A stretch of DNA of 64,000 nt from an uncultured Methanosarcinaceae archaeon (GCA_963721455.1 CAVRJG010000039.1:160001-224000); one strand, 5' to 3'. Counted from the first letter of the stretch, positions 1 through 64,000 are shown. The notes: generated by a model not told the origin, from the letters alone. Program-made: numbers and translations.

Positions 1-1124
1 AAAACCCCAGGGAAGCGTATCCTTTCAAGCAGGTGGATGGCGAAGGCGTGTACCAGATTCCGGTAGGGCCAGTCCATGCTGGAATCATTGAGCCAGGCCA
101 TTTCAGGTTCAGCGTAATTGGAGAGCACATTTTCAACCTCGAAATTCGGCTCTTTTACAAACACCGGGGAATCGAAAAACTTGCCGAGGGAAAAACGCCC
201 TCTGCCTGTGTCCCGATTGCCGAAGCCATAAGCGGGGACGAAACGGTTGCCAATGCTGTTGCCTTCTGCATGGCCGTAGAAAAGATCGCGGGAATCGAAG
301 TTAAAGCCAGAGCCAACCACTTGAGGGCTATTCTTCTGGAAATGGAGCGCATCTACTCGCATATGGGCGACCTCTCAGGCATGATTACTGATATAGGATT
401 CCCACGGATGACCACACCTTTCCTCATCCTGCGTGAAAATATTTTCAGGCAAAACGAGCTTCTCACAGGCTCCCGGTTTATGAGAAACACTGTAGATATC
501 GGAGGCGTGAAAACGGATATTTCAGGAGAGACCCTTTCAAAGCTCTCCCACTATTTGGAAACGTTTGCACCGAAGTTTGAATCCGCTGTTGCATCTGTCA
601 GAGCTTCTTCGTCCCTTATTGACAGGTTTTCAACAACCGGGGTCCTAAAAAAGAGACTCATTGCTCCGCTTAACCTTACGGGCCCCATTGCCCGAGCGTC
701 TGGGGCTTCTTATGATGTCCGGCTTGACCATCCCTACGGGATCTATGGATACAAGTCTCCGGAAAGAAAGATAAGGGCTACAGGAGATGTCCTTTCCCGC
801 TTTAAAGTTAAGGCCGCAGAAGTTCAGGATTCAGTCTCCCTTATACGAAAACTCATAGCCTCAGCTTCGGACTACCCGGCAACTTCCGGAGTAGCAGTTT
901 CAAAGATTCCTGACGGGTATGCTCTTTCGATGGTGGAAGCCCCAAGGGGCCAGAACCTTCACTGGGTTTATGTGAAAGGCGGGCTAATCGACCGCTACAA
1001 AATACGGACCGCATCTTTCTGCAACTGGCGAGCAATCGAACACGCAGTCCTCGGCAACATTGTCCCTGACTTTCCACTGATAAACAAGAGCCTGAACCTC
1101 TCATATGCAGGTACCGATCTCTGA
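1..1124 (+). CDS. Ehr/hydrogenase-4-like large subunit (NuoD/HyfG family), 5'-truncated by the window edge; NiFe-binding CxxC motifs absent
   Basis: Frame is open from position 3. GPVHAGIIEPGHFRF, LFYKHRGIEK, ELERIxSH-like and VEAPRG motifs. EAISGDET and SLNLSYAGTDL replace the N- and C-terminal CxxC motifs. Confidence 0.9.
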   Translation, partial: NPREAYPFKQVDGEGVYQIPVGPVHAGIIEPGHFRFSVIGEHIFNLEIRLFYKHRGIEKLAEGKTPSACVPIAEAISGDETVANAVAFCMAVEKIAGIEVKARANHLRAILLEMERIYSHMGDLSGMITDIGFPRMTTPFLILRENIFRQNELLTGSRFMRNTVDIGGVKTDISGETLSKLSHYLETFAPKFESAVASVRASSSLIDRFSTTGVLKKRLIAPLNLTGPIARASGASYDVRLDHPYGIYGYKSPERKIRATGDVLSRFKVKAAEVQDSVSLIRKLIASASDYPATSGVAVSKIPDGYALSMVEAPRGQNLHWVYVKGGLIDRYKIRTASFCNWRAIEHAVLGNIVPDFPLINKSLNLSYAGTDL

Positions 1125-1134
1125 GGTGAAACGA

Positions 1135-1647
1135 ATGGTAAACCCACTTACGTATGTCTTCCGCCGAAAAGTGACGGAAAAATTCGACTTTTCAGACGCT
1201 GAACTCGAAGCTCTAGGCTCCGAACTGAAAGCAGAAGTTAACCAGGTTTTCGGGAACAGCCTTGCAATCCGCGAACTGGATTCAGGCAGCGATAACTCGA
1301 CAGAGATTGAGATTTCAAACCTCGGAACTCCACACTATGATGTTGAAAGGTTCGGGATCTCTTTTGTGGCTTCCCCAAGACATGCTGATGTCCTGCTGGT
1401 GACAGGCGCAGTCACCTTAAACATGGCTGAAGCCGTTATGAAAACCTATGAAGCCATGCCCTCCCCGAAGTTCGTGGTAGCAGTCGGAAATGACGCCTGC
1501 GACGGCGGGATCTATAAAGGTTCCTATGCCGTACTTGGCGGAGTTGACAAAATCCTGCCAGTGGATATAAAAATCCCTGGAAACCCCCCTTCCCCGAAAG
1601 AAATCCTGCGTGGAATTTTTGCCCTGGTAAAAAAAGCTTCGAAATAA
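1135..1647 (+). CDS. Ehr/hydrogenase-4-like small subunit (NuoB/HyfI family) with FeS cysteines substituted
   Basis: YDVERFGISFVASPRHADVLLVTG, PSPKFVVAVG and IPGNPP motifs; GAGGTGA RBS before ATG 1135. Confidence 0.9.
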   Translation: MVNPLTYVFRRKVTEKFDFSDAELEALGSELKAEVNQVFGNSLAIRELDSGSDNSTEIEISNLGTPHYDVERFGISFVASPRHADVLLVTGAVTLNMAEAVMKTYEAMPSPKFVVAVGNDACDGGIYKGSYAVLGGVDKILPVDIKIPGNPPSPKEILRGIFALVKKASK

Positions 1648-1769
1648 CAGTGAAAACAGTTTATTTTTTTTAAACTTTTTTTGTACCCATAGTAATTTTA
1701 TCAATTGTTCAATTTACACGATCGCTTTTTGATTAATTTTCCATATCATCGCTACATTCTTGATTTGTT

Positions 1770-1810
1770 ATAGGGAAGTGACGCTTAGTTTCATAGGGAA
1801 GTGACGCTTA
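1770..1810. repeat. Perfect 18-bp direct repeat ATAGGGAAGTGACGCTTA x2 (23-bp period) overlapping a TATA-like box
   Basis: Copies at 1770-1787 and 1793-1810; the second copy runs into TTATATA upstream of the methyltransferase. Confidence 0.85.
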
Positions 1811-1907
1811 TATACAATGAAATAAAGATTTTATGGGTTTTACGCTCAAATAAGGAAATGAAAACTGACATCATTTAAAATGTTAAATTATTTCAGAAAC
1901 CGGCAGA

Positions 1908-2792
1908 TTGAATATGCAAGCCGAGAGAGATATTACCCCCAGAGAACCAAAACTTTCAGTTAAAGAAGCCGAAGCTCTGGGCTATTACGATTTTATGAGT
2001 TATCTGGGAGTACCCTATTATCATGTAGGCGGCCTTACCTCTACCAAAAAACTTGCTGAGTTATGCAGGATTGACTCTACGAAAAAAGTCCTGATGGTTG
2101 GATGTGGGACCGGTTTTTCTGCCTGTTACCTTGCCAGAAAAATCGGCTGTGAGGTTGTAGGAATTGATATTGCGGAACTTTCGATTGAGGAAGCAAAAGA
2201 AAGGGCAAAAAGACAGGGAGTTTCAGATAAAGCGAAATTCAGAGTAGGGGATGCTTACGCCCTGCCCTTTGAAGCAGGGACTTTCGATGCCGTGATAACA
2301 GAGTTTGTGTCCCAGTTTTTAGACAGGAAAAGAGCCTTCAAAGAATTCGCAAGGGTCCTGAAGCCGGGGGCTTATGTGGGGATAAACGAAATGTATAGAG
2401 AAAAAGAGATTCCTGCTAAAGCCGCCGAAGAAATCGCTCAAGCCGAACAAAAAATTGGAGAAATAACAGGGCTTCCGTTTTCCCTGTCGTCACCTGAAGA
2501 ATGGAAAGAAGAACTTGAAAGAGCAGGCCTGAAAGATGTTAATGTAAGAATGTACAAACATATCCAGTACCTTCAAGAAACAAAATACATGGCAGAAGCG
2601 ATGGGAGGAACCTGGAGCTTTATAAAGTTCCTTATCGATCCGCTCTTGAAAATGGTGAAGTACTCCCTCTTAAGCAGAAAGATTCGATACCGGTTCAAAA
2701 GGCTGGGAGAAAGTAAAAAAATCCTCATCCGAAAAAAATCAACCGCAAAATATGTGGGTTATGTACTGGCTACAGGAAGAAAAGATTTGTAA
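1908..2792 (+). CDS. Class I SAM-dependent methyltransferase (UbiE/sterol-MT-like)
   Basis: VLMVGCGTG motif I, VVGIDI, GDAYALPFEAGTFDAV and RVLKPG motifs. Start may be ATG 1914. Confidence 0.9.
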   Translation: MNMQAERDITPREPKLSVKEAEALGYYDFMSYLGVPYYHVGGLTSTKKLAELCRIDSTKKVLMVGCGTGFSACYLARKIGCEVVGIDIAELSIEEAKERAKRQGVSDKAKFRVGDAYALPFEAGTFDAVITEFVSQFLDRKRAFKEFARVLKPGAYVGINEMYREKEIPAKAAEEIAQAEQKIGEITGLPFSLSSPEEWKEELERAGLKDVNVRMYKHIQYLQETKYMAEAMGGTWSFIKFLIDPLLKMVKYSLLSRKIRYRFKRLGESKKILIRKKSTAKYVGYVLATGRKDL

Positions 2793-3132
2793 AAGGACAG
2801 AAAATTGCCTGACCAGGCAAAAAAAGAATGCCAAAGCTGTTTAATAGAAAAATAATTGATAAAAGAAATGTTTGATAAAAATCCTCTAAAAAGAGAAAAA
2901 ATCGAAAAAAGTATTTTAACTTAAGGAAAATAAATGTTTTTTGGAAAAAAATATAAAGGATCAACTGAAAAGTAGCGCAGTAGTATTGCAAGAAGTTCCT
3001 TCAGGGTTTTTCTGGTGAGGAAGTTTATGGTGAGGAAGAAAGAACTTTTGCCAATACAGGTTGCTTTCTGAAAAGAAATAAAGGAGAAATGTCTCTTCTA
3101 TATTTAGAAGCTTCTCGGGGAGATGGAACAAA

Positions 3133-3918
3133 ATGAAAATATCGCTTATTGATCTGGCATTTCTTTCAGAAAAGAGAAAGGATGTATTACTCCTGCTAGA
3201 AGAAGGGCCTAAAACTGGGGACGAAATAAAAACGGCCCTCAACGTCAACTCAACCTCTATTATGCCCCAGATCAAAAAACTAAAAGAGGGGCGCCTGATA
3301 GTACAGGATGATAGAAATACATACAGGCTCTCTGAAATGGGAGAGATAGTAGTCGAAAAGATGGAGCCTCTGCTGGATACCGTGAGGGTTTTCGAGGAAA
3401 ATTACGATTACTGGACAAGCCATGACTTTACTGCAATCCCCGAGAATCTCCTTAACAGAATTGATGAACTGGGGAACTATTTCATGCTTGAGGCCGACCT
3501 TAACCGGCTTTTTGAACTACCAGAGGATTTTAAGAATAACCTCCTGGAATCAAAGCACGTAAAAATGTTCCTTTCATATTTCAACCCTCTTCACGTTGAG
3601 ATTTACTCTGAACTTGCGAAAAAAGGATCTGAAATGTGTCTTATCCTGACAGAACCGGTATTTGACAGGATGAAAAAGGACTACTACGAGGACCTGAAGT
3701 CTCTTATGGAATCAAAAAACATTGAGATTTACATCTGTGACAAAAACGTAACCCTCAAAGATGTGGTAACAGAGCGGTTCTGCTCGCTTGTGCTTTTCGA
3801 CAAAAAGGGAAAGTTCGACCATCAACGCCTTATGAGTTTTGACGAGAGCGCACTTAAATGGTGCGAAGAACTCTTTTTGTATTATAAAGAGATGTCAACA
3901 CATCTGGAGGAATTATAA
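3133..3918 (+). CDS. Msr-family (ArsR-like wHTH + DUF1724) transcriptional regulator, MsrX-like
   Basis: SEKRKDVLLLLEEGPK...SIMPQIKKL wHTH and FDESALKWCEELF C-terminus; paralogous to 26761 and 27884. Confidence 0.9.
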   Translation: MKISLIDLAFLSEKRKDVLLLLEEGPKTGDEIKTALNVNSTSIMPQIKKLKEGRLIVQDDRNTYRLSEMGEIVVEKMEPLLDTVRVFEENYDYWTSHDFTAIPENLLNRIDELGNYFMLEADLNRLFELPEDFKNNLLESKHVKMFLSYFNPLHVEIYSELAKKGSEMCLILTEPVFDRMKKDYYEDLKSLMESKNIEIYICDKNVTLKDVVTERFCSLVLFDKKGKFDHQRLMSFDESALKWCEELFLYYKEMSTHLEEL

Positions 3919-3951
3919 TCGTTTTTCTGAAGTTAAGATTAATAGTTAAGA

Positions 3952-4323
3952 TTAATATTCTCCGAGATATTTATCGATCAGAGTCCTGAATCTGTGGATA
4001 TCGATGGGTTTGGAAACGTAGTCTACACAGCCCATTTCTATGAAATGCTCTTCGCTGCCTTTCATAGCATGAGCGGTAACCGCTATCACAGGGATATCTG
4101 CAGTCGCAGGATTCCTCTTAATTCGCTCGAGAACCTCAAGGCCGTCCATCTTCGGAAGCTGCATATCCAGTAGAATGATATCGAATTTTTTCTCCGCAAG
4201 GCGTTCAAGCGCCTTTATCCCATCCTCGGCCTCAGTTACGTTATGCCCGTAGAATTCCAGAAGGTCCAGAATCAGTTCCATGTTCAGAGGATTATCTTCA
4301 ACAATCAGAATTTTTTTCATCAT
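3952..4323 (-). CDS. Single-domain response regulator (DivK/CheY-like receiver)
   Basis: ILIVEDN, LLDMQLPKMDG, VTAHAMKG and SKPID receiver motifs; overlaps the end of the kinase gene. Confidence 0.95.
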   Translation of the reverse strand: MMKKILIVEDNPLNMELILDLLEFYGHNVTEAEDGIKALERLAEKKFDIILLDMQLPKMDGLEVLERIKRNPATADIPVIAVTAHAMKGSEEHFIEMGCVDYVSKPIDIHRFRTLIDKYLGEY

Positions 4324-7300
4324 TACGCCTCTTCAGCATAGCTAATTGTTTTATCCTATTAATTAACTCTTTTCTTCCGAAAGTGCCCTTTTTCATGATG
4401 AAAATAAAATTCCCTTTCAGGTCACTGTTCAGTTCTTCGAGATTCTTCTCAGTGAGTTCTCCAGAGGTGCACACGATAAGAGGAATGTCTTTTGTGCGTA
4501 CATTTGCCCTCATGCTGGATATAATATCAAACCCGTTGATTTCCGGCATTATGAGATCAAGAATCAGGATATCGGGCTGCTGTTCTGAAAATAGCTTTTG
4601 CAGCCCTTCTCTCCCACTGTAAGCTTTGATCACCTCAAAGCCATCGGACTCGATCATTGAGTTCAACAGTTCTACAGTATTCTCATCATCATCTACGATA
4701 AGAACTCTTGGATTTTCGAACCGGAACTTGCTGGTGATTTCTTTGAGGGAAGACACCAGCTCAGCTCTTCTTATTGGCTTTGTAAAGGAATATGTTGCGC
4801 CGAGGGCAATTCCAAGCTCGTTATTATTGGTCATGGAAATAATAAGTACCGGGATAGAGGCAGTGTGAGGGTCATTTTTGAGCTGCCTCAAGACCAGCCA
4901 GCCGTTGGTGTCCGGTAGGAAGACATCAAGGGTGATAATTTGGGGTTTGAGTGTCTTTGCAACCTTTAAAACGTCTTTTCCAGTATAAAGGGATGCCACA
5001 CTGTACCCGGCTTCTCTGAGGACAATCGAAATAAGTTCATTTGAATTCTTGTCGTCATCAACTACCAGAACGAGCTCCTGTTTCGTACCTTCCTTCTCAG
5101 AGGGATAAACTTTAGGAAATTCTATTTCTTCCTGTAAATCTTCGATATTTCCCTTTACCGAAAGTGCTGCTGCTTTGTTTATTTCGAACTCTATGGTTAT
5201 ATCTTTGAGTTCTACTTCGTCAGCTCTCCTGAGTTCGAACGGTTTTCTGAGGGGAACTGCAAATGTAAAGGTACTGCCTTTACCAGGATCGCTTTCAACC
5301 CAGATATCTCCCTGATGCATATTTACAAGTTTCTTTACAAGAGCCAGCCCGAGTCCTGTCCCACAATACTGTCGGGTTGCTGAAGCATCAATCTGAGTAA
5401 AAGGCTGGAAAAGTTTCCTCTGATCTTCAGCAGAAATGCCTATGCCAGAATCTATAACTGAAATAAGCGCCCGACTTCCACTTTTTTTGCAATAAACAGA
5501 GACTTTTCCGCCGTTGGGGGTGAATTTGATTGCATTGCTTGTAAGGTTATAAAGGATCTGGATCAGGCGACCTCTGTCGGCTTCAAGCGTTGTAAAGTCG
5601 GATTCTACGTTAAAAGTTGCTTCAAGGGATTTTGACTGGGCAAGAGGAGAAAGAACTGCTCTAACCTCTTCAAAAACAGAATTAATAGAAAACTCACTGT
5701 AGTGAAGTTCCATTTTCCCGGCTTCTACTTTTGAGAGATCAAGGATATCATTTATAAGTTCCAGCAAATGCCCTCCACTGGTAGAGATATTGCTTACATA
5801 TCTCAATTGCTTTTCATTGAGTTCCCCAAAAACCCTCTCAAGGAGAATATCCGAAAATCCTATAATAGAATTCAGAGGTGTTCGTAACTCATGGCTCATA
5901 TTTGCAAGAAATTCACTCTTGGTCCGGTTGGCTGCCTCAGCTTCCAGTTTTGCCTGAAGCAGCTTTTCTTCCGAACGTTTATGTGCGGTAATGTCGAGAC
6001 CTGTTTTCAGGACACCGGTAATCCTGCCGTCTTTATCCTTTATAAGACTTGCATGAACCATCCAGACCTTTCCGTCCGGTGTAACTACTTCCCCGAACTC
6101 TTCGTTTCCGGATTCCAGTACTTTCAGTGCAGGAGATTTGCCTGAATTATTTTTATATAAAATATAGACGTCTTCATAATGGCGCCCGATAACATCCTCA
6201 AGTTTCATGCCCATATGATTAAGAGCCGCTTCGTTTACCCAGATTATTTTCAATTCGGGATCCATAAAAACTACGAGTTCACTGAGAGAATCGAGGATTA
6301 CTTTTTTTTCCTGTTCCTGGATTTTAAAATTATCAGAGGTAGTTCTCAGCCGGTTAAGCATCTGGTTTATCCCCTCTGACAGCCTTGAGAGTTCATCATC
6401 CCCGTCCATAGAAAATTGTTCGGAAAAATTCTCATCCTTTCCGACCTTTTCTACAAAGCTATCAATTGCAACTATTCGGGACACTACTTCCCTATCAAGA
6501 AGGAACTTACAACCTGCCCCAATCGTGAGGCCTGCAAACAAAAGGAAAAACACAATGTAGCGGAGGGATTTCTGGCCCTCGGCATAGATATCGCTGTATG
6601 CGTCAGTCCGGACTACAATAGTTGGGCTTCCGGAAATATCTTTAAGAACAGAATAGCCTGTAACTCTTTCTCCGGCTGTTGTATACATAAAATTCGGATT
6701 TTTACTTTCAAAAAAAGCCTGCTGGAAATCAGGGGGCACACTGTTGAAACTGTAGAGCGCAATTGTGTACCCTGTACTTTCCTGGACGGATTCGATGAAA
6801 CCCTCATCCAGGCTTTTTCCAAGAATGATTGTACCTGAGATTTCTTTATTCTCGGGTGTAGCAAGCACAGGCTGGCTGGAGATAACTGCAGGACCGTTTT
6901 CCAGTAGGATTAAGCCTTTTAATGGAGTTTCAGCCTCTTTAAAGAGGAAACTGCCGTCATTTATTCTCTGGCGGATTTCGGGAAGGTTAGAAGCGTTAAT
7001 AGAGCTATTAAAACCCGAAACTTCGGAATACACGACATACCCTGAATTATTTACCAGAAAAATAAAATCACATTCACTGATGGAAAAAATGTCAGTAAAT
7101 ACAATTTCACTGAAATTATGAGAGCCCTGACCGAGCACTAAATCCCTGATATCCTCCCTTGAAGAAAGAGCAGCGTTGGTCTTATCCAGATCCAGAATTT
7201 GAAAATTAATTATGTTTTCAACCTTTTCTACGTTGTCAGTTGCCTCTTCTTCCTGCAAATCGGAAAAACTGGAATAGAGAATGCTCTGGGATGCAAAAAT

Positions 7301-7366
7301 AACAACTGAAGTAAGAAGAGCAAAAATAACATAGATAATAACGAGGATCTTTCTACTGACATTCAT
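4298..7366 (-). CDS. Hybrid sensor histidine kinase (TM-CHASE4-TM-HAMP-PAS-HisKA-HATPase-REC-REC)
   Basis: FLANMSHELRTPLN H-box; NLTSNAIKFT, DSGIGIS and GTGLGL boxes; two VDDD receivers; two TM segments. Confidence 0.95.
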   Translation of the reverse strand: MNVSRKILVIIYVIFALLTSVVIFASQSILYSSFSDLQEEEATDNVEKVENIINFQILDLDKTNAALSSREDIRDLVLGQGSHNFSEIVFTDIFSISECDFIFLVNNSGYVVYSEVSGFNSSINASNLPEIRQRINDGSFLFKEAETPLKGLILLENGPAVISSQPVLATPENKEISGTIILGKSLDEGFIESVQESTGYTIALYSFNSVPPDFQQAFFESKNPNFMYTTAGERVTGYSVLKDISGSPTIVVRTDAYSDIYAEGQKSLRYIVFFLLFAGLTIGAGCKFLLDREVVSRIVAIDSFVEKVGKDENFSEQFSMDGDDELSRLSEGINQMLNRLRTTSDNFKIQEQEKKVILDSLSELVVFMDPELKIIWVNEAALNHMGMKLEDVIGRHYEDVYILYKNNSGKSPALKVLESGNEEFGEVVTPDGKVWMVHASLIKDKDGRITGVLKTGLDITAHKRSEEKLLQAKLEAEAANRTKSEFLANMSHELRTPLNSIIGFSDILLERVFGELNEKQLRYVSNISTSGGHLLELINDILDLSKVEAGKMELHYSEFSINSVFEEVRAVLSPLAQSKSLEATFNVESDFTTLEADRGRLIQILYNLTSNAIKFTPNGGKVSVYCKKSGSRALISVIDSGIGISAEDQRKLFQPFTQIDASATRQYCGTGLGLALVKKLVNMHQGDIWVESDPGKGSTFTFAVPLRKPFELRRADEVELKDITIEFEINKAAALSVKGNIEDLQEEIEFPKVYPSEKEGTKQELVLVVDDDKNSNELISIVLREAGYSVASLYTGKDVLKVAKTLKPQIITLDVFLPDTNGWLVLRQLKNDPHTASIPVLIISMTNNNELGIALGATYSFTKPIRRAELVSSLKEITSKFRFENPRVLIVDDDENTVELLNSMIESDGFEVIKAYSGREGLQKLFSEQQPDILILDLIMPEINGFDIISSMRANVRTKDIPLIVCTSGELTEKNLEELNSDLKGNFIFIMKKGTFGRKELINRIKQLAMLKRRNDEKNSDC

Positions 7367-7785
7367 ACTTTAAACTCGGAGCCTAGGGTTTTGGGTTGAA
7401 GTATGCAGGGAAGTTTATAACATATTAGTGACAGATAAACTTAAATTAGAATCTATATAAAAGTTTTCTATAAGCTATCATGATAAAAAAAATTTCTCTT
7501 AATTCAAAGAGCATGAAGAGAATAGTTCCTTTTTTTCATAGAAAAAGATTTTAAAGTCGCTTATGTGAGAAAAAAATGTTTAAATGAGGAGTAAAAATCA
7601 AAAATGAATTTAATCTTGCGGAAGTAAAAAACAAAGTTAGTGGCTTGGAACTTCCAGAAGTAGAAGGATATGTGAACTACTGTTTAAACCGTCGATTAAA
7701 TGTCCGTTATCCAGTGTTTAATCCTTATTTAATTCATCGCACCCATTTTATAAGTTATTCAGCTCATCCATAGCCGCTGTTCGAG

Positions 7786-10636
7786 TTACCATTTAAAGAA
7801 TCTGGCTGCCCAGCTTACATTTCTTCTCAGTAGAAATTTCCTTAACTCGTCGATTCCAAGCAAAAAAATTGCAAACGGAACGGCAAACAGCAGATATCTC
7901 AGGTCAAGGGGAGCAGTGTTGAAAATCAGATTTGCAAACGGATTCCAGATAAAAATGGCAAGAATCAGGAGTTCACTTGCAATCCCTACCAGAACCAGAT
8001 GGTTGCTGAATAAGCCCATTGAGAAGACCGACTGGCACCGGGTCCGGGAAGCAAAAACATTAGCTATCTGGCATATAATCACCGCTGAAAAAAAAGCAGT
8101 TATTGACTGCATATAAAGGGGATTGTTGTTTGCAAGCTGCTCGCCAAAACTCCAGCCTCCTTCAAGGAGTACGGCAAAATAACAGACGAAGCCTGCAACA
8201 GCTTCTACAGGCCCTTTTACTCCATAAGCCGTAAAAAGCACCTGAGGAGTTAACAACTTTTCATCCCTGCGTCTGGGAGGCCTTTTCATAATATCTCCTT
8301 CGCCTTTTTCCACCCCAAGAGCAATGGCAGGTATCATATCCGTACCCAGATCAATTGCCAGGATAAGCTGCACAGGCATGGGAAGGGGCAGGGCAAAGAT
8401 GACGAAGGCTATAAAAGGCAAAATTTCAGGGATATTGCTGGCAAGGATGTACACAATGAACTTTTTTATATTATCAAAAACGGTCCTTCCCTCTTCTACA
8501 GCACTCACAATCGTGGCAAAATTGTCGTCCAGGAGCACCATATCAGCAGCTTCGCGAGCTACATCCGTGCCGCTGCCCATCGCAACTCCCATATCCGCGT
8601 TCTTGATTGCAGGAGCGTCATTGACCCCGTCTCCTGTCATGGTCACGATCTCCCCTTCAGCCTGGAAAAGCTGTACGATTTTCAGTTTTTGTACAGGAGA
8701 TGTACGGGCAAAGACGATACTTGGATTTTTCAATCTTGAAGCAAGATCTGTGCGTGAGAGTAATTTCAGCTCGTCTCCGGTAATAATTTCAAGGCTTCCG
8801 GAGTTAGCAAGTCCCACGTTCTTCGCAATTGACTCTGCGGTAACCGGGTGATCACCTGTGATCATGACAACCTTAATCCCGGCTGCATGGCATTTAGCAA
8901 TAGCTTCTCTGGCTTCAGGGCGCGGAGGGTCCACAATCCCGATAAATCCAAGGAAAACAAAATCCCCGGTATATTCTTTCTGCTCTTCTGCTTGCCTGTA
9001 CGCAAGTGCAATTATCCGTTCTCCTTTTTCTGCTAATTTCAGATGCCGGTCAAGAAGCTCTTTTTGTTCAGTCTCGTCCAGTTTCCTGACTTTTCCGGAA
9101 TCCATAACTGCCCCGCACATCTCCACAACCACTTCGGGAGCACCTTTAAGATACACTTCAAGTTTACCTTCAGGAGTGCGGCAGACAACTTCCATTCTTC
9201 TGGTCAGGGAATCAAAAGGGAACTCTTCCAGCCTCGGATACTCCCCCTTGAGCTTTATTATATCTTCCAGGCTGTTCGCAAAAACGAGAAGTGCTCCTTC
9301 GGTCGGATCGCCGGTATATCCGGGAGGCAATTCACGGAGCTTTGCATTGTTACAGAGCCCTGCGACCCTTATGAAAATCGAGGGAATTTTTTTCGGGTTC
9401 CACCCTGGATTTTGTGTAACAGAACACCTGTCGGTTCCTGAATTCGCAACGTTTCCGGCAATAACTTTGTTTGCACTTTCTTCGGTCTCCTGTCCTGCAG
9501 CCCTTTTTTCTGAGCCTGAAGGCGTTTCTGATTCGAGATTTTCAAAACCGACAATGAGAGAATTCACTGACATTCTGTTCTGGGTAAGAGTTCCGGTCTT
9601 GTCCGTACAGATAACCGTCGTCGAGCCCAGGGTTTCTACTGATTCAAGCTGTTTTATAAGGGCATTCCGCGAAGCCATTCTTCTGGAGGCAAGGCTCAGG
9701 GAAAGGGTAACTGTGGGTAAAAGCCCCTCGGGCACATTGGCAACAATAATTCCTATGGCAAAGATAAGGCTTGCAAGAAATACATCCTGAAGGAGAAACG
9801 CAAGAATGAAAAAAGTAACTCCCAGAAAAATTGCAATTGCAGATATTACCTTTATGAAATGGTTGAGTTCTTTCCGGATAGGGGTGTCCACGTTCGAAAT
9901 CTGTTCGGTGAGTGTTGCAAGGTTTCCAATCTGGGTATTCTGCCCTGTTCCGAAGACAACGGCCTTTCCATTCCCGCTCTGTACCAGCGTCCCTGAAAAA
10001 ACCACGTTCCTGCACTCAAGTAGATTCGCATGAGTGCATTCAAGAGAGCGCAGCTGAGGCTCTGCTTCTCCGGTGATTGCCGAGTGATCCACTTTCAGAG
10101 AATTGGTTTCAATTAAGACGCCCGTCCGCGGGAACCTTATCTCCTTCTTCAAGAAGGATGAGATCTCCTGCAACAAGTTCCGAAGCCAGAACGTCCCTGA
10201 CTTTCCCTTCCCTCAAAACCTTTGCACGGGGCGGAAGAAGTTGCCGAAAACTTTCCATTGTTTTTGCAGCCTGGTACTCCTGGATGAATGTGAAAGTCCC
10301 GTTAAGGACTACGACCGCGCCAATTGCAATCCCTATATAAACATTCCCTTTGCCCGGATCAAGGTATTCTCCAAGGAAAGATAGAATCGCTCCTACAGTC
10401 AGCAGGATAGAGAAAAAATTCCGAAACTGCCGGATATACTTCTTTAATATACTCTCCTTTCCGATCTCTTCGAGAACATTGGGTCCGCATTCCTGAAGCC
10501 TCCTTGCAGCTTCTTGCTCGCCAATTCCGCTCTCGTCAACTCCTAATCTTTGAAGAAACTCGGAAAGAGGAACACTATGTTCATCCCCTTGCGGAGAACA
10601 TATCTTGCTTTTGCTACCAGTCAGTTTCGTCCCCAT
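7786..10636 (-). pseudogene. Cation-transporting P-type ATPase (type IIC, Na+/K+-ATPase-like) split by a +1 frameshift near 10110; real pseudogene or sequencing error
   Basis: ORF 10109-10636 ends GDKVPADGRL and ORF 7786-10176 resumes IETNSLKVDHSAITGE. DKTGTLT, VPEGLLPTVT, TGDGVND and IDLGTD motifs. Confidence 0.9.
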
Positions 10637-11048
10637 CGAATCCCCTATGATTCAATGTAACACAAGAATAAGAAACTTAACTTAAGCTTTGAATGTAGTC
10701 TCAAAATCAGAGAGAAGAGAGCGAATTAAATTTGATGTGCATCATCAGGAGAGGGCAAAGAGAGAGAACAATCAGGTCAAAATTTATGACCGCGTTTATT
10801 AAAAATGCGGCAAAAAAAAATTCCCGACAAATAGCTTTTATAAGTTGTTAACTATAAAAAATCCGCATTCTAATGCAATCTTAAGGAGCTTGAGAATTGT
10901 TTTTACTACCACTGCTCTCATCCCTGCTTAGCGAGGTGAAAACAGAGATGCGGAAGGTATTGTCGAGTTCCTATACACGACCTATAATTTTTTAACCATG
11001 TTTCGAAACTCTGGATATTCTAGTCCGGGGTGTGAAACATTTTGGATT

Positions 11049-11066
11049 GAAAAGGTCTATATAATA
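11049..11066 (+). promoter_or_regulatory. Putative BRE/TATA promoter of mtaA
   Basis: GAAAAGG followed by TCTATATAA about 70-85 bp upstream of the start codon. Confidence 0.45.
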
Positions 11067-11134
11067 TTGTCAAGTAGACAATAAAATCGTAATAAAAATA
11101 AATATAGATCGATAATATTAAAAAAGGTATGACT

Positions 11135-12154
11135 ATGAGCGAATTTACATTCAAAACAAGACTTTTAGCTGCCCTTGAAGGCAAGCCCGTTGACAAAATA
11201 CCTGTTTGTTCCGTGACCCAGACTGGAATTGTAGAACTCATGGACGAAGTAGGAGCCCCCTGGCCCGAAGCCCACACAAACCCGGAACTCATGGCAAAGC
11301 TGGCAATCGCCAACCATGAACTCAGCGGACTCGAAGCTGTAAGGATCCCCTACTGCCTTACTGTTCTTGTTGAAGCAATGGGCTGTGAGATCAACATGGG
11401 TACCAAGAACAGGCAGCCATCTGTCACTGCTCACCCTTACCCCAAAGACCTCGAAGGCGCAGCCATCCCCGCAGACCTCCTGCAGAGAGGCAGAATTCCA
11501 GCCGTACTCGAAGCTATTAAGATCATCAGGGAAAAAGTAGGCCCTGACGTGCCAATTATCGGTGGTATGGAAGGCCCGATTACAGTTGCTTCCGACCTGA
11601 TAAGTGTAAAATCCTTCATGAAATGGTCCATTAAAAAAACTGACCTCTTTGAACAGGCTCTGGATCTCGCCACAGAAGCTGCAATCATTTACGCAAACGC
11701 AATGGTTGAAGCCGGTGCAGATATCATCTCCGTTGCAGACCCTGTCGCTTCCCCTGACCTCATGAGCCCTGACTCCTTCAAGCAGTTCCTCCAGGCAAGG
11801 CTGCAGAAGTTCTCCTCCAGCGTGGACTCCGTAACTATCCTCCATATCTGTGGAAACGTGAACTCTATCCTCAGCTACATGGCAGACTGCGGTTTTGAAG
11901 GTCTCAGTGTCGAAGAAAAGATCGGCAGCCCGAAGAAGGCAAAGGAAGTCATCGGAGACAGAGCAAGATTCGTAGGAAACGTCTCCAGTCCGTTTACCCT
12001 GCTGCCTGGCCCTATTGACAAGATAAAAGCTGAAGCAAAGCTGGCCCTTGAAGAAGGCGTCGATGTGCTTGCACCTGGCTGTGGGATTGCACCCATGACC
12101 CCCCTCGAAAACATCAAAGCCATGGTCGCAGCAAGAGACGAGTTCTACGCCTGA
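11135..12154 (+). CDS. mtaA: Methylcobalamin:coenzyme M methyltransferase (methanol-specific)
   Basis: UROD/MtaA family: PVCSVTQTG, RIPYCLTVL, Zn ligands ILHICG and LAPGCG; lies in the methanol cluster. Confidence 0.95.
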   Translation: MSEFTFKTRLLAALEGKPVDKIPVCSVTQTGIVELMDEVGAPWPEAHTNPELMAKLAIANHELSGLEAVRIPYCLTVLVEAMGCEINMGTKNRQPSVTAHPYPKDLEGAAIPADLLQRGRIPAVLEAIKIIREKVGPDVPIIGGMEGPITVASDLISVKSFMKWSIKKTDLFEQALDLATEAAIIYANAMVEAGADIISVADPVASPDLMSPDSFKQFLQARLQKFSSSVDSVTILHICGNVNSILSYMADCGFEGLSVEEKIGSPKKAKEVIGDRARFVGNVSSPFTLLPGPIDKIKAEAKLALEEGVDVLAPGCGIAPMTPLENIKAMVAARDEFYA

Positions 12155-12182
12155 GAAGGCACGAAATTTTCTTTATTTTTTT

Positions 12183-12248
12183 ACGGGCACATTCCGGAAC
12201 TCTAAATCTTTAGAGCTTCCGGAGATCCTCCCGTTTCGCATTTTTTTA
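12183..12248 (+). terminator. Hairpin plus T-tract after mtaA
   Basis: TCCGGAACTCTAAA/TTTAGAGCTTCCGGA inverted repeat followed by a T-run. Confidence 0.6.
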
Positions 12249-12449
12249 ATTTTACCAGGAGGAGCGAGCACTCCAGAGCGAGGCCCTGACAGGCTGTAAG
12301 CTGAGGAGGATCAGTCCTGACAAATGATTCAGTACAAATAGCTAAGATAGCTTATTCAGCATAATACTTATTGAAATTTATTAAATTAAAGAAATATCTG
12401 AAACGTACTGGTTGAATAAATCTTAAACTTTTTTGGAGGAGGTTAAGAT

Positions 12450-14069
12450 ATGAGAATAGGAGTCGCAATTGACCTGGGAACCAGCGGTTTTAGGGCCCAG
12501 AAAATTGACCTGGAAACCGGTGATATTAAGAAAACCGTCATAACACTGCGAAACCCCCTGCCTGGAGCAAACGTAATGGACCACCTTGACTTTGCAATCC
12601 ATTACGGGCTTGACAAGGCCCACGGGCTCTCGGCAACAGCGGTAAAAAATATCCTCACTGAACTGGGAGTAAACCCCGCTGAAATGGAAAAATTTTCAAT
12701 CTGCGGGAACCCTATCCAGCTTTCTATTTTTCAGGGAATCCCAATCGAAGACCTGGCATATGCCGGAGAGCGTAAAAAACAAAAATATCACATTGAGGAG
12801 CAGAACAGGGATGCCCGTATAATATCTATGGCCGGGATTGAGGGGTTCGAAGAAGCCAGCAACTGTAAACTGTTTGTGCCTCCTTCAATCAAGCACGAAG
12901 TCGGAGCCGATGCGCTTGCCCTTATTGTAAAAGCAGGGATGATCGAAAGTAATGAAATTGCGATTGCAACGGACTACGGCACAAATGCCGAAATGGCTCT
13001 CAAAGCAAACGGCATTATATATACCGGCTCGGCTGCCGCCGGCCCTGCTCTCGAAGGGCAGGAAATCGAATACGGGTCAATTGCTTCTCCTCACACAATC
13101 TGTGACGTGGAATTTGAGGGAGAAAACCTGCGCTGCTACGTACTCGACAGGGACATGAAGACCACCATGGGAGACCTTGTAAATCCTAAAACCGGAGAAG
13201 TGGTGGAAAAGGGAGAACTCACCGCAAAAGGCATCACAGGCACTGGAGTTATCGCCCTCATAGAAGCAGGCATGAGAAATAAACTGATTGTGCTGCCAAA
13301 GATTCAGACTTCGGAAGGCATTATCCACCTCCAGGACGGGATAAAGTTTACGAATAAAGACCTTATCGCAGCCGGAAGAGCTATAGGAGCGATCAGAGCC
13401 GGACATATTACTCTCTGTGCAGCCGCAGGCATAGAGATGGAAGACCTCAGGGTCGCTCACATGTCAGGAGCCGCAGGCACTTATATGGATGCTGCAAAAG
13501 CTCACCAGGTAGGGATGATTCCATATAGCGCAAGTTACGTCTCCCAGATAGGAAATACTTCCCTGATCGTTGCCCGGGAAATCCTGCTGTCCGAAGACAG
13601 GCTCTGGGAACTGCAGGCAATTGCAAAGGAAATACTGGGTACCCATGTAATGTTTGCAACCTCCGAGGCTTTTAAGGAAGCCTATTTGCTGGAACTTGCT
13701 TACTGGAATGAGGGAATGGCTTTCAAGATGCTCCAGAAGTTCCTGAAAAAGAAAAAACTCCCCATGATCGGCGAGCCTTCCCCTATTCTGAAAATTGACC
13801 GCCGGGTTGAAAGGGATATTCCTGAACTCGGAGAAGAAGGGCTTGAAGTGCTTGAGAGGGTCGGGACTTACCTTACAATGGTTATTGAAGACTGTGAAGG
13901 CTGCCATAAATGTGTAAAGGTTTGCCCGAACGGAGCCCTGAGAGTGGAAGAAAACGGGACCGTGAAAATAAGGACCGATCTATGTGACGGAGCAAACTGC
14001 CAGCGCTGCCTGCACGCCTGCCCTGATGACAGGTTTAAATGGGAAAACCTGAAAGTGGCAGGGAAATAA
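12450..14069 (+). CDS. Corrinoid protein reductive activase (RamA/RACE family; RamM-like)
   Basis: AIDLGTSGFR, NPLPGANVMDHL and TDYGTNAE ASKHA motifs; C-terminal 2x[4Fe-4S] region (CEGCHKCVKVCP...CQRCLHACP). Confidence 0.93.
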   Translation: MRIGVAIDLGTSGFRAQKIDLETGDIKKTVITLRNPLPGANVMDHLDFAIHYGLDKAHGLSATAVKNILTELGVNPAEMEKFSICGNPIQLSIFQGIPIEDLAYAGERKKQKYHIEEQNRDARIISMAGIEGFEEASNCKLFVPPSIKHEVGADALALIVKAGMIESNEIAIATDYGTNAEMALKANGIIYTGSAAAGPALEGQEIEYGSIASPHTICDVEFEGENLRCYVLDRDMKTTMGDLVNPKTGEVVEKGELTAKGITGTGVIALIEAGMRNKLIVLPKIQTSEGIIHLQDGIKFTNKDLIAAGRAIGAIRAGHITLCAAAGIEMEDLRVAHMSGAAGTYMDAAKAHQVGMIPYSASYVSQIGNTSLIVAREILLSEDRLWELQAIAKEILGTHVMFATSEAFKEAYLLELAYWNEGMAFKMLQKFLKKKKLPMIGEPSPILKIDRRVERDIPELGEEGLEVLERVGTYLTMVIEDCEGCHKCVKVCPNGALRVEENGTVKIRTDLCDGANCQRCLHACPDDRFKWENLKVAGK

Positions 14070-14153
14070 AAAGGTAAGGAAAGCTTATTGAAACTGAAAA
14101 ACGAATAAAAGGAAAGAGCAATAAGCAAAATGGCATGAGATGGAGGAGAAAAC

Positions 14154-15311
14154 GTGCAGGTCATTGTGGTGGGGGGCTTCCTGGGAAGTGGGAAGACCAC
14201 CACTATCATTAACATGGGCAAATACCTGGCAGAAAAAGGGAAAAAAGTTGCCATTATAGTGAACGAGATCGGGGAAGTAGGGATCGACGGAGACGTGATC
14301 AAGAGGTTCGGATTCGACACCAAAGAAATCACAAGCGGATGCATCTGCTGCTCCCTGAAAGTCGGGTTAAGAACGACAGTAACCCTTCTTGCAAAAGAAT
14401 ACAACCCCGATATCCTCATGATCGAACCCACAGGAATTGCCTTTCCCCACTTGATAAGGAACGAAGTCGAGCTCATGAACCTTGGAGAGCAGGTAAAAAT
14501 AGCTCCCCTTGTGACCCTGATTGACGGCAGCCGTTTCAAGCACCTGATGAAAGAGGTAAAAGAATTTGCTATGCGGCAGATCATAGATGCGGAAATCCTG
14601 GGGATAAACAAGGTAGACCTGATCGAACCTATCCGGCTTCCCATTCTTGAAGCATCTGTTCAGCAACTTAATCCGAAAGCTAGAGTAGTCCTTCTTTCAG
14701 GGAAGGACACGGGAGAAAGATTCGAAAAGTTCATGCGAATGGTGCTCCCGGAAATGGAAGAAACTTCTGAAAAAGCCCCGGAAGTTGCAATCGTAGAAAA
14801 ACCTGAACTCTCTGCTCCGCGGGAAACCGAAAGTTCAATCGAAGCCTCGGGAGTGGGCAGTTATTCTGCAGAATTTGCGGTTGAAAACGAAAACCTGAGC
14901 ACTGATGCTGCCAGGGAATTAACAACCGAATTAATTAACACAATAAAAGCGAAGGTGCTGAAGCTAAACCCTGAATTCGTAGGGCATATCAAGCTTTTCC
15001 TGGACAATGGGTCAGAAACCGTGAAACAGAGCGTTACTATATATTATGAAGAACCCCAGGAAGATATAATCAAATCGGAGGAAGGAGCTGTCCCGAAACT
15101 CAAGATCCTTTCAGCCGTCTCAAACGTTGAGAAGGGAGCAGTTAAAGATGCCGTAAACCGTTCGGTACAGGAAGTCTTTGAGAGAAAGAAAATAGAAGTA
15201 AATAAAACCGAACCGGGTCATGACCACGAACATGGGCATCACGAACATAACGGGCATAAGGATCAAGTGCACGTACAAAGGGTTTCGAATATTAAAGGCA
15301 GGAAAGATTAA
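14154..15311 (+). CDS. CobW/HypB/UreG (G3E) GTPase metallochaperone with His-rich tail
   Basis: GGFLGSGKTT P-loop, VNEIGE, GCICC, IEPTG and INKVD motifs; HDHEHGHHEHNGH tail. Confidence 0.92.
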   Translation: MQVIVVGGFLGSGKTTTIINMGKYLAEKGKKVAIIVNEIGEVGIDGDVIKRFGFDTKEITSGCICCSLKVGLRTTVTLLAKEYNPDILMIEPTGIAFPHLIRNEVELMNLGEQVKIAPLVTLIDGSRFKHLMKEVKEFAMRQIIDAEILGINKVDLIEPIRLPILEASVQQLNPKARVVLLSGKDTGERFEKFMRMVLPEMEETSEKAPEVAIVEKPELSAPRETESSIEASGVGSYSAEFAVENENLSTDAARELTTELINTIKAKVLKLNPEFVGHIKLFLDNGSETVKQSVTIYYEEPQEDIIKSEEGAVPKLKILSAVSNVEKGAVKDAVNRSVQEVFERKKIEVNKTEPGHDHEHGHHEHNGHKDQVHVQRVSNIKGRKD

Positions 15312-15361
15312 GACTAAGAAATAGAGGTGAGTAAAATGGAATGTTTTCCTCACCAGCTTTT

Positions 15362-15511
15362 TTAATTGATCTTCGTGGAGCGGTCTATATAATACTGAGC
15401 CAGTTCATTGCCCCATTCCAGGGCAACTGGAGTAAAACTCGTGAACTTCCTGTGATCGAATTCCCCGTCTTTTTCGAAGAGTTTCAGTAGCATTAAAGTT
15501 TCCGCAACCAT
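15362..15511 (-). pseudogene. 3' remnant (about 50 codons) of an Msr-family regulator (msrC-like by position)
   Basis: Translates MVAETLMLLKLFEKDGEFDHRKFTSFTPVALEWGNELAQYYIDRSTKIN*, matching the C-termini of the three intact Msr paralogs in this window. Confidence 0.85.
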
Positions 15512-15517
15512 TGCTGG

Positions 15518-15724
15518 AAACTTAATAATGAAAACATCAACCTTGTACTGATAGAAGACCGGAAATTTTGGTAATCAATCAAAGCCCACCATCAAAAATG
15601 TATTTTTGTTATCCACACCCGTAAACGGTTTTATTCCTCTATGACACCCTTCAATTTCACAGGCTTTTTTGAAACTGGGGCTGTAGCCTCTATTGTAGTT
15701 GCAATCGATTTGATACGACACTAG
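15518..15724. mobile_element. Probable truncated MITE/IS-end relic
   Basis: Non-coding segment abutting the msr remnant and ending GCAATCGATTTGATACGACACTAG, which resembles (from memory) Methanosarcina repeat termini. No partner TIR is seen. Confidence 0.35.
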
Positions 15725-15802
15725 TTGCTGGGTTTACTTTTTTTCTTCGAGTTGATTCACCAAGATCATCAATCTTAGGCTTACTGCCACCGCTAGCTGC
15801 TT

Positions 15803-16123
15803 TTATGCTGCTTCGAAGCCTAAGGTGAAGCCTCGCGCGAAGCCCTGGTTATAGCATATCTCGCAGGAAAGTTGACCAAGTTCCTGAATAGCTTTGTTCT
15901 TTATTTGACTTGGTTCTGAGTCTGGTTGGGAGTTTGATTTTTGTCCAGATTCTCTGTATTCTTTGCCAGCTATGTAGCCTGCCGCCTTGCCTGCCTTGAG
16001 GCCTTTTGCGTAATCATCTTCGTTTGAAGCGGCTGCTGTCGCAGCTATCACTGACACTAAAAAACAAACTGCCAGCAAAATAGCCAGTTGCTTCCTTATC
16101 TTTGAAAATGTTTGCCCTCCCAT
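15803..16123 (-). CDS. Small secreted protein with G-x-x-x-G helical repeats
   Basis: GGAGGTG RBS; signal peptide (IRKQLAILLAVCFLVSVIAATAAA); YAKGLKAGKAAGYIAG and YNQGFARGFTLGF repeats. Confidence 0.7.
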   Translation of the reverse strand: MGGQTFSKIRKQLAILLAVCFLVSVIAATAAASNEDDYAKGLKAGKAAGYIAGKEYRESGQKSNSQPDSEPSQIKNKAIQELGQLSCEICYNQGFARGFTLGFEAA

Positions 16124-16298
16124 AAATCTACACCTCCCAATTTTGTCAGTTTAATGCGCTTTTATACAGTTGATTTTTTCATCAGCTTGACTGCGAATAT
16201 AATCGGTCTTGTATAAGGTACCCATAATTATTTTAGACTTCATCCCCTACTACAATTACTTATAGTATTCTTATTTTATATTTCATTTTAATAAGCAT

Positions 16299-17072
16299 TT
16301 GCTATACAATGCAAAAATTTCAAATAAAAGCAACATTGAGAACATGGGCCTGCCCGGAATAGCCTTTGCCCCGATAGTGAATCTTGTGGATGCCGGATGC
16401 CTGAGCTCTGAAGCCGGAGAGCTGCAGAACTTTATGAAAAACCAGATCGGAGATGCTGAAATTCTCGGCATCAACAAGGTTGACCTCGTAGATTCTGAAA
16501 AGCTTCTGGAAATCTGCCTGCTCCTGCGCAGATTAAATTCCAGAGCAAGAATAATCCATTTTTCGGCCCGGCAGGGAGGAGAGGATCTTGGCAAACTGCT
16601 CGGGTTGATGGAAGAAACCAGCAGGGGTGAAATAATCCAGGACGAAAAAAACTCAATCAAAATGTCCGGAGTTTCGGCTTATTCATCCGAATTTGAAATC
16701 GCTTCACAGGAGATCTCCATCGAAACAGCGGTCTGTGTTTCCGAGCAGATTCTGGAAAGTATAAGAAATAAGGCAGAAGAGCTGAATTCCGAATTCACAG
16801 GCCACATCAAGCTTTCTTTCAGGCATCAGGGAAATCTTGTAAAGGGAAGTGTAACTTCTGCGCATAAAATCCCTGAAATGGAAGTCCTTAAAAAAGAAGG
16901 AAAATCTCAATCCAGAGTAAAGGTACTTTCTGCGGTAACGTCCGTGCCCAGGGATGAACTTATTAAAGCTGTGGATGAGGCAATAAGCAGACGTCTGGAA
17001 GAAAGGCAGCTGTCCTTCAAAAAAGTGGAAAGAAGCCGTCCAGGCTATAGCCAGGCAACAATCGTTTCTTAA
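16299..17072 (+). pseudogene. Second CobW-type GTPase paralog lacking its N-terminal ~110 aa (no P-loop)
   Basis: APIVNLVDAG, QIGDAEILGINKVDL, SGVSAYSSEF and FTGHIKL align to 14154-15311. GxxGxGKT, CxCC and EPTG are absent and upstream DNA is AT-rich non-coding. Confidence 0.8.
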
Positions 17073-17130
17073 GCCGGGAAACTTTGGAAGGAAGAATATT
17101 TCCGGTTAAGGACAGTCATGACCGGACGTA

Positions 17131-17243
17131 CAAAAACTTTATATACTATAAAAATGTCATCGACCCTTGCCCGAAAGAGAAGGCTCACATAAAGTGGTAG
17201 AGTGCTCTTTCAGCCGTCCGGAAAAACCTGGCTTCGGGTGGGC
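17131..17243 (+). ncRNA. Candidate small structured RNA (about 17169-17243) with its own BRE/TATA
   Basis: CAAAAAC-TTTATATA at 17131-17145; GCCC/GGGC, GAAAGAG/CTCTTTC and AGCC/GGCT stems; no credible ORF downstream. Confidence 0.45.
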
Positions 17244-18170
17244 AGCAGAATTCCAGACAGTTATCAGGAAGCTTGCTTAGGAAGAAATTAAAAACAGAGG
17301 CATGATAACCTTCCAGGGAAACAGTTTGACTCTATTTAAAAAAAGATGGAAAAACGGCAAAAAATCGAATTTAAATGAACTCATAAATAATTAAAAGATC
17401 TGAGTTTTGGAAGCTCTCATCCTTTTCCCATGGATAAATAGAAATTCAGGAGGTCAGGGAAAAAGCTGAAGAGGATATCCACCTCACTTGTGCGCTTTCA
17501 AAAAAGTATCTCGATCACCTTATTTTGCCTGCATCAAATATCCAGAGAAAAACAAATTCACTTGATAATCTCCAGCGCTCAAAATAAAAACCTTCACACC
17601 TTCACTCTCTGCAATCAAAAATATCCCTGAAAAGAGGATAATTGCCCTATAAATTTTGACCCCATTGTTTAAATTAAGGGGAACAAAAAAACACTTCTTT
17701 TTTATAAAATCATTTGCAGAGAAAAAAGGGAAGAGAATTATAAAATTATAGCAATGCAAAAATTAGCATCGGTGAAGGTATATGCAATTAAATATAACTG
17801 TGATCTGCAAGTGCGTTCCCGAATACCAAAGGGAATATACCTATCATAAGAAACTGGAAATAAAGGTCATTTTGAGCCAGGAAACGAAGGATAAGGATTT
17901 TCTGACTCCAATAACTCAAAATCCCCCTTAAAAGAACTTGAAAAACGATAAAATTGACCGATATTCAGCCTGTTGGCTGACCAGTACACCACCAGAAGGT
18001 TATCCAGACCCCACAATGGAAGGAATTCGATCTGGAGGTTTTCGAATTCATTGACATTGTATTCAAGAAGTGTCAGTCAAAAAAAAAGCCTGAAAACTTC
18101 AGGGAGATGCAACTTGCAGGATCAACGATCTGAGCAATCCGAGATCCTTTTACTAAATGGAGGTTAAAAT

Positions 18171-18947
18171 ATGTTGGATTTGAAATTGGAAGACATCGAT
18201 GGCATATTAGTACGCTACAACGTCGCCCTCGAAAAGGAAATGACCCCTGACGAAGCTGCAGAAGAGCTTTACCCCAAGGACGAACTCATCTACCCGATTG
18301 CAAAAGCAATCTACGAGGGAGAAGAAGATGACGTGGTTGACGCACTCCAGGCCGCAATCGATGCAGGCAAGAAGCCAATCGACCTTATAGATGATGCCCT
18401 GATGGTAGGGATGGGAGTTGTAACCCAGCTCTATGATGAAGGTATCATTTTCCTGCCGAACGTTATGATGTCCGCTGATGCTATGCTGAATGGTATCGAA
18501 TACTGCAAGAGTAAGACAACAGATGTTCCTGAATCAAAGGGGAAAGTTGTCTGCCACGTTGCAGAAGGCGACGTCCATGACATCGGAAAGAATATTGTTG
18601 CTGCCCTCCTGAGAGCAGCAGGCTACGATGTAATTGACCTTGGAAGAGATGTTCCTGTAGACGAAGTTATCCAGGCAGTTACAAAAGAGAAGCCGATACT
18701 GCTTACAGGTACTGCTCTCATGACAACCACCATGTATGCATTCAAGGAAATTAACGACAAACTCCTTGAAAAGGGAATAAAAGTTCCATTCGCATGCGGT
18801 GGCGGCGCAGTTAACCAGGACTTCGTGTCACAGTATGACCTTGGAGTCTATGGTGAAGAAGCTGCAGACGCCCCCAAGATTGCTGATGCGATCGTTGCAG
18901 GTACTACTGATATCGCAGCATTAAGAGAGGAATTCCACAAGCATTAA
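18171..18947 (+). CDS. mtaC: Methanol-specific corrinoid protein
   Basis: EGDVHDIGKNIV B12-binding motif, FLPNVMMSADAM and GTALMTTTM; GGAGGT RBS. Confidence 0.97.
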   Translation: MLDLKLEDIDGILVRYNVALEKEMTPDEAAEELYPKDELIYPIAKAIYEGEEDDVVDALQAAIDAGKKPIDLIDDALMVGMGVVTQLYDEGIIFLPNVMMSADAMLNGIEYCKSKTTDVPESKGKVVCHVAEGDVHDIGKNIVAALLRAAGYDVIDLGRDVPVDEVIQAVTKEKPILLTGTALMTTTMYAFKEINDKLLEKGIKVPFACGGGAVNQDFVSQYDLGVYGEEAADAPKIADAIVAGTTDIAALREEFHKH

Positions 18948-18961
18948 TGGGAGGGAGCAAA

Positions 18962-20347
18962 ATGGTAAATAAATACACTTCAATGGCTTACGCCAATGCA
19001 GACGACATGCTTTTCGGGAACGCAAAATTCCCGGTAAAGGCAGGCCTTGGCCTTGAGATCGGTGCAGGATACACAACCCCTGAACTGAACTACGCCCCGA
19101 GACCTCAGGCCGGCAAGTCCATGGAAAAACTTGTTAAGGAATACGAAAGGATCACCACCGACTCAATGGCAAGAATGGTCCAGATCGGTGCACCTTCCAT
19201 AGTGCTTGAAACCGAACACGTAGAACAGATGTCCAACAACCCCTCCTGGGGAGCAGCAGTTGCACATGCCCAGAAGACCATCATGGAAGAATACCATGAC
19301 GAATACGGCATAAAGTGTGCACTCCGCCACACAATCGGTGACATCCGTGAAGACCGTGACTACCTCCAGCTTAGAGGAGACAAGTACAACACCTTCATGG
19401 AAGCTTTCGAAGAATGCGCCAAAGCCGGTGCAGACCTGCTTTCAGTAGAGAGCATGGGTGGTAAGGAAGTATTCGACTACTCCATTCTGAGAAATGACAC
19501 TGCCGGTATGCTTTTCGGTATCGGTGTGCTCGGCAGCATGGACATGGAAATGATCTGGAAAGACATTGCAGCAATTGCAAAGAAGACAGGAACTGTTTGT
19601 GCAGGTGACACAGACTGTGCCCAGGCAAACACTGCAATGTTTATCGCAGGCGGTCTGCTTGACAAGAACCTTGCCCACACAACTGCAATCGTTGCAAGGG
19701 CAATCTCTGCAGCAAGGTCCCTCTGTGCATACGAAGCCGGCGCAGTTGGCCCTGGAAAAGACTGTGGATATGAAAACACCATTGTCAAATCAATCTCAGG
19801 TGTTCCAATTGCTCAGGAAGGTAAAACCTCAACCTGTGCCCACTCTGACCTGATGGGTAACCTGACCATGCAGTGCTGTGACCTCTGGTCCAACGAGTCC
19901 GTTGAATACCACGGTGAATTCGGTGGTACCACAGTTCAGTGCTGGTCCGAAACCCTTGCATACGACTGTTCCATGATGAACGTCGCCCTTCAGACCGGAA
20001 AAGGAAAGGACCTCAGAGACATTCTCATGCTCTCCGACAGGTTCAGAGATCCACAGGGATACGTGCTTGCCTACGACAACGCCTACAAGGTAGGAGAGGC
20101 AATCGCAAAGGACGGAAACAACAACTATCTCCGTGCAAAGAATGCCGCAATCGAATCCTGCAAGATTGTCGAAGAAGGTGTCAACTCCGGCAAGCTCAGA
20201 CTCACAAGGTTCGAAGCCAGTGCTCTTGCAAAGGTTAAAGCCGACCTTGTAGCCCTCACCGACGATGCTGACAAGTTCATGAGCGACAACCTGACCAAAT
20301 TCAAACAAGAAGTTGCAGTTTTCAGACCTGAAAACTACGGGCTCTAA
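18962..20347 (+). CDS. mtaB: Methanol:corrinoid methyltransferase
   Basis: ELNYAPRP, LETEHV, LRHTIGDIR, GDTDCAQANTAMF, GPGKDCGYE and DLWSNES motifs; GGGAGGGAG RBS. Confidence 0.97.
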   Translation: MVNKYTSMAYANADDMLFGNAKFPVKAGLGLEIGAGYTTPELNYAPRPQAGKSMEKLVKEYERITTDSMARMVQIGAPSIVLETEHVEQMSNNPSWGAAVAHAQKTIMEEYHDEYGIKCALRHTIGDIREDRDYLQLRGDKYNTFMEAFEECAKAGADLLSVESMGGKEVFDYSILRNDTAGMLFGIGVLGSMDMEMIWKDIAAIAKKTGTVCAGDTDCAQANTAMFIAGGLLDKNLAHTTAIVARAISAARSLCAYEAGAVGPGKDCGYENTIVKSISGVPIAQEGKTSTCAHSDLMGNLTMQCCDLWSNESVEYHGEFGGTTVQCWSETLAYDCSMMNVALQTGKGKDLRDILMLSDRFRDPQGYVLAYDNAYKVGEAIAKDGNNNYLRAKNAAIESCKIVEEGVNSGKLRLTRFEASALAKVKADLVALTDDADKFMSDNLTKFKQEVAVFRPENYGL

Positions 20348-20403
20348 ACCCTAAACTTCTTTTTTTTATTTTTTTACATAACTGGCGTCAGGAGAAAAAG
20401 ATC

Positions 20404-20988
20404 ATGAGCGAAAACGTAGGAACTGCTACCGTAATAGTCGACAAGACTGCAAACGCTGCCCCTCTTGGCTTTACCGGCCTGGGCCTTGCTGCAGTCCTGT
20501 TGAGTCTGAGCTACATCGGCGTATATCCCGTTGAATCAATGATAGTCTCTATGGCAATATTCTTAGGAGGATTCGCACAGGTATTTGCAGGAATTATGTC
20601 CTGGAAAAAAGGAGACGTTTTTGCAGGGACTGCATTTTCAGCTTTCGGCCTTTTCTGGTTTTCACTGGCCGGATTGATCATCATGCCCGCGCTCGGCTGG
20701 GCTGAAGCCTCTTCCGGAATCGCGATGGCCGCATATCTCTTCACCTGGGGTGCGTACACCTTTGTGATGCTGATTGTTACTATGAAGATCGGAGTTCGTG
20801 CCCTTCAATTTGTATTTGTTACATTATTTATATTGTTTATGCTGCTAGCCGTTGTAAACGCAACCGGAAATGCAGGATTACTTGTAGTAGCTGGATACGT
20901 AGGACTTATTATGGGCCTCGGATCTCTGTATACAGCCTTAGCCATGGTAATGAATGAAATCCATGGGAAAACGATTGCTCCGCTCTGA
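20404..20988 (+). CDS. Acetate uptake transporter (SatP/GPR1/FUN34/YaaH family)
   Basis: ANAAPLGFTG signature, GGFAQVFAG and FGLFWFS motifs; about six TM helices. Confidence 0.9.
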   Translation: MSENVGTATVIVDKTANAAPLGFTGLGLAAVLLSLSYIGVYPVESMIVSMAIFLGGFAQVFAGIMSWKKGDVFAGTAFSAFGLFWFSLAGLIIMPALGWAEASSGIAMAAYLFTWGAYTFVMLIVTMKIGVRALQFVFVTLFILFMLLAVVNATGNAGLLVVAGYVGLIMGLGSLYTALAMVMNEIHGKTIAPL

Positions 20989-21350
20989 AGATAAAGTAAT
21001 GACAGCATTACCTCAGAAAACCCAGAAAACCTGAGGAAAAACCTGTACCAGCCTCGAAGATCTGTATGAAACCCGTAAAAATAGCAGGAAGAAGTAGAAA
21101 AGATAGCTCAAATTAAGTCTCAGCCCTTGAAAACACAGGTTTCAAATCTGTGTTTTCCGGCCCTCTCCGTCAATCTGTTGCTGTCTTGAGTGGCGAAAAT
21201 TCTATGTTATGACCGCGTTAGGGAAAATACAGGTAATCGAGGGCCGGTTCAATTTTTATAAAGAATATCGTTTTTGTTTATTATCGGCCCGGCACAAAAG
21301 GGTCCGCTTTACGAAGAAAAATTAGAGAATTCATCAACGGTGAACTTCGA

Positions 21351-22304
21351 ATGAAAGCGGACAAAAAATTGGATAAAACCCGGAACAGATCTTATACGAA
21401 GCTTGCTTTGAGTTTTCTGCTCACTGTTTTCAAACTGCTCGCGGGACTTTCAGGAAACAGTACATTGCTTCTCGCTGATGCAGTCCGTTCCTTCTCCGAA
21501 TTTATCAACGAGTCTATAAGGCTTCTGGATCTTTTTATCGCAAACAAGCCTGAAGATAAAAACCACAATTACGGACACGGAAAAATTGCAACCCTCTGTA
21601 AGGGAGCAGGGGCCTGTATGCTTCTTTTAGCAGGTTTTCATGCCTTCTCTCTGAGTTCTGGAGAGTTGCTCATGTTTATACAGGGTAAAGAGCCAGAAGC
21701 TCCTGAAATGATTGCACTCTTTGCAGCAGCCTCAGCCTTTGTATCAAGAGATATTATCTTTGCAGAGGGTGGCGAACCGCGAGTTAAGGAGTCTCCCTCA
21801 AAGACCCGCGCTCACATTAAAGATTTATTCCTTCCTGGCTTTGTTATCCTTGGCATAGGGTGCACATTCCTGCCCGGAAAAAGTTTTGATATCGCAGATT
21901 CTTTTGCCGCTGTTTTTTTAAGCCTTTATCTTCTCTGGAATTCGTGCAGGCTTCTCTACAGGACTGCAAACGAGCTTATAGAAGCTTCCCTTGAGGAGGA
22001 AAATAACCGGAGAATCAGGGAAATAATAAACCAAACCGAAAGTGTTACGGATTGCGGGGACCTTAAAACCCGCAGGATAGGAAAAAGAATAGCAATCAAT
22101 GTCTGTCTCAGTGTTAATAACTCCCTGAGTATCCGGGAAGCTGTAGAGATCACAAACCTTGTCGAAGAAAGACTGAAAGCAGCTTTTGGAGAAGATGCAT
22201 ACGTACTTATAAAAATCGAACCCAGCCAGGGAAAGAACCAAACTTTTAAAAACAGGAGCCGATCTTCTGAAGAAGAGAGAAGGAAAACAGGAACTTTAGT
22301 TTGA
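21351..22304 (+). CDS. Cation diffusion facilitator (CDF/FieF family) transporter
   Basis: GNSTLLLADAVRS and KPEDKNHNYGHGKI motifs; C-terminal dimerisation domain (LKTRRIGKRIAINV...IKIEP). Confidence 0.85.
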   Translation: MKADKKLDKTRNRSYTKLALSFLLTVFKLLAGLSGNSTLLLADAVRSFSEFINESIRLLDLFIANKPEDKNHNYGHGKIATLCKGAGACMLLLAGFHAFSLSSGELLMFIQGKEPEAPEMIALFAAASAFVSRDIIFAEGGEPRVKESPSKTRAHIKDLFLPGFVILGIGCTFLPGKSFDIADSFAAVFLSLYLLWNSCRLLYRTANELIEASLEEENNRRIREIINQTESVTDCGDLKTRRIGKRIAINVCLSVNNSLSIREAVEITNLVEERLKAAFGEDAYVLIKIEPSQGKNQTFKNRSRSSEEERRKTGTLV

Positions 22305-22521
22305 CAAGATAAATATATAGAAAAAAATAAAATAATAATATGAGAATAGTGGTGTGGAAAAACCAGACTTGAAAACGGAAAGTTAGAAAGATACCAGTGC
22401 CTGGATTCGATACATATCTGAATTTTATCAGTTGCTGAAGAATATTAATTATCAGAATTTGAAAATGATCTGGAAAGCCTGGGGAAGTTAGATCCAATTC
22501 GCAAAAGAGGTTAGTAAAAAA

Positions 22522-24531
22522 ATGCACTTCAGTCTTGGAATCGATGCGGGGGGTACTTATACTGATGCCGTGATCGTAAGGGATTCTGATGGAGAAGTAG
22601 TCGAATCCAGTAAAGCCCTGACCACCTATCCCGACCCCCTTCCTGGAATGAAAAGCGCTATTGACAGGCTGGACCCCGGGTATCTTAAAGACATTAAGCT
22701 GGTATCCGTATCTACAACCCTGTCTACAAATACTATTCTGGAAAGTACCGGCTTTCCTGTAGGGCTGATTATGGTAGGGGATTATGTAATTCCTGAGAAG
22801 CTTCCTACGTACTACTGGGTGAAGGTCTCAGGGGGGCATAACAGTGACGGTGAAGAACTGAAGACCCTTGACCTTGATTCCGTAAAGGAATTCGCCCTCA
22901 AGGTAAAAAATAAAGTGTCGGCTTTTGCGGTTTCTTCATATTTCAGCAACCGCAACCCTGAACATGAGCTTGCTGTCAAAAAAGCCGTAAAGGAACTGAC
23001 AGGGCACCCTGTAGTCTGCGGGCATGAACTCTCCCAGGATCTTGGAGCCTATGAAAGGGCTATAACCGCATTTCTTAATGCCCAGCTAATTCCTATTACC
23101 CATAAGTTTATCCAGTCAATAATCGAGGAGTTCGAGATCAGAGGGATCAATGCAAACCTGTTGATGCTGAAATGCGATGGGTCTGTGGTTGGAATCGAAG
23201 AAGCCCTGGAAAAACCCATAGAGACCATATTCTCAGGGCCTGCCGCAAGCCTTGTGGGTGCGTCTCACCTGAGCAGGCTCAATACCTGTGCTATGATTGA
23301 CGTGGGCGGCACGAGCACGGATGTAGCTATGATGGAGAACGGGTTCCCGCAACTCAGCAATTCGGGAGCAGTCGTTGGAGGCTGGCAGACGCGTGTAAAA
23401 GCCATCCGCATGGAGACCTCGGCAACCGGTGGGGATAGCCATGTCTGGGTAAAGGGCGACAGAATTTATGTAGGCCCCCGTCGGGTCATTCCCCTCTGCA
23501 GGGCTTCTGCCGTATACCCTGGTTTCAGGGAAAAATTGAAGCAGAACAGGGTCGCAAAAGGATATTTCTGCGAAAGTATTCAGGTAACAAAATTTTTTGT
23601 CAGGACCGGCTTCAGGCCTATCGAGTTAAAGGCAGGAGAGCGGGAAATCTACCGGCATATAGGAAAAGAGCCTGTTTCCTTCGGGGACCTGCTCGTGGCA
23701 CTGAAAAAACGTCCTTCTCCCTCGATGCTGGACTCATTAATCCAGAAAAGGCTGATTCAGGCAATAGGTTTTACACCTACGGACGCTCTTCATGTGCTTG
23801 GAGAATACACCGAATGGGACGTGGAAGCTGCAAAAATAGGGGCTTCCATGCTTGGAAGAATATTGAAACAGAGCCCTGCGGCTTTCAGTGAGGAAGCAAA
23901 ACATAAGGTTGCGCATAATATTGCCGAAGACCTGATTGCCTACCTCATAGAGGGAATGCCTAGAAAAGAGGTTGACAGGGTTCTTATGGGAAAAAACTTT
24001 ACCCGCTTCAGAGTGGAAATTCCGGTGGTTCTTCTCGGAGGGCCTGTAAAGGCATATGTTGAGGAACTGAGAAACCTGATTAATGCTGATTTTATAGTTC
24101 CCGAGCACGCTGATGTAGGCAATGCTGTCGGCGCCCTTGTAGGAAAAGGAATAAAAAGAGTAGAGATTCTCATAAAAACAAGGGTTATCCCTAAGTCCAG
24201 CGAGGATGAAGCTGAAAACCTGGATTACGAAACTCACGAGAGCTGTATTATAGAAGGTGCCTTGCAGCATGAAAAGAAAAACGAGTTTATTGTCTTTTCT
24301 CCTTCTGGCAGGAAGAAATTTGAAATATATAGCGAATCCCTTGAATACGCAGAAAAGCTCGGAAGGCAACTTGTTATGGATTACATGGTGAGCGCAGGGC
24401 TTGAAAAAGAAAATATAAAAATAGACGTAAGTAGAAAGCATCTGGCTCCAGTCGGCTGGACGGACGTACCCCTGGAAACAAAACTTGTTTTTGTAGGAGT
24501 GGGGATCCCGAGAACCGCGGTGACGGTCTGA
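22522..24531 (+). CDS. Hydantoinase/oxoprolinase A-subunit family protein
   Basis: LGIDAGGTYTD, VSTTLSTN, FSGPAAS, IDVGGTSTD, GFTPTDALH and VGNAVGA motifs. Confidence 0.92.
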   Translation: MHFSLGIDAGGTYTDAVIVRDSDGEVVESSKALTTYPDPLPGMKSAIDRLDPGYLKDIKLVSVSTTLSTNTILESTGFPVGLIMVGDYVIPEKLPTYYWVKVSGGHNSDGEELKTLDLDSVKEFALKVKNKVSAFAVSSYFSNRNPEHELAVKKAVKELTGHPVVCGHELSQDLGAYERAITAFLNAQLIPITHKFIQSIIEEFEIRGINANLLMLKCDGSVVGIEEALEKPIETIFSGPAASLVGASHLSRLNTCAMIDVGGTSTDVAMMENGFPQLSNSGAVVGGWQTRVKAIRMETSATGGDSHVWVKGDRIYVGPRRVIPLCRASAVYPGFREKLKQNRVAKGYFCESIQVTKFFVRTGFRPIELKAGEREIYRHIGKEPVSFGDLLVALKKRPSPSMLDSLIQKRLIQAIGFTPTDALHVLGEYTEWDVEAAKIGASMLGRILKQSPAAFSEEAKHKVAHNIAEDLIAYLIEGMPRKEVDRVLMGKNFTRFRVEIPVVLLGGPVKAYVEELRNLINADFIVPEHADVGNAVGALVGKGIKRVEILIKTRVIPKSSEDEAENLDYETHESCIIEGALQHEKKNEFIVFSPSGRKKFEIYSESLEYAEKLGRQLVMDYMVSAGLEKENIKIDVSRKHLAPVGWTDVPLETKLVFVGVGIPRTAVTV

Positions 24532-24684
24532 AAAGATAGGTAGATCGGGATGTCAGTAGCCGCAGATTATAAACAGAGATATATATCTTGAGAAATCATT
24601 TCACAAATCCGGATAAAAAGGATGTGTACCGCTAAAAAAGGACATGAATTGCGTAATATAGAGTGAAAATGGGGCTGTTTTGAC

Positions 24685-26613
24685 ATGCAATATAGTCTGG
24701 GTATTGACGCAGGCGGAACTTACACCGATGCTGTAATCTTAAGAGATTCGGACAGCCGGATTCTTGATACCAGCAAGGCGATTACCACCTATCCAAACCT
24801 TATGACCGGAATTCGGAATGCAATTGATAAGTTGAATCCGGAATACCTCAGTAAAGTAAAACTTGTATCGGTTTCCACAACTCTTTCAACTAATACTATT
24901 CTCGAAAGGACCGGATATCCTGTTGGCCTGATCCTTGTCGGGGACTATACCGTCCCGAGGGAACTTCCGGCAGACTACTGTATTACTGTGAGAGGAGGGC
25001 ATGACAGTAATGGAGATGAGCTGCAACCTCTGGATCTCACTGCTGTAGAACAGTTTGCAGTGAGCCTGAAAAAGAAAGTCTCTGCGTTTGCCGTTTCTTC
25101 ATATTTCAGTACAAGAAATCCGGAACATGAGCTTAAAATTAAGAAGACCATCCTTAAATTGACAGGGCATCCTGTAGTTTGCGGACATGAACTTTCTCAG
25201 GAACTGGGAGCTTACGAAAGGGCAGCCACAGCCGTCTTAAACGCCCAGCTAATTCCCATAACCTATGAATTTATTCATTCAATCATGGCCGAAGTAAGGG
25301 AAAGAAACCTTGATGCGAAGATCCTCATGCTGAAATGTGACGGCTCGGTCATTGATATAAAAGGAGCAAAACTGCGTCCCATTGAAACCATATTCTCAGG
25401 CCCTGCAGCAAGTATTATGGGAGCTTCTCACCTTTCAGGACTGGATACCTGCGCTGTGATCGATGTTGGAGGGACAAGCACGGATGTCTCCATAATAAAA
25501 AAAGGAGTTCCGGAGCTTTGTGAGAAAGGGGCAGTTGTAGGAGGCTGGCAAACCCGGGTAAAGGCAATAAAAATGGAGAGTTCCGCAAACGGGGGAGATA
25601 GCCACGTATGGTTCAAGAAATACGTCAGGATAGGCCCGAGAAGGGTGATGCCCCTCTGCTTTGCTGCGGTAAAGTACCCGAATTTTAAGGAAAAGCTGGA
25701 GAAAAACCCCATACCTCTGAGAACCATGCTCAATGAGCATATTCAGCCCACGAAATTTTTTGTAAGTACTGGAGTAACACCCATTAATCCCACCGAAAGT
25801 GAGAAAAAATTACTGGAAGTTATACGGGATGAGCCTCTTTCCATCCACGATATCTTAAATAAAATGAAGCGATTCCCCTCGCCAGCAGTCCTGGAGTCTC
25901 TGATTCAGCAGCGCTTGATCCAGGCTATAGGTTTTACGCCGACTGATGCCCTGCATGTCCTCGGGGAATATACTGAATGGGATGTAGAAACTGCCCAGAT
26001 CGGAGCCAAAAAACTTTCACGTTTCACTAATATGGGAGTTCATGCCTTTTGCAAAAAAGTAAAGCAGCAGGTTGCAAGAAATATGGCTTACAGCCTGATG
26101 TCCTTTATCATGGAAGGGAGGGGAAAAGATGGGATAAAAAAAATGTTTGAGGAAGATATCCCTGTCCAGTACAAATTAAGTATCCCTATAGTCCTGCTCG
26201 GGGGGCCTGTAAAGGCTTATTATGAAGAAATGAAGGCTCTTATTGATGCTGAGATCATAGTTCCTGAACAGGCCAGGATAGGGAATGCAGTTGGAGCCCT
26301 CGTAGGAAAAGGGATTAAAAGAATTGAGATAATTATCAGGCCACAATCGATGGAAAATCCGGACCGGAACTTCCTGGTATTTACCCCTGCAGGAAGGAAA
26401 AAATTTGAGCAATACAGGACTGCAGTAGAATACTGTCATAAAACTGGCGAAGAACTTATCCTGGATTCAATGAAAGATTTTGGACTCCCGGAAGGCTCAA
26501 TAAAAATAGACACAAGCGTGGAATACCTTTCTCCTCCGGGCTGGAAACAGACGCCAATGGAGACAAAAATGACCTTTGTAGGGATCTGTACCCCTGGTAT
26601 TTTAATTAACTAA
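24685..26613 (+). CDS. Hydantoinase/oxoprolinase A-subunit family protein (tandem paralog)
   Basis: Same motif set as 22522-24531 and collinear along its whole length. Confidence 0.92.
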   Translation: MQYSLGIDAGGTYTDAVILRDSDSRILDTSKAITTYPNLMTGIRNAIDKLNPEYLSKVKLVSVSTTLSTNTILERTGYPVGLILVGDYTVPRELPADYCITVRGGHDSNGDELQPLDLTAVEQFAVSLKKKVSAFAVSSYFSTRNPEHELKIKKTILKLTGHPVVCGHELSQELGAYERAATAVLNAQLIPITYEFIHSIMAEVRERNLDAKILMLKCDGSVIDIKGAKLRPIETIFSGPAASIMGASHLSGLDTCAVIDVGGTSTDVSIIKKGVPELCEKGAVVGGWQTRVKAIKMESSANGGDSHVWFKKYVRIGPRRVMPLCFAAVKYPNFKEKLEKNPIPLRTMLNEHIQPTKFFVSTGVTPINPTESEKKLLEVIRDEPLSIHDILNKMKRFPSPAVLESLIQQRLIQAIGFTPTDALHVLGEYTEWDVETAQIGAKKLSRFTNMGVHAFCKKVKQQVARNMAYSLMSFIMEGRGKDGIKKMFEEDIPVQYKLSIPIVLLGGPVKAYYEEMKALIDAEIIVPEQARIGNAVGALVGKGIKRIEIIIRPQSMENPDRNFLVFTPAGRKKFEQYRTAVEYCHKTGEELILDSMKDFGLPEGSIKIDTSVEYLSPPGWKQTPMETKMTFVGICTPGILIN

Positions 26614-26760
26614 AAAAGACAATAATCTACTGGATTAAAAGATTGATCTAAAAAGGCAGGAGAAATGCTTAAGTTGAACATGAACAGCAAAGGAACCAGC
26701 CTGCCGGAAAGAAGGGTCGGCGGCAAATGCAAGATACTGAATAACAGGAAGTAAGGAAAT

Positions 26761-27546
26761 ATGGATTCTTCACTTATTGATCTTGTTTTCCGCTCCGATA
26801 AGAGAAAAAACCTTCTTATATTGCTGGATAACGGCTCAAAAAATATTGATGAAATCAGAGACGAACTTGATGTTACAGCCACGTCGATTCTCCCCCAGAT
26901 AAAGAAACTGATAGATAATGACCTTATTGTCCAGGAAGACAGGATGTATAAACTCACAGTTCTTGGAGAGTTTATCATCAAGAAAATAAAGCCCCTGATA
27001 AGTGCCCTTGAAGTAGTGGAGAAAAATAACATTTACTGGACAGGTCACGACCTGAACTCGATTCCGCGCCATCTACTGGAACGTATATCCGAACTTGGGG
27101 ACTGCATCTTTGTCGAGCCCGACCTGAACCACATCTATGAGCCCGCTCAGGAGATTATTGACAGCATGGGCAATGCAAAAAGGGTTTCGACTTTTGCTTC
27201 TTATTTCAACCCTGCATATCTCCCCCTGTATGTCGAGCTTGGCAGAAAAGATGCCGAACTTTCCCTGAATTTTACCCAGTCTGTCTGGGACCACCTTTCA
27301 AACGAACACTCAAATATGATAACGGAATTAATGGACATGGATAATGTAAGCCTTTATGTTTCTAAAGAAGGGATAAAGATTAGTGAAGTTACCGTCACTG
27401 ATAGGATAATGCTTCTTGGGCTCTTTGATAAAAAAGGAAAATTCGACCAGCAATTCATCATGAGTTTTGAGCCCGGCGCCCTTCGATGGGGCCAGGAGTT
27501 ATTTGAGTATTTCAAGAGGCTTTCCAGACAGGTAAATAAGATATAA
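26761..27546 (+). CDS. Msr-family transcriptional regulator (msrD-like by position)
   Basis: SDKRKNLLILL wHTH plus DUF1724 C-terminus; first of a tandem pair downstream of mtaCB. Confidence 0.9.
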   Translation: MDSSLIDLVFRSDKRKNLLILLDNGSKNIDEIRDELDVTATSILPQIKKLIDNDLIVQEDRMYKLTVLGEFIIKKIKPLISALEVVEKNNIYWTGHDLNSIPRHLLERISELGDCIFVEPDLNHIYEPAQEIIDSMGNAKRVSTFASYFNPAYLPLYVELGRKDAELSLNFTQSVWDHLSNEHSNMITELMDMDNVSLYVSKEGIKISEVTVTDRIMLLGLFDKKGKFDQQFIMSFEPGALRWGQELFEYFKRLSRQVNKI

Positions 27547-27883
27547 TAAAATAATGAGAGATCCCCTAAACCCCAGCCACCTTCAAATGTAATTACAATC
27601 CCAATAAGCCGGCAAAGGAAAACTCTCAGAGAACTGCCAGATAAGATTCCTTATGGCGACATATAAGAAAATAATGAAAGATAATTATATATTTCATAGT
27701 AGTAATCTGCTGCATAAAAATGGTAATTCTCTTTACACCCCCGAGTGTACACCCCAAAGGCCCTTTCTCCCATAAAAAGATTATAATGGCAAGGGAAGAA
27801 GGTGCGAGAAGTGCAGAGTCTTCTGGTACAGAGATATATACAATGTTAGATATAATAGGATGAAACCTAAGAGAGGGAATCAG

Positions 27884-28675
27884 ATGGAGTCATCATTACT
27901 GGATGTTCTCTTTCTTTCAGAAAAAAGGAAAAATCTCCTTCTGCTGCTCCTGGACGGACCCAAGAACATTGAAGAGATCAAAAATACGCTTGATGTCCGC
28001 TCAAGCCCGATAATGACCCAGATAAAAATACTAATGAAGCAGGATCTTGTTGTTGAGAATAACAGGCTCTACAAACTCACCAGTATCGGAGAAATTCTGG
28101 TCCCGAAAATGAAGACAATCCTGGAAACGTTTAATGTTTTCGATAAAAACCACGATTATTGGATAAACCAGGATATGACGTCAATTCCTCCTGAATTTCT
28201 TGACAGCATTGGAAAGCTTGGAGACTATATCGAAGTAAATCCTGACCGAAACCACGTGTTTGAATATCCTAAAGAGGTTGTAAAACATCTTTCCGAATCG
28301 GAGAAGGTGATGATTTCATCCTCTTTTTTCCTGCCAATCTATCCGTCCCTTTGCATCGAACTTGCCGCAAAAGGTACGGATATAACCCTGGTTTTCACAG
28401 AATACGTTTACGATAGAATGCTCAATGATTACAAGCGAGAACTTGAACATTTCCTGAACATGAAATACACCAGACTTTACGTCTGTAATAATAATAATAT
28501 GAAAATAGCCTCAAGCATAGTTACGGAAAAGTTCACGGCACTTTCTCTCTTTTGTAACAGCGGCATTTACTACAACCATAACCTTGTAAGCTTTGATGAG
28601 AGTGCACTTAGATGGGGAAAAGAACTTTTTGACCATTATAAGGGCGTGGCAAGACCTATTACAAAGGTCGGATAA
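27884..28675 (+). CDS. Msr-family transcriptional regulator (msrE-like by position)
   Basis: MESSLLDVLFLSEKRKNLLLLLLDGPK wHTH and FDESALRWGKELF C-terminus. Confidence 0.9.
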   Translation: MESSLLDVLFLSEKRKNLLLLLLDGPKNIEEIKNTLDVRSSPIMTQIKILMKQDLVVENNRLYKLTSIGEILVPKMKTILETFNVFDKNHDYWINQDMTSIPPEFLDSIGKLGDYIEVNPDRNHVFEYPKEVVKHLSESEKVMISSSFFLPIYPSLCIELAAKGTDITLVFTEYVYDRMLNDYKRELEHFLNMKYTRLYVCNNNNMKIASSIVTEKFTALSLFCNSGIYYNHNLVSFDESALRWGKELFDHYKGVARPITKVG

Positions 28676-28915
28676 TTTTTTCTCCAGATATTGGTATAGT
28701 TCTCACTCTGCAGAGAACTAAAAATCTGAACTTTTCTATTGAGCCCATCCCGAAGGACAAGATTTCGGCTCTTCAGGGCTTTCTTTGGGTCAGGTCTTGG
28801 AAACATCGGCATGGTTAACTTCTCCCCAGGGCCTCAAAGACCTCTCTTCTCCTCGAAAACTTCATCAACAGCCTGTCGAACTCCTTATCTGACAGATATG
28901 GCTCCTCTACCTTTA

Positions 28916-29075
28916 CAGGCTGCCTCAAAACTCAATCCGTTTCTACAATTCAGAGAAAATATTCTACTATAGGGTTAATTAGTATCTGAATTTCAGAATA
29001 ATTGCCTATCTAAATTTAAATTCAATATTGCCCATTATCTAATTATAGAATCAAATGTAATTTTGAGACAGCCTG
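28916..29075. mobile_element. 160-bp MITE with 15-bp terminal inverted repeats
   Basis: CAGGCTGCCTCAAAA ... TTTTGAGACAGCCTG (1 mismatch) around an AT-rich non-coding core. Confidence 0.75.
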
Positions 29076-29166
29076 AGTAGTATAATAATTAAAATATTGT
29101 AATTATTCACACGCTCATTGAAGAGAAGCATATTGCCGTTGAAGAAAAGGAGCCTGAAAAGGAAAA

Positions 29167-29466
29167 ATGAAAACAAAAATGGATCAGTTTCCGGCAACGA
29201 ACCCGAATCCTGTGCTCAGTGTGGAAAAGGATGGGACGGTTCTTTATTCAAATGGAGCAGGGGAGCCCTTATTGCATGAGTGGGGCGTGGGAATCGGAGA
29301 AAAACTGCCTTCATGTATCGGAAATTTTGTGCAAAGGGTAATTTCCCGGAATGGCCCGGAAAAAGTGGAAGTCAAAGTTGGAAAAAGAGTATACCTGGTC
29401 GCGTTTCTTAAGAGAGCGCAGGGAACGGAATTCAGAATTACATTCGATGTTGCGGAAAGATCATAA
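29167..29466 (+). pseudogene. Internally deleted PAS sensor histidine kinase (N-terminal PAS fused to the last HATPase strand)
   Basis: FPATNPNPVLSVEKDGTVLYSN PAS start joined to LKRAQGTEFRITF; compare LKRDKGTEFTIWF at the end of the 39351 kinase. Confidence 0.8.
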
Positions 29467-29528
29467 GCAAGGACGTTTTATCCGAAAATAATTTCACTTC
29501 GAAACTTGTTTTATTTTATCCCAGATCT

Positions 29529-29636
29529 GACTTACGCAATTGAGGTACAAAACCCGGTACAACAGCTGTGGCTGAATTCATGTTTTGTACAGTAAAAAGT
29601 TTCTGCCCCCGATTTTCATTTTAATTGTGTACAGTC
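29529..29636. mobile_element. About 108-bp MITE-like element with imperfect TIRs
   Basis: GACTTACGCAATT ... AATTGTGTACAGTC termini. Confidence 0.55.
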
Positions 29637-29902
29637 GTGACTATTCCCCTAAATTGAGAAGTCACACACTTATACGGCTTTCGCTGCAGGGATATAACAG
29701 CTGTTTGAAGGGGTTTATGATGTGCACTTTTAGATTCTAACTCAGTGTCCTTACAATTTCATATTTGTGGTTTAGGAAGCGTTTTTCACATAAATGAAAT
29801 GAATTAAGTTCCTTTTATTTCATAATATGAATGGTTTTGTCATATTTTGTCATTACATTATTGAGACCCACATTTACAATGTGAATATCTGTAGTTAGGT
29901 TG

Positions 29903-30361
29903 TTATATGCCTGTATTTATATTGTCTAGTTTAGTCGTTACATTACTAATACCCGTAGTTATGTTTTTATACGCTGTCGTTATATTGTCTATTTTTGTCG
30001 TTACATTATTGATGTCCGTAGTTACGTTTTTATATGCTGTCGTTATATTGTCTATTTTTGTCGTTACATTATTAATGTCCGTAGTTACGTTATTGTACGC
30101 TGTTGTTATATTATCTATTTTTGCCGTTATATTGCTATAAGTTGTCGTTGCATTGTCATATGCCGCCGTTACATTGTCATAGGCTGCTGTTATATTATGA
30201 TATGATGCTGTTGCATTGTTATACTCTGTCGTTACGTTATTGTACGCTGTTGTTCCATTATTATAGTCTTTTATTACAGTCGGTCCGTAATTTATGGCGA
30301 GGTATATTATCGCTAAAATTATTGCCAAATTTATTATATATCTGAGCTTCATTTTCATCAT
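29903..30361 (-). CDS. Membrane-anchored heptad-repeat (N-x-T) protein, putative glycosylated coiled coil
   Basis: N-terminal TM helix (YIINLAIILAIIYLAINY) followed by 16 consecutive 7-aa repeats. Start is uncertain (30361, 30358 or 30352). Confidence 0.75.
   Translation of the reverse strand: MMKMKLRYIINLAIILAIIYLAINYGPTVIKDYNNGTTAYNNVTTEYNNATASYHNITAAYDNVTAAYDNATTTYSNITAKIDNITTAYNNVTTDINNVTTKIDNITTAYKNVTTDINNVTTKIDNITTAYKNITTGISNVTTKLDNINTGI
29906..30259. repeat. Coding tandem repeat, 21-bp unit with a 63-bp higher-order repeat
   Basis: GCTGTCGTTATATTGTCTATTTTTGTCGTTACATTATT-like blocks recur every 63 bp. Confidence 0.9.
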
Positions 30362-30585
30362 CCAGATCAATAAATGTGTATCTACACACAAATTATTATT
30401 AAATAATTTGAAGGGGCTCGGTGATATTTCGTCTCGAATATACGTTTACTATCGGATGCGCGCTTGCCTTCTCGGTTCCGGGCTCGTTGGTGCTGTGTAT
30501 CGTGTCCGTTTGCTGTTGCGGGTTATTTGTAATTTTTGAAGCATTTCTGATAGCAACGTTTCAGGATAAAAAACGTTTTATTCAA

Positions 30586-30715
30586 GAGCTCATACCAAAA
30601 CTCAAAATTTGCTTCTTGAATCTTGTATTTCGAATAATAGATCAAGTTTCGGATCATGAAAGCAAATCTGAAAACTCTTAACGATCAGGAATAAAATAGC
30701 TTTTGGGATGAGCTC
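30586..30715. mobile_element. 130-bp MITE with 15-bp TIRs
   Basis: GAGCTCATACCAAAA ... TTTTGGGATGAGCTC (1 mismatch). Confidence 0.8.
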
Positions 30716-30811
30716 ATTAAAAAACCTGTCAGATAATAAAACATTGAAGTTGAGCATTCTGCGTCTAGATAAAAAAGAAAAAACCCGGTTTACGGGTCAG
30801 CGGGGGAAATC

Positions 30812-31228
30812 TCAGTTCACCCTGACCGTAGCGTTCATTTCCGGGATATTTTTAACAATAAAACGGTAGGTTCCGGTTTCATTAAAAGTGTAAGTGAAAG
30901 GCACCCTGTATGAAAGTATTTCATCCGGAAACAGCCCGTCTTCACTAACAAGCACGTAATTGCCCTGCCTTTTGTCGCTCCACCAGGAAATAGTGTCCCC
31001 TCTTGAAATATTCAGTTCAGAAGGCTTAATCATTTCATAAATCGTAAGGTGGACAATATGATCTTCTCCGGATTCTGAAGAAGCATTTTCTTCCTGCTGC
31101 ACTGCCGCACCGGCTTTCGGTGTTGAAGTATTGGTGTCATCGGGTACAGGCCCCGCATCTTTCTCAGCACAGCCTGAGGCGAATAAGAACACAAACACTA
31201 CAAGTAAAATCAGAATTTTCCTTTTCAT
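30812..31228 (-). CDS. Lipoprotein with a cupredoxin-like domain lacking Cu ligands
   Basis: Lipobox FASG-C; PSELNISRGDTISW and FTYTFNETGTYRF...MNATVRVN beta-sandwich pattern without the Cys/His ligands. Confidence 0.8.
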   Translation of the reverse strand: MKRKILILLVVFVFLFASGCAEKDAGPVPDDTNTSTPKAGAAVQQEENASSESGEDHIVHLTIYEMIKPSELNISRGDTISWWSDKRQGNYVLVSEDGLFPDEILSYRVPFTYTFNETGTYRFIVKNIPEMNATVRVN

Positions 31229-31492
31229 AAATACCACATCTTTTGATGCTTATAATATAAGTTCAGCCTACATTCATTATCTTTTTGATATGATTTTGAT
31301 AAGAGCAAAACGATAAAAAAGGCGTTCAGGGAAAAAAAGAAGCAAAGTAGAGGCAGGAATTGAAGAAAAAGAGTTGGAGCATGAAATCAGTGAGAGATAA
31401 AGAAATAGAAAATGAAACAGAGAGTAAAATCAGATAATGAAACGAGAGTAAAATGAAAATCAGATTGAGAAAAAAATCAAAATAAGGATTTA

Positions 31493-31564
31493 CGTCCCGA
31501 CTGAGACTTGAACTCAGGTCTAAGGCTCCGCAGGCCTCAAGGATATCCACTACCCTATCGGGAC
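31493..31564 (-). tRNA. tRNA-Arg (anticodon GCG), intronless, CCA not encoded
   Basis: GTCCCGA/TCGGGAC acceptor stem, GAGGC-CTGCGGA-GCCTT anticodon arm, CTGAG-TTCAAGT-CTCAG T arm; TTTATAT box about 30 bp upstream. Confidence 0.97.
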
Positions 31565-31735
31565 GCAAGCGAGCACCATTGATAAGCACATTCAAGGATA
31601 TAAAGCTTATTCCTCGATAGCCGGTTCAACCCACAGTTTGCCCTTCTTGCCCTCGCGAGAGCTGAAGAAAAAATCCTGTTTCCCTAGCATCAATATCAAT
31701 AAAGATTAAATGCAACAAGTTCGTTCTTATAATTT

Positions 31736-32920
31736 ATGTCGATGACCATAGGACTTGCAGGAAAGCCCAATGCGGGGAAATCCACTTTTTTCAAAGCTGC
31801 TACCCTTGCAGATGTTGAAATTGCAAATTATCCTTTTACAACCATTAACGCCAATCACGGAGTTACCTATGTGCGGGCTGAGTGCCCCTGCAAAGATAAG
31901 GAAAAGACATGTGGAAAGTGTGTGGATGGAATCAGGCTCGTACCTATTGATATAATTGACGTTGCCGGACTTGTCCCTGATGCATATAAAGGAAGAGGAC
32001 TTGGGAATACTTTTCTGGATGAGCTCAGGCAGGCTCAGGCGATTATCCATGTAGTAGACGCCTCAGGCGGGACAGATGCAGAAGGCAACCCTGTGGAAAT
32101 AGGAGACAATGACCCTCTGGATGATGTGATCTTCCTGAACAGGGAAATTACCATGTGGCTCTATGGCATTCTGGAAAGAAACTGGCTCAAGCTTGCCAGA
32201 AAGACCCAGGCAGAAGGGCTTAAGCTCGAAATCGTAATTGCAGAACAGCTTGCTGGAGCAGGAATAAAAGAATCCCATGTAAACGCAGCTTTGATGGAAA
32301 CAGGGCTTGCAAGGTTGGACCATATTAAATGGAGCGAGGAAGATATGATCCGGCTCTGCGACGCAATGAGGGAGATCAGCAAGCCTCTGCTTATCGCCGC
32401 AAACAAAGCAGATATTGCCCCGGGAAAAAATCTGGATAAGCTCAAGGAGCTTGACAGGATAGTGGTGCCTACAAGTGCAGCAGCCGAACTGGCACTTAAG
32501 TCCGCAGCAAAAAGTGGAATTATCAGGTACACCCCGGGAGACAGGAACTTCGATGTGCTTAGCGGAGACCTTACAAAAGCGCAGAAAAGGGGGCTCGAAA
32601 CTATTCAGGGGGTAATTGAAAGGCTCGGCAGTACAGGTGTCCAGGAATGTATAAACAGGACTGTTTTTGAGCTTCTTGACCTTATTGTTGTATATCCCGT
32701 AGAAGATGAAGGGAAATGGTCCGACAAAATCGGGAATATGCTTCCTGACGCCTACCTTATGAAAAGAGGCTCTACGTGCCATGACCTTGCTTACCAGATC
32801 CATACCGAAATAGGGGATCGGTTCCTGTACGCAGTAGATGCAAGGACAAGGCTCAGGCTTGGAGAAAAGCATGAACTGAAAAACGGAGATGTAATCAAAA
32901 TAGTGTCTACTGCAAAATGA
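31736..32920 (+). CDS. ychF: OBG-family GTPase/ATPase (archaeal YchF/Ygr210 type) with TGS domain
   Basis: [29 protein letters not shown] and ANKAD motifs; TGS C-terminus. Confidence 0.9.
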
Positions 32921-33017
32921 AAAACCGGTAAATCTGGAAAAATCTGAGGCGTGATAAAAAACAACGGAAAAGAAGAAATACTGGATTGTTTTAGTTGTCA
33001 GGGAGGATATTTTCCAG

Positions 33018-33692
33018 ATGGATTTACTTTCTTTTGCATATCCGTTTTATGAAAGATACCTGGCATGGCAAATAGCCAGGGCATCTTCAAATACCCCAAG
33101 GCATGTGGCAATCATAATCAAGGAAACCGACCTCCTTGAGCTTAAAGGAATGGAGAGGCTCCTATCTACACTTACCATTTTCAGAAGATTCAAGGTAGAA
33201 CTTGTGAGCATCTATGTAGATATCCTGAAGGCTGACCCTTCATTGAAAGCCGAAATCGCATCAACGCTCAAAACCCGGCTGGAAAAGAGCTTTTCGGACT
33301 TTCCTGCAGGCACAGGTTATAGAATTTATGGCCTTGACGGAGAAATAAATGGCAGTCTCCCTGGAAAGGACTTTTTTGTATATGTATTACTGGGATTCGG
33401 AGGAAGAGACGAAATTACCAGGGCCGTGCTGACCATTCTTGACGAAGTAAAGGCAGGAACTGTCAGGCCTGGGGAAGTGGATGAAAAAATGCTTGAATCA
33501 CACCTCCTCGTCAAGCATGAGCCGGATATAATGATCCGTTCAGGAGGACAGAAGCTTTCGGATTTCCTGGTCTGGCAGTCAGTTTATTCAGAATTGTATT
33601 TCACAGATGTCAACTGGAAAGATGTGCGGAGGCTCGACCTTTTAAGATTGATGAGAGATTTCCAGAAGAGACAGAGAAGGTATGGAAGGTGA
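33018..33692 (+). CDS. cis-prenyltransferase family protein, likely the non-catalytic (NgBR/Nus1-like) subunit
   Basis: PRHVAII without the DGNRR motif, PDIMIRSGG, LSDFLVWQSVYSELYF and C-terminal RRYG. Confidence 0.85.
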   Translation: MDLLSFAYPFYERYLAWQIARASSNTPRHVAIIIKETDLLELKGMERLLSTLTIFRRFKVELVSIYVDILKADPSLKAEIASTLKTRLEKSFSDFPAGTGYRIYGLDGEINGSLPGKDFFVYVLLGFGGRDEITRAVLTILDEVKAGTVRPGEVDEKMLESHLLVKHEPDIMIRSGGQKLSDFLVWQSVYSELYFTDVNWKDVRRLDLLRLMRDFQKRQRRYGR

Positions 33693-34233
33693 GTGAACTG
33701 GGGTTTGGAGAAAAGCCGAAAAATTTTCGCTATGCAGTAATTGTGTGCCCTAAATGCAGACAACATGCGCAGATCACAGAAACCGGAAAAAAAACCCTGA
33801 AATGCCAGCACTGCGGCGCTCTCCTGCAAGCCCGAAAACTCAGGGTATTTCACTTTTCCGGAGAACTTGCAGACGCAGTGGCTTTTCGCACTCGCTTGCA
33901 AGCCGAAATTTCCGGAAAAGGAAGTGGAACTTTTTCGCTGAAACCTTCCCCGGAAGAGTATGAACGCCCGAACCCCGAAACTGAGAGTACAACAAAAAAA
34001 TTTAAACTGTCAGAAAACAGGGCTTCTGGCAACCTGCCTCCTAAAAAAGACCAGAAATCAACTTTTCTGGAACTTCTGGAAGCCGCAGACGGAAAAATCG
34101 AAATTGAAGAGCTTCGGCAGAAAGCCCTGGAAAAAGGGATAAGTCCGGAAAAGTTCGAGTATAATTCTCAAAAAACTTCTGGAAACAGGAGAGACTCTAT
34201 TCTCCCGAACCTGGAATTATAAAACTGGTATGA
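33689..34233 (+). CDS. Zinc-ribbon + winged-helix hypothetical protein; C-terminus appears doubly frameshifted
   Basis: CPKC and CQHC pairs. Removing two single bases near 34160 and 34194 restores IILKKLLETGE-LYSPEPGIIKLV* ending at TGA 34233. Confidence 0.7.
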
Positions 34234-34501
34234 AATAATATAGTTTCGACATAAAATTCGCATTACCAATTCAAAATTTTATAACCACGGCGGGCACGGA
34301 AAATCCAATCCAGAAACTGTAACCACCTACAATACGAAAATCATGGAAATCACAAAAACGGTGTCCTTGCTTTATTCCAAGCTGTAGCTGCTTTAAACGG
34401 TTCTAACTAATTTTAGGCTTTTAACCACACGGAAAAAGGTATGTGCTGTAACTTTGCGAAATTAGCCCTCTTGAGCAAAGCTCGGTATCTTCATTTATAA
34501 A

Positions 34502-34564
34502 TTAGTCCGCTTGAGCGAACAAGGTGAGCGAAACGGACAGCGCACTGCAGAGCCGCAACTCTGC
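34502..34564. repeat. Dispersed two-hairpin element, copy A (copy B at 51460-51522)
   Basis: TTAGTCC start, GTCCG/CGGAC and CTTG/CAAG stems, GCAGAG-CCGCAA-CTCTGC hairpin. Confidence 0.7.
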
Positions 34565-34736
34565 CGAGACAAATTATATTAAGTACGAAAAGATTTACTA
34601 TAATCTAATAAAACAGGAACTGAATCCGTCTTGAGCAGCCGAAAGGGAATAAGCCGTATTCAAAGACTATTTAAAGATTATATATTTTTTTCACGAGTAT
34701 AAACAGTTCATTGATAAAGGTATAACGGTGTTAAAA

Positions 34737-35708
34737 ATGATGGATCCGCAAATTGAGCGAAAACTCATTGAAATTATGAGGGTGATTCACGAAAGTGACA
34801 AGCCTATAGGTGCCCGGGCAATAGCTGATGAACTTAATAACCGGGGCTATGATATAGGAGAGCGGGCTGTCCGCTACCATCTGAGGATCCTGGATGAGAG
34901 AGGGTTCACACGCAAACACGGGTATGCAGGGCGTACGCTTACTGAACTGGGAGAAAGCGAGATGAGTGACGCTCTCATCGGAGACCGCTTTGGTTTCGTA
35001 ATATCCCGAATAGAAGAGATGGCGTTCAGGACTACTTATAACCCCGAGACCAATGATGGGGTAGTAGTTGTAAATGTTTCTTACTTTGATAAGGACGATT
35101 TGGAAACAGTTATTGATGTGCTTTCATATACCGCACATTCAGGGTACATGATAAGCCCCAGAGTAAGGATTTTTGAAGAAGGCGAAGAATTGATTCCCCT
35201 GCCTCCTGGCAAAGTCGGAGTAGCTACGGTATGCAGTGTTACTTTTGACGGGCTCCTTCTCAAAGCAGGCATTCCTGTGGAACCTGCTTATGGCGGAATT
35301 CTCCAGATAGAAAACCGGAAGCCTGCACGCTTTTTAGATCTGATTTCTTACAGCGGAACCTCAATTGACCCTATACAGATTTTCATGAGCAGAAAGCCTA
35401 CATCAGTCCTTGAAGTGCTTGAAAAGGGGGAAGGCAAAATCCTTGCCAATATGCGGCAGATCAATTCCTCAGCGTATGACAGGGCAGGGGAAGTCATCAA
35501 AATTGCAGAAAAAGCCGGGCTTGGTGGTTGTTTCCCTCCCGGTGAAATTGATGAGACTTTATTTGGGGCGCCTGTTGAGACAGGAAAATTCGGCATTGCG
35601 GTCGTAGGAGGTATTAACGGTATCTGCGCTCTTGAAGAGACCGGAATTAAAATTGAGACAAACCCTGTTTCTACTGTTATAGAATACAGAACCATGTCAG
35701 AAATCTGA
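34737..35708 (+). CDS. nrpR: Global nitrogen repressor NrpR (wHTH + one NRD domain, NrpRI type)
   Basis: PIGARAIADEL...ERAVRYHLRILDERG wHTH; TVCSVTFDG, YSGTSIDP and VGGING NRD motifs. Confidence 0.92.
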   Translation: MMDPQIERKLIEIMRVIHESDKPIGARAIADELNNRGYDIGERAVRYHLRILDERGFTRKHGYAGRTLTELGESEMSDALIGDRFGFVISRIEEMAFRTTYNPETNDGVVVVNVSYFDKDDLETVIDVLSYTAHSGYMISPRVRIFEEGEELIPLPPGKVGVATVCSVTFDGLLLKAGIPVEPAYGGILQIENRKPARFLDLISYSGTSIDPIQIFMSRKPTSVLEVLEKGEGKILANMRQINSSAYDRAGEVIKIAEKAGLGGCFPPGEIDETLFGAPVETGKFGIAVVGGINGICALEETGIKIETNPVSTVIEYRTMSEI

Positions 35709-35717
35709 GGAGAGCAG

Positions 35718-36380
35718 ATGTTCAGGCTTACTGTCATTTATGACAACAAAGCCGGCGATGACTTCACAGGAAGCTGGGGTTTTGCAGTTCTTGTTGAGAC
35801 AGGCAGCGAAACCCTTCTTTTCGATACTGGATGGGATGGAACTCTTCTGTTAAAACATATGAAGAGACTTAGCATTAATCCTGCAAGTATCAGAAAATTA
35901 ATTATTTCCCACCAGCACTGGGACCATACAGGCGGCCTTCCCGAGATTCTCCAGGCAAGCCCTGGAATTGAGGTATATGTTCCTGCATCTTTTTCGGAAA
36001 ACCTGAAAAAAGAGATTGAGAAAAGGGCGACTCTTATTGAAGTAAAAGAACCTGTAGAAATCTGCCCGGGTATTACGAGTACAGGAGAACTTGGGGATAA
36101 AGTAAAAGAACAGGCGCTGGTCCTGGACACCGGAGACGGATGTTATGTGCTTACAGGCTGTGCTCACCCGGGGCTTGGCGCAATTTTAGATACTGCCCGC
36201 CTTTACGGGAAAATAAAGGGAATCCTCGGGGGACTTCATGATAGCGAAGAGTTTGAAAGGCTGAGAGGGCTGGAACTCATAGCAGCAGGGCACTGCACTG
36301 CTCACAGGGATAAAATAAAAGAAATTTTTCCAAGGGAGTTCGTTGAAATCGAAGTTGGCCTGCGTCTGGATCTGAGATAA
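35718..36380 (+). CDS. Metallo-beta-lactamase-fold hydrolase (COG1237-like)
   Basis: LLFDTG, SHQHWDHTGG, TGCAHPG, GGLH and GHCT motifs. Confidence 0.88.
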   Translation: MFRLTVIYDNKAGDDFTGSWGFAVLVETGSETLLFDTGWDGTLLLKHMKRLSINPASIRKLIISHQHWDHTGGLPEILQASPGIEVYVPASFSENLKKEIEKRATLIEVKEPVEICPGITSTGELGDKVKEQALVLDTGDGCYVLTGCAHPGLGAILDTARLYGKIKGILGGLHDSEEFERLRGLELIAAGHCTAHRDKIKEIFPREFVEIEVGLRLDLR

Positions 36381-36960
36381 ATAGATATGAAGTATAAAAC
36401 CTACTTTCGGCAGGTAACTTGTATTTTTCGCAATATTTTTACTGCTAGCGTTTTTGCTGGAAAACACATATTGTCTGATACCAAACGTTATTGCAAAATT
36501 GGTTCATTGTTCATATATGTCGTGAGATTTGGGTTATACGTTAACCAGTTACAAACCCAATATATATTTGCATAATGTTTGAAAAACGCCATCAGTAAAA
36601 ATTTAATATCTAATGTCGACCTGCCGAATGTAGGATAAAATGTCCTTTTTTGCAAATTTTTAGTTTAAATCCTGAATTTAATATATATTTTAAAAGAGCC
36701 CTGAATTTTAACGCCTTAGTTTTAACAAATGCGTAAAATGTAGAGGAAATGTATAATTAGAAATACAATGTCCTCTAAACAGAATGCAGGACTTAGTGCG
36801 GAATGATGGAGATCAGGCAAAGATACCAGAATTGTCCGATTTTTGCCGTTCTTCCTGCCTCATAGAACGTATTTTGAATAAACGTACTTTGAATGATTAT
36901 TTTCTCGCGATACGAAAAAAGAAAAGGGGAACCGTATCAAAAATGAGATAAACGGAGAAA

Positions 36961-37710
36961 GTGTCGATGCTGAAAATAGAGGACCTGACTGTAGAGGTCA
37001 ACGGAAAAACTTTGCTTCACGACGTGAACCTCGAAGTCAAAAAAGGGTATACTAATGTGCTTTTTGGGCCAAATGGAGCTGGAAAAACAGCTTTGATGAG
37101 AACGATCATGGGCTTTAGCGAGTACAAAGTTGTAAAAGGCCAGATTCTGTTCAATGGAGAAGACATTACCGGCCTGCCGGTGGATGAAAGAGCCCGCCGA
37201 GGACTTGGAATCATGATGCAGCGCCCGCCAGATATGTCCGGGATTAAGTTGAGAGATCTTGTAAGAGTGGCATCCAAAGGAAAGAAAAACCCTGACGATC
37301 TTGCCGAAAAGCTTGATATGAAGCGTTTCCTGGACAGGGATGTCAATGTGGGTTTTTCTGGAGGAGAAATCAAACGTTCCGAACTTCTGCAACTTGAAGC
37401 CCAGGATCCGAGCCTCTACCTTCTGGATGAGCCTGAGTCCGGGGTAGACCTTGTAAGCATAGAACATGTCGGGATGACAATAAAGGGACTGCTCGAAGAA
37501 GGGATCGACTGTCCCGGCGAAACCTGCAAGAAAGGGAAATCAGCCCTTATTATTACCCACACAGGTCAGATCCTGGATTATGTAACGGCAGATAGGGGAT
37601 ATATCCTTTGCAACGGGACGGTTATGTGTTCCGGAAATCCCTTGAAAATGCTGGAAGAAATAAAGAACAGAGGGTACGAGGAGTGTATAAAATGCAGACT
37701 GATGAGGTGA
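36961..37710 (+). CDS. sufC: Fe-S assembly ABC ATPase SufC (SmsC type)
   Basis: GPNGAGKT, FSGGEIKR, LLDEPESGVD and IITH motifs; C-terminal CIKC. Confidence 0.92.
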   Translation: MSMLKIEDLTVEVNGKTLLHDVNLEVKKGYTNVLFGPNGAGKTALMRTIMGFSEYKVVKGQILFNGEDITGLPVDERARRGLGIMMQRPPDMSGIKLRDLVRVASKGKKNPDDLAEKLDMKRFLDRDVNVGFSGGEIKRSELLQLEAQDPSLYLLDEPESGVDLVSIEHVGMTIKGLLEEGIDCPGETCKKGKSALIITHTGQILDYVTADRGYILCNGTVMCSGNPLKMLEEIKNRGYEECIKCRLMR

Positions 37711-38915
37711 ACCTAAAAAAGAGAGCCGAGAGCGCAGCCAGTAAAAAAGCGGCTTTCGGAGAGGATTTCGAGCTGGAAAAGTTTGAGGAAGGTTCCAAGG
37801 TTAGCAAGCCTATTGAAGACCTCCAGACCCTTGACGAGGAAAGCAAAAGAACCCTGTTCCAGGTAGGGGTAATCACGAGCGAAGAAGGGAGATCCGGAAG
37901 TCTGCTGGTACTTGATAATGCAGTCTCGCATTCGTCCCTGAAAGACAAGAGTATAGAACTTATGTCGACCCAGAAAGCCCTGAAAAAGTATGAATGGCTC
38001 AAAGACTACTCGTGGAAACTTGTAGCTGTGGATACTGATAAATACACAGCAAAAACCTATCTTGAAAATGCGGATGGATACTTTGTCCGAGTGCCTGCAG
38101 GTAAGAAATCCTCAATGCCAATCCAGACCTGCCTTATGCTGAACAGTAAAAAAGTATACCAGACCGTACATAACATCATAATCGTCGAAGAAGGCGCCAG
38201 CCTTGACATTATCACAGGCTGTACATCTAAAAAAGGAGTAGAAGAAGGAATACATATGGGAATTTCCGAGATGTACGTAAAAAAAGGCGCTACTCTGAAC
38301 TTTACGATGATCCACAACTGGGCTGAGCAGATCGGAGTTCGCCCGAGGACAGTGGTTCGTGTGGAAGAAGGTGGAACTTACATAAGCAATTACATTTGCC
38401 TGAAACCCGTTCGTTCTGTCCAGATGTACCCAACTGTCAGGCTCGAAGGAGAAGGGGCAGTAACCAGGCTCAATACTATAGCAATTGCCCATCCCGGCTC
38501 TGAACTTGATCTTGGAAGCAGGGCGATTTTCAATGCCCCTGGCACGAAAGCTGAACTTGTCTCGAGGACAATCACAATCGGCGGCAGAATAATTGCAAGG
38601 GGAGAAATGATAGCCAATTCAAAGGGAGCAAAAGGGCACCTTGAATGCAAAGGGCTTGTCCTTACCGATAAAGGAAGCCAGCTCGCAATCCCCGTCCTTG
38701 AAGCAAATGTAGATGACGTCGAACTTACTCACGAAGCAGCCGTTGGAAAAATTGCCAAAGACCAGGTAGAGTACCTTATGGCTAGAGGGCTTACCGAAGA
38801 AGAAGCCGTGGGTATGATCGTGCGCGGGTTCCTTGACGTGGGAATCAGGGGTATCCCGGATGAACTGAGAAATGAAATAGAAAATACAATTACACAGACA
38901 GCTTTTGGAATGTAA
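37692..38915 (+). CDS. sufB: Fe-S assembly scaffold SufB/D family (SmsB type)
   Basis: QTVHNIIIVEEGA, GHLECKGL and LTHEAAVGKIAKDQVEYLMARGL motifs; overlaps sufC. Confidence 0.92.
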   Translation: MQTDEVNLKKRAESAASKKAAFGEDFELEKFEEGSKVSKPIEDLQTLDEESKRTLFQVGVITSEEGRSGSLLVLDNAVSHSSLKDKSIELMSTQKALKKYEWLKDYSWKLVAVDTDKYTAKTYLENADGYFVRVPAGKKSSMPIQTCLMLNSKKVYQTVHNIIIVEEGASLDIITGCTSKKGVEEGIHMGISEMYVKKGATLNFTMIHNWAEQIGVRPRTVVRVEEGGTYISNYICLKPVRSVQMYPTVRLEGEGAVTRLNTIAIAHPGSELDLGSRAIFNAPGTKAELVSRTITIGGRIIARGEMIANSKGAKGHLECKGLVLTDKGSQLAIPVLEANVDDVELTHEAAVGKIAKDQVEYLMARGLTEEEAVGMIVRGFLDVGIRGIPDELRNEIENTITQTAFGM

Positions 38916-39350
38916 TTCAAAATATGAAAGGATTTAAATAGACACGGAAAGACAAAGAAAAATTCTTCCCTTATCTCTTTTTTCCGTGTTTTTCGGGGGT
39001 ATAAAATCTGGGGCAGATTAAGTGTAAATATTTACGTTTGAAATAACAAGTACAGAAAAGGGTGTGTGGGTCCGGCAGGAAAAAAGGAGAAACCTGTCGG
39101 CTTTTTTGTGGAGCATTTGTGGATTTTAATAAGCTGGAAGCATGATTCTCAATAATAGGGCTTATTCTTGGAAAAGAAAGCCTTACAGCAAATGCTGCTC
39201 ATTAAACTGCAATTTGCAAATCGAAAAAAGGAATTTAAATATATTAATATGCTATCGGTTTTATATAAATTTGTATGAATCGAAATTAGATTACTCACAG
39301 ACGATTAAATACGAGTTTTCAAATTATTTAGGTTCTCGGAAAAGGGGGAA

Positions 39351-42347
39351 ATGGAAGTAAAGATGAGAAAATCTGGCATTGATATTATTGGGGACATTCC
39401 CTGGGGAACACATTTCTGCCAGTTCTACCAGACAAAAGAAGATTTGATGGACATACTTGTCCCTTATTTCAAAGCAGGGCTGGAAAATAATGAATTTTGC
39501 ATCTGGATCACGGCACAACCTCTGGAAGTAGAGGAGGCAAAAGAAGCCCTGAAAAGGGCTGTTCCTGATTTTGATGTTTATCTGGAGAACAGACAAATAG
39601 AAATTGTTCCCTACACCCACGGGTACATAAATGAGAGTGTTTTCGATTCTAAGAAAATCTTGAACGGCTGGGTTGAGAAAACCAGTTATGCCTTGGCCAG
39701 TGGCTACGATGGTTTGAGATTAAGTTTGAACACTTTCGGGCTGGAAAAAACAGATTGTGATTATTTTGCTGATTACGAGGGAGAAGTGGATAGCATCATC
39801 AGCAAACACAATATGATAGCACTGTGCACCTATTCCCTTGATAAGTGCAGCGCAATTGGGATTATTGACACAGTCTCCAGCCATCAATTCGTTTTGGCCA
39901 AAAAAGAAGGAAAATGGGAGCGAATAGAAAACGTTGGGAAGAAAACGGCGGAAGAGGCAACTATTCGAGCCGCAGAAGAAGACGAAATTAAGTTGGGAGA
40001 AGCATATGACAATCCAGAAAAATTATTTAGAAGAATAATGCAGCTTGAGAAGGCTTATATTTTATTGAAAGAAAGCGAAAAAGGTCTTGCTGAAGCTCAA
40101 AAAATGGCTCATATTGGAAGTTGGGATTTAGATATTGCAACTGATGAATCAAAATGGTCTGATGAAATGCATCGTATTTTTGGGCTTGATCCCCACGAAT
40201 TCGGCCCAAGTGACAAAACATTTTTAAGGTATGTACATCCAGACGATCGAGAATATGTGAATAATGCCATCCAAGACGCCTTAAAAGGAAAGCCATATAG
40301 CATTGATTATCGGATTATTTTAGTTAATGGGGAAGAAAGCGCAGTACATGAACAGAGAGAAATTACTTTTGATAAAAAAGATATACCTGTTCGAATTATT
40401 GGAACAATTCAGGATATTGCTGGGCGTAAAAAGATTGAAAAAGCGTTAAAAATAGCCAGAGATTATAATCGCAGTTTGATTGATTCCAGCCTGGATCTTC
40501 TGTTTGTTACCGATCCTGATGGTAAGATAACTGATGTAAATAAAGCTGCGGTAGAGGCTATCGGCTATTTACGGGAAGAACTCATTGGGACAAACTTTAC
40601 TAACTATTTTACAGATCCTGAACAAGCCAGAGAAGACTATCAAGAGGTATTTAGGGAAGGGGCAGTGCTGAATCGGGAGCTTGAAATCAAGCATAAGGAT
40701 GGCCACATAACTCCTGTTTTGTATAATTTTTCAGTTCGTATGAATGAAAGTGGTGAAATCATCGGCGTCTTTGCAGCTGCACATGACATCACAGAGCGCA
40801 AGAAAGCAGACGAAATACTTAAAAAAACACACGACTGGTTAGAAGAAAAAGTTAAAGAACGTACAGCTGAACTTGAAGAAGCTTATAAGGCATTAGTGGA
40901 AAATGAAATAAGACTCAAAGAAGCTCAAAAAATGGCTCATATTGGAAATTGGGATTGGGATATTGCAACTGATAAAGCATACTGGTCTGAAGAAATGTAC
41001 CGTATCTTTGGACGTGATCCTCAAGAATTAGCACCACCCTACAATGAATATTCAAGTTACATACATCCCGATGATCGAGACTACTTTGATAATGCCGCTA
41101 AGAAAGCTGTAAATGGGGAGTCCTATAGTAGTGATTATAGGATTGTCTTGGCTAATGGGAAAGAACGCACAGTCCACGTAAAATCTGAAGTTATTTTTGA
41201 TGCTGAGAATATTCCTATTCGAATGAAAGGAACAGTTCAGGATATTACTGAGCGCAAGCGGATGGAGGATTCGTTGCGTCAGAGTAAAGCGCTGCTTTCC
41301 GCTGTCCTCGAGCAACTACCAGTAGGCCTTGGACTTGCCGATACTCAAGGACGCTGGTTGGTCACCAACAACATGCTCCGTCGCTTTGTAAGTGGAGGAG
41401 TTATTCCGTCGAGCGACCCTGAAAACAGCTGGCGTTGGAGGACATGGGGAGTTGACGACCGTTTACTAGAGCAACCCGAATGGCCGAACGCGAGGGCACT
41501 TCAGGGCGAGAACATAACTCAAGGGCTAGATTTTCTCTACACCTCCGACGAAGGGCGGGAGATATGGACGCGCATAAGCTCGGTTCCTTTCCGCAACGAG
41601 GCTGGGGAGATCACGGGCACTATCAGCGTCATCCAGGATATCGACGAGAAAAAGAGGACCGAAGAAGCCCTGGAAAAAATAGAAAAAACCCGCATAAAGG
41701 AAATTCACCATAGAATCAAAAACAACCTGCAGGTAATCTCTTCACTTCTCAGCCTCCAAGCGGAGAAGTTCAGTGATACAAAAATCCTTGAAGCCCTTAG
41801 AGAGAGCCAGACCCGTGTGGCTTCAATGGCTCTGATTCATGAAGAGCTATATGAAGGAGATAAGATTGATACCTTCGACTTTGCAGCTTATATCCATAAA
41901 CTCACTTCACATCTTTTCAGTTCATATAATGTTAAAAATGATAATATCAGCTTGAAGCTGGATATTGGACAGGTCTATCTGAGTATGGATCCTGCAATAC
42001 CTCTTGGAATTATTGTAAACGAACTGGTCTCAAATGCCTTGAAGCATGCTTTCCCTGCTGGAAGCGAAGGCGAAATCTACATAAGCCTTAGCAAAGCTGA
42101 AACTCCTGCTCCCAAGCATGATATTTCCGATTCGGGCCCGTGCTATATGGAAAAAAATAGCTTCAATTATGTACTTACAGTAGCGGATAACGGAAAAGGC
42201 ATCCCGGAAGAAATAGAGTTTCAAAATGCGGATTCTCTCGGACTCCAGCTTGTAAACATTCTTGTTGAACAGATAGATGGCTGTATAGAACTTAAAAGAG
42301 ATAAAGGAACAGAATTCACTATCTGGTTTAGCAATATAGATAAATGA
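39351..42347 (+). CDS. Soluble multi-PAS sensor histidine kinase (MEDS-PAS x4-HisKA_2-HATPase)
   Basis: PWGTHFCQFY MEDS start; repeated HIGxWD..DITERK PAS/PAC units; KEIHHRIKNNLQ H-box; NELVSNALKHAF and DNGKG boxes. Confidence 0.93.
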   Translation: MEVKMRKSGIDIIGDIPWGTHFCQFYQTKEDLMDILVPYFKAGLENNEFCIWITAQPLEVEEAKEALKRAVPDFDVYLENRQIEIVPYTHGYINESVFDSKKILNGWVEKTSYALASGYDGLRLSLNTFGLEKTDCDYFADYEGEVDSIISKHNMIALCTYSLDKCSAIGIIDTVSSHQFVLAKKEGKWERIENVGKKTAEEATIRAAEEDEIKLGEAYDNPEKLFRRIMQLEKAYILLKESEKGLAEAQKMAHIGSWDLDIATDESKWSDEMHRIFGLDPHEFGPSDKTFLRYVHPDDREYVNNAIQDALKGKPYSIDYRIILVNGEESAVHEQREITFDKKDIPVRIIGTIQDIAGRKKIEKALKIARDYNRSLIDSSLDLLFVTDPDGKITDVNKAAVEAIGYLREELIGTNFTNYFTDPEQAREDYQEVFREGAVLNRELEIKHKDGHITPVLYNFSVRMNESGEIIGVFAAAHDITERKKADEILKKTHDWLEEKVKERTAELEEAYKALVENEIRLKEAQKMAHIGNWDWDIATDKAYWSEEMYRIFGRDPQELAPPYNEYSSYIHPDDRDYFDNAAKKAVNGESYSSDYRIVLANGKERTVHVKSEVIFDAENIPIRMKGTVQDITERKRMEDSLRQSKALLSAVLEQLPVGLGLADTQGRWLVTNNMLRRFVSGGVIPSSDPENSWRWRTWGVDDRLLEQPEWPNARALQGENITQGLDFLYTSDEGREIWTRISSVPFRNEAGEITGTISVIQDIDEKKRTEEALEKIEKTRIKEIHHRIKNNLQVISSLLSLQAEKFSDTKILEALRESQTRVASMALIHEELYEGDKIDTFDFAAYIHKLTSHLFSSYNVKNDNISLKLDIGQVYLSMDPAIPLGIIVNELVSNALKHAFPAGSEGEIYISLSKAETPAPKHDISDSGPCYMEKNSFNYVLTVADNGKGIPEEIEFQNADSLGLQLVNILVEQIDGCIELKRDKGTEFTIWFSNIDK

Positions 42348-42581
42348 ACCACGATTCATATTTAAAAATATTCACAATAGCAGAGTGCATTCACGTAATT
42401 GCATTCCGCCTCTTGTTTTTCACGCTGTGTACTTTTTGATGTTCTGTACGCGGGTAAGCTTAGATAACAGCGTCAAAAAAGTAAAGTACTTCTTATTTTT
42501 GGCCGGAGAATACGGTACTTGCCAGCGTATATATATTACTGCGGCAATGTTACAGTACTGCAATATTTCAGAGGGATTGGA

Positions 42582-42941
42582 ATGATAGATTTTGCCTGTA
42601 AAGAGTTCAAAATTGAAGACGTGATCAAGTGTGCCCTTAATCTCACAAAGGCAGACCTCAAGGTAATGAAATATTTTTTAAATGAAACCGAGCAGTGGGT
42701 TGACACTGATTTTCTTTCAAAAGTCCTGAAACTGGATATCTCCACAATCCAGCGCTCCGTTAAAAAACTGTATGAAAAAGAAATTCTGCAGAGGTCGCAG
42801 CAGAACCTTGACGGAGGAGGTTATGTCTTCAGATACAAAATTCATTCAAGAGCTAAAATAAAAAATATTATAATGACTGTAGTAAATTCCTGGGCCGACC
42901 GACTAGGACAGGAACTTGAAAAATGGGAAAACGGAGCTTAA
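42582..42941 (+). CDS. TrmB/COG3355-like wHTH transcriptional regulator
   Basis: KCALNLTKAD...LDISTIQRSVKKLYEKEIL..GGGYVFRY pattern. Confidence 0.85.
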   Translation: MIDFACKEFKIEDVIKCALNLTKADLKVMKYFLNETEQWVDTDFLSKVLKLDISTIQRSVKKLYEKEILQRSQQNLDGGGYVFRYKIHSRAKIKNIIMTVVNSWADRLGQELEKWENGA

Positions 42942-43564
42942 TTAACTTGCTTAAAATAACACCTCACCTGGGAATTTTCGTCCTTATCGTTTCCATCGGA
43001 GGACTCTGGTATCCGGCACTCGGATACTTCATGCTGCTAATTTTTGCTGCAATCTTTCTGATCAGCCCCTTCAGAGGTAGATGGTTCTGCGGAAATCTCT
43101 GCCCTAGAGGAAGCCTTGTTGATTTCTGGGTCAGCAAAATTTCAAAGAAAAGGAAGATACCTGACACTCTGAAAAGCCTATGGGTCCGCCTGCCGATTTT
43201 TATCCTGCTAATGGGCTTTATGGGGTACAGGATAACAGGCATTATCGGAAGCCTTAACACTTTCGAGAAAATCGGCATGGTATTTGTGATTATGTGTCTA
43301 GTGACAACTACAATCGCAGTCCTTCTGGGCAGTTACCTGAGCCCGAGGGCCTGGTGTTCCTTCTGTCCTATGGGAACAGCCCAGCGCCTGCTTGGTGGAA
43401 AGAGGTATCCACTGAAACTCACAAAGGAAAAATGCATTAACTGCAACAAATGCGATAAAGTCTGTCCTATGCAGCTTAAAATTCGCGAAAGCGAAACAAA
43501 ACCTGACTGTATCAAATGCGGGCGTTGTGTGACTGTATGTCCGAAAGATGCCCTTAAATTTTAA
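42923..43564 (+). CDS. Membrane polyferredoxin (NapH/YccM-like 4Fe-4S binding protein)
   Basis: RWFCGNLCPRG and WCSFCPMG motifs, TM helices, CINCNKCDKVCP and CIKCGRCVTVCP. Confidence 0.9.
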   Translation: MGKRSLINLLKITPHLGIFVLIVSIGGLWYPALGYFMLLIFAAIFLISPFRGRWFCGNLCPRGSLVDFWVSKISKKRKIPDTLKSLWVRLPIFILLMGFMGYRITGIIGSLNTFEKIGMVFVIMCLVTTTIAVLLGSYLSPRAWCSFCPMGTAQRLLGGKRYPLKLTKEKCINCNKCDKVCPMQLKIRESETKPDCIKCGRCVTVCPKDALKF

Positions 43565-43815
43565 TTTTTTTCTTTTATAAAATCAATATATAAAAAGCTA
43601 GAGAAAGTAAAATCGCAGAAAACGAACATAGAAAAATAAGATGAATATGAAAATAATTTGGACGTTATTTATAAAAAGACTATTTTTATTTTAGAAAATA
43701 TATAATATAAATTATAGGGGAGCTAGAAAAAAATTTCCAGAACCTGACTTAGCACGACCATCTGCACACACTGTAAAGTGTCCACAAATCGGCTACGACC
43801 CAAGAGGAGAAGAAC

Positions 43816-46800
43816 ATGACAACAAAAAATGTACCGGAACTTTCAGAAATCCAGAAAACAGAACTCTCCGAACTCTTCGGGGAATGCGCCAATCTTGACA
43901 AACGCGAACGCCACTATTATAACCACGATATAGGAGCCCTACCCCCGCTTGTCAAGAAAGTAATTGGGAACACTGACCCTGCAGCTGTTGTAAAAATCCG
44001 GACAGAAGAAGACGTAGTAAAGCTTCTGGAATTTGCAAACAGGTGCAGAATTCCGGTTGTCCCCCGTGCAGGGGCTTCTTCCGGGTACGGCGGGGTAATC
44101 CCTACAAAGGGAGGCATAGTTGCCGATGTCACCTTACTGAATAAGATCATAAGTATCGACCCCGAAGGGCAGAAAGCAGTTGTACAGAGCGGGATAATCT
44201 GGGAAAAGTTAGAGAGGAAACTGAAAGAAAGTGGGCTTTCGGTAAGAGCAATCCCTTCAAGTGCTCCGTCTTCGACCGTAGGGGGCTGGCTGGCCCAGAG
44301 CGGAGCCGGTTACGGAAGTTATGAGTTCGGCTGGGGGTATGAGAGTATGGAAAAAGCCAGGGTTGTCCTTCCCACGGGAGAAGTGCGGGAATTTTCAGGC
44401 CACGAACTCAAGAAACTGATAGGAACCATGGGGACTACTGGTATCATCACCGAAATCACGCTGAAGGTCCAGAGGCTTGAAGAGAGAAAAGCTGTTTCTG
44501 CCAGTTTCTCCGACGCTTCAGCCCTCAAAAAAGCGATCGAGACCATCAGAAAAAAGAACATACCTCTCTGGTCTATTTCCTTCCTGAACCCTGAATGGGC
44601 GGACATGAAGAATAAAGCGCCCAGGAAACTCCACTATGGAGAAGTTGTGGATAAAGACAGGCCGGTGCTGCCCGTAGCTTACGTCTGTACCTTCATGTAC
44701 CCTGCCTCCCGGGATGTCTCTGGCCTGAAAGAAGCAATTGAAAGCGCCGACGGCACAATCCTTCCGGAAGAAATTGCAAAACACGAGACAAAAGAATGGT
44801 TCAAGTCCATGAAGGTCAAAAGGCTAGGTCCCTCCTTCATCCCTGCCGAGATCCTGGTGCCGCTTGAGAAGATGGACAGTGCTTTTGAAGAAATTGGAAA
44901 GAGGATCAAACTGCCTGTGCTCACCGAAGGCATGGTTATAAGCGACGGAAATGTCGTACTCCTTTGTTTCATGCGTCACTCCGAGCGCTCCTTACTCTTT
45001 AATACAGCCTTTGCTCTTTCCCTGAGCATTCTGAAGATTGCGGAAGAAAACGGCGGAAGGGCATATTCTTCAGGGCTTTTTTTCGCTTCCAAGAAAAAAA
45101 GTGTCTTTGGAGACAGGCTTGCTGAAATCGAAGCCCTGAGAAAAGAATTTGATCCCAACGGAATCATGAACCCTGAAACCCTGGAAGGAAAAGGGCTTCT
45201 TAACACCGCAGTATCCCTTGGATCTTCCTTCGAACCCATGGGCAGGCTTGTGGGGAACATGTCGGGAATAGGCGAAGTATCCTTCAAAGATGAAAAAGAC
45301 ATCCCTGCAGAGGTTGCAGAACTTGCCTATTCCTGTTCCCAGTGCGGGTACTGTGTGAGCGAATGCGATCAGTATTACGGCCGAGGGTGGGAATCCCAGT
45401 CGCCTCGTGGAAAATGGTTCTTTATCAAGGAATACCTGGGAGGCCGGGAAAAACTTGACCAGAGGCAGACGAACACCTTTCTCGCCTGCACCACCTGCCA
45501 GATGTGCGATTCCCGCTGTGAACTGGACATGCCAATCGAACATGCCTGGATGACCATGCGCGGAAAGCTGGTAGAAGAAGAGAAAAAGATGACCTTCCCG
45601 CCCTTCGAGATCATGGCTGCAAGTTTGCTGAAAGAGAGGAATATCTGGGCAAACTACAGAAAAGACAGGGACAAATGGATTCCAGATGATATCCGGGCAA
45701 AGATGAAGGATGAAGCTGAATACGCCTACTTTGCGGGCTGTACGGCGTCCTTTGTGGAAAACGACGTGGCTGTAGGGGCTGTCCGCATGCTCGATGATGC
45801 GGGAATAGAGTTTACATGCCTCTTTGATAAGGAAGCCTGCTGCGGAATCCCCATGCTTGTTGCCGGAAAATGGGACGTCTTTGAGAAGATAATGAGGATG
45901 AACGTCTCGAACATGAAAAAGAAAGGCGTAAAAACCGTAATCACTTCCTGCCCTGCCTGCTGGCTCATGTGGCATACGGTCTATCCCCAGTGGGCGGAAA
46001 AGCTCGGGATTGAATACGGGCTTGAGACAAAGCACTACTCTGAAGTCCTCGTAGAGCGACTCGATATCCTCAAGCCAAAGTTCAAGCAGCCTCTGAATAA
46101 AATTGTCGCCTGGCACGATTCCTGCCACCTGGGAAGGGCAGGAGGCAAAGTTTACGAGCCTCCGAGGGAGCTGTTGAAGTCCATCCCCGGAATCCAGTTC
46201 AGAGAACTGGAACATAACCGGGAAAGAGCCCAATGCTGCGGTTCAGTGGTGAGCCTGATTGCCGAACCCCCTGTTGCGTACATACTGGGGGACATAAGAC
46301 TCCAGGAAGCTATTGACGTTAAAGCCGATATCATTGCAGCACTTTGTCCATGCTGTATCTTCCAGTTCCGCGTGGCTGCAGAGAAAAATAACCTTGACAT
46401 CCAGGCCCAGGACCTCGGCGCTCTGGTGGCAAGAAGTCTTGGATACAGCATCCCTGACTCGACCTCCTATACCCTGGAATCATGGGTTCCCTTCGAAAAG
46501 ATGATCTCCCTAATGCAGCCTGAAAATATGACCGACCTGATGGTTGAACTCATGCCGCAGATGATGGCAGCGATGCCGGCACCTCTTCCTGCCATGATGA
46601 AGATGGTCAAATATGTACCAGGCATGGACGCTCTGATGAAACCAATGATGCCAATTATGATGCCCAGGCTCATGCCATTGGTCATGCCGAAAGTCATGCC
46701 TGATATGCTTAAAGCTGTGGAAAGAAGAGTTCCTATGCCGGATTACATGAGAGAGCAGCTTCCTGACCTTATGCCAAAAGCTATGGAGAACCTGATGCCG

Positions 46801-46866
46801 AATATGCTTCCCGAGCTTATTCCTCTGCTGACTCCACGTATGATTGAGTACATAAAAACGCATTGA
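43816..46866 (+). CDS. Fused FAD-linked oxidase (GlcD/DLD) + FeS/CCG (GlcF/HdrD-like) oxidoreductase with Met/Pro-rich tail
   Basis: PRAGASSGYGG, STVGGW, GTMGTTGIITE and FDPNGIMNP motifs; CSQCGYC, CTTCQMC; CCG, TSCPAC and HDSCHLGR motifs. Confidence 0.92.
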   Translation: MTTKNVPELSEIQKTELSELFGECANLDKRERHYYNHDIGALPPLVKKVIGNTDPAAVVKIRTEEDVVKLLEFANRCRIPVVPRAGASSGYGGVIPTKGGIVADVTLLNKIISIDPEGQKAVVQSGIIWEKLERKLKESGLSVRAIPSSAPSSTVGGWLAQSGAGYGSYEFGWGYESMEKARVVLPTGEVREFSGHELKKLIGTMGTTGIITEITLKVQRLEERKAVSASFSDASALKKAIETIRKKNIPLWSISFLNPEWADMKNKAPRKLHYGEVVDKDRPVLPVAYVCTFMYPASRDVSGLKEAIESADGTILPEEIAKHETKEWFKSMKVKRLGPSFIPAEILVPLEKMDSAFEEIGKRIKLPVLTEGMVISDGNVVLLCFMRHSERSLLFNTAFALSLSILKIAEENGGRAYSSGLFFASKKKSVFGDRLAEIEALRKEFDPNGIMNPETLEGKGLLNTAVSLGSSFEPMGRLVGNMSGIGEVSFKDEKDIPAEVAELAYSCSQCGYCVSECDQYYGRGWESQSPRGKWFFIKEYLGGREKLDQRQTNTFLACTTCQMCDSRCELDMPIEHAWMTMRGKLVEEEKKMTFPPFEIMAASLLKERNIWANYRKDRDKWIPDDIRAKMKDEAEYAYFAGCTASFVENDVAVGAVRMLDDAGIEFTCLFDKEACCGIPMLVAGKWDVFEKIMRMNVSNMKKKGVKTVITSCPACWLMWHTVYPQWAEKLGIEYGLETKHYSEVLVERLDILKPKFKQPLNKIVAWHDSCHLGRAGGKVYEPPRELLKSIPGIQFRELEHNRERAQCCGSVVSLIAEPPVAYILGDIRLQEAIDVKADIIAALCPCCIFQFRVAAEKNNLDIQAQDLGALVARSLGYSIPDSTSYTLESWVPFEKMISLMQPENMTDLMVELMPQMMAAMPAPLPAMMKMVKYVPGMDALMKPMMPIMMPRLMPLVMPKVMPDMLKAVERRVPMPDYMREQLPDLMPKAMENLMPNMLPELIPLLTPRMIEYIKTH

Positions 46867-46895
46867 GTGTTCTTCGCACAAAACCTGTGCAGGAA

Positions 46896-46940
46896 AAGTC
46901 GAAGGGAAAATTCCAGGGTTCCTTCGACTTAATTTTTTTA
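46896..46940 (+). terminator. Hairpin plus T-tract terminator
   Basis: AAGTCGAAGG ... CCTTCGACTT followed by AATTTTTTT. Confidence 0.65.
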
Positions 46941-47277
46941 AAAATCTTGGTAAACTACCCTTTTTCCTGTAAGTAAAAATATCCTCATTATCCGGGTCTT
47001 CTCATTATCCGGACCAGCGCATGATTTTACAACAGGTAATTCAGGGTTTCGGGACTGAAAGTTCTGGACTTAATGCACCTGCAAAAATAACCCGGAAATG
47101 ATATTAAAAGATCCAGAAGGCTCGTTTTCCAAGATCCAGAACCTGCGCTCCAGAGGAATTCTTATATAGAAGTGCTTGCATTAAGAATAGGAAAAATTAC
47201 GCACAAAGATAACGTGCTCAGAAATACCACTTATAAAAATTCATAGAAATTCATATCACTATAAAGGAGATTGAAGT

Positions 47278-48906
47278 TTGTCAGCACAACCGATTTTTAT
47301 TTTAAGAGAGGGCAGTAAGAGAACTCATGGTTCCGATGCCCAGCACAACAATATTATGGCCGCAAAGGCGGTTGCTGAAGCAGTAAGGACCACTCTTGGG
47401 CCTAAGGGTATGGACAAGATGCTTGTAGACTCCATGGGTGATGTGGTTATCACCAACGACGGAGCAACAATCCTCAAGGAAATGGACATCGAGCACCCAG
47501 GTGCAAAGATGATCGTAGAAGTAGCCAAAACCCAGGATGCCGAAGTAGGCGACGGAACCACCACCGCAGCCGTACTTGCAGGGGAATTCCTGACAAAGGC
47601 AGAAGACCTGCTGGAAAGCGGCGTTCACCCCACTGTGATCGCAAGCGGTTACAGGCTTGCAGCAGACCAGGCTACAAAGATTCTGGAGACCATCACTATC
47701 AGTGCATCTCCAGAAGATACCGAAACTCTCGAAAAAATTGCAGCCACGGCCATAACCGGAAAGGGCGCAGAGGCTAACAAGGAACACCTTTCCAAGCTTG
47801 CAGTCAGGGCTGTTAAATCAGTTGTTGAGGTAAGTGAAGATGGGAAGATCACTGTGGACATCGAGGACATCAAGATCGAAAAGAGGCCCGGCGGAAGCAT
47901 CGGAGACTCTGAGATTATCGAAGGTGTAATCGTTGATAAAGAGCGTGTCCACACCGGAATGCCGGAAATCGTAAAAGATGCAAAAGTCCTGCTCTTGAGC
48001 GTGCCCATTGAACTCAAGAAGACCGAGACAAAAGCCGAGATAAAGATAACCACCCCTGACCAGATGCAGCTCTTCTTAGACCAGGAAGAAGCCATGCTCA
48101 GGGAAATCGTGGAAAAGGTAATCAGGACAGGCGCAAACGTGGTCTTCTGCCAGAAGGGAATTGACGACCTCGCCCAGTACTACCTGACAAAGGCAGGAAT
48201 CTTCGCCATGCGCAGGGTCAAGAAGAGTGACATGGACAAACTCTCCCGCGCGACAGATGCAAGGATTATCACCAGCATGGATGAAATTGAGGAGTCCGAC
48301 CTCGGCTATGCCGGCCTTGTAGAAGAAAAGGACGTTACAGGTTCCAGAATGACCTTTGTCACAGGTTGCAAGGACAGCAAGACCACCTCAATTCTCCTTC
48401 GCGGCGGCACCGAGCATGTAGTTGAAGGAATTGAGAGAGCGCTCGAAGATGCCCTCAGAGTCGTGGGCGTTGCCCTCGAAGACCAGAAGATTGTTGTGGG
48501 CGGAGGCTCACCTGAAATCGAACTGGCTCTCAGGCTCAAGGAATACGCAGCAACCCTTAAAGGCAGAGAACAGCTTGCTGTAATGAAGTTCGCCGAGTCC
48601 CTCGAGATCATTCCCCAGACCCTTGCCGAAAATGCAGGGCTTGACCCCATTGATATGCTTGTGGAAATGCGCTCCCAGCACGAAAAAGGCAACAAACGGG
48701 CAGGGCTTAATGTCTACACCGGGAAGATTGAGGACATGTTCGAAAACAATGTTGTCGAACCTCTCAGGATCAAGACCCAGGCAATCAACGCAGCCACAGA
48801 AGCTGCAATTATGATCCTCAGAATCGATGATGTAATCGCCTCAGCCGGCGGTGGAAGAGCAGGTCCGGGCGCAGGTCCGGGCGGCGAAATGCCTGAAGAT
48901 ATGTAA
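47278..48906 (+). CDS. Thermosome subunit (group II chaperonin)
   Basis: [31 protein letters not shown] and ILRIDDVI motifs; AAGGAG RBS and TTG start. Confidence 0.97.
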
Positions 48907-48928
48907 AACAATTTAGAATATAAATCCA

Positions 48929-48967
48929 GGTTACCGGAAAAATTCCAGATTTCCGGAACCTTTTTTT
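48929..48967 (+). terminator. Hairpin plus T-tract after thermosome
   Basis: GGTTACCGGAAA ... TTTCCGGAACC followed by a T-run. Confidence 0.6.
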
Positions 48968-49164
48968 CTGATTTTCAGAAAATAGCCTTTTTTTCAGGGA
49001 TCTTTTCTCAAAGGATAAGTCTTTCCGTGTACGTAAGTCTATTTTTGTGTGGCAACATAAAGGCATTTCCGAACTAAAATATTGAAAAATTAAAGAAAAA
49101 GAAGTTTTGGAGCTGTTTTTGAAGCAGAAGTAATTACTAAATTGCACCGTGATTGGTAAAATAG

Positions 49165-49554
49165 TCATCTGGCTTCGTAGCAGGAAATTTCCCTGGCGTC
49201 TACCCTCACCGGTTTCCCGAGTTCGTTTGAAACAACATTTTTTACCCTTGCCATGCACCGGCATTCAAGCTGGATACGGGCTGACATGGCTTCTCGCTCT
49301 TCAACATAGAGATCGTTTGAACTGAGAATGGAGTGAACCGAGACCTGCTTCTGTACAACCCTTGCTATGAGACCCTGAGTCCCATCCGTAAGGTCCTGAA
49401 GGCTTGTAGAGGTCAGGAGGACGTTCTCTCCTGCACTGAGCCCGAGTACCCCTACAAAATTTTGGGGACTCCGAATCTCAAGAGTCCTGAGATTATGTTT
49501 CTTCAGGATCTCGATCAGAGAATCAGCAATTCCTGTTAGCGCGATGTACTCCAT
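49165..49554 (-). CDS. DUF473-like archaeal protein
   Basis: ALTGI...LRTLEIRSPQN pattern; 4 bp from the upstream PAC2 gene. Confidence 0.75.
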   Translation of the reverse strand: MEYIALTGIADSLIEILKKHNLRTLEIRSPQNFVGVLGLSAGENVLLTSTSLQDLTDGTQGLIARVVQKQVSVHSILSSNDLYVEEREAMSARIQLECRCMARVKNVVSNELGKPVRVDAREISCYEAR

Positions 49555-49558
49555 GGGA

Positions 49559-50305
49559 TCACCCGTACATTGGGAACTCCTTCTTTACTTCTCCTTTCTG
49601 CTCGGTAGTCTGAACATCCTCAGCAAGCCTCTGGAGCTCGAATTCTATGCGTTCAGCCTGCTCTTTAAGCCGGTCTGTATTTATTGAAAGCCCATAGAGC
49701 TCGTTTAAAACCCCAATAACAGCAGAAGCAGCCCTTGGGTCAGGATTCTGAGTTCGGGTAGCACCAAGCAGGCTAAATGCAGGAATCTCACGCAGCAGAC
49801 ATTCAGCCATTACGCTGCCCGAAATTCCGGAGATAGTTCCCATCTGGAAAACCTCTACCTTATCCTTGATTTTATCCAGCATCTCAGACGTGGTGGCTGC
49901 CCCGAAGACTTTGTGCCCCCCATCCATAATGGCAATCCCTGCAATGGAAGCGATCTCTTTTACATTAATAGACTCGGCCCAGTCCACCAGAGCATTGCTG
50001 ACATCGTAAGAGATAGTGTGGCTGATAGGAATATCGGAGATAACAATAATCAGGTTGTGCTCCACGTCTTCGTAGATCCTCACAGGCATGTTTATGAGCC
50101 CCTCATAAAGCACTGCAATAGAGGGAAAATACCTGGATTCGATAGAGCCGATATATTCCATTTTCAATTCTTCGATCATATGCTGACTTGCAATATTCCC
50201 CACAAGCCCGATTCCTGGAAAACCTTCAATCAAAACAGGGTTTTTTGACTTTACAGGTTTGGTAATAATCTTCACATCATTGTTGTCATAATCTGTAGTT
50301 GACAA
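49559..50305 (-). CDS. Proteasome assembly chaperone family protein (PAC2/Pba)
   Basis: LIEGFPGIGLVGNIA, ISGISG and NPDPRAA motifs; C-terminal MYG (HbYX-like); GAGGTGG RBS. Confidence 0.9.
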   Translation of the reverse strand: MSTTDYDNNDVKIITKPVKSKNPVLIEGFPGIGLVGNIASQHMIEELKMEYIGSIESRYFPSIAVLYEGLINMPVRIYEDVEHNLIIVISDIPISHTISYDVSNALVDWAESINVKEIASIAGIAIMDGGHKVFGAATTSEMLDKIKDKVEVFQMGTISGISGSVMAECLLREIPAFSLLGATRTQNPDPRAASAVIGVLNELYGLSINTDRLKEQAERIEFELQRLAEDVQTTEQKGEVKKEFPMYG

Positions 50306-50686
50306 GTAACCACCTCAACGAAATACAACCCCTATGGTAATATCTGACCTAATCCTAGATAAACAAGTTTCTCAGCAGCCCGGGTCTGCGTTACTTCCTG
50401 CATAGACGTTAATAAAAAATATGCAATGAACCTGGGTTTCCTGATACCCTAACCCTCTTTTTATTAAAAGAGAATCTTTTTAATATATATTTTTACTCCT
50501 GACAGAGAAAAATAATCAATGTGAAGAATATTTATAATGAGAATAAAATTTTCTCTATCCAACGGGTACTCCTTGCAGGGCTGATTATATAAAAAGAGTG
50601 GCTAATAGGAAAAAACATAATAGAGAAAGGGACTGCAAAAAAGAGCTCATAAAAAATAAAATTCGAATACAGGAGGAGAAAAATTC

Positions 50687-51274
50687 ATGGAAAAATCTAT
50701 TCTCTATCTCGATAGTGTAGGAGAGGCAAATACAGAAGCAGTTATTGAAGCGGCAGCAAAAAGGGCGGCCGAACTGGGAATATCCCATATTGTGGTAGCA
50801 AGCACCAGCGGAAAAACCGCTCTAAAGATGGCAGAGGCGGTAAAGGGCAGCGGCATAAAAATCATTGGGATAAGCCACCAGTATGGGCAGAAAGAAAAAG
50901 GCGAATGGGAAGTAGAAGAAGAATATAAAAAGAAACTTGAAGAGCTCGGGGCAGTAATTACCACTCAATCCCATATGTTTTCCGGAATTGAGCGTTCGAT
51001 CACAAAGAAGTTCGGAGGCTATTCCAGAGTAGAAGTGATTTCCGATGCTCTCCGATCCCTCTTCGGGAAAGGCTTCAAAGTAGCCATTGAAGTTGCAATT
51101 ATGGCAGCTGATTCGGGCCATATTCCTGTTTCCGACAACACGGAGATAATAGCGATAGGAGGCACGAGATGGGGTGCAGATGTTGCCCTTGTCCTCAGGC
51201 CAGCCCACAGCGGTGACTTCTTTTCCCTGCAGGTCCGGGAAATTATTGCCATGCCGCGAGCAAAAGAAGATTAA
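50687..51274 (+). CDS. Pyruvate-kinase C-terminal-like domain protein (COG1751)
   Basis: GEANTE, IVVASTSGKTA, HMFSGIERS, GFKVAIEVAIMAADSG and GGTRWGAD motifs. Confidence 0.85.
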   Translation: MEKSILYLDSVGEANTEAVIEAAAKRAAELGISHIVVASTSGKTALKMAEAVKGSGIKIIGISHQYGQKEKGEWEVEEEYKKKLEELGAVITTQSHMFSGIERSITKKFGGYSRVEVISDALRSLFGKGFKVAIEVAIMAADSGHIPVSDNTEIIAIGGTRWGADVALVLRPAHSGDFFSLQVREIIAMPRAKED

Positions 51275-51459
51275 GGTACGAAAAAAGGGAAAACGGAATT
51301 AGAGTTTCGAACCTAAATATCACACTTTACGAACTCCAGGTATTATAACGACCGGAAACGTGGCAGGCACGAAAAAATTCACTCCAGACTTATAACCACG
51401 GAAAACACGGAAAAAAGGAAAACGAGAAAAACTGTAATTTTGTAAATAAGTTCTTTCAA

Positions 51460-51522
51460 TTAGTCCTCTCGAGCGCAGCGAGAAGGACCGGCGAAGCGGA
51501 ACTGCGAGAGCCGCAACTCTGC
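51460..51522. repeat. Dispersed two-hairpin element, copy B
   Basis: TTAGTCC start, GTCCT/AGGAC and CTCG/CGAG stems, AGAG-CCGCAA-CTCT hairpin. Confidence 0.7.
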
Positions 51523-51566
51523 TGGCGCAAAGATAAATATATCTGAGAGGCATCTATAACCCCGGC

Positions 51567-53039
51567 ATGTCAGCAATATTCGAAATTCTCGACAAGGACG
51601 CAGGCGGCAGGATAGGCAGACTCAGGACTCCCCACGGGATTGTTGAGACACCTACCGTCATGCCTGTAATAAATCCGAATATCCAGCTTATCTCCCCGAA
51701 AGAAATGCGAAGTTTCGGGGCAGAGATTCTGATTACCAATTCTTATATTATCTACCGCAAGGAAGAGCTGAGAAGTGTCGCCCTTGAGAAAGGGCTGCAT
51801 GGGCTCCTGGGATTTGACGGGCCCATTATGACGGACTCGGGTTCTTTCCAGCTTTCCGTCTATGGGTCCGTGGAAGTTACGAATGAGGAAATCCTGGGGT
51901 TCCAGCAAAAGATAGGAAGCGACATTATTGTCCCGCTGGACATCCCGACGCCCCCTGATGTTCACTACAGGAGGGCTGAAGAGGAACTTGCAGTTACGGC
52001 CGAACGCCTGGAAGCTGCCCGCAGGTTTGTCCAGGGAGAGCAGCTCCTTGCAGGACCTGTCCAGGGCTCAACCTACCCCGAACTGAGGGAAAAAGCTGCT
52101 TCCCACCTGAAAGACCTCAATTTTGAAGTGTATCCCCTGGGAGCAGTTGTCCCGCTTATGGAGGCCTACCGTTACGCCGAACTTGTTGACGTGATTGCCG
52201 CATCCAAAAGGGGGCTTTCTCCAGCTTCGCCTGTCCACCTTTTCGGGGCAGGGCATCCCATGATGTTCGCCCTTGCAGTAGCCCTGGGCTGCGACCTTTT
52301 TGATTCGGCAGCCTATGCCCTTTACGCCAAGGACGGGCGCTATATTACTGTAACCGGGACCTACCATGTGGAAAAACTAAATTATCTACCCTGTTCCTGC
52401 CCGATCTGTTCGAGATATACTGCAGACGAATTGAAGAAAGCGGACAACATGGAAGAACTTCTGGGAAGGCACAACCTCTACGCTACTTTTGCTGAAATCC
52501 GGCTGATAAAACAGTGCATAAAGGACGGAAAACTGCTCGAACTTGTGGAGCAGCGCTGCCGTGCTCACCCGAAGCTTCTTGACGGGCTGAAAAGATTCTA
52601 TACCCACTCCCCCTGGCTTGAGCAGCTTGACCCGGCTACAAAAGGCACTTATTTCTACTGCGGGCCAGAATCAGCTTCCCGCCCCGAAGTCCTTCGGTTT
52701 GGAAAAAGGCTGGAAAGGTTCAGCCTGGAAGGCTCGGTGCTTATTCGCACAGGCCCGGTAAAAGGAGAGGGAAGCTACGACCAGATTCTCACTTTCAAAG
52801 CGCCTTTCGGGGCATTTCCTGTCGAAATGGAAGAAGTATATCCTTTCAATGCCGAAGTCTCGAAATTTCCGGATTACGAAGCCCTCAGCACAGCTTTCTC
52901 AAACACTCTTAAGCTGATGGAGCTGAACCCACAAGCAGAATTTACTTTTGTCTGCGAAAAAGAGTTCAAGCATCCGCTAATTGAAGAGATAAGTAAAAGA
53001 GCAAAACTGGTATACAGGGAAGACTGGAAAAAAGAATGA
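51567..53039 (+). CDS. tgtA: Archaeosine tRNA-guanine(15) transglycosylase
   Basis: GRIGRLRTPHG, ETPTVMPV, MTDSGSFQ, PVQGS and HLFGAGHP motifs; CSCPIC...H zinc site. Confidence 0.95.
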   Translation: MSAIFEILDKDAGGRIGRLRTPHGIVETPTVMPVINPNIQLISPKEMRSFGAEILITNSYIIYRKEELRSVALEKGLHGLLGFDGPIMTDSGSFQLSVYGSVEVTNEEILGFQQKIGSDIIVPLDIPTPPDVHYRRAEEELAVTAERLEAARRFVQGEQLLAGPVQGSTYPELREKAASHLKDLNFEVYPLGAVVPLMEAYRYAELVDVIAASKRGLSPASPVHLFGAGHPMMFALAVALGCDLFDSAAYALYAKDGRYITVTGTYHVEKLNYLPCSCPICSRYTADELKKADNMEELLGRHNLYATFAEIRLIKQCIKDGKLLELVEQRCRAHPKLLDGLKRFYTHSPWLEQLDPATKGTYFYCGPESASRPEVLRFGKRLERFSLEGSVLIRTGPVKGEGSYDQILTFKAPFGAFPVEMEEVYPFNAEVSKFPDYEALSTAFSNTLKLMELNPQAEFTFVCEKEFKHPLIEEISKRAKLVYREDWKKE

Positions 53040-53249
53040 GCTTTGAGGAGCTGATTAACGGCGCTGAACATTTTATAAGTCCTTCAGGCTTTCTCATAAA
53101 CAAACCCCTGCTTCAGAAAAGATAAAAAGAAAACTTTTTTGAGGTGCAAACCTTTATAGGACTACCTGTAAAGAACCCTCTAAATCGGGAAAGAGCCGAA
53201 ATACAAAATTCCTGATACAAAAACTCCCGTACAAACCGGAAAAGTATAG

Positions 53250-54200
53250 GTGAAACTGTTGTCCCTTACAGCAAGAATCGGGGAAATCAGCCCTTATCTG
53301 CGGCTGCTGCGACCCGAACTCTACTACATGGACCTTACCCTCCCTGCCTCGAGTGCAATCCTGGCTTCCTACCTGGCTACCGGAGGGCTTCCTCAATATT
53401 TTCCCTTCCTAATCGCCTTAATAGGCGGCTTTGCAGCCATTACCAGTTCATATGTTTTTAATGACTGCTGTGATATCGATATTGATACGATTAACCTGCC
53501 TGGCCGTCCCCTGCCCTCTTCCAGAGTTTCAAAGAGTTCGGCGCTTACTTATGCTCTCATCTTATTAGTGATCGCAGGCTCAGCAGCCGCTTACCTGAAC
53601 CCTGAATCTCTCCTGATCCTTGTTATTGCGGCTGGAACTATCACTATTTACTCAATCTTTGCAAAAAGGAATACTTTCCTTAGCTTTTTGCCAGTGGGTA
53701 TCTCCTACGGGCTTGTGCCTGTGGGCATCTGGCTCGCCTTTGACCCGGCAGGGCTCCTGAAAGGCAGCGACGGGGTAATTCTCCCCCTACCAGCTATCTG
53801 TTTCGGGCTCATGATGTGCGTTACGGATTGGGCCTTTACCCTTGGAGGAGTTGCCAGAGACGTTGAAGGGGACAGACTGAAGGGTGCCCCTACAATGCCC
53901 GTGACCTTTGGAATTCCCTTTACTGCCAGATTCGTGACTTTCTGGTGGATTGTCGGAGTTATTGCTTCAGTAATCATAGGCTGGTCAGCCCGGCTCGGGC
54001 CTGTGTACTTTGCAGGAGCACTTGCCTCAGGCCTCTGGATGCTTGCCCAGTGTTTTGATTTTATCAGGCACCCTACCCCGGAGAGGGGCGGCGCGCTCTT
54101 CCTTAACGGCTCAAACTACAGAGCAATTATGTTCGGATCAATGATCCTTGATGTGGTGCTGTGCATTTATGCAGGGGCTTACACCTCTATTCTCTGGTGA
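53250..54200 (+). CDS. UbiA-family membrane prenyltransferase
   Basis: NDCCDIDIDTINLPGRPLPS and RDVEGD Asp-rich motifs; about 8-9 TM helices. Confidence 0.9.
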   Translation: MKLLSLTARIGEISPYLRLLRPELYYMDLTLPASSAILASYLATGGLPQYFPFLIALIGGFAAITSSYVFNDCCDIDIDTINLPGRPLPSSRVSKSSALTYALILLVIAGSAAAYLNPESLLILVIAAGTITIYSIFAKRNTFLSFLPVGISYGLVPVGIWLAFDPAGLLKGSDGVILPLPAICFGLMMCVTDWAFTLGGVARDVEGDRLKGAPTMPVTFGIPFTARFVTFWWIVGVIASVIIGWSARLGPVYFAGALASGLWMLAQCFDFIRHPTPERGGALFLNGSNYRAIMFGSMILDVVLCIYAGAYTSILW

Positions 54201-54214
54201 AAAGGTAGAGAAAA

Positions 54215-55372
54215 ATGGACGCGGATATTATTGTAATAGGGGCATCTCCTGCAGGGCTGATGGCTGCCAGGAACGCCTGTGAAAAAGGATCTTCAGTCCT
54301 TTTGCTGGAAAAAAAAGGAGAAATAGGGCATCCCCCACATCCTGCAAATTCTTTTTTTAAGGGAATGTTAGATAAATGCGGAGAGAAGGCAGACCCTTCT
54401 TATGTGGTGCATTATCTCAAAGGTATGCAGATTATTTCCCCATCCGGGCGGACAGTGGAAGTTGAGACGCCCGGATACGCTATTGACAAGACAGAATTCG
54501 ACCGGTTTTATGCGAAGAAAATAATGAAAACCGGCGTAGACCTCCGAAAAGGAGTAGAGGTACACAATATTCACAGGGAAGGAGAGAAATTTACGGTCAG
54601 CACCTCGGCAGGGGTGTTCACGTCAAGACTCGTCATCATTTCCGACGGTATAAACTCAAAAATGGCTTCCCTCCTGGGCCTGAAAACAATGAAACACCCG
54701 GAAGATATTGCCTGGGGAATTGAACTGGAAGTCAGGGCTCCTGACCTTGGAAAACCGGAAATGTTTGAATATTACGTAGGAAACCATGCCCCTGGCTGGA
54801 AGACTACATACTCTCCGAGAGGAGGCGACAATGCCGCAATCGGAGCCTATGTGCGCAGATGCGGAAAGGACGCAACGCCTTACCTTAATGCCTGGGTTGA
54901 AAATTTCAAAAAGCTTAAAGGGCTCAAAGAGCTTGAAGTTGTAAGAAAACTTTCAGGCGGAGACCCTATAGTGACACTTCCGAATGAATACATAACCGAT
55001 GGAATAATGGTCGCTGGTGGGGCAGCCGGTCAGTCCGGGATAGGATATGCGATGAGGGCAGGCCAAATATGCGGAGATGTGGCTGCAGATGCCGTAAGAA
55101 AGGGAGATGTTTCAAAAAATGCCCTGTCAGAGTACCGAAAAACCTGGGAAAAGGAGTTTAAGGCAGAGCACTACCTGGGCCGAATAGGTCTTGAGACCCT
55201 CAGGAAAATGACGGACAGGGAAATTGATGAGATGGTAAGGGTCTTTGAAAAGGAGGACCTCTCATTCATTCATGGAAGTTCAGTTGAGCAGGCGATGCAG
55301 GTCTTTGCATTCATGCTAAAGAAAAAACCCTCTGCAATCTTAAAGTACAGAGCACTCTTCAGGAACAGGTGA
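54215..55372 (+). CDS. Geranylgeranyl-reductase-like flavoprotein (divergent)
   Basis: IIVIGASPAG FAD motif, LLEKK, IDKTEFDR, ISDGINS and AGGAAG motifs. Confidence 0.85.
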   Translation: MDADIIVIGASPAGLMAARNACEKGSSVLLLEKKGEIGHPPHPANSFFKGMLDKCGEKADPSYVVHYLKGMQIISPSGRTVEVETPGYAIDKTEFDRFYAKKIMKTGVDLRKGVEVHNIHREGEKFTVSTSAGVFTSRLVIISDGINSKMASLLGLKTMKHPEDIAWGIELEVRAPDLGKPEMFEYYVGNHAPGWKTTYSPRGGDNAAIGAYVRRCGKDATPYLNAWVENFKKLKGLKELEVVRKLSGGDPIVTLPNEYITDGIMVAGGAAGQSGIGYAMRAGQICGDVAADAVRKGDVSKNALSEYRKTWEKEFKAEHYLGRIGLETLRKMTDREIDEMVRVFEKEDLSFIHGSSVEQAMQVFAFMLKKKPSAILKYRALFRNR

Positions 55373-55450
55373 ACCTGGCATTTAAAAACAAGCAAAAAAG
55401 AGCAGAACTGACACAAACATCAGCATCAAATATCAGGTGCAGGAAAAAAT

Positions 55451-56590
55451 ATGCAGTACGATTTTTATAAAAGCCCACTTCTCAGAGTTTATACGGAAAT
55501 CGAAGACGGACACATGAGGGTGAAAACCAGCGGGGCTGCGTCCATCCTTATGAAAAAAAATCTTGAGAAAAACCTCTCGATTTTTGAAGGCGAAAAGCCT
55601 GCAAAAGTGGAGGCAGACAGGCTCATCTGTTCAACCTGGATGCCCCCGGTCCCAAGCCCGGGTTTTGACCGCCTGGTAAAAAGCCAGCTTTTTTCCATTC
55701 TGGGAAAAAAGATTCCAGACCAGGTCACTATCTCCATTACTGAAGAATGCCCGAACAACTGCATACACTGTGCCCTTCCTGACACAAAAAGCCGGGCGAA
55801 ACTTACACCGGAAACAGTAAAATCCACAATCGACCAGGTGCTCGAAATGGGCACAACCTTCGTGATCTTTGACGGGGGTGAGCCACTGACCTATCCGGGT
55901 TTAGAAGACCTGATCCGGTATGTGGATGCTGAAAAAGCCATTACAGGCATGTTTACCTCAGGAGTTGGGCTGACTGAAGAGCGAGCCAACCTCCTTAAAG
56001 AAGCAGGCCTTTATTCTCTCACCGTCAGCTTTGACAGCGCGCACGAAGATAAACACGATTACGTAAGGGGCAGAAAAGGAGTGTTTAAAAGTGCGGTTGA
56101 AGCAGTTAAAAACGGACTTAAGGCAGGGCTGCTTGTAAATATATATGTGGTGCTTTCCAGGGACAATGTAAACGAGCTTGAAGGACTGTATGCTCTTGCA
56201 TCAGAGCTTGGAGTCCACGAACTTTCTTTCTATGAAATAGTTCCTACTGGCAGGTGGATGGACCATGCTTCAGAAATAATGACCCCGAAAGATCTGAGAA
56301 AATTCGACAATTTTGTGTCCAGGGCCAGGGAGAAAGAAGGCCCCAGAGTGTTTCCTATCCCGCAGGTTATGAAGACCACAGGCTGTATGGCAGGCAGAAA
56401 GTGGCTGCATATTACCCCGGAAGGAAATATTCTTCCCTGTGCCTGTATCCCGATCCCTTATGGGAATGTCCATAGAGACAGCATAAAGGATGTCTGGAAA
56501 AAGATCAGGGAAGATCCTGCATATAATGCAAAGTGCTGCCTTATGAGAAACCCCGAGTTCAGAGAGAAGTATCTGAAGCTTTCAGAGTAA
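55451..56590 (+). CDS. Radical SAM protein with SPASM/twitch domain
   Basis: CPNNCIHC, FDGGEPL and HDYVRG motifs; GCMAGRKWLHITPEGNILPC...CC. Confidence 0.92.
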   Translation: MQYDFYKSPLLRVYTEIEDGHMRVKTSGAASILMKKNLEKNLSIFEGEKPAKVEADRLICSTWMPPVPSPGFDRLVKSQLFSILGKKIPDQVTISITEECPNNCIHCALPDTKSRAKLTPETVKSTIDQVLEMGTTFVIFDGGEPLTYPGLEDLIRYVDAEKAITGMFTSGVGLTEERANLLKEAGLYSLTVSFDSAHEDKHDYVRGRKGVFKSAVEAVKNGLKAGLLVNIYVVLSRDNVNELEGLYALASELGVHELSFYEIVPTGRWMDHASEIMTPKDLRKFDNFVSRAREKEGPRVFPIPQVMKTTGCMAGRKWLHITPEGNILPCACIPIPYGNVHRDSIKDVWKKIREDPAYNAKCCLMRNPEFREKYLKLSE

Positions 56591-56852
56591 ATTCGGGATA
56601 AAAGTGTTTAATCCTGCCCCTTTATACCGTTTTCAGAATGGAAAGCTGAAGCTAGTAAAGTTAAATTGCCAGGAATAAAAGCAGTCAATGGAAATGAGAG
56701 TAGAATAATAAATAGCGTGTACCATAAATAGCGTGTACCGAATCTGTCAAATACAAGTACAAGGTCCGCCAGAAGAGAAAATGGGATGCAGGTAAAAATA
56801 TACCTGCAACAAATTGATTTTTTTCGGCGATGTAAATTTTTTGTGAGATGAA

Positions 56853-57710
56853 TTAGACTAAACCCGACCTCTGAAGAGTCATCAAGTCTTCGGTGGTGAG
56901 TTTTGCTCCGCCCTTGAACTTATCGAAGATGGACTTGGCATCCTTCTGGAGTTCGGACTTGACAACACGGGACTTCCCATCTTTGTCTTTCTTCTTGAGT
57001 TTGAAGATTTCTTTATCAAGATCCCGAATTTCCTTCTGGGCGTTGATGAAAATCTTGTGCTGTTCGTCAGCTGCTTCCTGGGCTTTTACAAAGTCCCTGT
57101 GGGCAATGTCAGATTCTGCCCTGGTTCTGTCAGCCTCTTTGAAAGCGGTAATCATCTTCTCATGGTATTCCTGAGCCTGCCTGGCATATTCTGCCAGCTC
57201 ATTGTGGAATTCTGAGGCTTCATCCCTGATCTGCTGAGCTTCGTCCAGGATGTCTTTCAGTTCGAGGTTGCTTTCGAGCTGGACTTTTTTGACCTGGTAC
57301 TGCTTTTGAAGCACAGTAATCTTGCTAACAAGTTCCCTTTCCTTGCTTGTGCTCAGGACTTCGGTTTGCTGGGCAAATTCAAGACGGTCGATATCTTTTC
57401 TCAGGGCCTTGATAGAAGGGCCACCCAGGTTGTTCTGCTTCCTGATCGAATCTGCTTTTGCAAACAGTTCATTTGCCCTGGAATTGGTATCATCGCGCTT
57501 GTTCTTGTATTCGCTGACCTTCTCATTAATTTCGTCCCTGAGAACTTTTAATTCCTGGGCTTCGTTGATAAGGTCTTTTGTCTTCTTGTTCAGTTCATTA
57601 CGCTTTGCAGCGAGAGCGCTGGCTTCTGCATTTAAAGCGTTCCTTTTATCCTTGGATTCTTCAGAAATGTCCTTCAGATCTGATCTTTTTTTCTGCAATT
57701 CTTTTAGCAT
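56853..57710 (-). CDS. Long archaeal coiled-coil protein (COG1340-like)
   Basis: Continuous heptad pattern; LEFAQQTEVLS and FKGGAKLTTEDL motifs; GGAGG RBS. Confidence 0.85.
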   Translation of the reverse strand: MLKELQKKRSDLKDISEESKDKRNALNAEASALAAKRNELNKKTKDLINEAQELKVLRDEINEKVSEYKNKRDDTNSRANELFAKADSIRKQNNLGGPSIKALRKDIDRLEFAQQTEVLSTSKERELVSKITVLQKQYQVKKVQLESNLELKDILDEAQQIRDEASEFHNELAEYARQAQEYHEKMITAFKEADRTRAESDIAHRDFVKAQEAADEQHKIFINAQKEIRDLDKEIFKLKKKDKDGKSRVVKSELQKDAKSIFDKFKGGAKLTTEDLMTLQRSGLV

Positions 57711-57759
57711 CTCTTATTGTGCCTCCCGATCCAGCAAAAAAGCTGGCATTTTGGTAGTT

Positions 57760-58452
57760 CTACTGTTCGATGTCGACATGCTGTGCCTGATTACAACATT
57801 GATAAGAAAGAGATTCAAGAACAGGAATAACGGCTCTAAGATCTTTTTTTGTTATGATCACGTCCGCATATTCCCTCAGGATGGGCTTGGGATTGAAAGC
57901 TATGGCAAAACCTGCCTTCTCAAAGATACAGGCGTCATTTGCGCCGTCCCCGACAACTACACACCGTTCAGGCCGGACCCCGTTAAGCCAGGTCAGTTTC
58001 TTAAAAACCTCTGCTTTTGAGTCGCTTTGTGTGATGGGGCCGACAACTTTGCCTGTAAGGCAGCCGTCTTTCACAAGCAGTTTGTTGGAAACAACAAAAT
58101 CAATACCAAGCGCTTTGCCTACCGTGTCGGCAGAAATGGTAAATCCGCCGGAAATCATCGCAGTCTTATAACCCTTCTTTTTAACATAGAGGATAAGTTC
58201 TGCTGCACCCGGCATGAGATTTATCTGGTTTACCGCGTCCAGGGCAGCTTCAAGGGGAAGCCCCTTAAGAAGTCTGACCCTTTCTACAAGCGCTTGCTCG
58301 AAATCAAGGTCTCCGCACATCGCTTTATTCGTAATCTCCTCTACTTTACTTACAACCCCTGCGGCCCTGGCGAGCTCATCGATAGTCTCAGCGTCTATAA
58401 GGGTGCTATCCATATCAAAAACAATCATTTTGTTTTCAGTAGAATCATGCAT
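57760..58452 (-). CDS. serB: Phosphoserine phosphatase (HAD)
   Basis: FDMDSTLIDAETIDE, ISGGF, VGDGAND and FNPKP motifs. Confidence 0.93.
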   Translation of the reverse strand: MHDSTENKMIVFDMDSTLIDAETIDELARAAGVVSKVEEITNKAMCGDLDFEQALVERVRLLKGLPLEAALDAVNQINLMPGAAELILYVKKKGYKTAMISGGFTISADTVGKALGIDFVVSNKLLVKDGCLTGKVVGPITQSDSKAEVFKKLTWLNGVRPERCVVVGDGANDACIFEKAGFAIAFNPKPILREYADVIITKKDLRAVIPVLESLSYQCCNQAQHVDIEQ

Positions 58453-58870
58453 AGGACAGTTCACTCAATCAAAACCTGGACCTGAATAGCTATTAGTATA
58501 GCGGGATAACTTCTCGAAAAAGGGCATGCTGCCCGGTGTACCTTTCTCAGGGGTACCCCCGCAACCTAGTATAAAATACACTTGCCCTGACATTAAAAGC
58601 CCACCAACGGATAGAGTTTTCAAATTATAATACGGGTTCTGCAAAACAAAACCACAAAACAACAGCATTGATGTCAACGTTTTTGAGTGAAATAAATCAC
58701 ATCCTTTTTAAGCTTTTCGGAGGGGCAAGAGAACATACCGAATAATAATTATAAATAGGAAATATATTTATAAAATATGGGTAATAAGGGATGAAGATTG
58801 CCAAAAGAATTATAAACCCTTTAGGAATTCCATTATTGAAGAAAATGGTCAACACAGGATTTTGAAAAAA

Positions 58871-59701
58871 ATGGTCAACATAGGTTTTATAAAAATGGGC
58901 AACCTGGGAATGAGCCAGGTTATCAATCTGATCCAGGATGAAATTGCAGCAAGAGAGGGAATCACAGTACGGGTATTTGGTACAGGTGCCAAAATGGGCC
59001 CTGCCGAAGCCGCAGATACTGAAAGTTTCAAGCAGTGGAATGCAGACTTTGTGGTAATTATCAGCCCTAACGCAGCAGCTCCAGGCCCCACCGCAGCCCG
59101 TGGAGTATGGAAGGACGTGCCCTGCATTGTGGTCTCGGACGGCCCAACAAAGAAAGAAGCCAGAGAGGCTTTTGAGCAGGAAGGCTTCGGATACATCATC
59201 CTCCCGGTAGACCCTCTCATCGGAGCAAAGAGAGAGTTTCTTGATTCAGTGGAGATGTCATCCTTCAACTCAGATGCAATGAAAGTGTTATCTGTATGTG
59301 GTGTTGTTAGACTCATCCAGGAAGAACTGGATAAAGTAACCGACCAGGTTGCTTCCGGAAGATCGGGAAAAGAACTGGAACTTCCACACATTTTCGCAAA
59401 ACCAGAAAAATGTGTTGAGCATGCAGGTTTTGCAAATCCTTACGCAAAGGCAAAGGCCCTTGCCGCCCTTCACATGGCTGAAAAAGTAGCACAGGTTAAC
59501 TTCCCTGCATGTTTCATGTTAAAGGAAATCGACCAGGTATGCCTGACTGCCGCAGCCGGACATGAGATAATGGGAGCTGCCGCCCAGCTTGCAACTCAGG
59601 CAAGAGAAATTGAAAAATCCAATGACACAGTATTCAGGCAACCCCACGCAAAGAACGGGAACCTGTTGAGAAAAGTAAAATTATACGAAAAGCCAGAGTA
59701 A
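58871..59701 (+). CDS. mtd: F420-dependent methylene-H4MPT(H4SPT) dehydrogenase
   Basis: KMGNLG, FGTGAKM, ISPNAAAPGP, DPLIGAKREFLD, GFANPYAKAKA and CF motifs. Confidence 0.95.
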   Translation: MVNIGFIKMGNLGMSQVINLIQDEIAAREGITVRVFGTGAKMGPAEAADTESFKQWNADFVVIISPNAAAPGPTAARGVWKDVPCIVVSDGPTKKEAREAFEQEGFGYIILPVDPLIGAKREFLDSVEMSSFNSDAMKVLSVCGVVRLIQEELDKVTDQVASGRSGKELELPHIFAKPEKCVEHAGFANPYAKAKALAALHMAEKVAQVNFPACFMLKEIDQVCLTAAAGHEIMGAAAQLATQAREIEKSNDTVFRQPHAKNGNLLRKVKLYEKPE

Positions 59702-59742
59702 ATGCCGGAAAACCATTTAAGATTTTGAAACCGGAACCTTAA

Positions 59743-59797
59743 TTGGAGGAACATAGAAATGATGTCCCTGAAAAATAGGCAGGGACAAATCCTCCAA
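59743..59797. terminator. Interrupted long hairpin between convergent genes
   Basis: TTGGAGGA..TGTCCCTG / CAGGGACA..TCCTCCAA. Confidence 0.55.
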
Positions 59798-59866
59798 TAA
59801 CAGCTTCTTTTTGATTAATCGTATGAGTTTCGGGTCATTATTTTACTAATCATTATTTTACTAATT

Positions 59867-60250
59867 TTACTTCTTTGCGTCCTCGACTTCTTCCAGTACC
59901 GACGTGTATTCCTGAAAAACGGAGGGGATATCTATAGTAGCCAGCAGATCCACAATCCCAAGAGCTGCAATAACTTTACCGTTCTTTGAGCGAATGGGAG
60001 CAACAACCACATGTTTTCCGCTGTATACACCTTCTGTGGGAACCTCATGGGCAACTTTGTTTGTCTTTAATACCTCTTCGAGCACAGGCCCTGTATAGTC
60101 CCTGTCGAGGATTTTCCCTTTTTCCAGACGAAGCCCTTTTCGCTTGAGACTGCGAATGGTCGTAGGAAGTCCAATGACCGAGTGCACTGCGACTGCTATT
60201 GCCTCAAGGTCTTCGGGCCCTGAGTCTTCTGAGATAGATAGGGAAATAAT
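59867..60250 (-). CDS. DUF2111-like protein; probable start at ATT 60250, upstream of the ORF-track GTG
   Basis: Frame extends through ISEDSGPEDLEAIAVAVHS; GLPTTIRS, YTGPVLEEV and VVVAPI...ALGIVD; GGGGTGA RBS 4 nt before ATT. Confidence 0.7.
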   Translation of the reverse strand: MISLSISEDSGPEDLEAIAVAVHSVIGLPTTIRSLKRKGLRLEKGKILDRDYTGPVLEEVLKTNKVAHEVPTEGVYSGKHVVVAPIRSKNGKVIAALGIVDLLATIDIPSVFQEYTSVLEEVEDAKK

Positions 60251-60298
60251 GTTTTCACCCCCGTAAATTACTGGATACCGAATTGGGTAAAAGGCCAG

Positions 60299-60320
60299 GG
60301 CTTTTCATAAATGAAAAGCC
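60299..60320. promoter_or_regulatory. Perfect 10-bp inverted repeat with 2-bp spacer, candidate operator
   Basis: GGCTTTTCAT-AA-ATGAAAAGCC between a minus-strand TATA-like box (~60365) and the DUF2111 start. Confidence 0.5.
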
Positions 60321-60372
60321 GGGTTCCACTTTTCGGGCATATTTAGAATATGTTTTTTCAAAGAATATATAA

Positions 60373-61035
60373 TCACTCCCTATCCTCAAGTGCTTTTATA
60401 AACGCCTGCTTATGCAGTTCCCCTGACTCATGGATTCCACCAAGATCGCCACGGGAAGCCCGGCAGGGGTAATGCTGGATCAACAGCCCGGCTCTGGGGG
60501 GCGCATCTTTTACAGGAGTTCCAACGATTTCTTTTGCCATATGCCAGGTACTCCCACATGGAGCGCCTTTTATTACCTCGACGCCGGCGATTTTTCCGTC
60601 TTTTGTCTTTACTTTCAGGATAGGAGACCCAAAGATATCCGCAAATGGCCTGTTGAAGGCATTGGGTTCAAGGCTACAGCAGAGCTCATCTACCTCGATA
60701 TCCATGCCTGAAACTTCGGAGATCTTTTTGAGTTCGGGAATCGAAGCTCTGGACGGCCCACCCGGAACGATCAGGGAACGCACACCAGCCTCTGCCGCGA
60801 GCCTTGCAATTGCAGATGTCAGATCCGAATGCAGAGAGTAAGTAATTACGATTTCGGCAGAAAAAACGCTTCTGTCGAAATTAAGAGTTTCCAGGAATTC
60901 ATCAGGCTCTTCAATGAATACAGGCACGAACTCAGGCAAGTCCGCAGTTACAACTGAAAAATCGCTGTGTTCCCTGACAGTCTCGATCAGGCGGTGCCCG
61001 TACTTGCCCCGCGTAATAACTCCTATTATAGTCAT
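60373..61035 (-). CDS. DUF166-family protein
   Basis: GKYGHR, YSLHSD, ELCCSL, FGSP, GAPCGSTW and HYPCRA motifs. Confidence 0.8.
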   Translation of the reverse strand: MTIIGVITRGKYGHRLIETVREHSDFSVVTADLPEFVPVFIEEPDEFLETLNFDRSVFSAEIVITYSLHSDLTSAIARLAAEAGVRSLIVPGGPSRASIPELKKISEVSGMDIEVDELCCSLEPNAFNRPFADIFGSPILKVKTKDGKIAGVEVIKGAPCGSTWHMAKEIVGTPVKDAPPRAGLLIQHYPCRASRGDLGGIHESGELHKQAFIKALEDRE

Positions 61036-61188
61036 CACTCCAAGCTATTTTTAATATTGTATAAATAGATGCTTATTTTATTTGGAACTCCTGCCCTGAC
61101 TCGCCATCCATATGGAAATCCCTATAGAATATAAATACAGATAGTGCGTTTCAATAAAAACCTTTAAAGAAAAAAAAAGACGGTTCTT

Positions 61189-61806
61189 ATGAGAGGCAAA
61201 CTGATCACACTTGAGGGTATTGACGGTTCGGGTAAAAGCACAGTTGCAAAAAAACTTCAGGAAAACCCTGAAATTAAAGCCTTTGAACCTGTTTTTACAA
61301 GGGAGCCAACGAGAGGCACTCTTACTGGAAATGCTGTGGAAAAAGCCATCCAGTCGGATACCGACCAGCTTGCCGAACTCTTTCTTTTTACAGCTGACCA
61401 TGCCGAACATCTGGCAAAGCTTGTAAGGCCTGCGCTTGAGAGTGGAAAAACAGTGATTTCTGACCGCTATTCCGACAGCCGATATGCTTACCAGAGCATA
61501 ACCCTGAAAACCCGCCTGGAAAATCCACTTGAATGGGTAAAGAATCTGCACGAAGGCTGGACTATTGTTCCGGACCTGACTTTTCTGTTTGATATCAGGC
61601 CCGAAATCTCAGTTGGACGCTGCGGGAAGCGAGGAGAGCAAAGCAAGTTCGAGAAAATAGAGTTTTTACGAGGAGTCAGGGAGACTTTCCTCAGGCTTGC
61701 GGCAGAAGATTCTGAACGTTTTATTGTAATCGATGCTTCCTTCTCCCCTGAAAACGTCGAAAAGGAAGTCGCCGAAAAAATTCTGGAGTTCCTGAGCAGG
61801 AACTGA
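61189..61806 (+). CDS. tmk: Thymidylate kinase
   Basis: LEGIDGSGKST, TREPT, ISDRYSDS, PDLTFLFD and SKFEK motifs. Confidence 0.95.
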   Translation: MRGKLITLEGIDGSGKSTVAKKLQENPEIKAFEPVFTREPTRGTLTGNAVEKAIQSDTDQLAELFLFTADHAEHLAKLVRPALESGKTVISDRYSDSRYAYQSITLKTRLENPLEWVKNLHEGWTIVPDLTFLFDIRPEISVGRCGKRGEQSKFEKIEFLRGVRETFLRLAAEDSERFIVIDASFSPENVEKEVAEKILEFLSRN

Positions 61807-61861
61807 CCAGACAGACGGGTCAAACCGGAAAAATTAAACCCGAAAAAAGAGAAATATCCTG

Positions 61862-62122
61862 TTAGAGCTCGTTATCATCCGCGAATTTGATCAGGGCTTC
61901 CCCTAACATCCTGACATGGGTAGGGTTAAGGTTGAACCTGGACTTTTTTACTCCTCCCCGTTCCTTTGCGAGCTCGACATATTCCTTTTCGAAACGGTCA
62001 CTGTGAGCCAGGGAGATGGTCATGTACCAGCCTCCCCCCATCTTGATCTCCACATACCCATCTCCGCTTCTCTCTTCAGTATTTTCCTCAACATTCTCTT
62101 CAGACATGTTTTCCTTTACCAT
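61862..62122 (-). CDS. Small hypothetical protein
   Basis: GAGGT RBS before MVKENM; acidic N-terminus followed by a beta-strand/helix pattern. Confidence 0.7.
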   Translation of the reverse strand: MVKENMSEENVEENTEERSGDGYVEIKMGGGWYMTISLAHSDRFEKEYVELAKERGGVKKSRFNLNPTHVRMLGEALIKFADDNEL

Positions 62123-62242
62123 ACTGTAAACCTCACAATTCTTAGTGTTTAAAGTGGAATCTGCTGTTTGAATATAAAGATATTCGATAGATTGTATACC
62201 AGACATATAAGGTAGGAGTAAAAACATTCCCGATATGCATGA

Positions 62243-62977
62243 TCACCTTTTGTTATCCGCTTTAAGCCCTGAACTCAGCACATCCGGAGAAACCAGCCCT
62301 GAGTGAACTGCAGTTGCGACCAGTGCCCCTTTTATCCCGAGTCTATCGAGAGTAAAAAGGTCTTCCATATCCTTGACTCCTCCTGCAAGCAGCACACTGT
62401 GCCTGGAGCTTTCAACCAGTTTGCGAAGGAATTCAGGATCAAAGCCTGAGGCAGTTCCGACCCTGTCAAGGTCAAGAAAAATAAGGTCTTTTAAGGGGAA
62501 ATTATTTAACACTTTTACGATTTCAAAAGGAGATTCAGGAATCTCGGGATCTTCTTTCAGGACTTTTCCATGCTTCATATCAATGCTAACACTGATCCTT
62601 CCCGGGTTTCCGAAAGCTGCGTCTTTGATTGCTGAAAGCGTGCCTGTTTCTGTGCCTATCACAGCAGTCCCCGCAATGGAAAGAGCTTTGTCCACGCCTT
62701 CTGGAGATGAGATCCCGAAATCAAGCATCGTGTCTGCTCTTAAACTCACTTCCCGGATAATTCCGGCATTTGTTTCGAGAGGTCCCTTGCCCTGCAGTAC
62801 ATTAAGGTCGGCAATATAGACTTCCCTGGGCTGCAGGAGTTTGACCATTTCCACAGGGTCCGAGCTGCCACATACAGCACTTGAATCCGAAACCGGAAGA
62901 TACTTTTCCCTGACACCGCCTTTTGCAAGAACTACTCTACGGTTAAATATATCCATCACAAAAACTACGCGGAACAT
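62243..62977 (-). CDS. HisA/HisF-related TIM-barrel protein (H4MPT/methanofuran-pathway associated)
   Basis: VYIADLN, VIGTET, VSIDMK, FLDLDRVGTASG and LAGGVK...ALVATAVH motifs; divergent from mfnB. Confidence 0.85.
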   Translation of the reverse strand: MFRVVFVMDIFNRRVVLAKGGVREKYLPVSDSSAVCGSSDPVEMVKLLQPREVYIADLNVLQGKGPLETNAGIIREVSLRADTMLDFGISSPEGVDKALSIAGTAVIGTETGTLSAIKDAAFGNPGRISVSIDMKHGKVLKEDPEIPESPFEIVKVLNNFPLKDLIFLDLDRVGTASGFDPEFLRKLVESSRHSVLLAGGVKDMEDLFTLDRLGIKGALVATAVHSGLVSPDVLSSGLKADNKR

Positions 62978-63089
62978 ACTTATTCCATAGTTGCATCATC
63001 CTATAAAAAAATATAAAATAAAGTTTATTGTATAAAAAGGATAATATTCCTCATATGATTCAAATTCCATGTTTAGTTAGAGGATTTTT

Positions 63090-63794
63090 ATGAAACTGCT
63101 TGTAAGTCCAATCAATAGAGAGGAAGCAATTATCGCTTCCAGAGGCGGCGCAGACATTGTGGATGTCAAAAACCCGAAAGAAGGTTCCCTTGGTGCGAAT
63201 TTCCCGTGGATAATAAGGGATATAAAAGAGGCTGTAGATGGTAGACAGCCGATAAGCGCAACCATAGGAGATTTTAATTACAAACCAGGGACTGCTTCCC
63301 TTGCAGCATTTGGAGCAGCAGTTGCAGGAGCGGATTACATCAAGGTGGGCCTTTACGATATTCAGACTGAAGCCCAGGCCCTTGAGCTTCTCACAAAAAT
63401 AACACGAGCTGTAAAGGATTACGACTCGACAAAGAAAGTAGTTGCCTCAGGATATTCGGACTACAAACGTATCAATTCGATTTCTCCACTATTGCTTCCT
63501 TCAATTGCCGCAGAGGCTGGGGTAGATGTAGTAATGGTTGATACAGCGATCAAGGATGGAAAATCTACCTTTGAGTTCATGGATGAGAAAGAACTTAAAA
63601 AATTCACTGAACTTGCCCATGAATACGGACTTGAAAACGCGATTGCCGGTTCCCTGAAATTTGAGGATCTTCCGGTACTTGAAAGGATAGGACCAGACAT
63701 TATTGGTGTCCGGGGAATGGTCTGCGGCGGAGACAGAGGAACTGCAATCCGGCAGGAACTGGTAGAAAAGCTTGTAGCTGAGTGTCAGGCCTGA
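63090..63794 (+). CDS. mfnB: (5-formylfuran-3-yl)methyl phosphate synthase (methanofuran biosynthesis)
   Basis: LLVSP, DVKNPKEGSLGANFPW, SATIGD, YIKVG, MVDTAIKDG, AGSL and GVRG motifs. Confidence 0.93.
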   Translation: MKLLVSPINREEAIIASRGGADIVDVKNPKEGSLGANFPWIIRDIKEAVDGRQPISATIGDFNYKPGTASLAAFGAAVAGADYIKVGLYDIQTEAQALELLTKITRAVKDYDSTKKVVASGYSDYKRINSISPLLLPSIAAEAGVDVVMVDTAIKDGKSTFEFMDEKELKKFTELAHEYGLENAIAGSLKFEDLPVLERIGPDIIGVRGMVCGGDRGTAIRQELVEKLVAECQA

Positions 63795-64000
63795 GAAATC
63801 CTGTGAATTCAATATAAAACTTGAAATTTATGCCGGCAGGTCGTTCAGGCAGGCCGGCCAAAACATAAATATACGCAGATAACTATTTTTAGACTGATGT
63901 TTATTTTTGGACATATTGGGATTACTCTGGGGATCTTTTATTTCCTGAGCTGCTTATCTTCAAAAAATAGCTTCTGGGAAAAAGTTCCGTGGATTGCAAT

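Follow-up and report, generated by a model that had tools for sequence, protein, structure and literature searches.

Three adjacent genes of an uncultured Methanosarcinaceae archaeon, coding for a UbiA-superfamily prenyltransferase, a divergent flavoprotein and a radical SAM enzyme, probably encode late steps of methanophenazine biosynthesis. The UbiA enzyme would O-prenylate the head group, the reductase would saturate the first isoprene unit, and the radical SAM enzyme and its paralogues would act on the head group. The chemistry assigned to the individual steps is an inference, made without biochemical or genetic data on any of these genes. The assignment draws on observed gene order, family membership, subfamily traits, co-distribution and a link to the C25 synthase, and the trio provides the best available candidates for these late steps. 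An initial annotation of the locus had already read it as a candidate operon for methanophenazine or a new prenyl ether; the methanophenazine reading is now supported by spare lipid genes in the genome, by the phyletic profile and by the linkage of a second radical SAM gene to the C25 synthase, while the roles of the single enzymes remain inferred.

The methanogens and methane oxidisers behind much of biological methane turnover use methanophenazine as their membrane electron carrier. Its biosynthesis is still termed undeciphered (mBio 2021, PMC8546582) or hidden (Molecules 2024, PMC11477647), and two transcriptome papers go no further than suggesting the involvement of some UbiA gene (PMC6315138; bioRxiv 2022.07.20.500911). 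No paper assigning the trio genes was found in the full-text literature, subscription journals not being covered. A defined candidate set would reduce the open question of this biosynthesis to a few direct tests in the tractable Methanosarcina. The trio could also serve as a sequence marker that tells uncultured ANME and related archaea using methanophenazine from those using menaquinone. Possible new chemistry lies in a UbiA enzyme that O-prenylates an aromatic acceptor, a Cys-less geranylgeranyl reductase (GGR) that reduces a single unit, and radical assembly of a ring.

The three genes and their products

The window, that is the whole stretch of DNA analysed, is 64,000 nucleotides long. The trio lies within positions 53250-56590 as three co-oriented open reading frames on the + strand with intergenic gaps of 14 and 78 bp, and the open reading frame listing matched the initial annotation in gene positions, common orientation and both gaps. 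Upstream, an intergenic region of 210 bp (53040-53249, + strand) separates the end of the preceding + strand open reading frame at 53039 from the UbiA start.

The first gene (53250-54200, + strand, GTG start) codes for a UbiA-superfamily membrane prenyltransferase of 316 aa, which scored 137.8 bits against PF01040 (cut-off 34.2) and covered positions 4-246 of the 250 in the profile. No NCBIfam model was reached at its cut-off, the best being PRK12884 (106 of 269), and the equivalog criterion for DGGGP synthase was unmet (PRK12882/NF009521, 85.7 of 296; NF009522, 66.1 of 353). The nearest solved structure is the DGGGP synthase of M. jannaschii (6m31, E 6e-13). Both Asp-rich motifs, which the enzyme had been said to retain, are seen in the translation (NDCCDIDID and DVEGD) and in the alignment of 13 orthologues; the first is found in 13/13 and DVEGD in 10/13, with DIEGD, DVPGD or DVFGD in the others. 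Orthologues from different families are 50-70% identical. Judged by its sequence, the protein is a distinct UbiA subfamily. Like DGGGP synthase, it is a member of the membrane UbiA fold family with both Asp-rich motifs, and the reaction of that enzyme, in which a hydroxyl and an allylic diphosphate are joined as an ether, is of the type proposed here. Unlike DGGGP synthase, the window UbiA is confined to a few lineages and does not occur in all archaea, and its proposed acceptor is an aromatic hydroxyl. We propose that it is a geranylfarnesyl:hydroxyphenazine (or precursor) O-prenyltransferase; there is no experiment behind this proposal, and whether 2-hydroxyphenazine or a precursor is the acceptor is a matter of inference.

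The genome carries separate canonical lipid genes, the presence of which the initial annotation had wished to see confirmed. The DGGGP synthase is encoded at G000:C66:46708-47577 (NF009521, 407.4 bits, cut-off 296), and two canonical GGRs are encoded on contigs C53 and C30 (238 and 218 bits against TIGR02032, cut-off 158.8). The remaining UbiA paralogues of the genome fit a methanophenazine role worse than the window UbiA. The one on C66 is the canonical DGGGP synthase itself. The pair on C70 (NF009511) was present in 0/10 genomes of other lineages, including another Methanosarcinaceae genus. The NF010117 UbiA gave weak matches in Methanoperedenaceae (2/2) and none in Methanothrix.

The second gene (54215-55372, + strand) codes for a flavoprotein of 385 aa with the GGR fold, belonging to a divergent subfamily. 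It did not reach the cut-off of the GGR superfamily model TIGR02032 (112.9 bits, cut-off 158.8). Its AF2 model (pLDDT 90) matched Thermoplasma GGR 3oz2 best (Z 41.6, rmsd 2.5, 371/385 residues aligned) and Sulfolobus GGR 3atq with Z 36.3. The fold equals that of these archaeal GGRs over the full length, so that the GGR fold criterion, including the C-terminal helical domain, is met.

The motifs by which GGRs are known are a Cys before the flavin, YxWxFP and the GDAA...PxxGGG loop. With the canonical GGRs on C53 and C30 as reference, the window reductase has, unlike GGRs, GASPAG (GxSxxG), PGWKTTYSP (PGWKxTYSP in the subfamily) for YxWxFP, GGAAGQSGIG, and a 6-residue deletion in the GDAA...GGG loop relative to the two canonical enzymes (GDAARQSDPITGGGI). 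These departures had been pointed out before and are borne out by the alignment, where they are conserved across orthologues. One more had been overlooked: the Cys of the canonical PVRC(A/G)EG stretch is absent and HPAN(S/T)FF is found instead. All are common to orthologues of six families (14-sequence alignment), apart from single-sequence variants such as GLSPAG, GSSAAG and PNANTIF, and are thus subfamily traits and not noise. The GGR motif criterion (Cys, YxWxFP and the full GDAA...PxxGGG loop) is met neither by the reductase nor, bar such variants, by the aligned orthologues.

The flavoprotein is proposed to reduce the first (ether-proximal) isoprene unit, an activity that is inferred and that is not assured, as the conserved Cys is missing, the flavin-binding loop is shortened and GxSxxG is present. 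G006, a 99% complete genome among 24 Methanosarcina relatives, is the one in which UbiA is intact and the gene for the reductase is split and interrupted by stop codons, which could be attributed either to a dispensable gene or to assembly errors. Chain-specific relatives of the GGRs are MenJ and the Archaeoglobus menaquinone prenyl reductase. Like MenJ, the window reductase would saturate one tail unit of a membrane electron carrier, although the MenJ model gave only 22 bits on it.

The loss of the catalytic Cys, of YxWxFP and of part of the flavin loop implies a remodelled active site, and the GGR fold also serves halogenases, hydroxylases and FixC. The pathway could therefore be right and the roles differ, with the flavoprotein acting on the head group as a PhzG-like ring-forming oxidoreductase, or the radical SAM enzyme acting on the chain. 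We consider this unlikely. The full-length match to the two GGRs, C-terminal helical domain included, tops all other classes, which give Z 33.8 and about 30 or less; moreover, the known structure of methanophenazine needs a first-unit reductase, and no other candidate has the same profile.

The third gene (55451-56590, + strand) codes for rSAM1, a radical SAM enzyme of 379 aa with a SPASM/twitch-type C-terminal Cys cluster. Matches to PF04055 Radical_SAM (84.4 bits) and PF13186 SPASM (31.3 bits) were both above threshold. The cluster motif CPNNCIHC (CxxxCxxC) occupies residues 100-107, Cys 312, 330 and 363 near the C-terminus are nearly invariant in the alignment, and an invariant STWxPPxP motif lies in an N-terminal region, some 85 residues long, that is specific to the family. 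No NCBIfam equivalog came near its cut-off (AhbD 123.7 of 500, NirJ2 125.4 of 500, PqqE 120.2 of 381). With the AF2 model (pLDDT 91.5), Foldseek ranked the RiPP maturases SkfB, CteB and SuiB first and nearly over the full length, and the core (residues 67-373) aligned with SkfB 6efn at Z 27.1. SPASM/twitch enzymes (SkfB 6efn, PqqE 6c8v, SuiB, BlsE, AhbD/NirJ) have the CxxxCxxC motif, the partial TIM barrel and the C-terminal auxiliary Cys cluster in common with rSAM1; their structures match its core at Z 24-27 and leave the N-terminal region of about 85 residues uncovered. In most rows the second alignment is confined to residues 67-373, so that it neither demonstrates nor rules out a peptide-recognition domain. 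rSAM1 is one of three paralogues in the genome, and this three-paralogue set, unlike its SPASM/twitch relatives, is confined to trio-bearing lineages.

Distribution of the trio and of menaquinone genes

The distribution was followed in an order sample of 151 genomes, with family f1 (Methanosarcinaceae) and, as labelled by the source, f2 (Methanocomedens/ANME-2) and f4 (Methanoperedenaceae), and in a phylum sample of 401 genomes, where f7 is labelled Methanothrix. In the order sample, the trio is present in Methanosarcinaceae and two ANME-2-type families and missing from Methanoperedenaceae, bar one genome, and from two small families. The UbiA and reductase genes were each detected in 48/48 genomes of f1, 18/20 of f2, 25/27 of f3, 1/48 of f4, 0/1 of f5 and 0/6 of f6; the corresponding values for the radical SAM gene were 48/48, 20/20, 27/27, 1/48, 0/1 and 0/6. 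Traceable misses in f2 and f3 fell in genomes 56-83% complete. The MqnA/MqnD family PF02621 was found in 0/48, 0/20, 0/27, 45/48, 1/1 and 5/6 genomes of the same six families, and the single f4 genome with the trio (G159) is without it.

Within the order sample, the trio and the MqnA/MqnD menaquinone family complement each other exactly in their profiles. Phyletic profiling of the three genes, which the initial annotation had called for, fits methanophenazine users. Carrier chemistry for the comparison was taken from PMC5244752 and PMC3017947, and a review describes Methanoperedens enrichments as having menaquinone genes and no methanophenazine (PMC5244752). Since the relatives are not independent, as few as two or three evolutionary events may underlie the complement. 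Presence in methanophenazine organisms and absence from menaquinone-using relatives is the pattern obtained, with the carrier unmeasured in f3, f10 and f33 (in the latter two, to our knowledge).

In the phylum sample, the UbiA gene was found in 52/52 genomes of f1, 2/2 of f2, 12/12 of f7, 3/4 of f10 and 3/3 of f33, and in none of the other families listed (e.g. 0/64, 0/54, 0/28). In f7, f10 and f33, five genomes with the trio have the reductase and the radical SAM paralogues, with PF02621 in 0/5; the full set is also present in Methanothrix and two other lineages of the phylum. One f10 genome is labelled Methanocellales by the source; cultured Methanocellales are not known to have methanophenazine. 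Homologue and related-locus searches had only Methanosarcinaceae among their best matches, and 275 stretches in a collection of one genome for each of 185,579 species encode a relative.

The futalosine (Mqn) menaquinone pathway is a functional analogue, in which the radical SAM enzymes MqnC and MqnE build the ring and the UbiA enzyme MqnP adds the tail. The Mqn set and the trio replace each other within the order. They are not orthologous: MqnP models gave 34-53 bits on the window UbiA, and the radical SAM enzyme is of another subfamily. The Mqn product is a C-prenylated naphthoquinone, whereas the proposed product of the trio is an ether-linked phenazine.

The C25 synthase and the proposed pathway

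Geranylfarnesyl diphosphate synthase alone among enzymes has been linked to methanophenazine by experiment (Ogawa 2010, cited by PMC3017947 and PMC8546582). In this genome it is encoded outside the window, at G000:C44:38276-39163 (NF040627, 609 bits, cut-off 600), and the gene for rSAM2, which is 42% identical to rSAM1, is located 111 bp behind it. The two genes are adjacent in 28/28 f1 genomes with both positions known, overlap in two Methanothrix-type genomes and are adjacent in f10, so that the pairing recurs in three families. The Methanosarcina synthase (MM_0789 / MA0606; NF040627) would belong to the same proposed pathway as the trio and is operon-linked to rSAM2. The distribution of the synthase follows that of the trio in f1, f3 and G159. 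In f2 (ANME-2a/b-type) it was detected in 0/20 genomes at E<=1e-60, and four f2 genomes have a single trans-prenyl synthase each (118-129 bits); the tail donor there would have to differ.

In the proposed pathway, this synthase would supply C25 geranylfarnesyl diphosphate. The UbiA enzyme would move the chain onto the hydroxyl of 2-hydroxyphenazine or of a precursor, so that an allyl aryl ether forms within the membrane, much as DGGGP synthase makes its ether, and the flavoprotein would then reduce only the C2'=C3' double bond of the oxygen-proximal unit. Once saturated, the first unit could not serve as an allylic donor, so transfer has to precede reduction. The head group would be left to rSAM1 and its two paralogues, which most likely help to build or tailor the phenazine ring. 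Methanophenazine reportedly contains one ether and one saturated first unit, and the proposed chemistry fits a molecule with these features and a head group of unknown origin.

For two of the enzymes, the closest relatives of known function have membrane lipids as substrates (DGGGP synthase 6m31; GGRs 3oz2 and 3atq), some GGR paralogues saturate the chains of dolichol or menaquinone, and the archaeal tetraether/macrocyclic archaeol synthase 7tol is among the top 30 structural matches of the radical SAM model (Z 21.2). The trio might accordingly make or tailor another isoprenoid ether characteristic of these lineages, for instance a modified archaeol, a lipid containing a C25 chain or a polyprenyl carrier in which one unit is saturated. 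Little weight can be given to this possibility. It leaves unexplained both the MqnA/MqnD complement and the recurrent rSAM2-C25 synthase pairing, the known core lipids of the hosts being C20; the canonical lipid enzymes are also in the genome; and hydroxyarchaeol has been reported from Methanoperedens, which is without the trio.

A pathway to a prenylated tetrapyrrole or haem-type cofactor, with a UbiA enzyme like haem O synthase and a radical SAM enzyme like AhbD or NirJ, is hardly credible: haem O synthase models give 68-80 bits on the UbiA protein, the radical SAM paralogues have AhbD, NirJ2 and AhbC among their best NCBIfam hits (87-127 bits) and a CcmE-domain gene adjoins rSAM2 in one f2 genome, but all scores are far under the curated cut-offs (210-650), linkage to the C25 synthase speaks for a long isoprenoid tail, and no prenylated haem is known from Methanosarcina. 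Methanoperedenaceae, too, are without the trio, although they are among the ANME with multihaem cytochromes (PMC5244752).

Within the methanophenazine assignment, it is conceivable, if somewhat doubtful, that the archaeal phenazine ring arises by a radical SAM route unrelated to bacterial Phz. Three dedicated SPASM/twitch paralogues would serve this route: one encoded beside the prenyltransferase and the reductase, another beside the C25 synthase, and a third that in Methanosarcina would have lost its cluster and become a pseudoenzyme. The five to six genes identified would make up most or all of the pathway. If true, the gene set would be a genomic marker by which methanophenazine-type respiration could be recognised in uncultured archaea, two lineages outside the class among them.

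Gene order and expression

The trio is side by side in 16/16 f1 loci extracted and adjacent in G159. The order in one f33 genome (G407) is UbiA, radical SAM, reductase; in f10 the reductase and radical SAM genes are adjacent; and in f3 the genes are mostly unlinked, yet they co-occur. No further recurrent family was seen in the flanks of 11 loci from other lineages. A promoter and terminator scan of the locus gave no excess over shuffles, the model used being a sigma-70-type bacterial one that is inapplicable to archaea. Expression evidence for the trio is weak. Co-transcription is not shown, as none of five metatranscriptome contigs spans two of the genes. These short contigs come from the single metatranscriptome that has a small word share (0.19) for the stretch; all five map to it, and four of them lie inside the trio genes, covering short pieces of each.

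Locus, family assignment and motifs of the three proteins

The three genes lie on the + strand and encode a UbiA-superfamily protein of 316 aa (53250-54200; 137.8 bits to the UbiA profile), a geranylgeranyl reductase (GGR)-superfamily protein of 385 aa (54215-55372) and, by profile search, a radical SAM enzyme of 379 aa with a SPASM-type C-terminus (rSAM1; 55451-56590). In the ORF listing of the window the gaps within the trio are 14 and 78 bp. The flanking ORFs, one of 490 aa ending at 53039 upstream and a convergent one on the - strand ending at 56853 downstream, are unrelated to the trio by position. No curated NCBIfam cut-off was reached by the UbiA protein in an NCBIfam profile search, the reductase scored 112.9 bits, below the model cut-off of 158.8, and NirJ2, AhbD and PqqE, the best named relatives of rSAM1, gave about one quarter to one third of their cut-off scores. 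Cluster look-ups, which assign the window to Methanosarcina, returned only generic annotation (UbiA family prenyltransferase, NAD(P)/FAD-dependent oxidoreductase, radical SAM protein). No assignment of the trio genes was found in the literature searched, which excluded most subscription journals and supplements; in the accessible parts of papers of 2021 (PMC8546582) and 2024 (PMC11477647, "hidden") the methanophenazine pathway is called undeciphered. RNA evidence is limited to five short contigs of one wetland metatranscriptome that fall on 53513-56534; four are at least 99% alike. Parts of the trio genes are covered by four of these contigs, each gene is touched, and none bridges two genes.

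The departures from lipid GGR motifs that the initial annotation described in the reductase are real and subfamily-wide, as seen when 14 orthologues, drawn from six families, are aligned with both canonical GGRs of the genome; a second alignment included 20 orthologues. Most sequences carry G(A/S)SPAG against the canonical GAGP(A/V)G, and variants occur in single sequences, among them GLSPAG and GSSAAG. The PVRC(A/G)EG-type stretch is replaced by HPAN(S/T)FF or SPANTFF, and the Cys is therefore absent from the subfamily. The (Y/F)xW motif region becomes PGWK(S/A/T)T(Y/F)SP, and canonical GDAARQSDPITGGGI becomes GGAAGQSGIGY with a 6-residue deletion. The predicted structure (pLDDT 90) matched 3oz2 (Z 41.6, rmsd 2.5, 371 residues) and 3atq (Z 36.3) ahead of FixC (Z 33.8) and halogenases (Z about 30). 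Despite the motif changes, the modelled reductase has the lipid-GGR fold over its whole length.

Both Asp-rich motifs noted earlier in the UbiA protein are retained in its orthologues, which are 44-70% identical across lineages. In the alignment the rSAM1 family keeps CPNxCxHC and, in its C-terminal part, three to four Cys, and the STWxPPxP motif of its N-terminal part is invariant; residues 67-373 of the predicted structure (pLDDT 91.5) align to SkfB (Z 27.1), BlsE, SuiB, PqqE and viperins.

Distribution and linkage of the trio

Occurrence of the genes was compared in an even draw of 151 genomes of the order, identical for every query. Source labels of exact protein matches identify family f2 as Methanocomedens/ANME-2, f3 as Methanosarcinales archaeon, f4 as Methanoperedenaceae and f7 as Methanothrix. 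The reductase and the UbiA gene were each present in 48/48 Methanosarcinaceae, 18/20 f2, 25/27 f3 and 1/48 f4 genomes, and in 0/1 and 0/6 genomes of two further families, f5 and f6. Radical SAM matches, usually three per genome, were found in 48/48, 20/20, 27/27, 1/48, 0/1 and 0/6, respectively. MqnA/MqnD (PF02621), of the futalosine menaquinone pathway, showed the complement: 0/48, 0/20, 0/27, 45/48, 1/1 and 5/6. Among the f4 genomes, the only trio carrier (G159, 67% complete) gave no MqnA/MqnD match. Profiling of all three genes, proposed in the initial annotation, thus fits methanophenazine users. According to the accessible parts of the sources, methanophenazine is contained in all Methanosarcinaceae analysed (PMC3017947), and a review expects it in ANME-2a and reports Methanoperedens enrichments to have futalosine genes but no methanophenazine (PMC5244752).

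In a 401-genome phylum sample the UbiA subfamily was found in 52/52 Methanosarcinaceae, 2/2 f2, 12/12 f7, 3/4 f10 and 3/3 f33 genomes, and in no other family among those listed. Five f7, f10 and f33 genomes also carry radical SAM paralogues and the reductase subfamily, the latter at 41-46% identity (32% in f33); PF02621 was absent from all five. Carrier data are missing for f10 and f33, a point against the methanophenazine reading. The sampled genomes are related and not independent, and few separate gains or losses lie behind these counts. A pattern scan for the reductase subfamily, over one genome for each of 185,579 species, gave 275 stretches that encode it.

The trio is in constant order in all 16 Methanosarcinaceae loci extracted, and its genes are adjacent in G159. 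In f2 the UbiA and reductase genes adjoin and the radical SAM gene is at a distant place; in f10 the reductase and radical SAM genes adjoin and UbiA is the distant one. In f3 the genes are mostly on separate contigs, and this co-occurrence without linkage argues for a common function and not for hitch-hiking. A further point against the methanophenazine reading is a Methanosarcina genome (G006, 99% complete, 10 contigs) in which the reductase orthologue is split in two and carries one TGA and one TAG (C7:478832-479987); it is a pseudogene, or the assembly is wrong here. The UbiA gene beside it is intact.

The f33 genome G407 has, at 10143-16307 of locus L037 (C270), genes in this order for endonuclease V, UbiA, radical SAM, a GGR-like protein, a ThiC-family radical SAM protein (567 bits) and another UbiA-like protein. 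Over 420 residues the ThiC-family protein, which may or may not belong to the pathway, shares 58% identity with a stretch outside the window in the genome that the window comes from (C39:106525-107784).

Lipid genes and other UbiA loci

The initial annotation would have been refuted if the window UbiA were the genome's only DGGGP synthase. Five UbiA-family loci are present, the window gene included, and a canonical DGGGP synthase lies at C66:46708-47577 (407 bits, cut-off 296), so this refuting condition does not hold. Two intact canonical GGRs were likewise found, on C53 and C30. Judged from gene content, the genome does not need the window genes for its lipids. C41:110504-112868 holds several GGR-family fragments interrupted by stop codons, one scoring 190 bits on TIGR02032; they are decayed extra copies of a canonical GGR.

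The remaining UbiA paralogues fit a methanophenazine role worse than the window UbiA. On C70 a tandem pair matches NF009511 (580 and 535 bits), a model matched in none of 10 genomes from another Methanosarcinaceae genus and f2 to f7; the gene on C71 matches NF010117, for which both Methanoperedenaceae genomes gave sub-threshold matches and Methanothrix none. The tandem genes are part of a second isoprenoid-type cluster (C70:12000-28000, L048) with genes for an amidinotransferase/ADI-like protein, Methyltransf_33, a radical SAM/SPASM protein, another radical SAM protein, a deacetylase, a GT4 glycosyltransferase and an LPG-synthase-TM protein.

C25 synthase, radical SAM paralogues and a putative pathway

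Two paralogues of rSAM1 (42% and 38% identical) are encoded in the genome. One, rSAM2 (C44:36959-38164), lies 111 bp behind C44:38276-39163, a gene scoring above the equivalog cut-off for Methanosarcina geranylfarnesyl diphosphate synthase (C25 synthase; 609 bits, cut-off 600). This enzyme (MM_0789, MA0606) is the only one tied to methanophenazine synthesis in the accessible parts of PMC3017947, PMC6315138 and PMC8546582. The two genes are adjacent in 28/28 Methanosarcinaceae genomes with both positions listed and in one f10 genome, overlap in two Methanothrix-type genomes, and are apart in 19/19 such f3 genomes. In one f2 genome (G055) a CcmE-domain gene adjoins rSAM2. The C25 synthase tracks the trio profile in Methanosarcinaceae (48/48), f3 (22/27) and G159. 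It was found in 0/20 f2 genomes of the order sample, which counts against the methanophenazine reading; four of these (G025, G050, G055, G030) show a single trans-prenyl diphosphate synthase of a different type (118-129 bits). Should these ANME-2-type archaea produce a phenazine carrier, it may have a C20 tail, or their single synthase may make several chain lengths.

No experiment supports the steps of the putative pathway. The UbiA enzyme would move the chain of the C25 diphosphate onto the hydroxyl group of 2-hydroxyphenazine, or of its precursor, and the GGR-fold flavoprotein would then saturate the first isoprene unit, reduction being placed after transfer because UbiA chemistry requires an allylic donor. 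An aryl ether substrate could account for the remodelled active site of the flavoprotein, as could a different reaction. The radical SAM paralogues would build or tailor the ring, the least certain step.

The third paralogue (C33:62731-63957, outside the window) has lost all three CxxxCxxC Cys and the C-terminal cluster Cys. Its counterpart in the sister genus g17, an intact ORF 79% identical, likewise lacks the cluster Cys, which are retained in orthologues of two other Methanosarcinaceae genera, f2, f3, f7 and f10 (L151, L152-L155, L147-L149). From its sequence, the third paralogue seems to be a conserved, Methanosarcina-specific pseudoenzyme.
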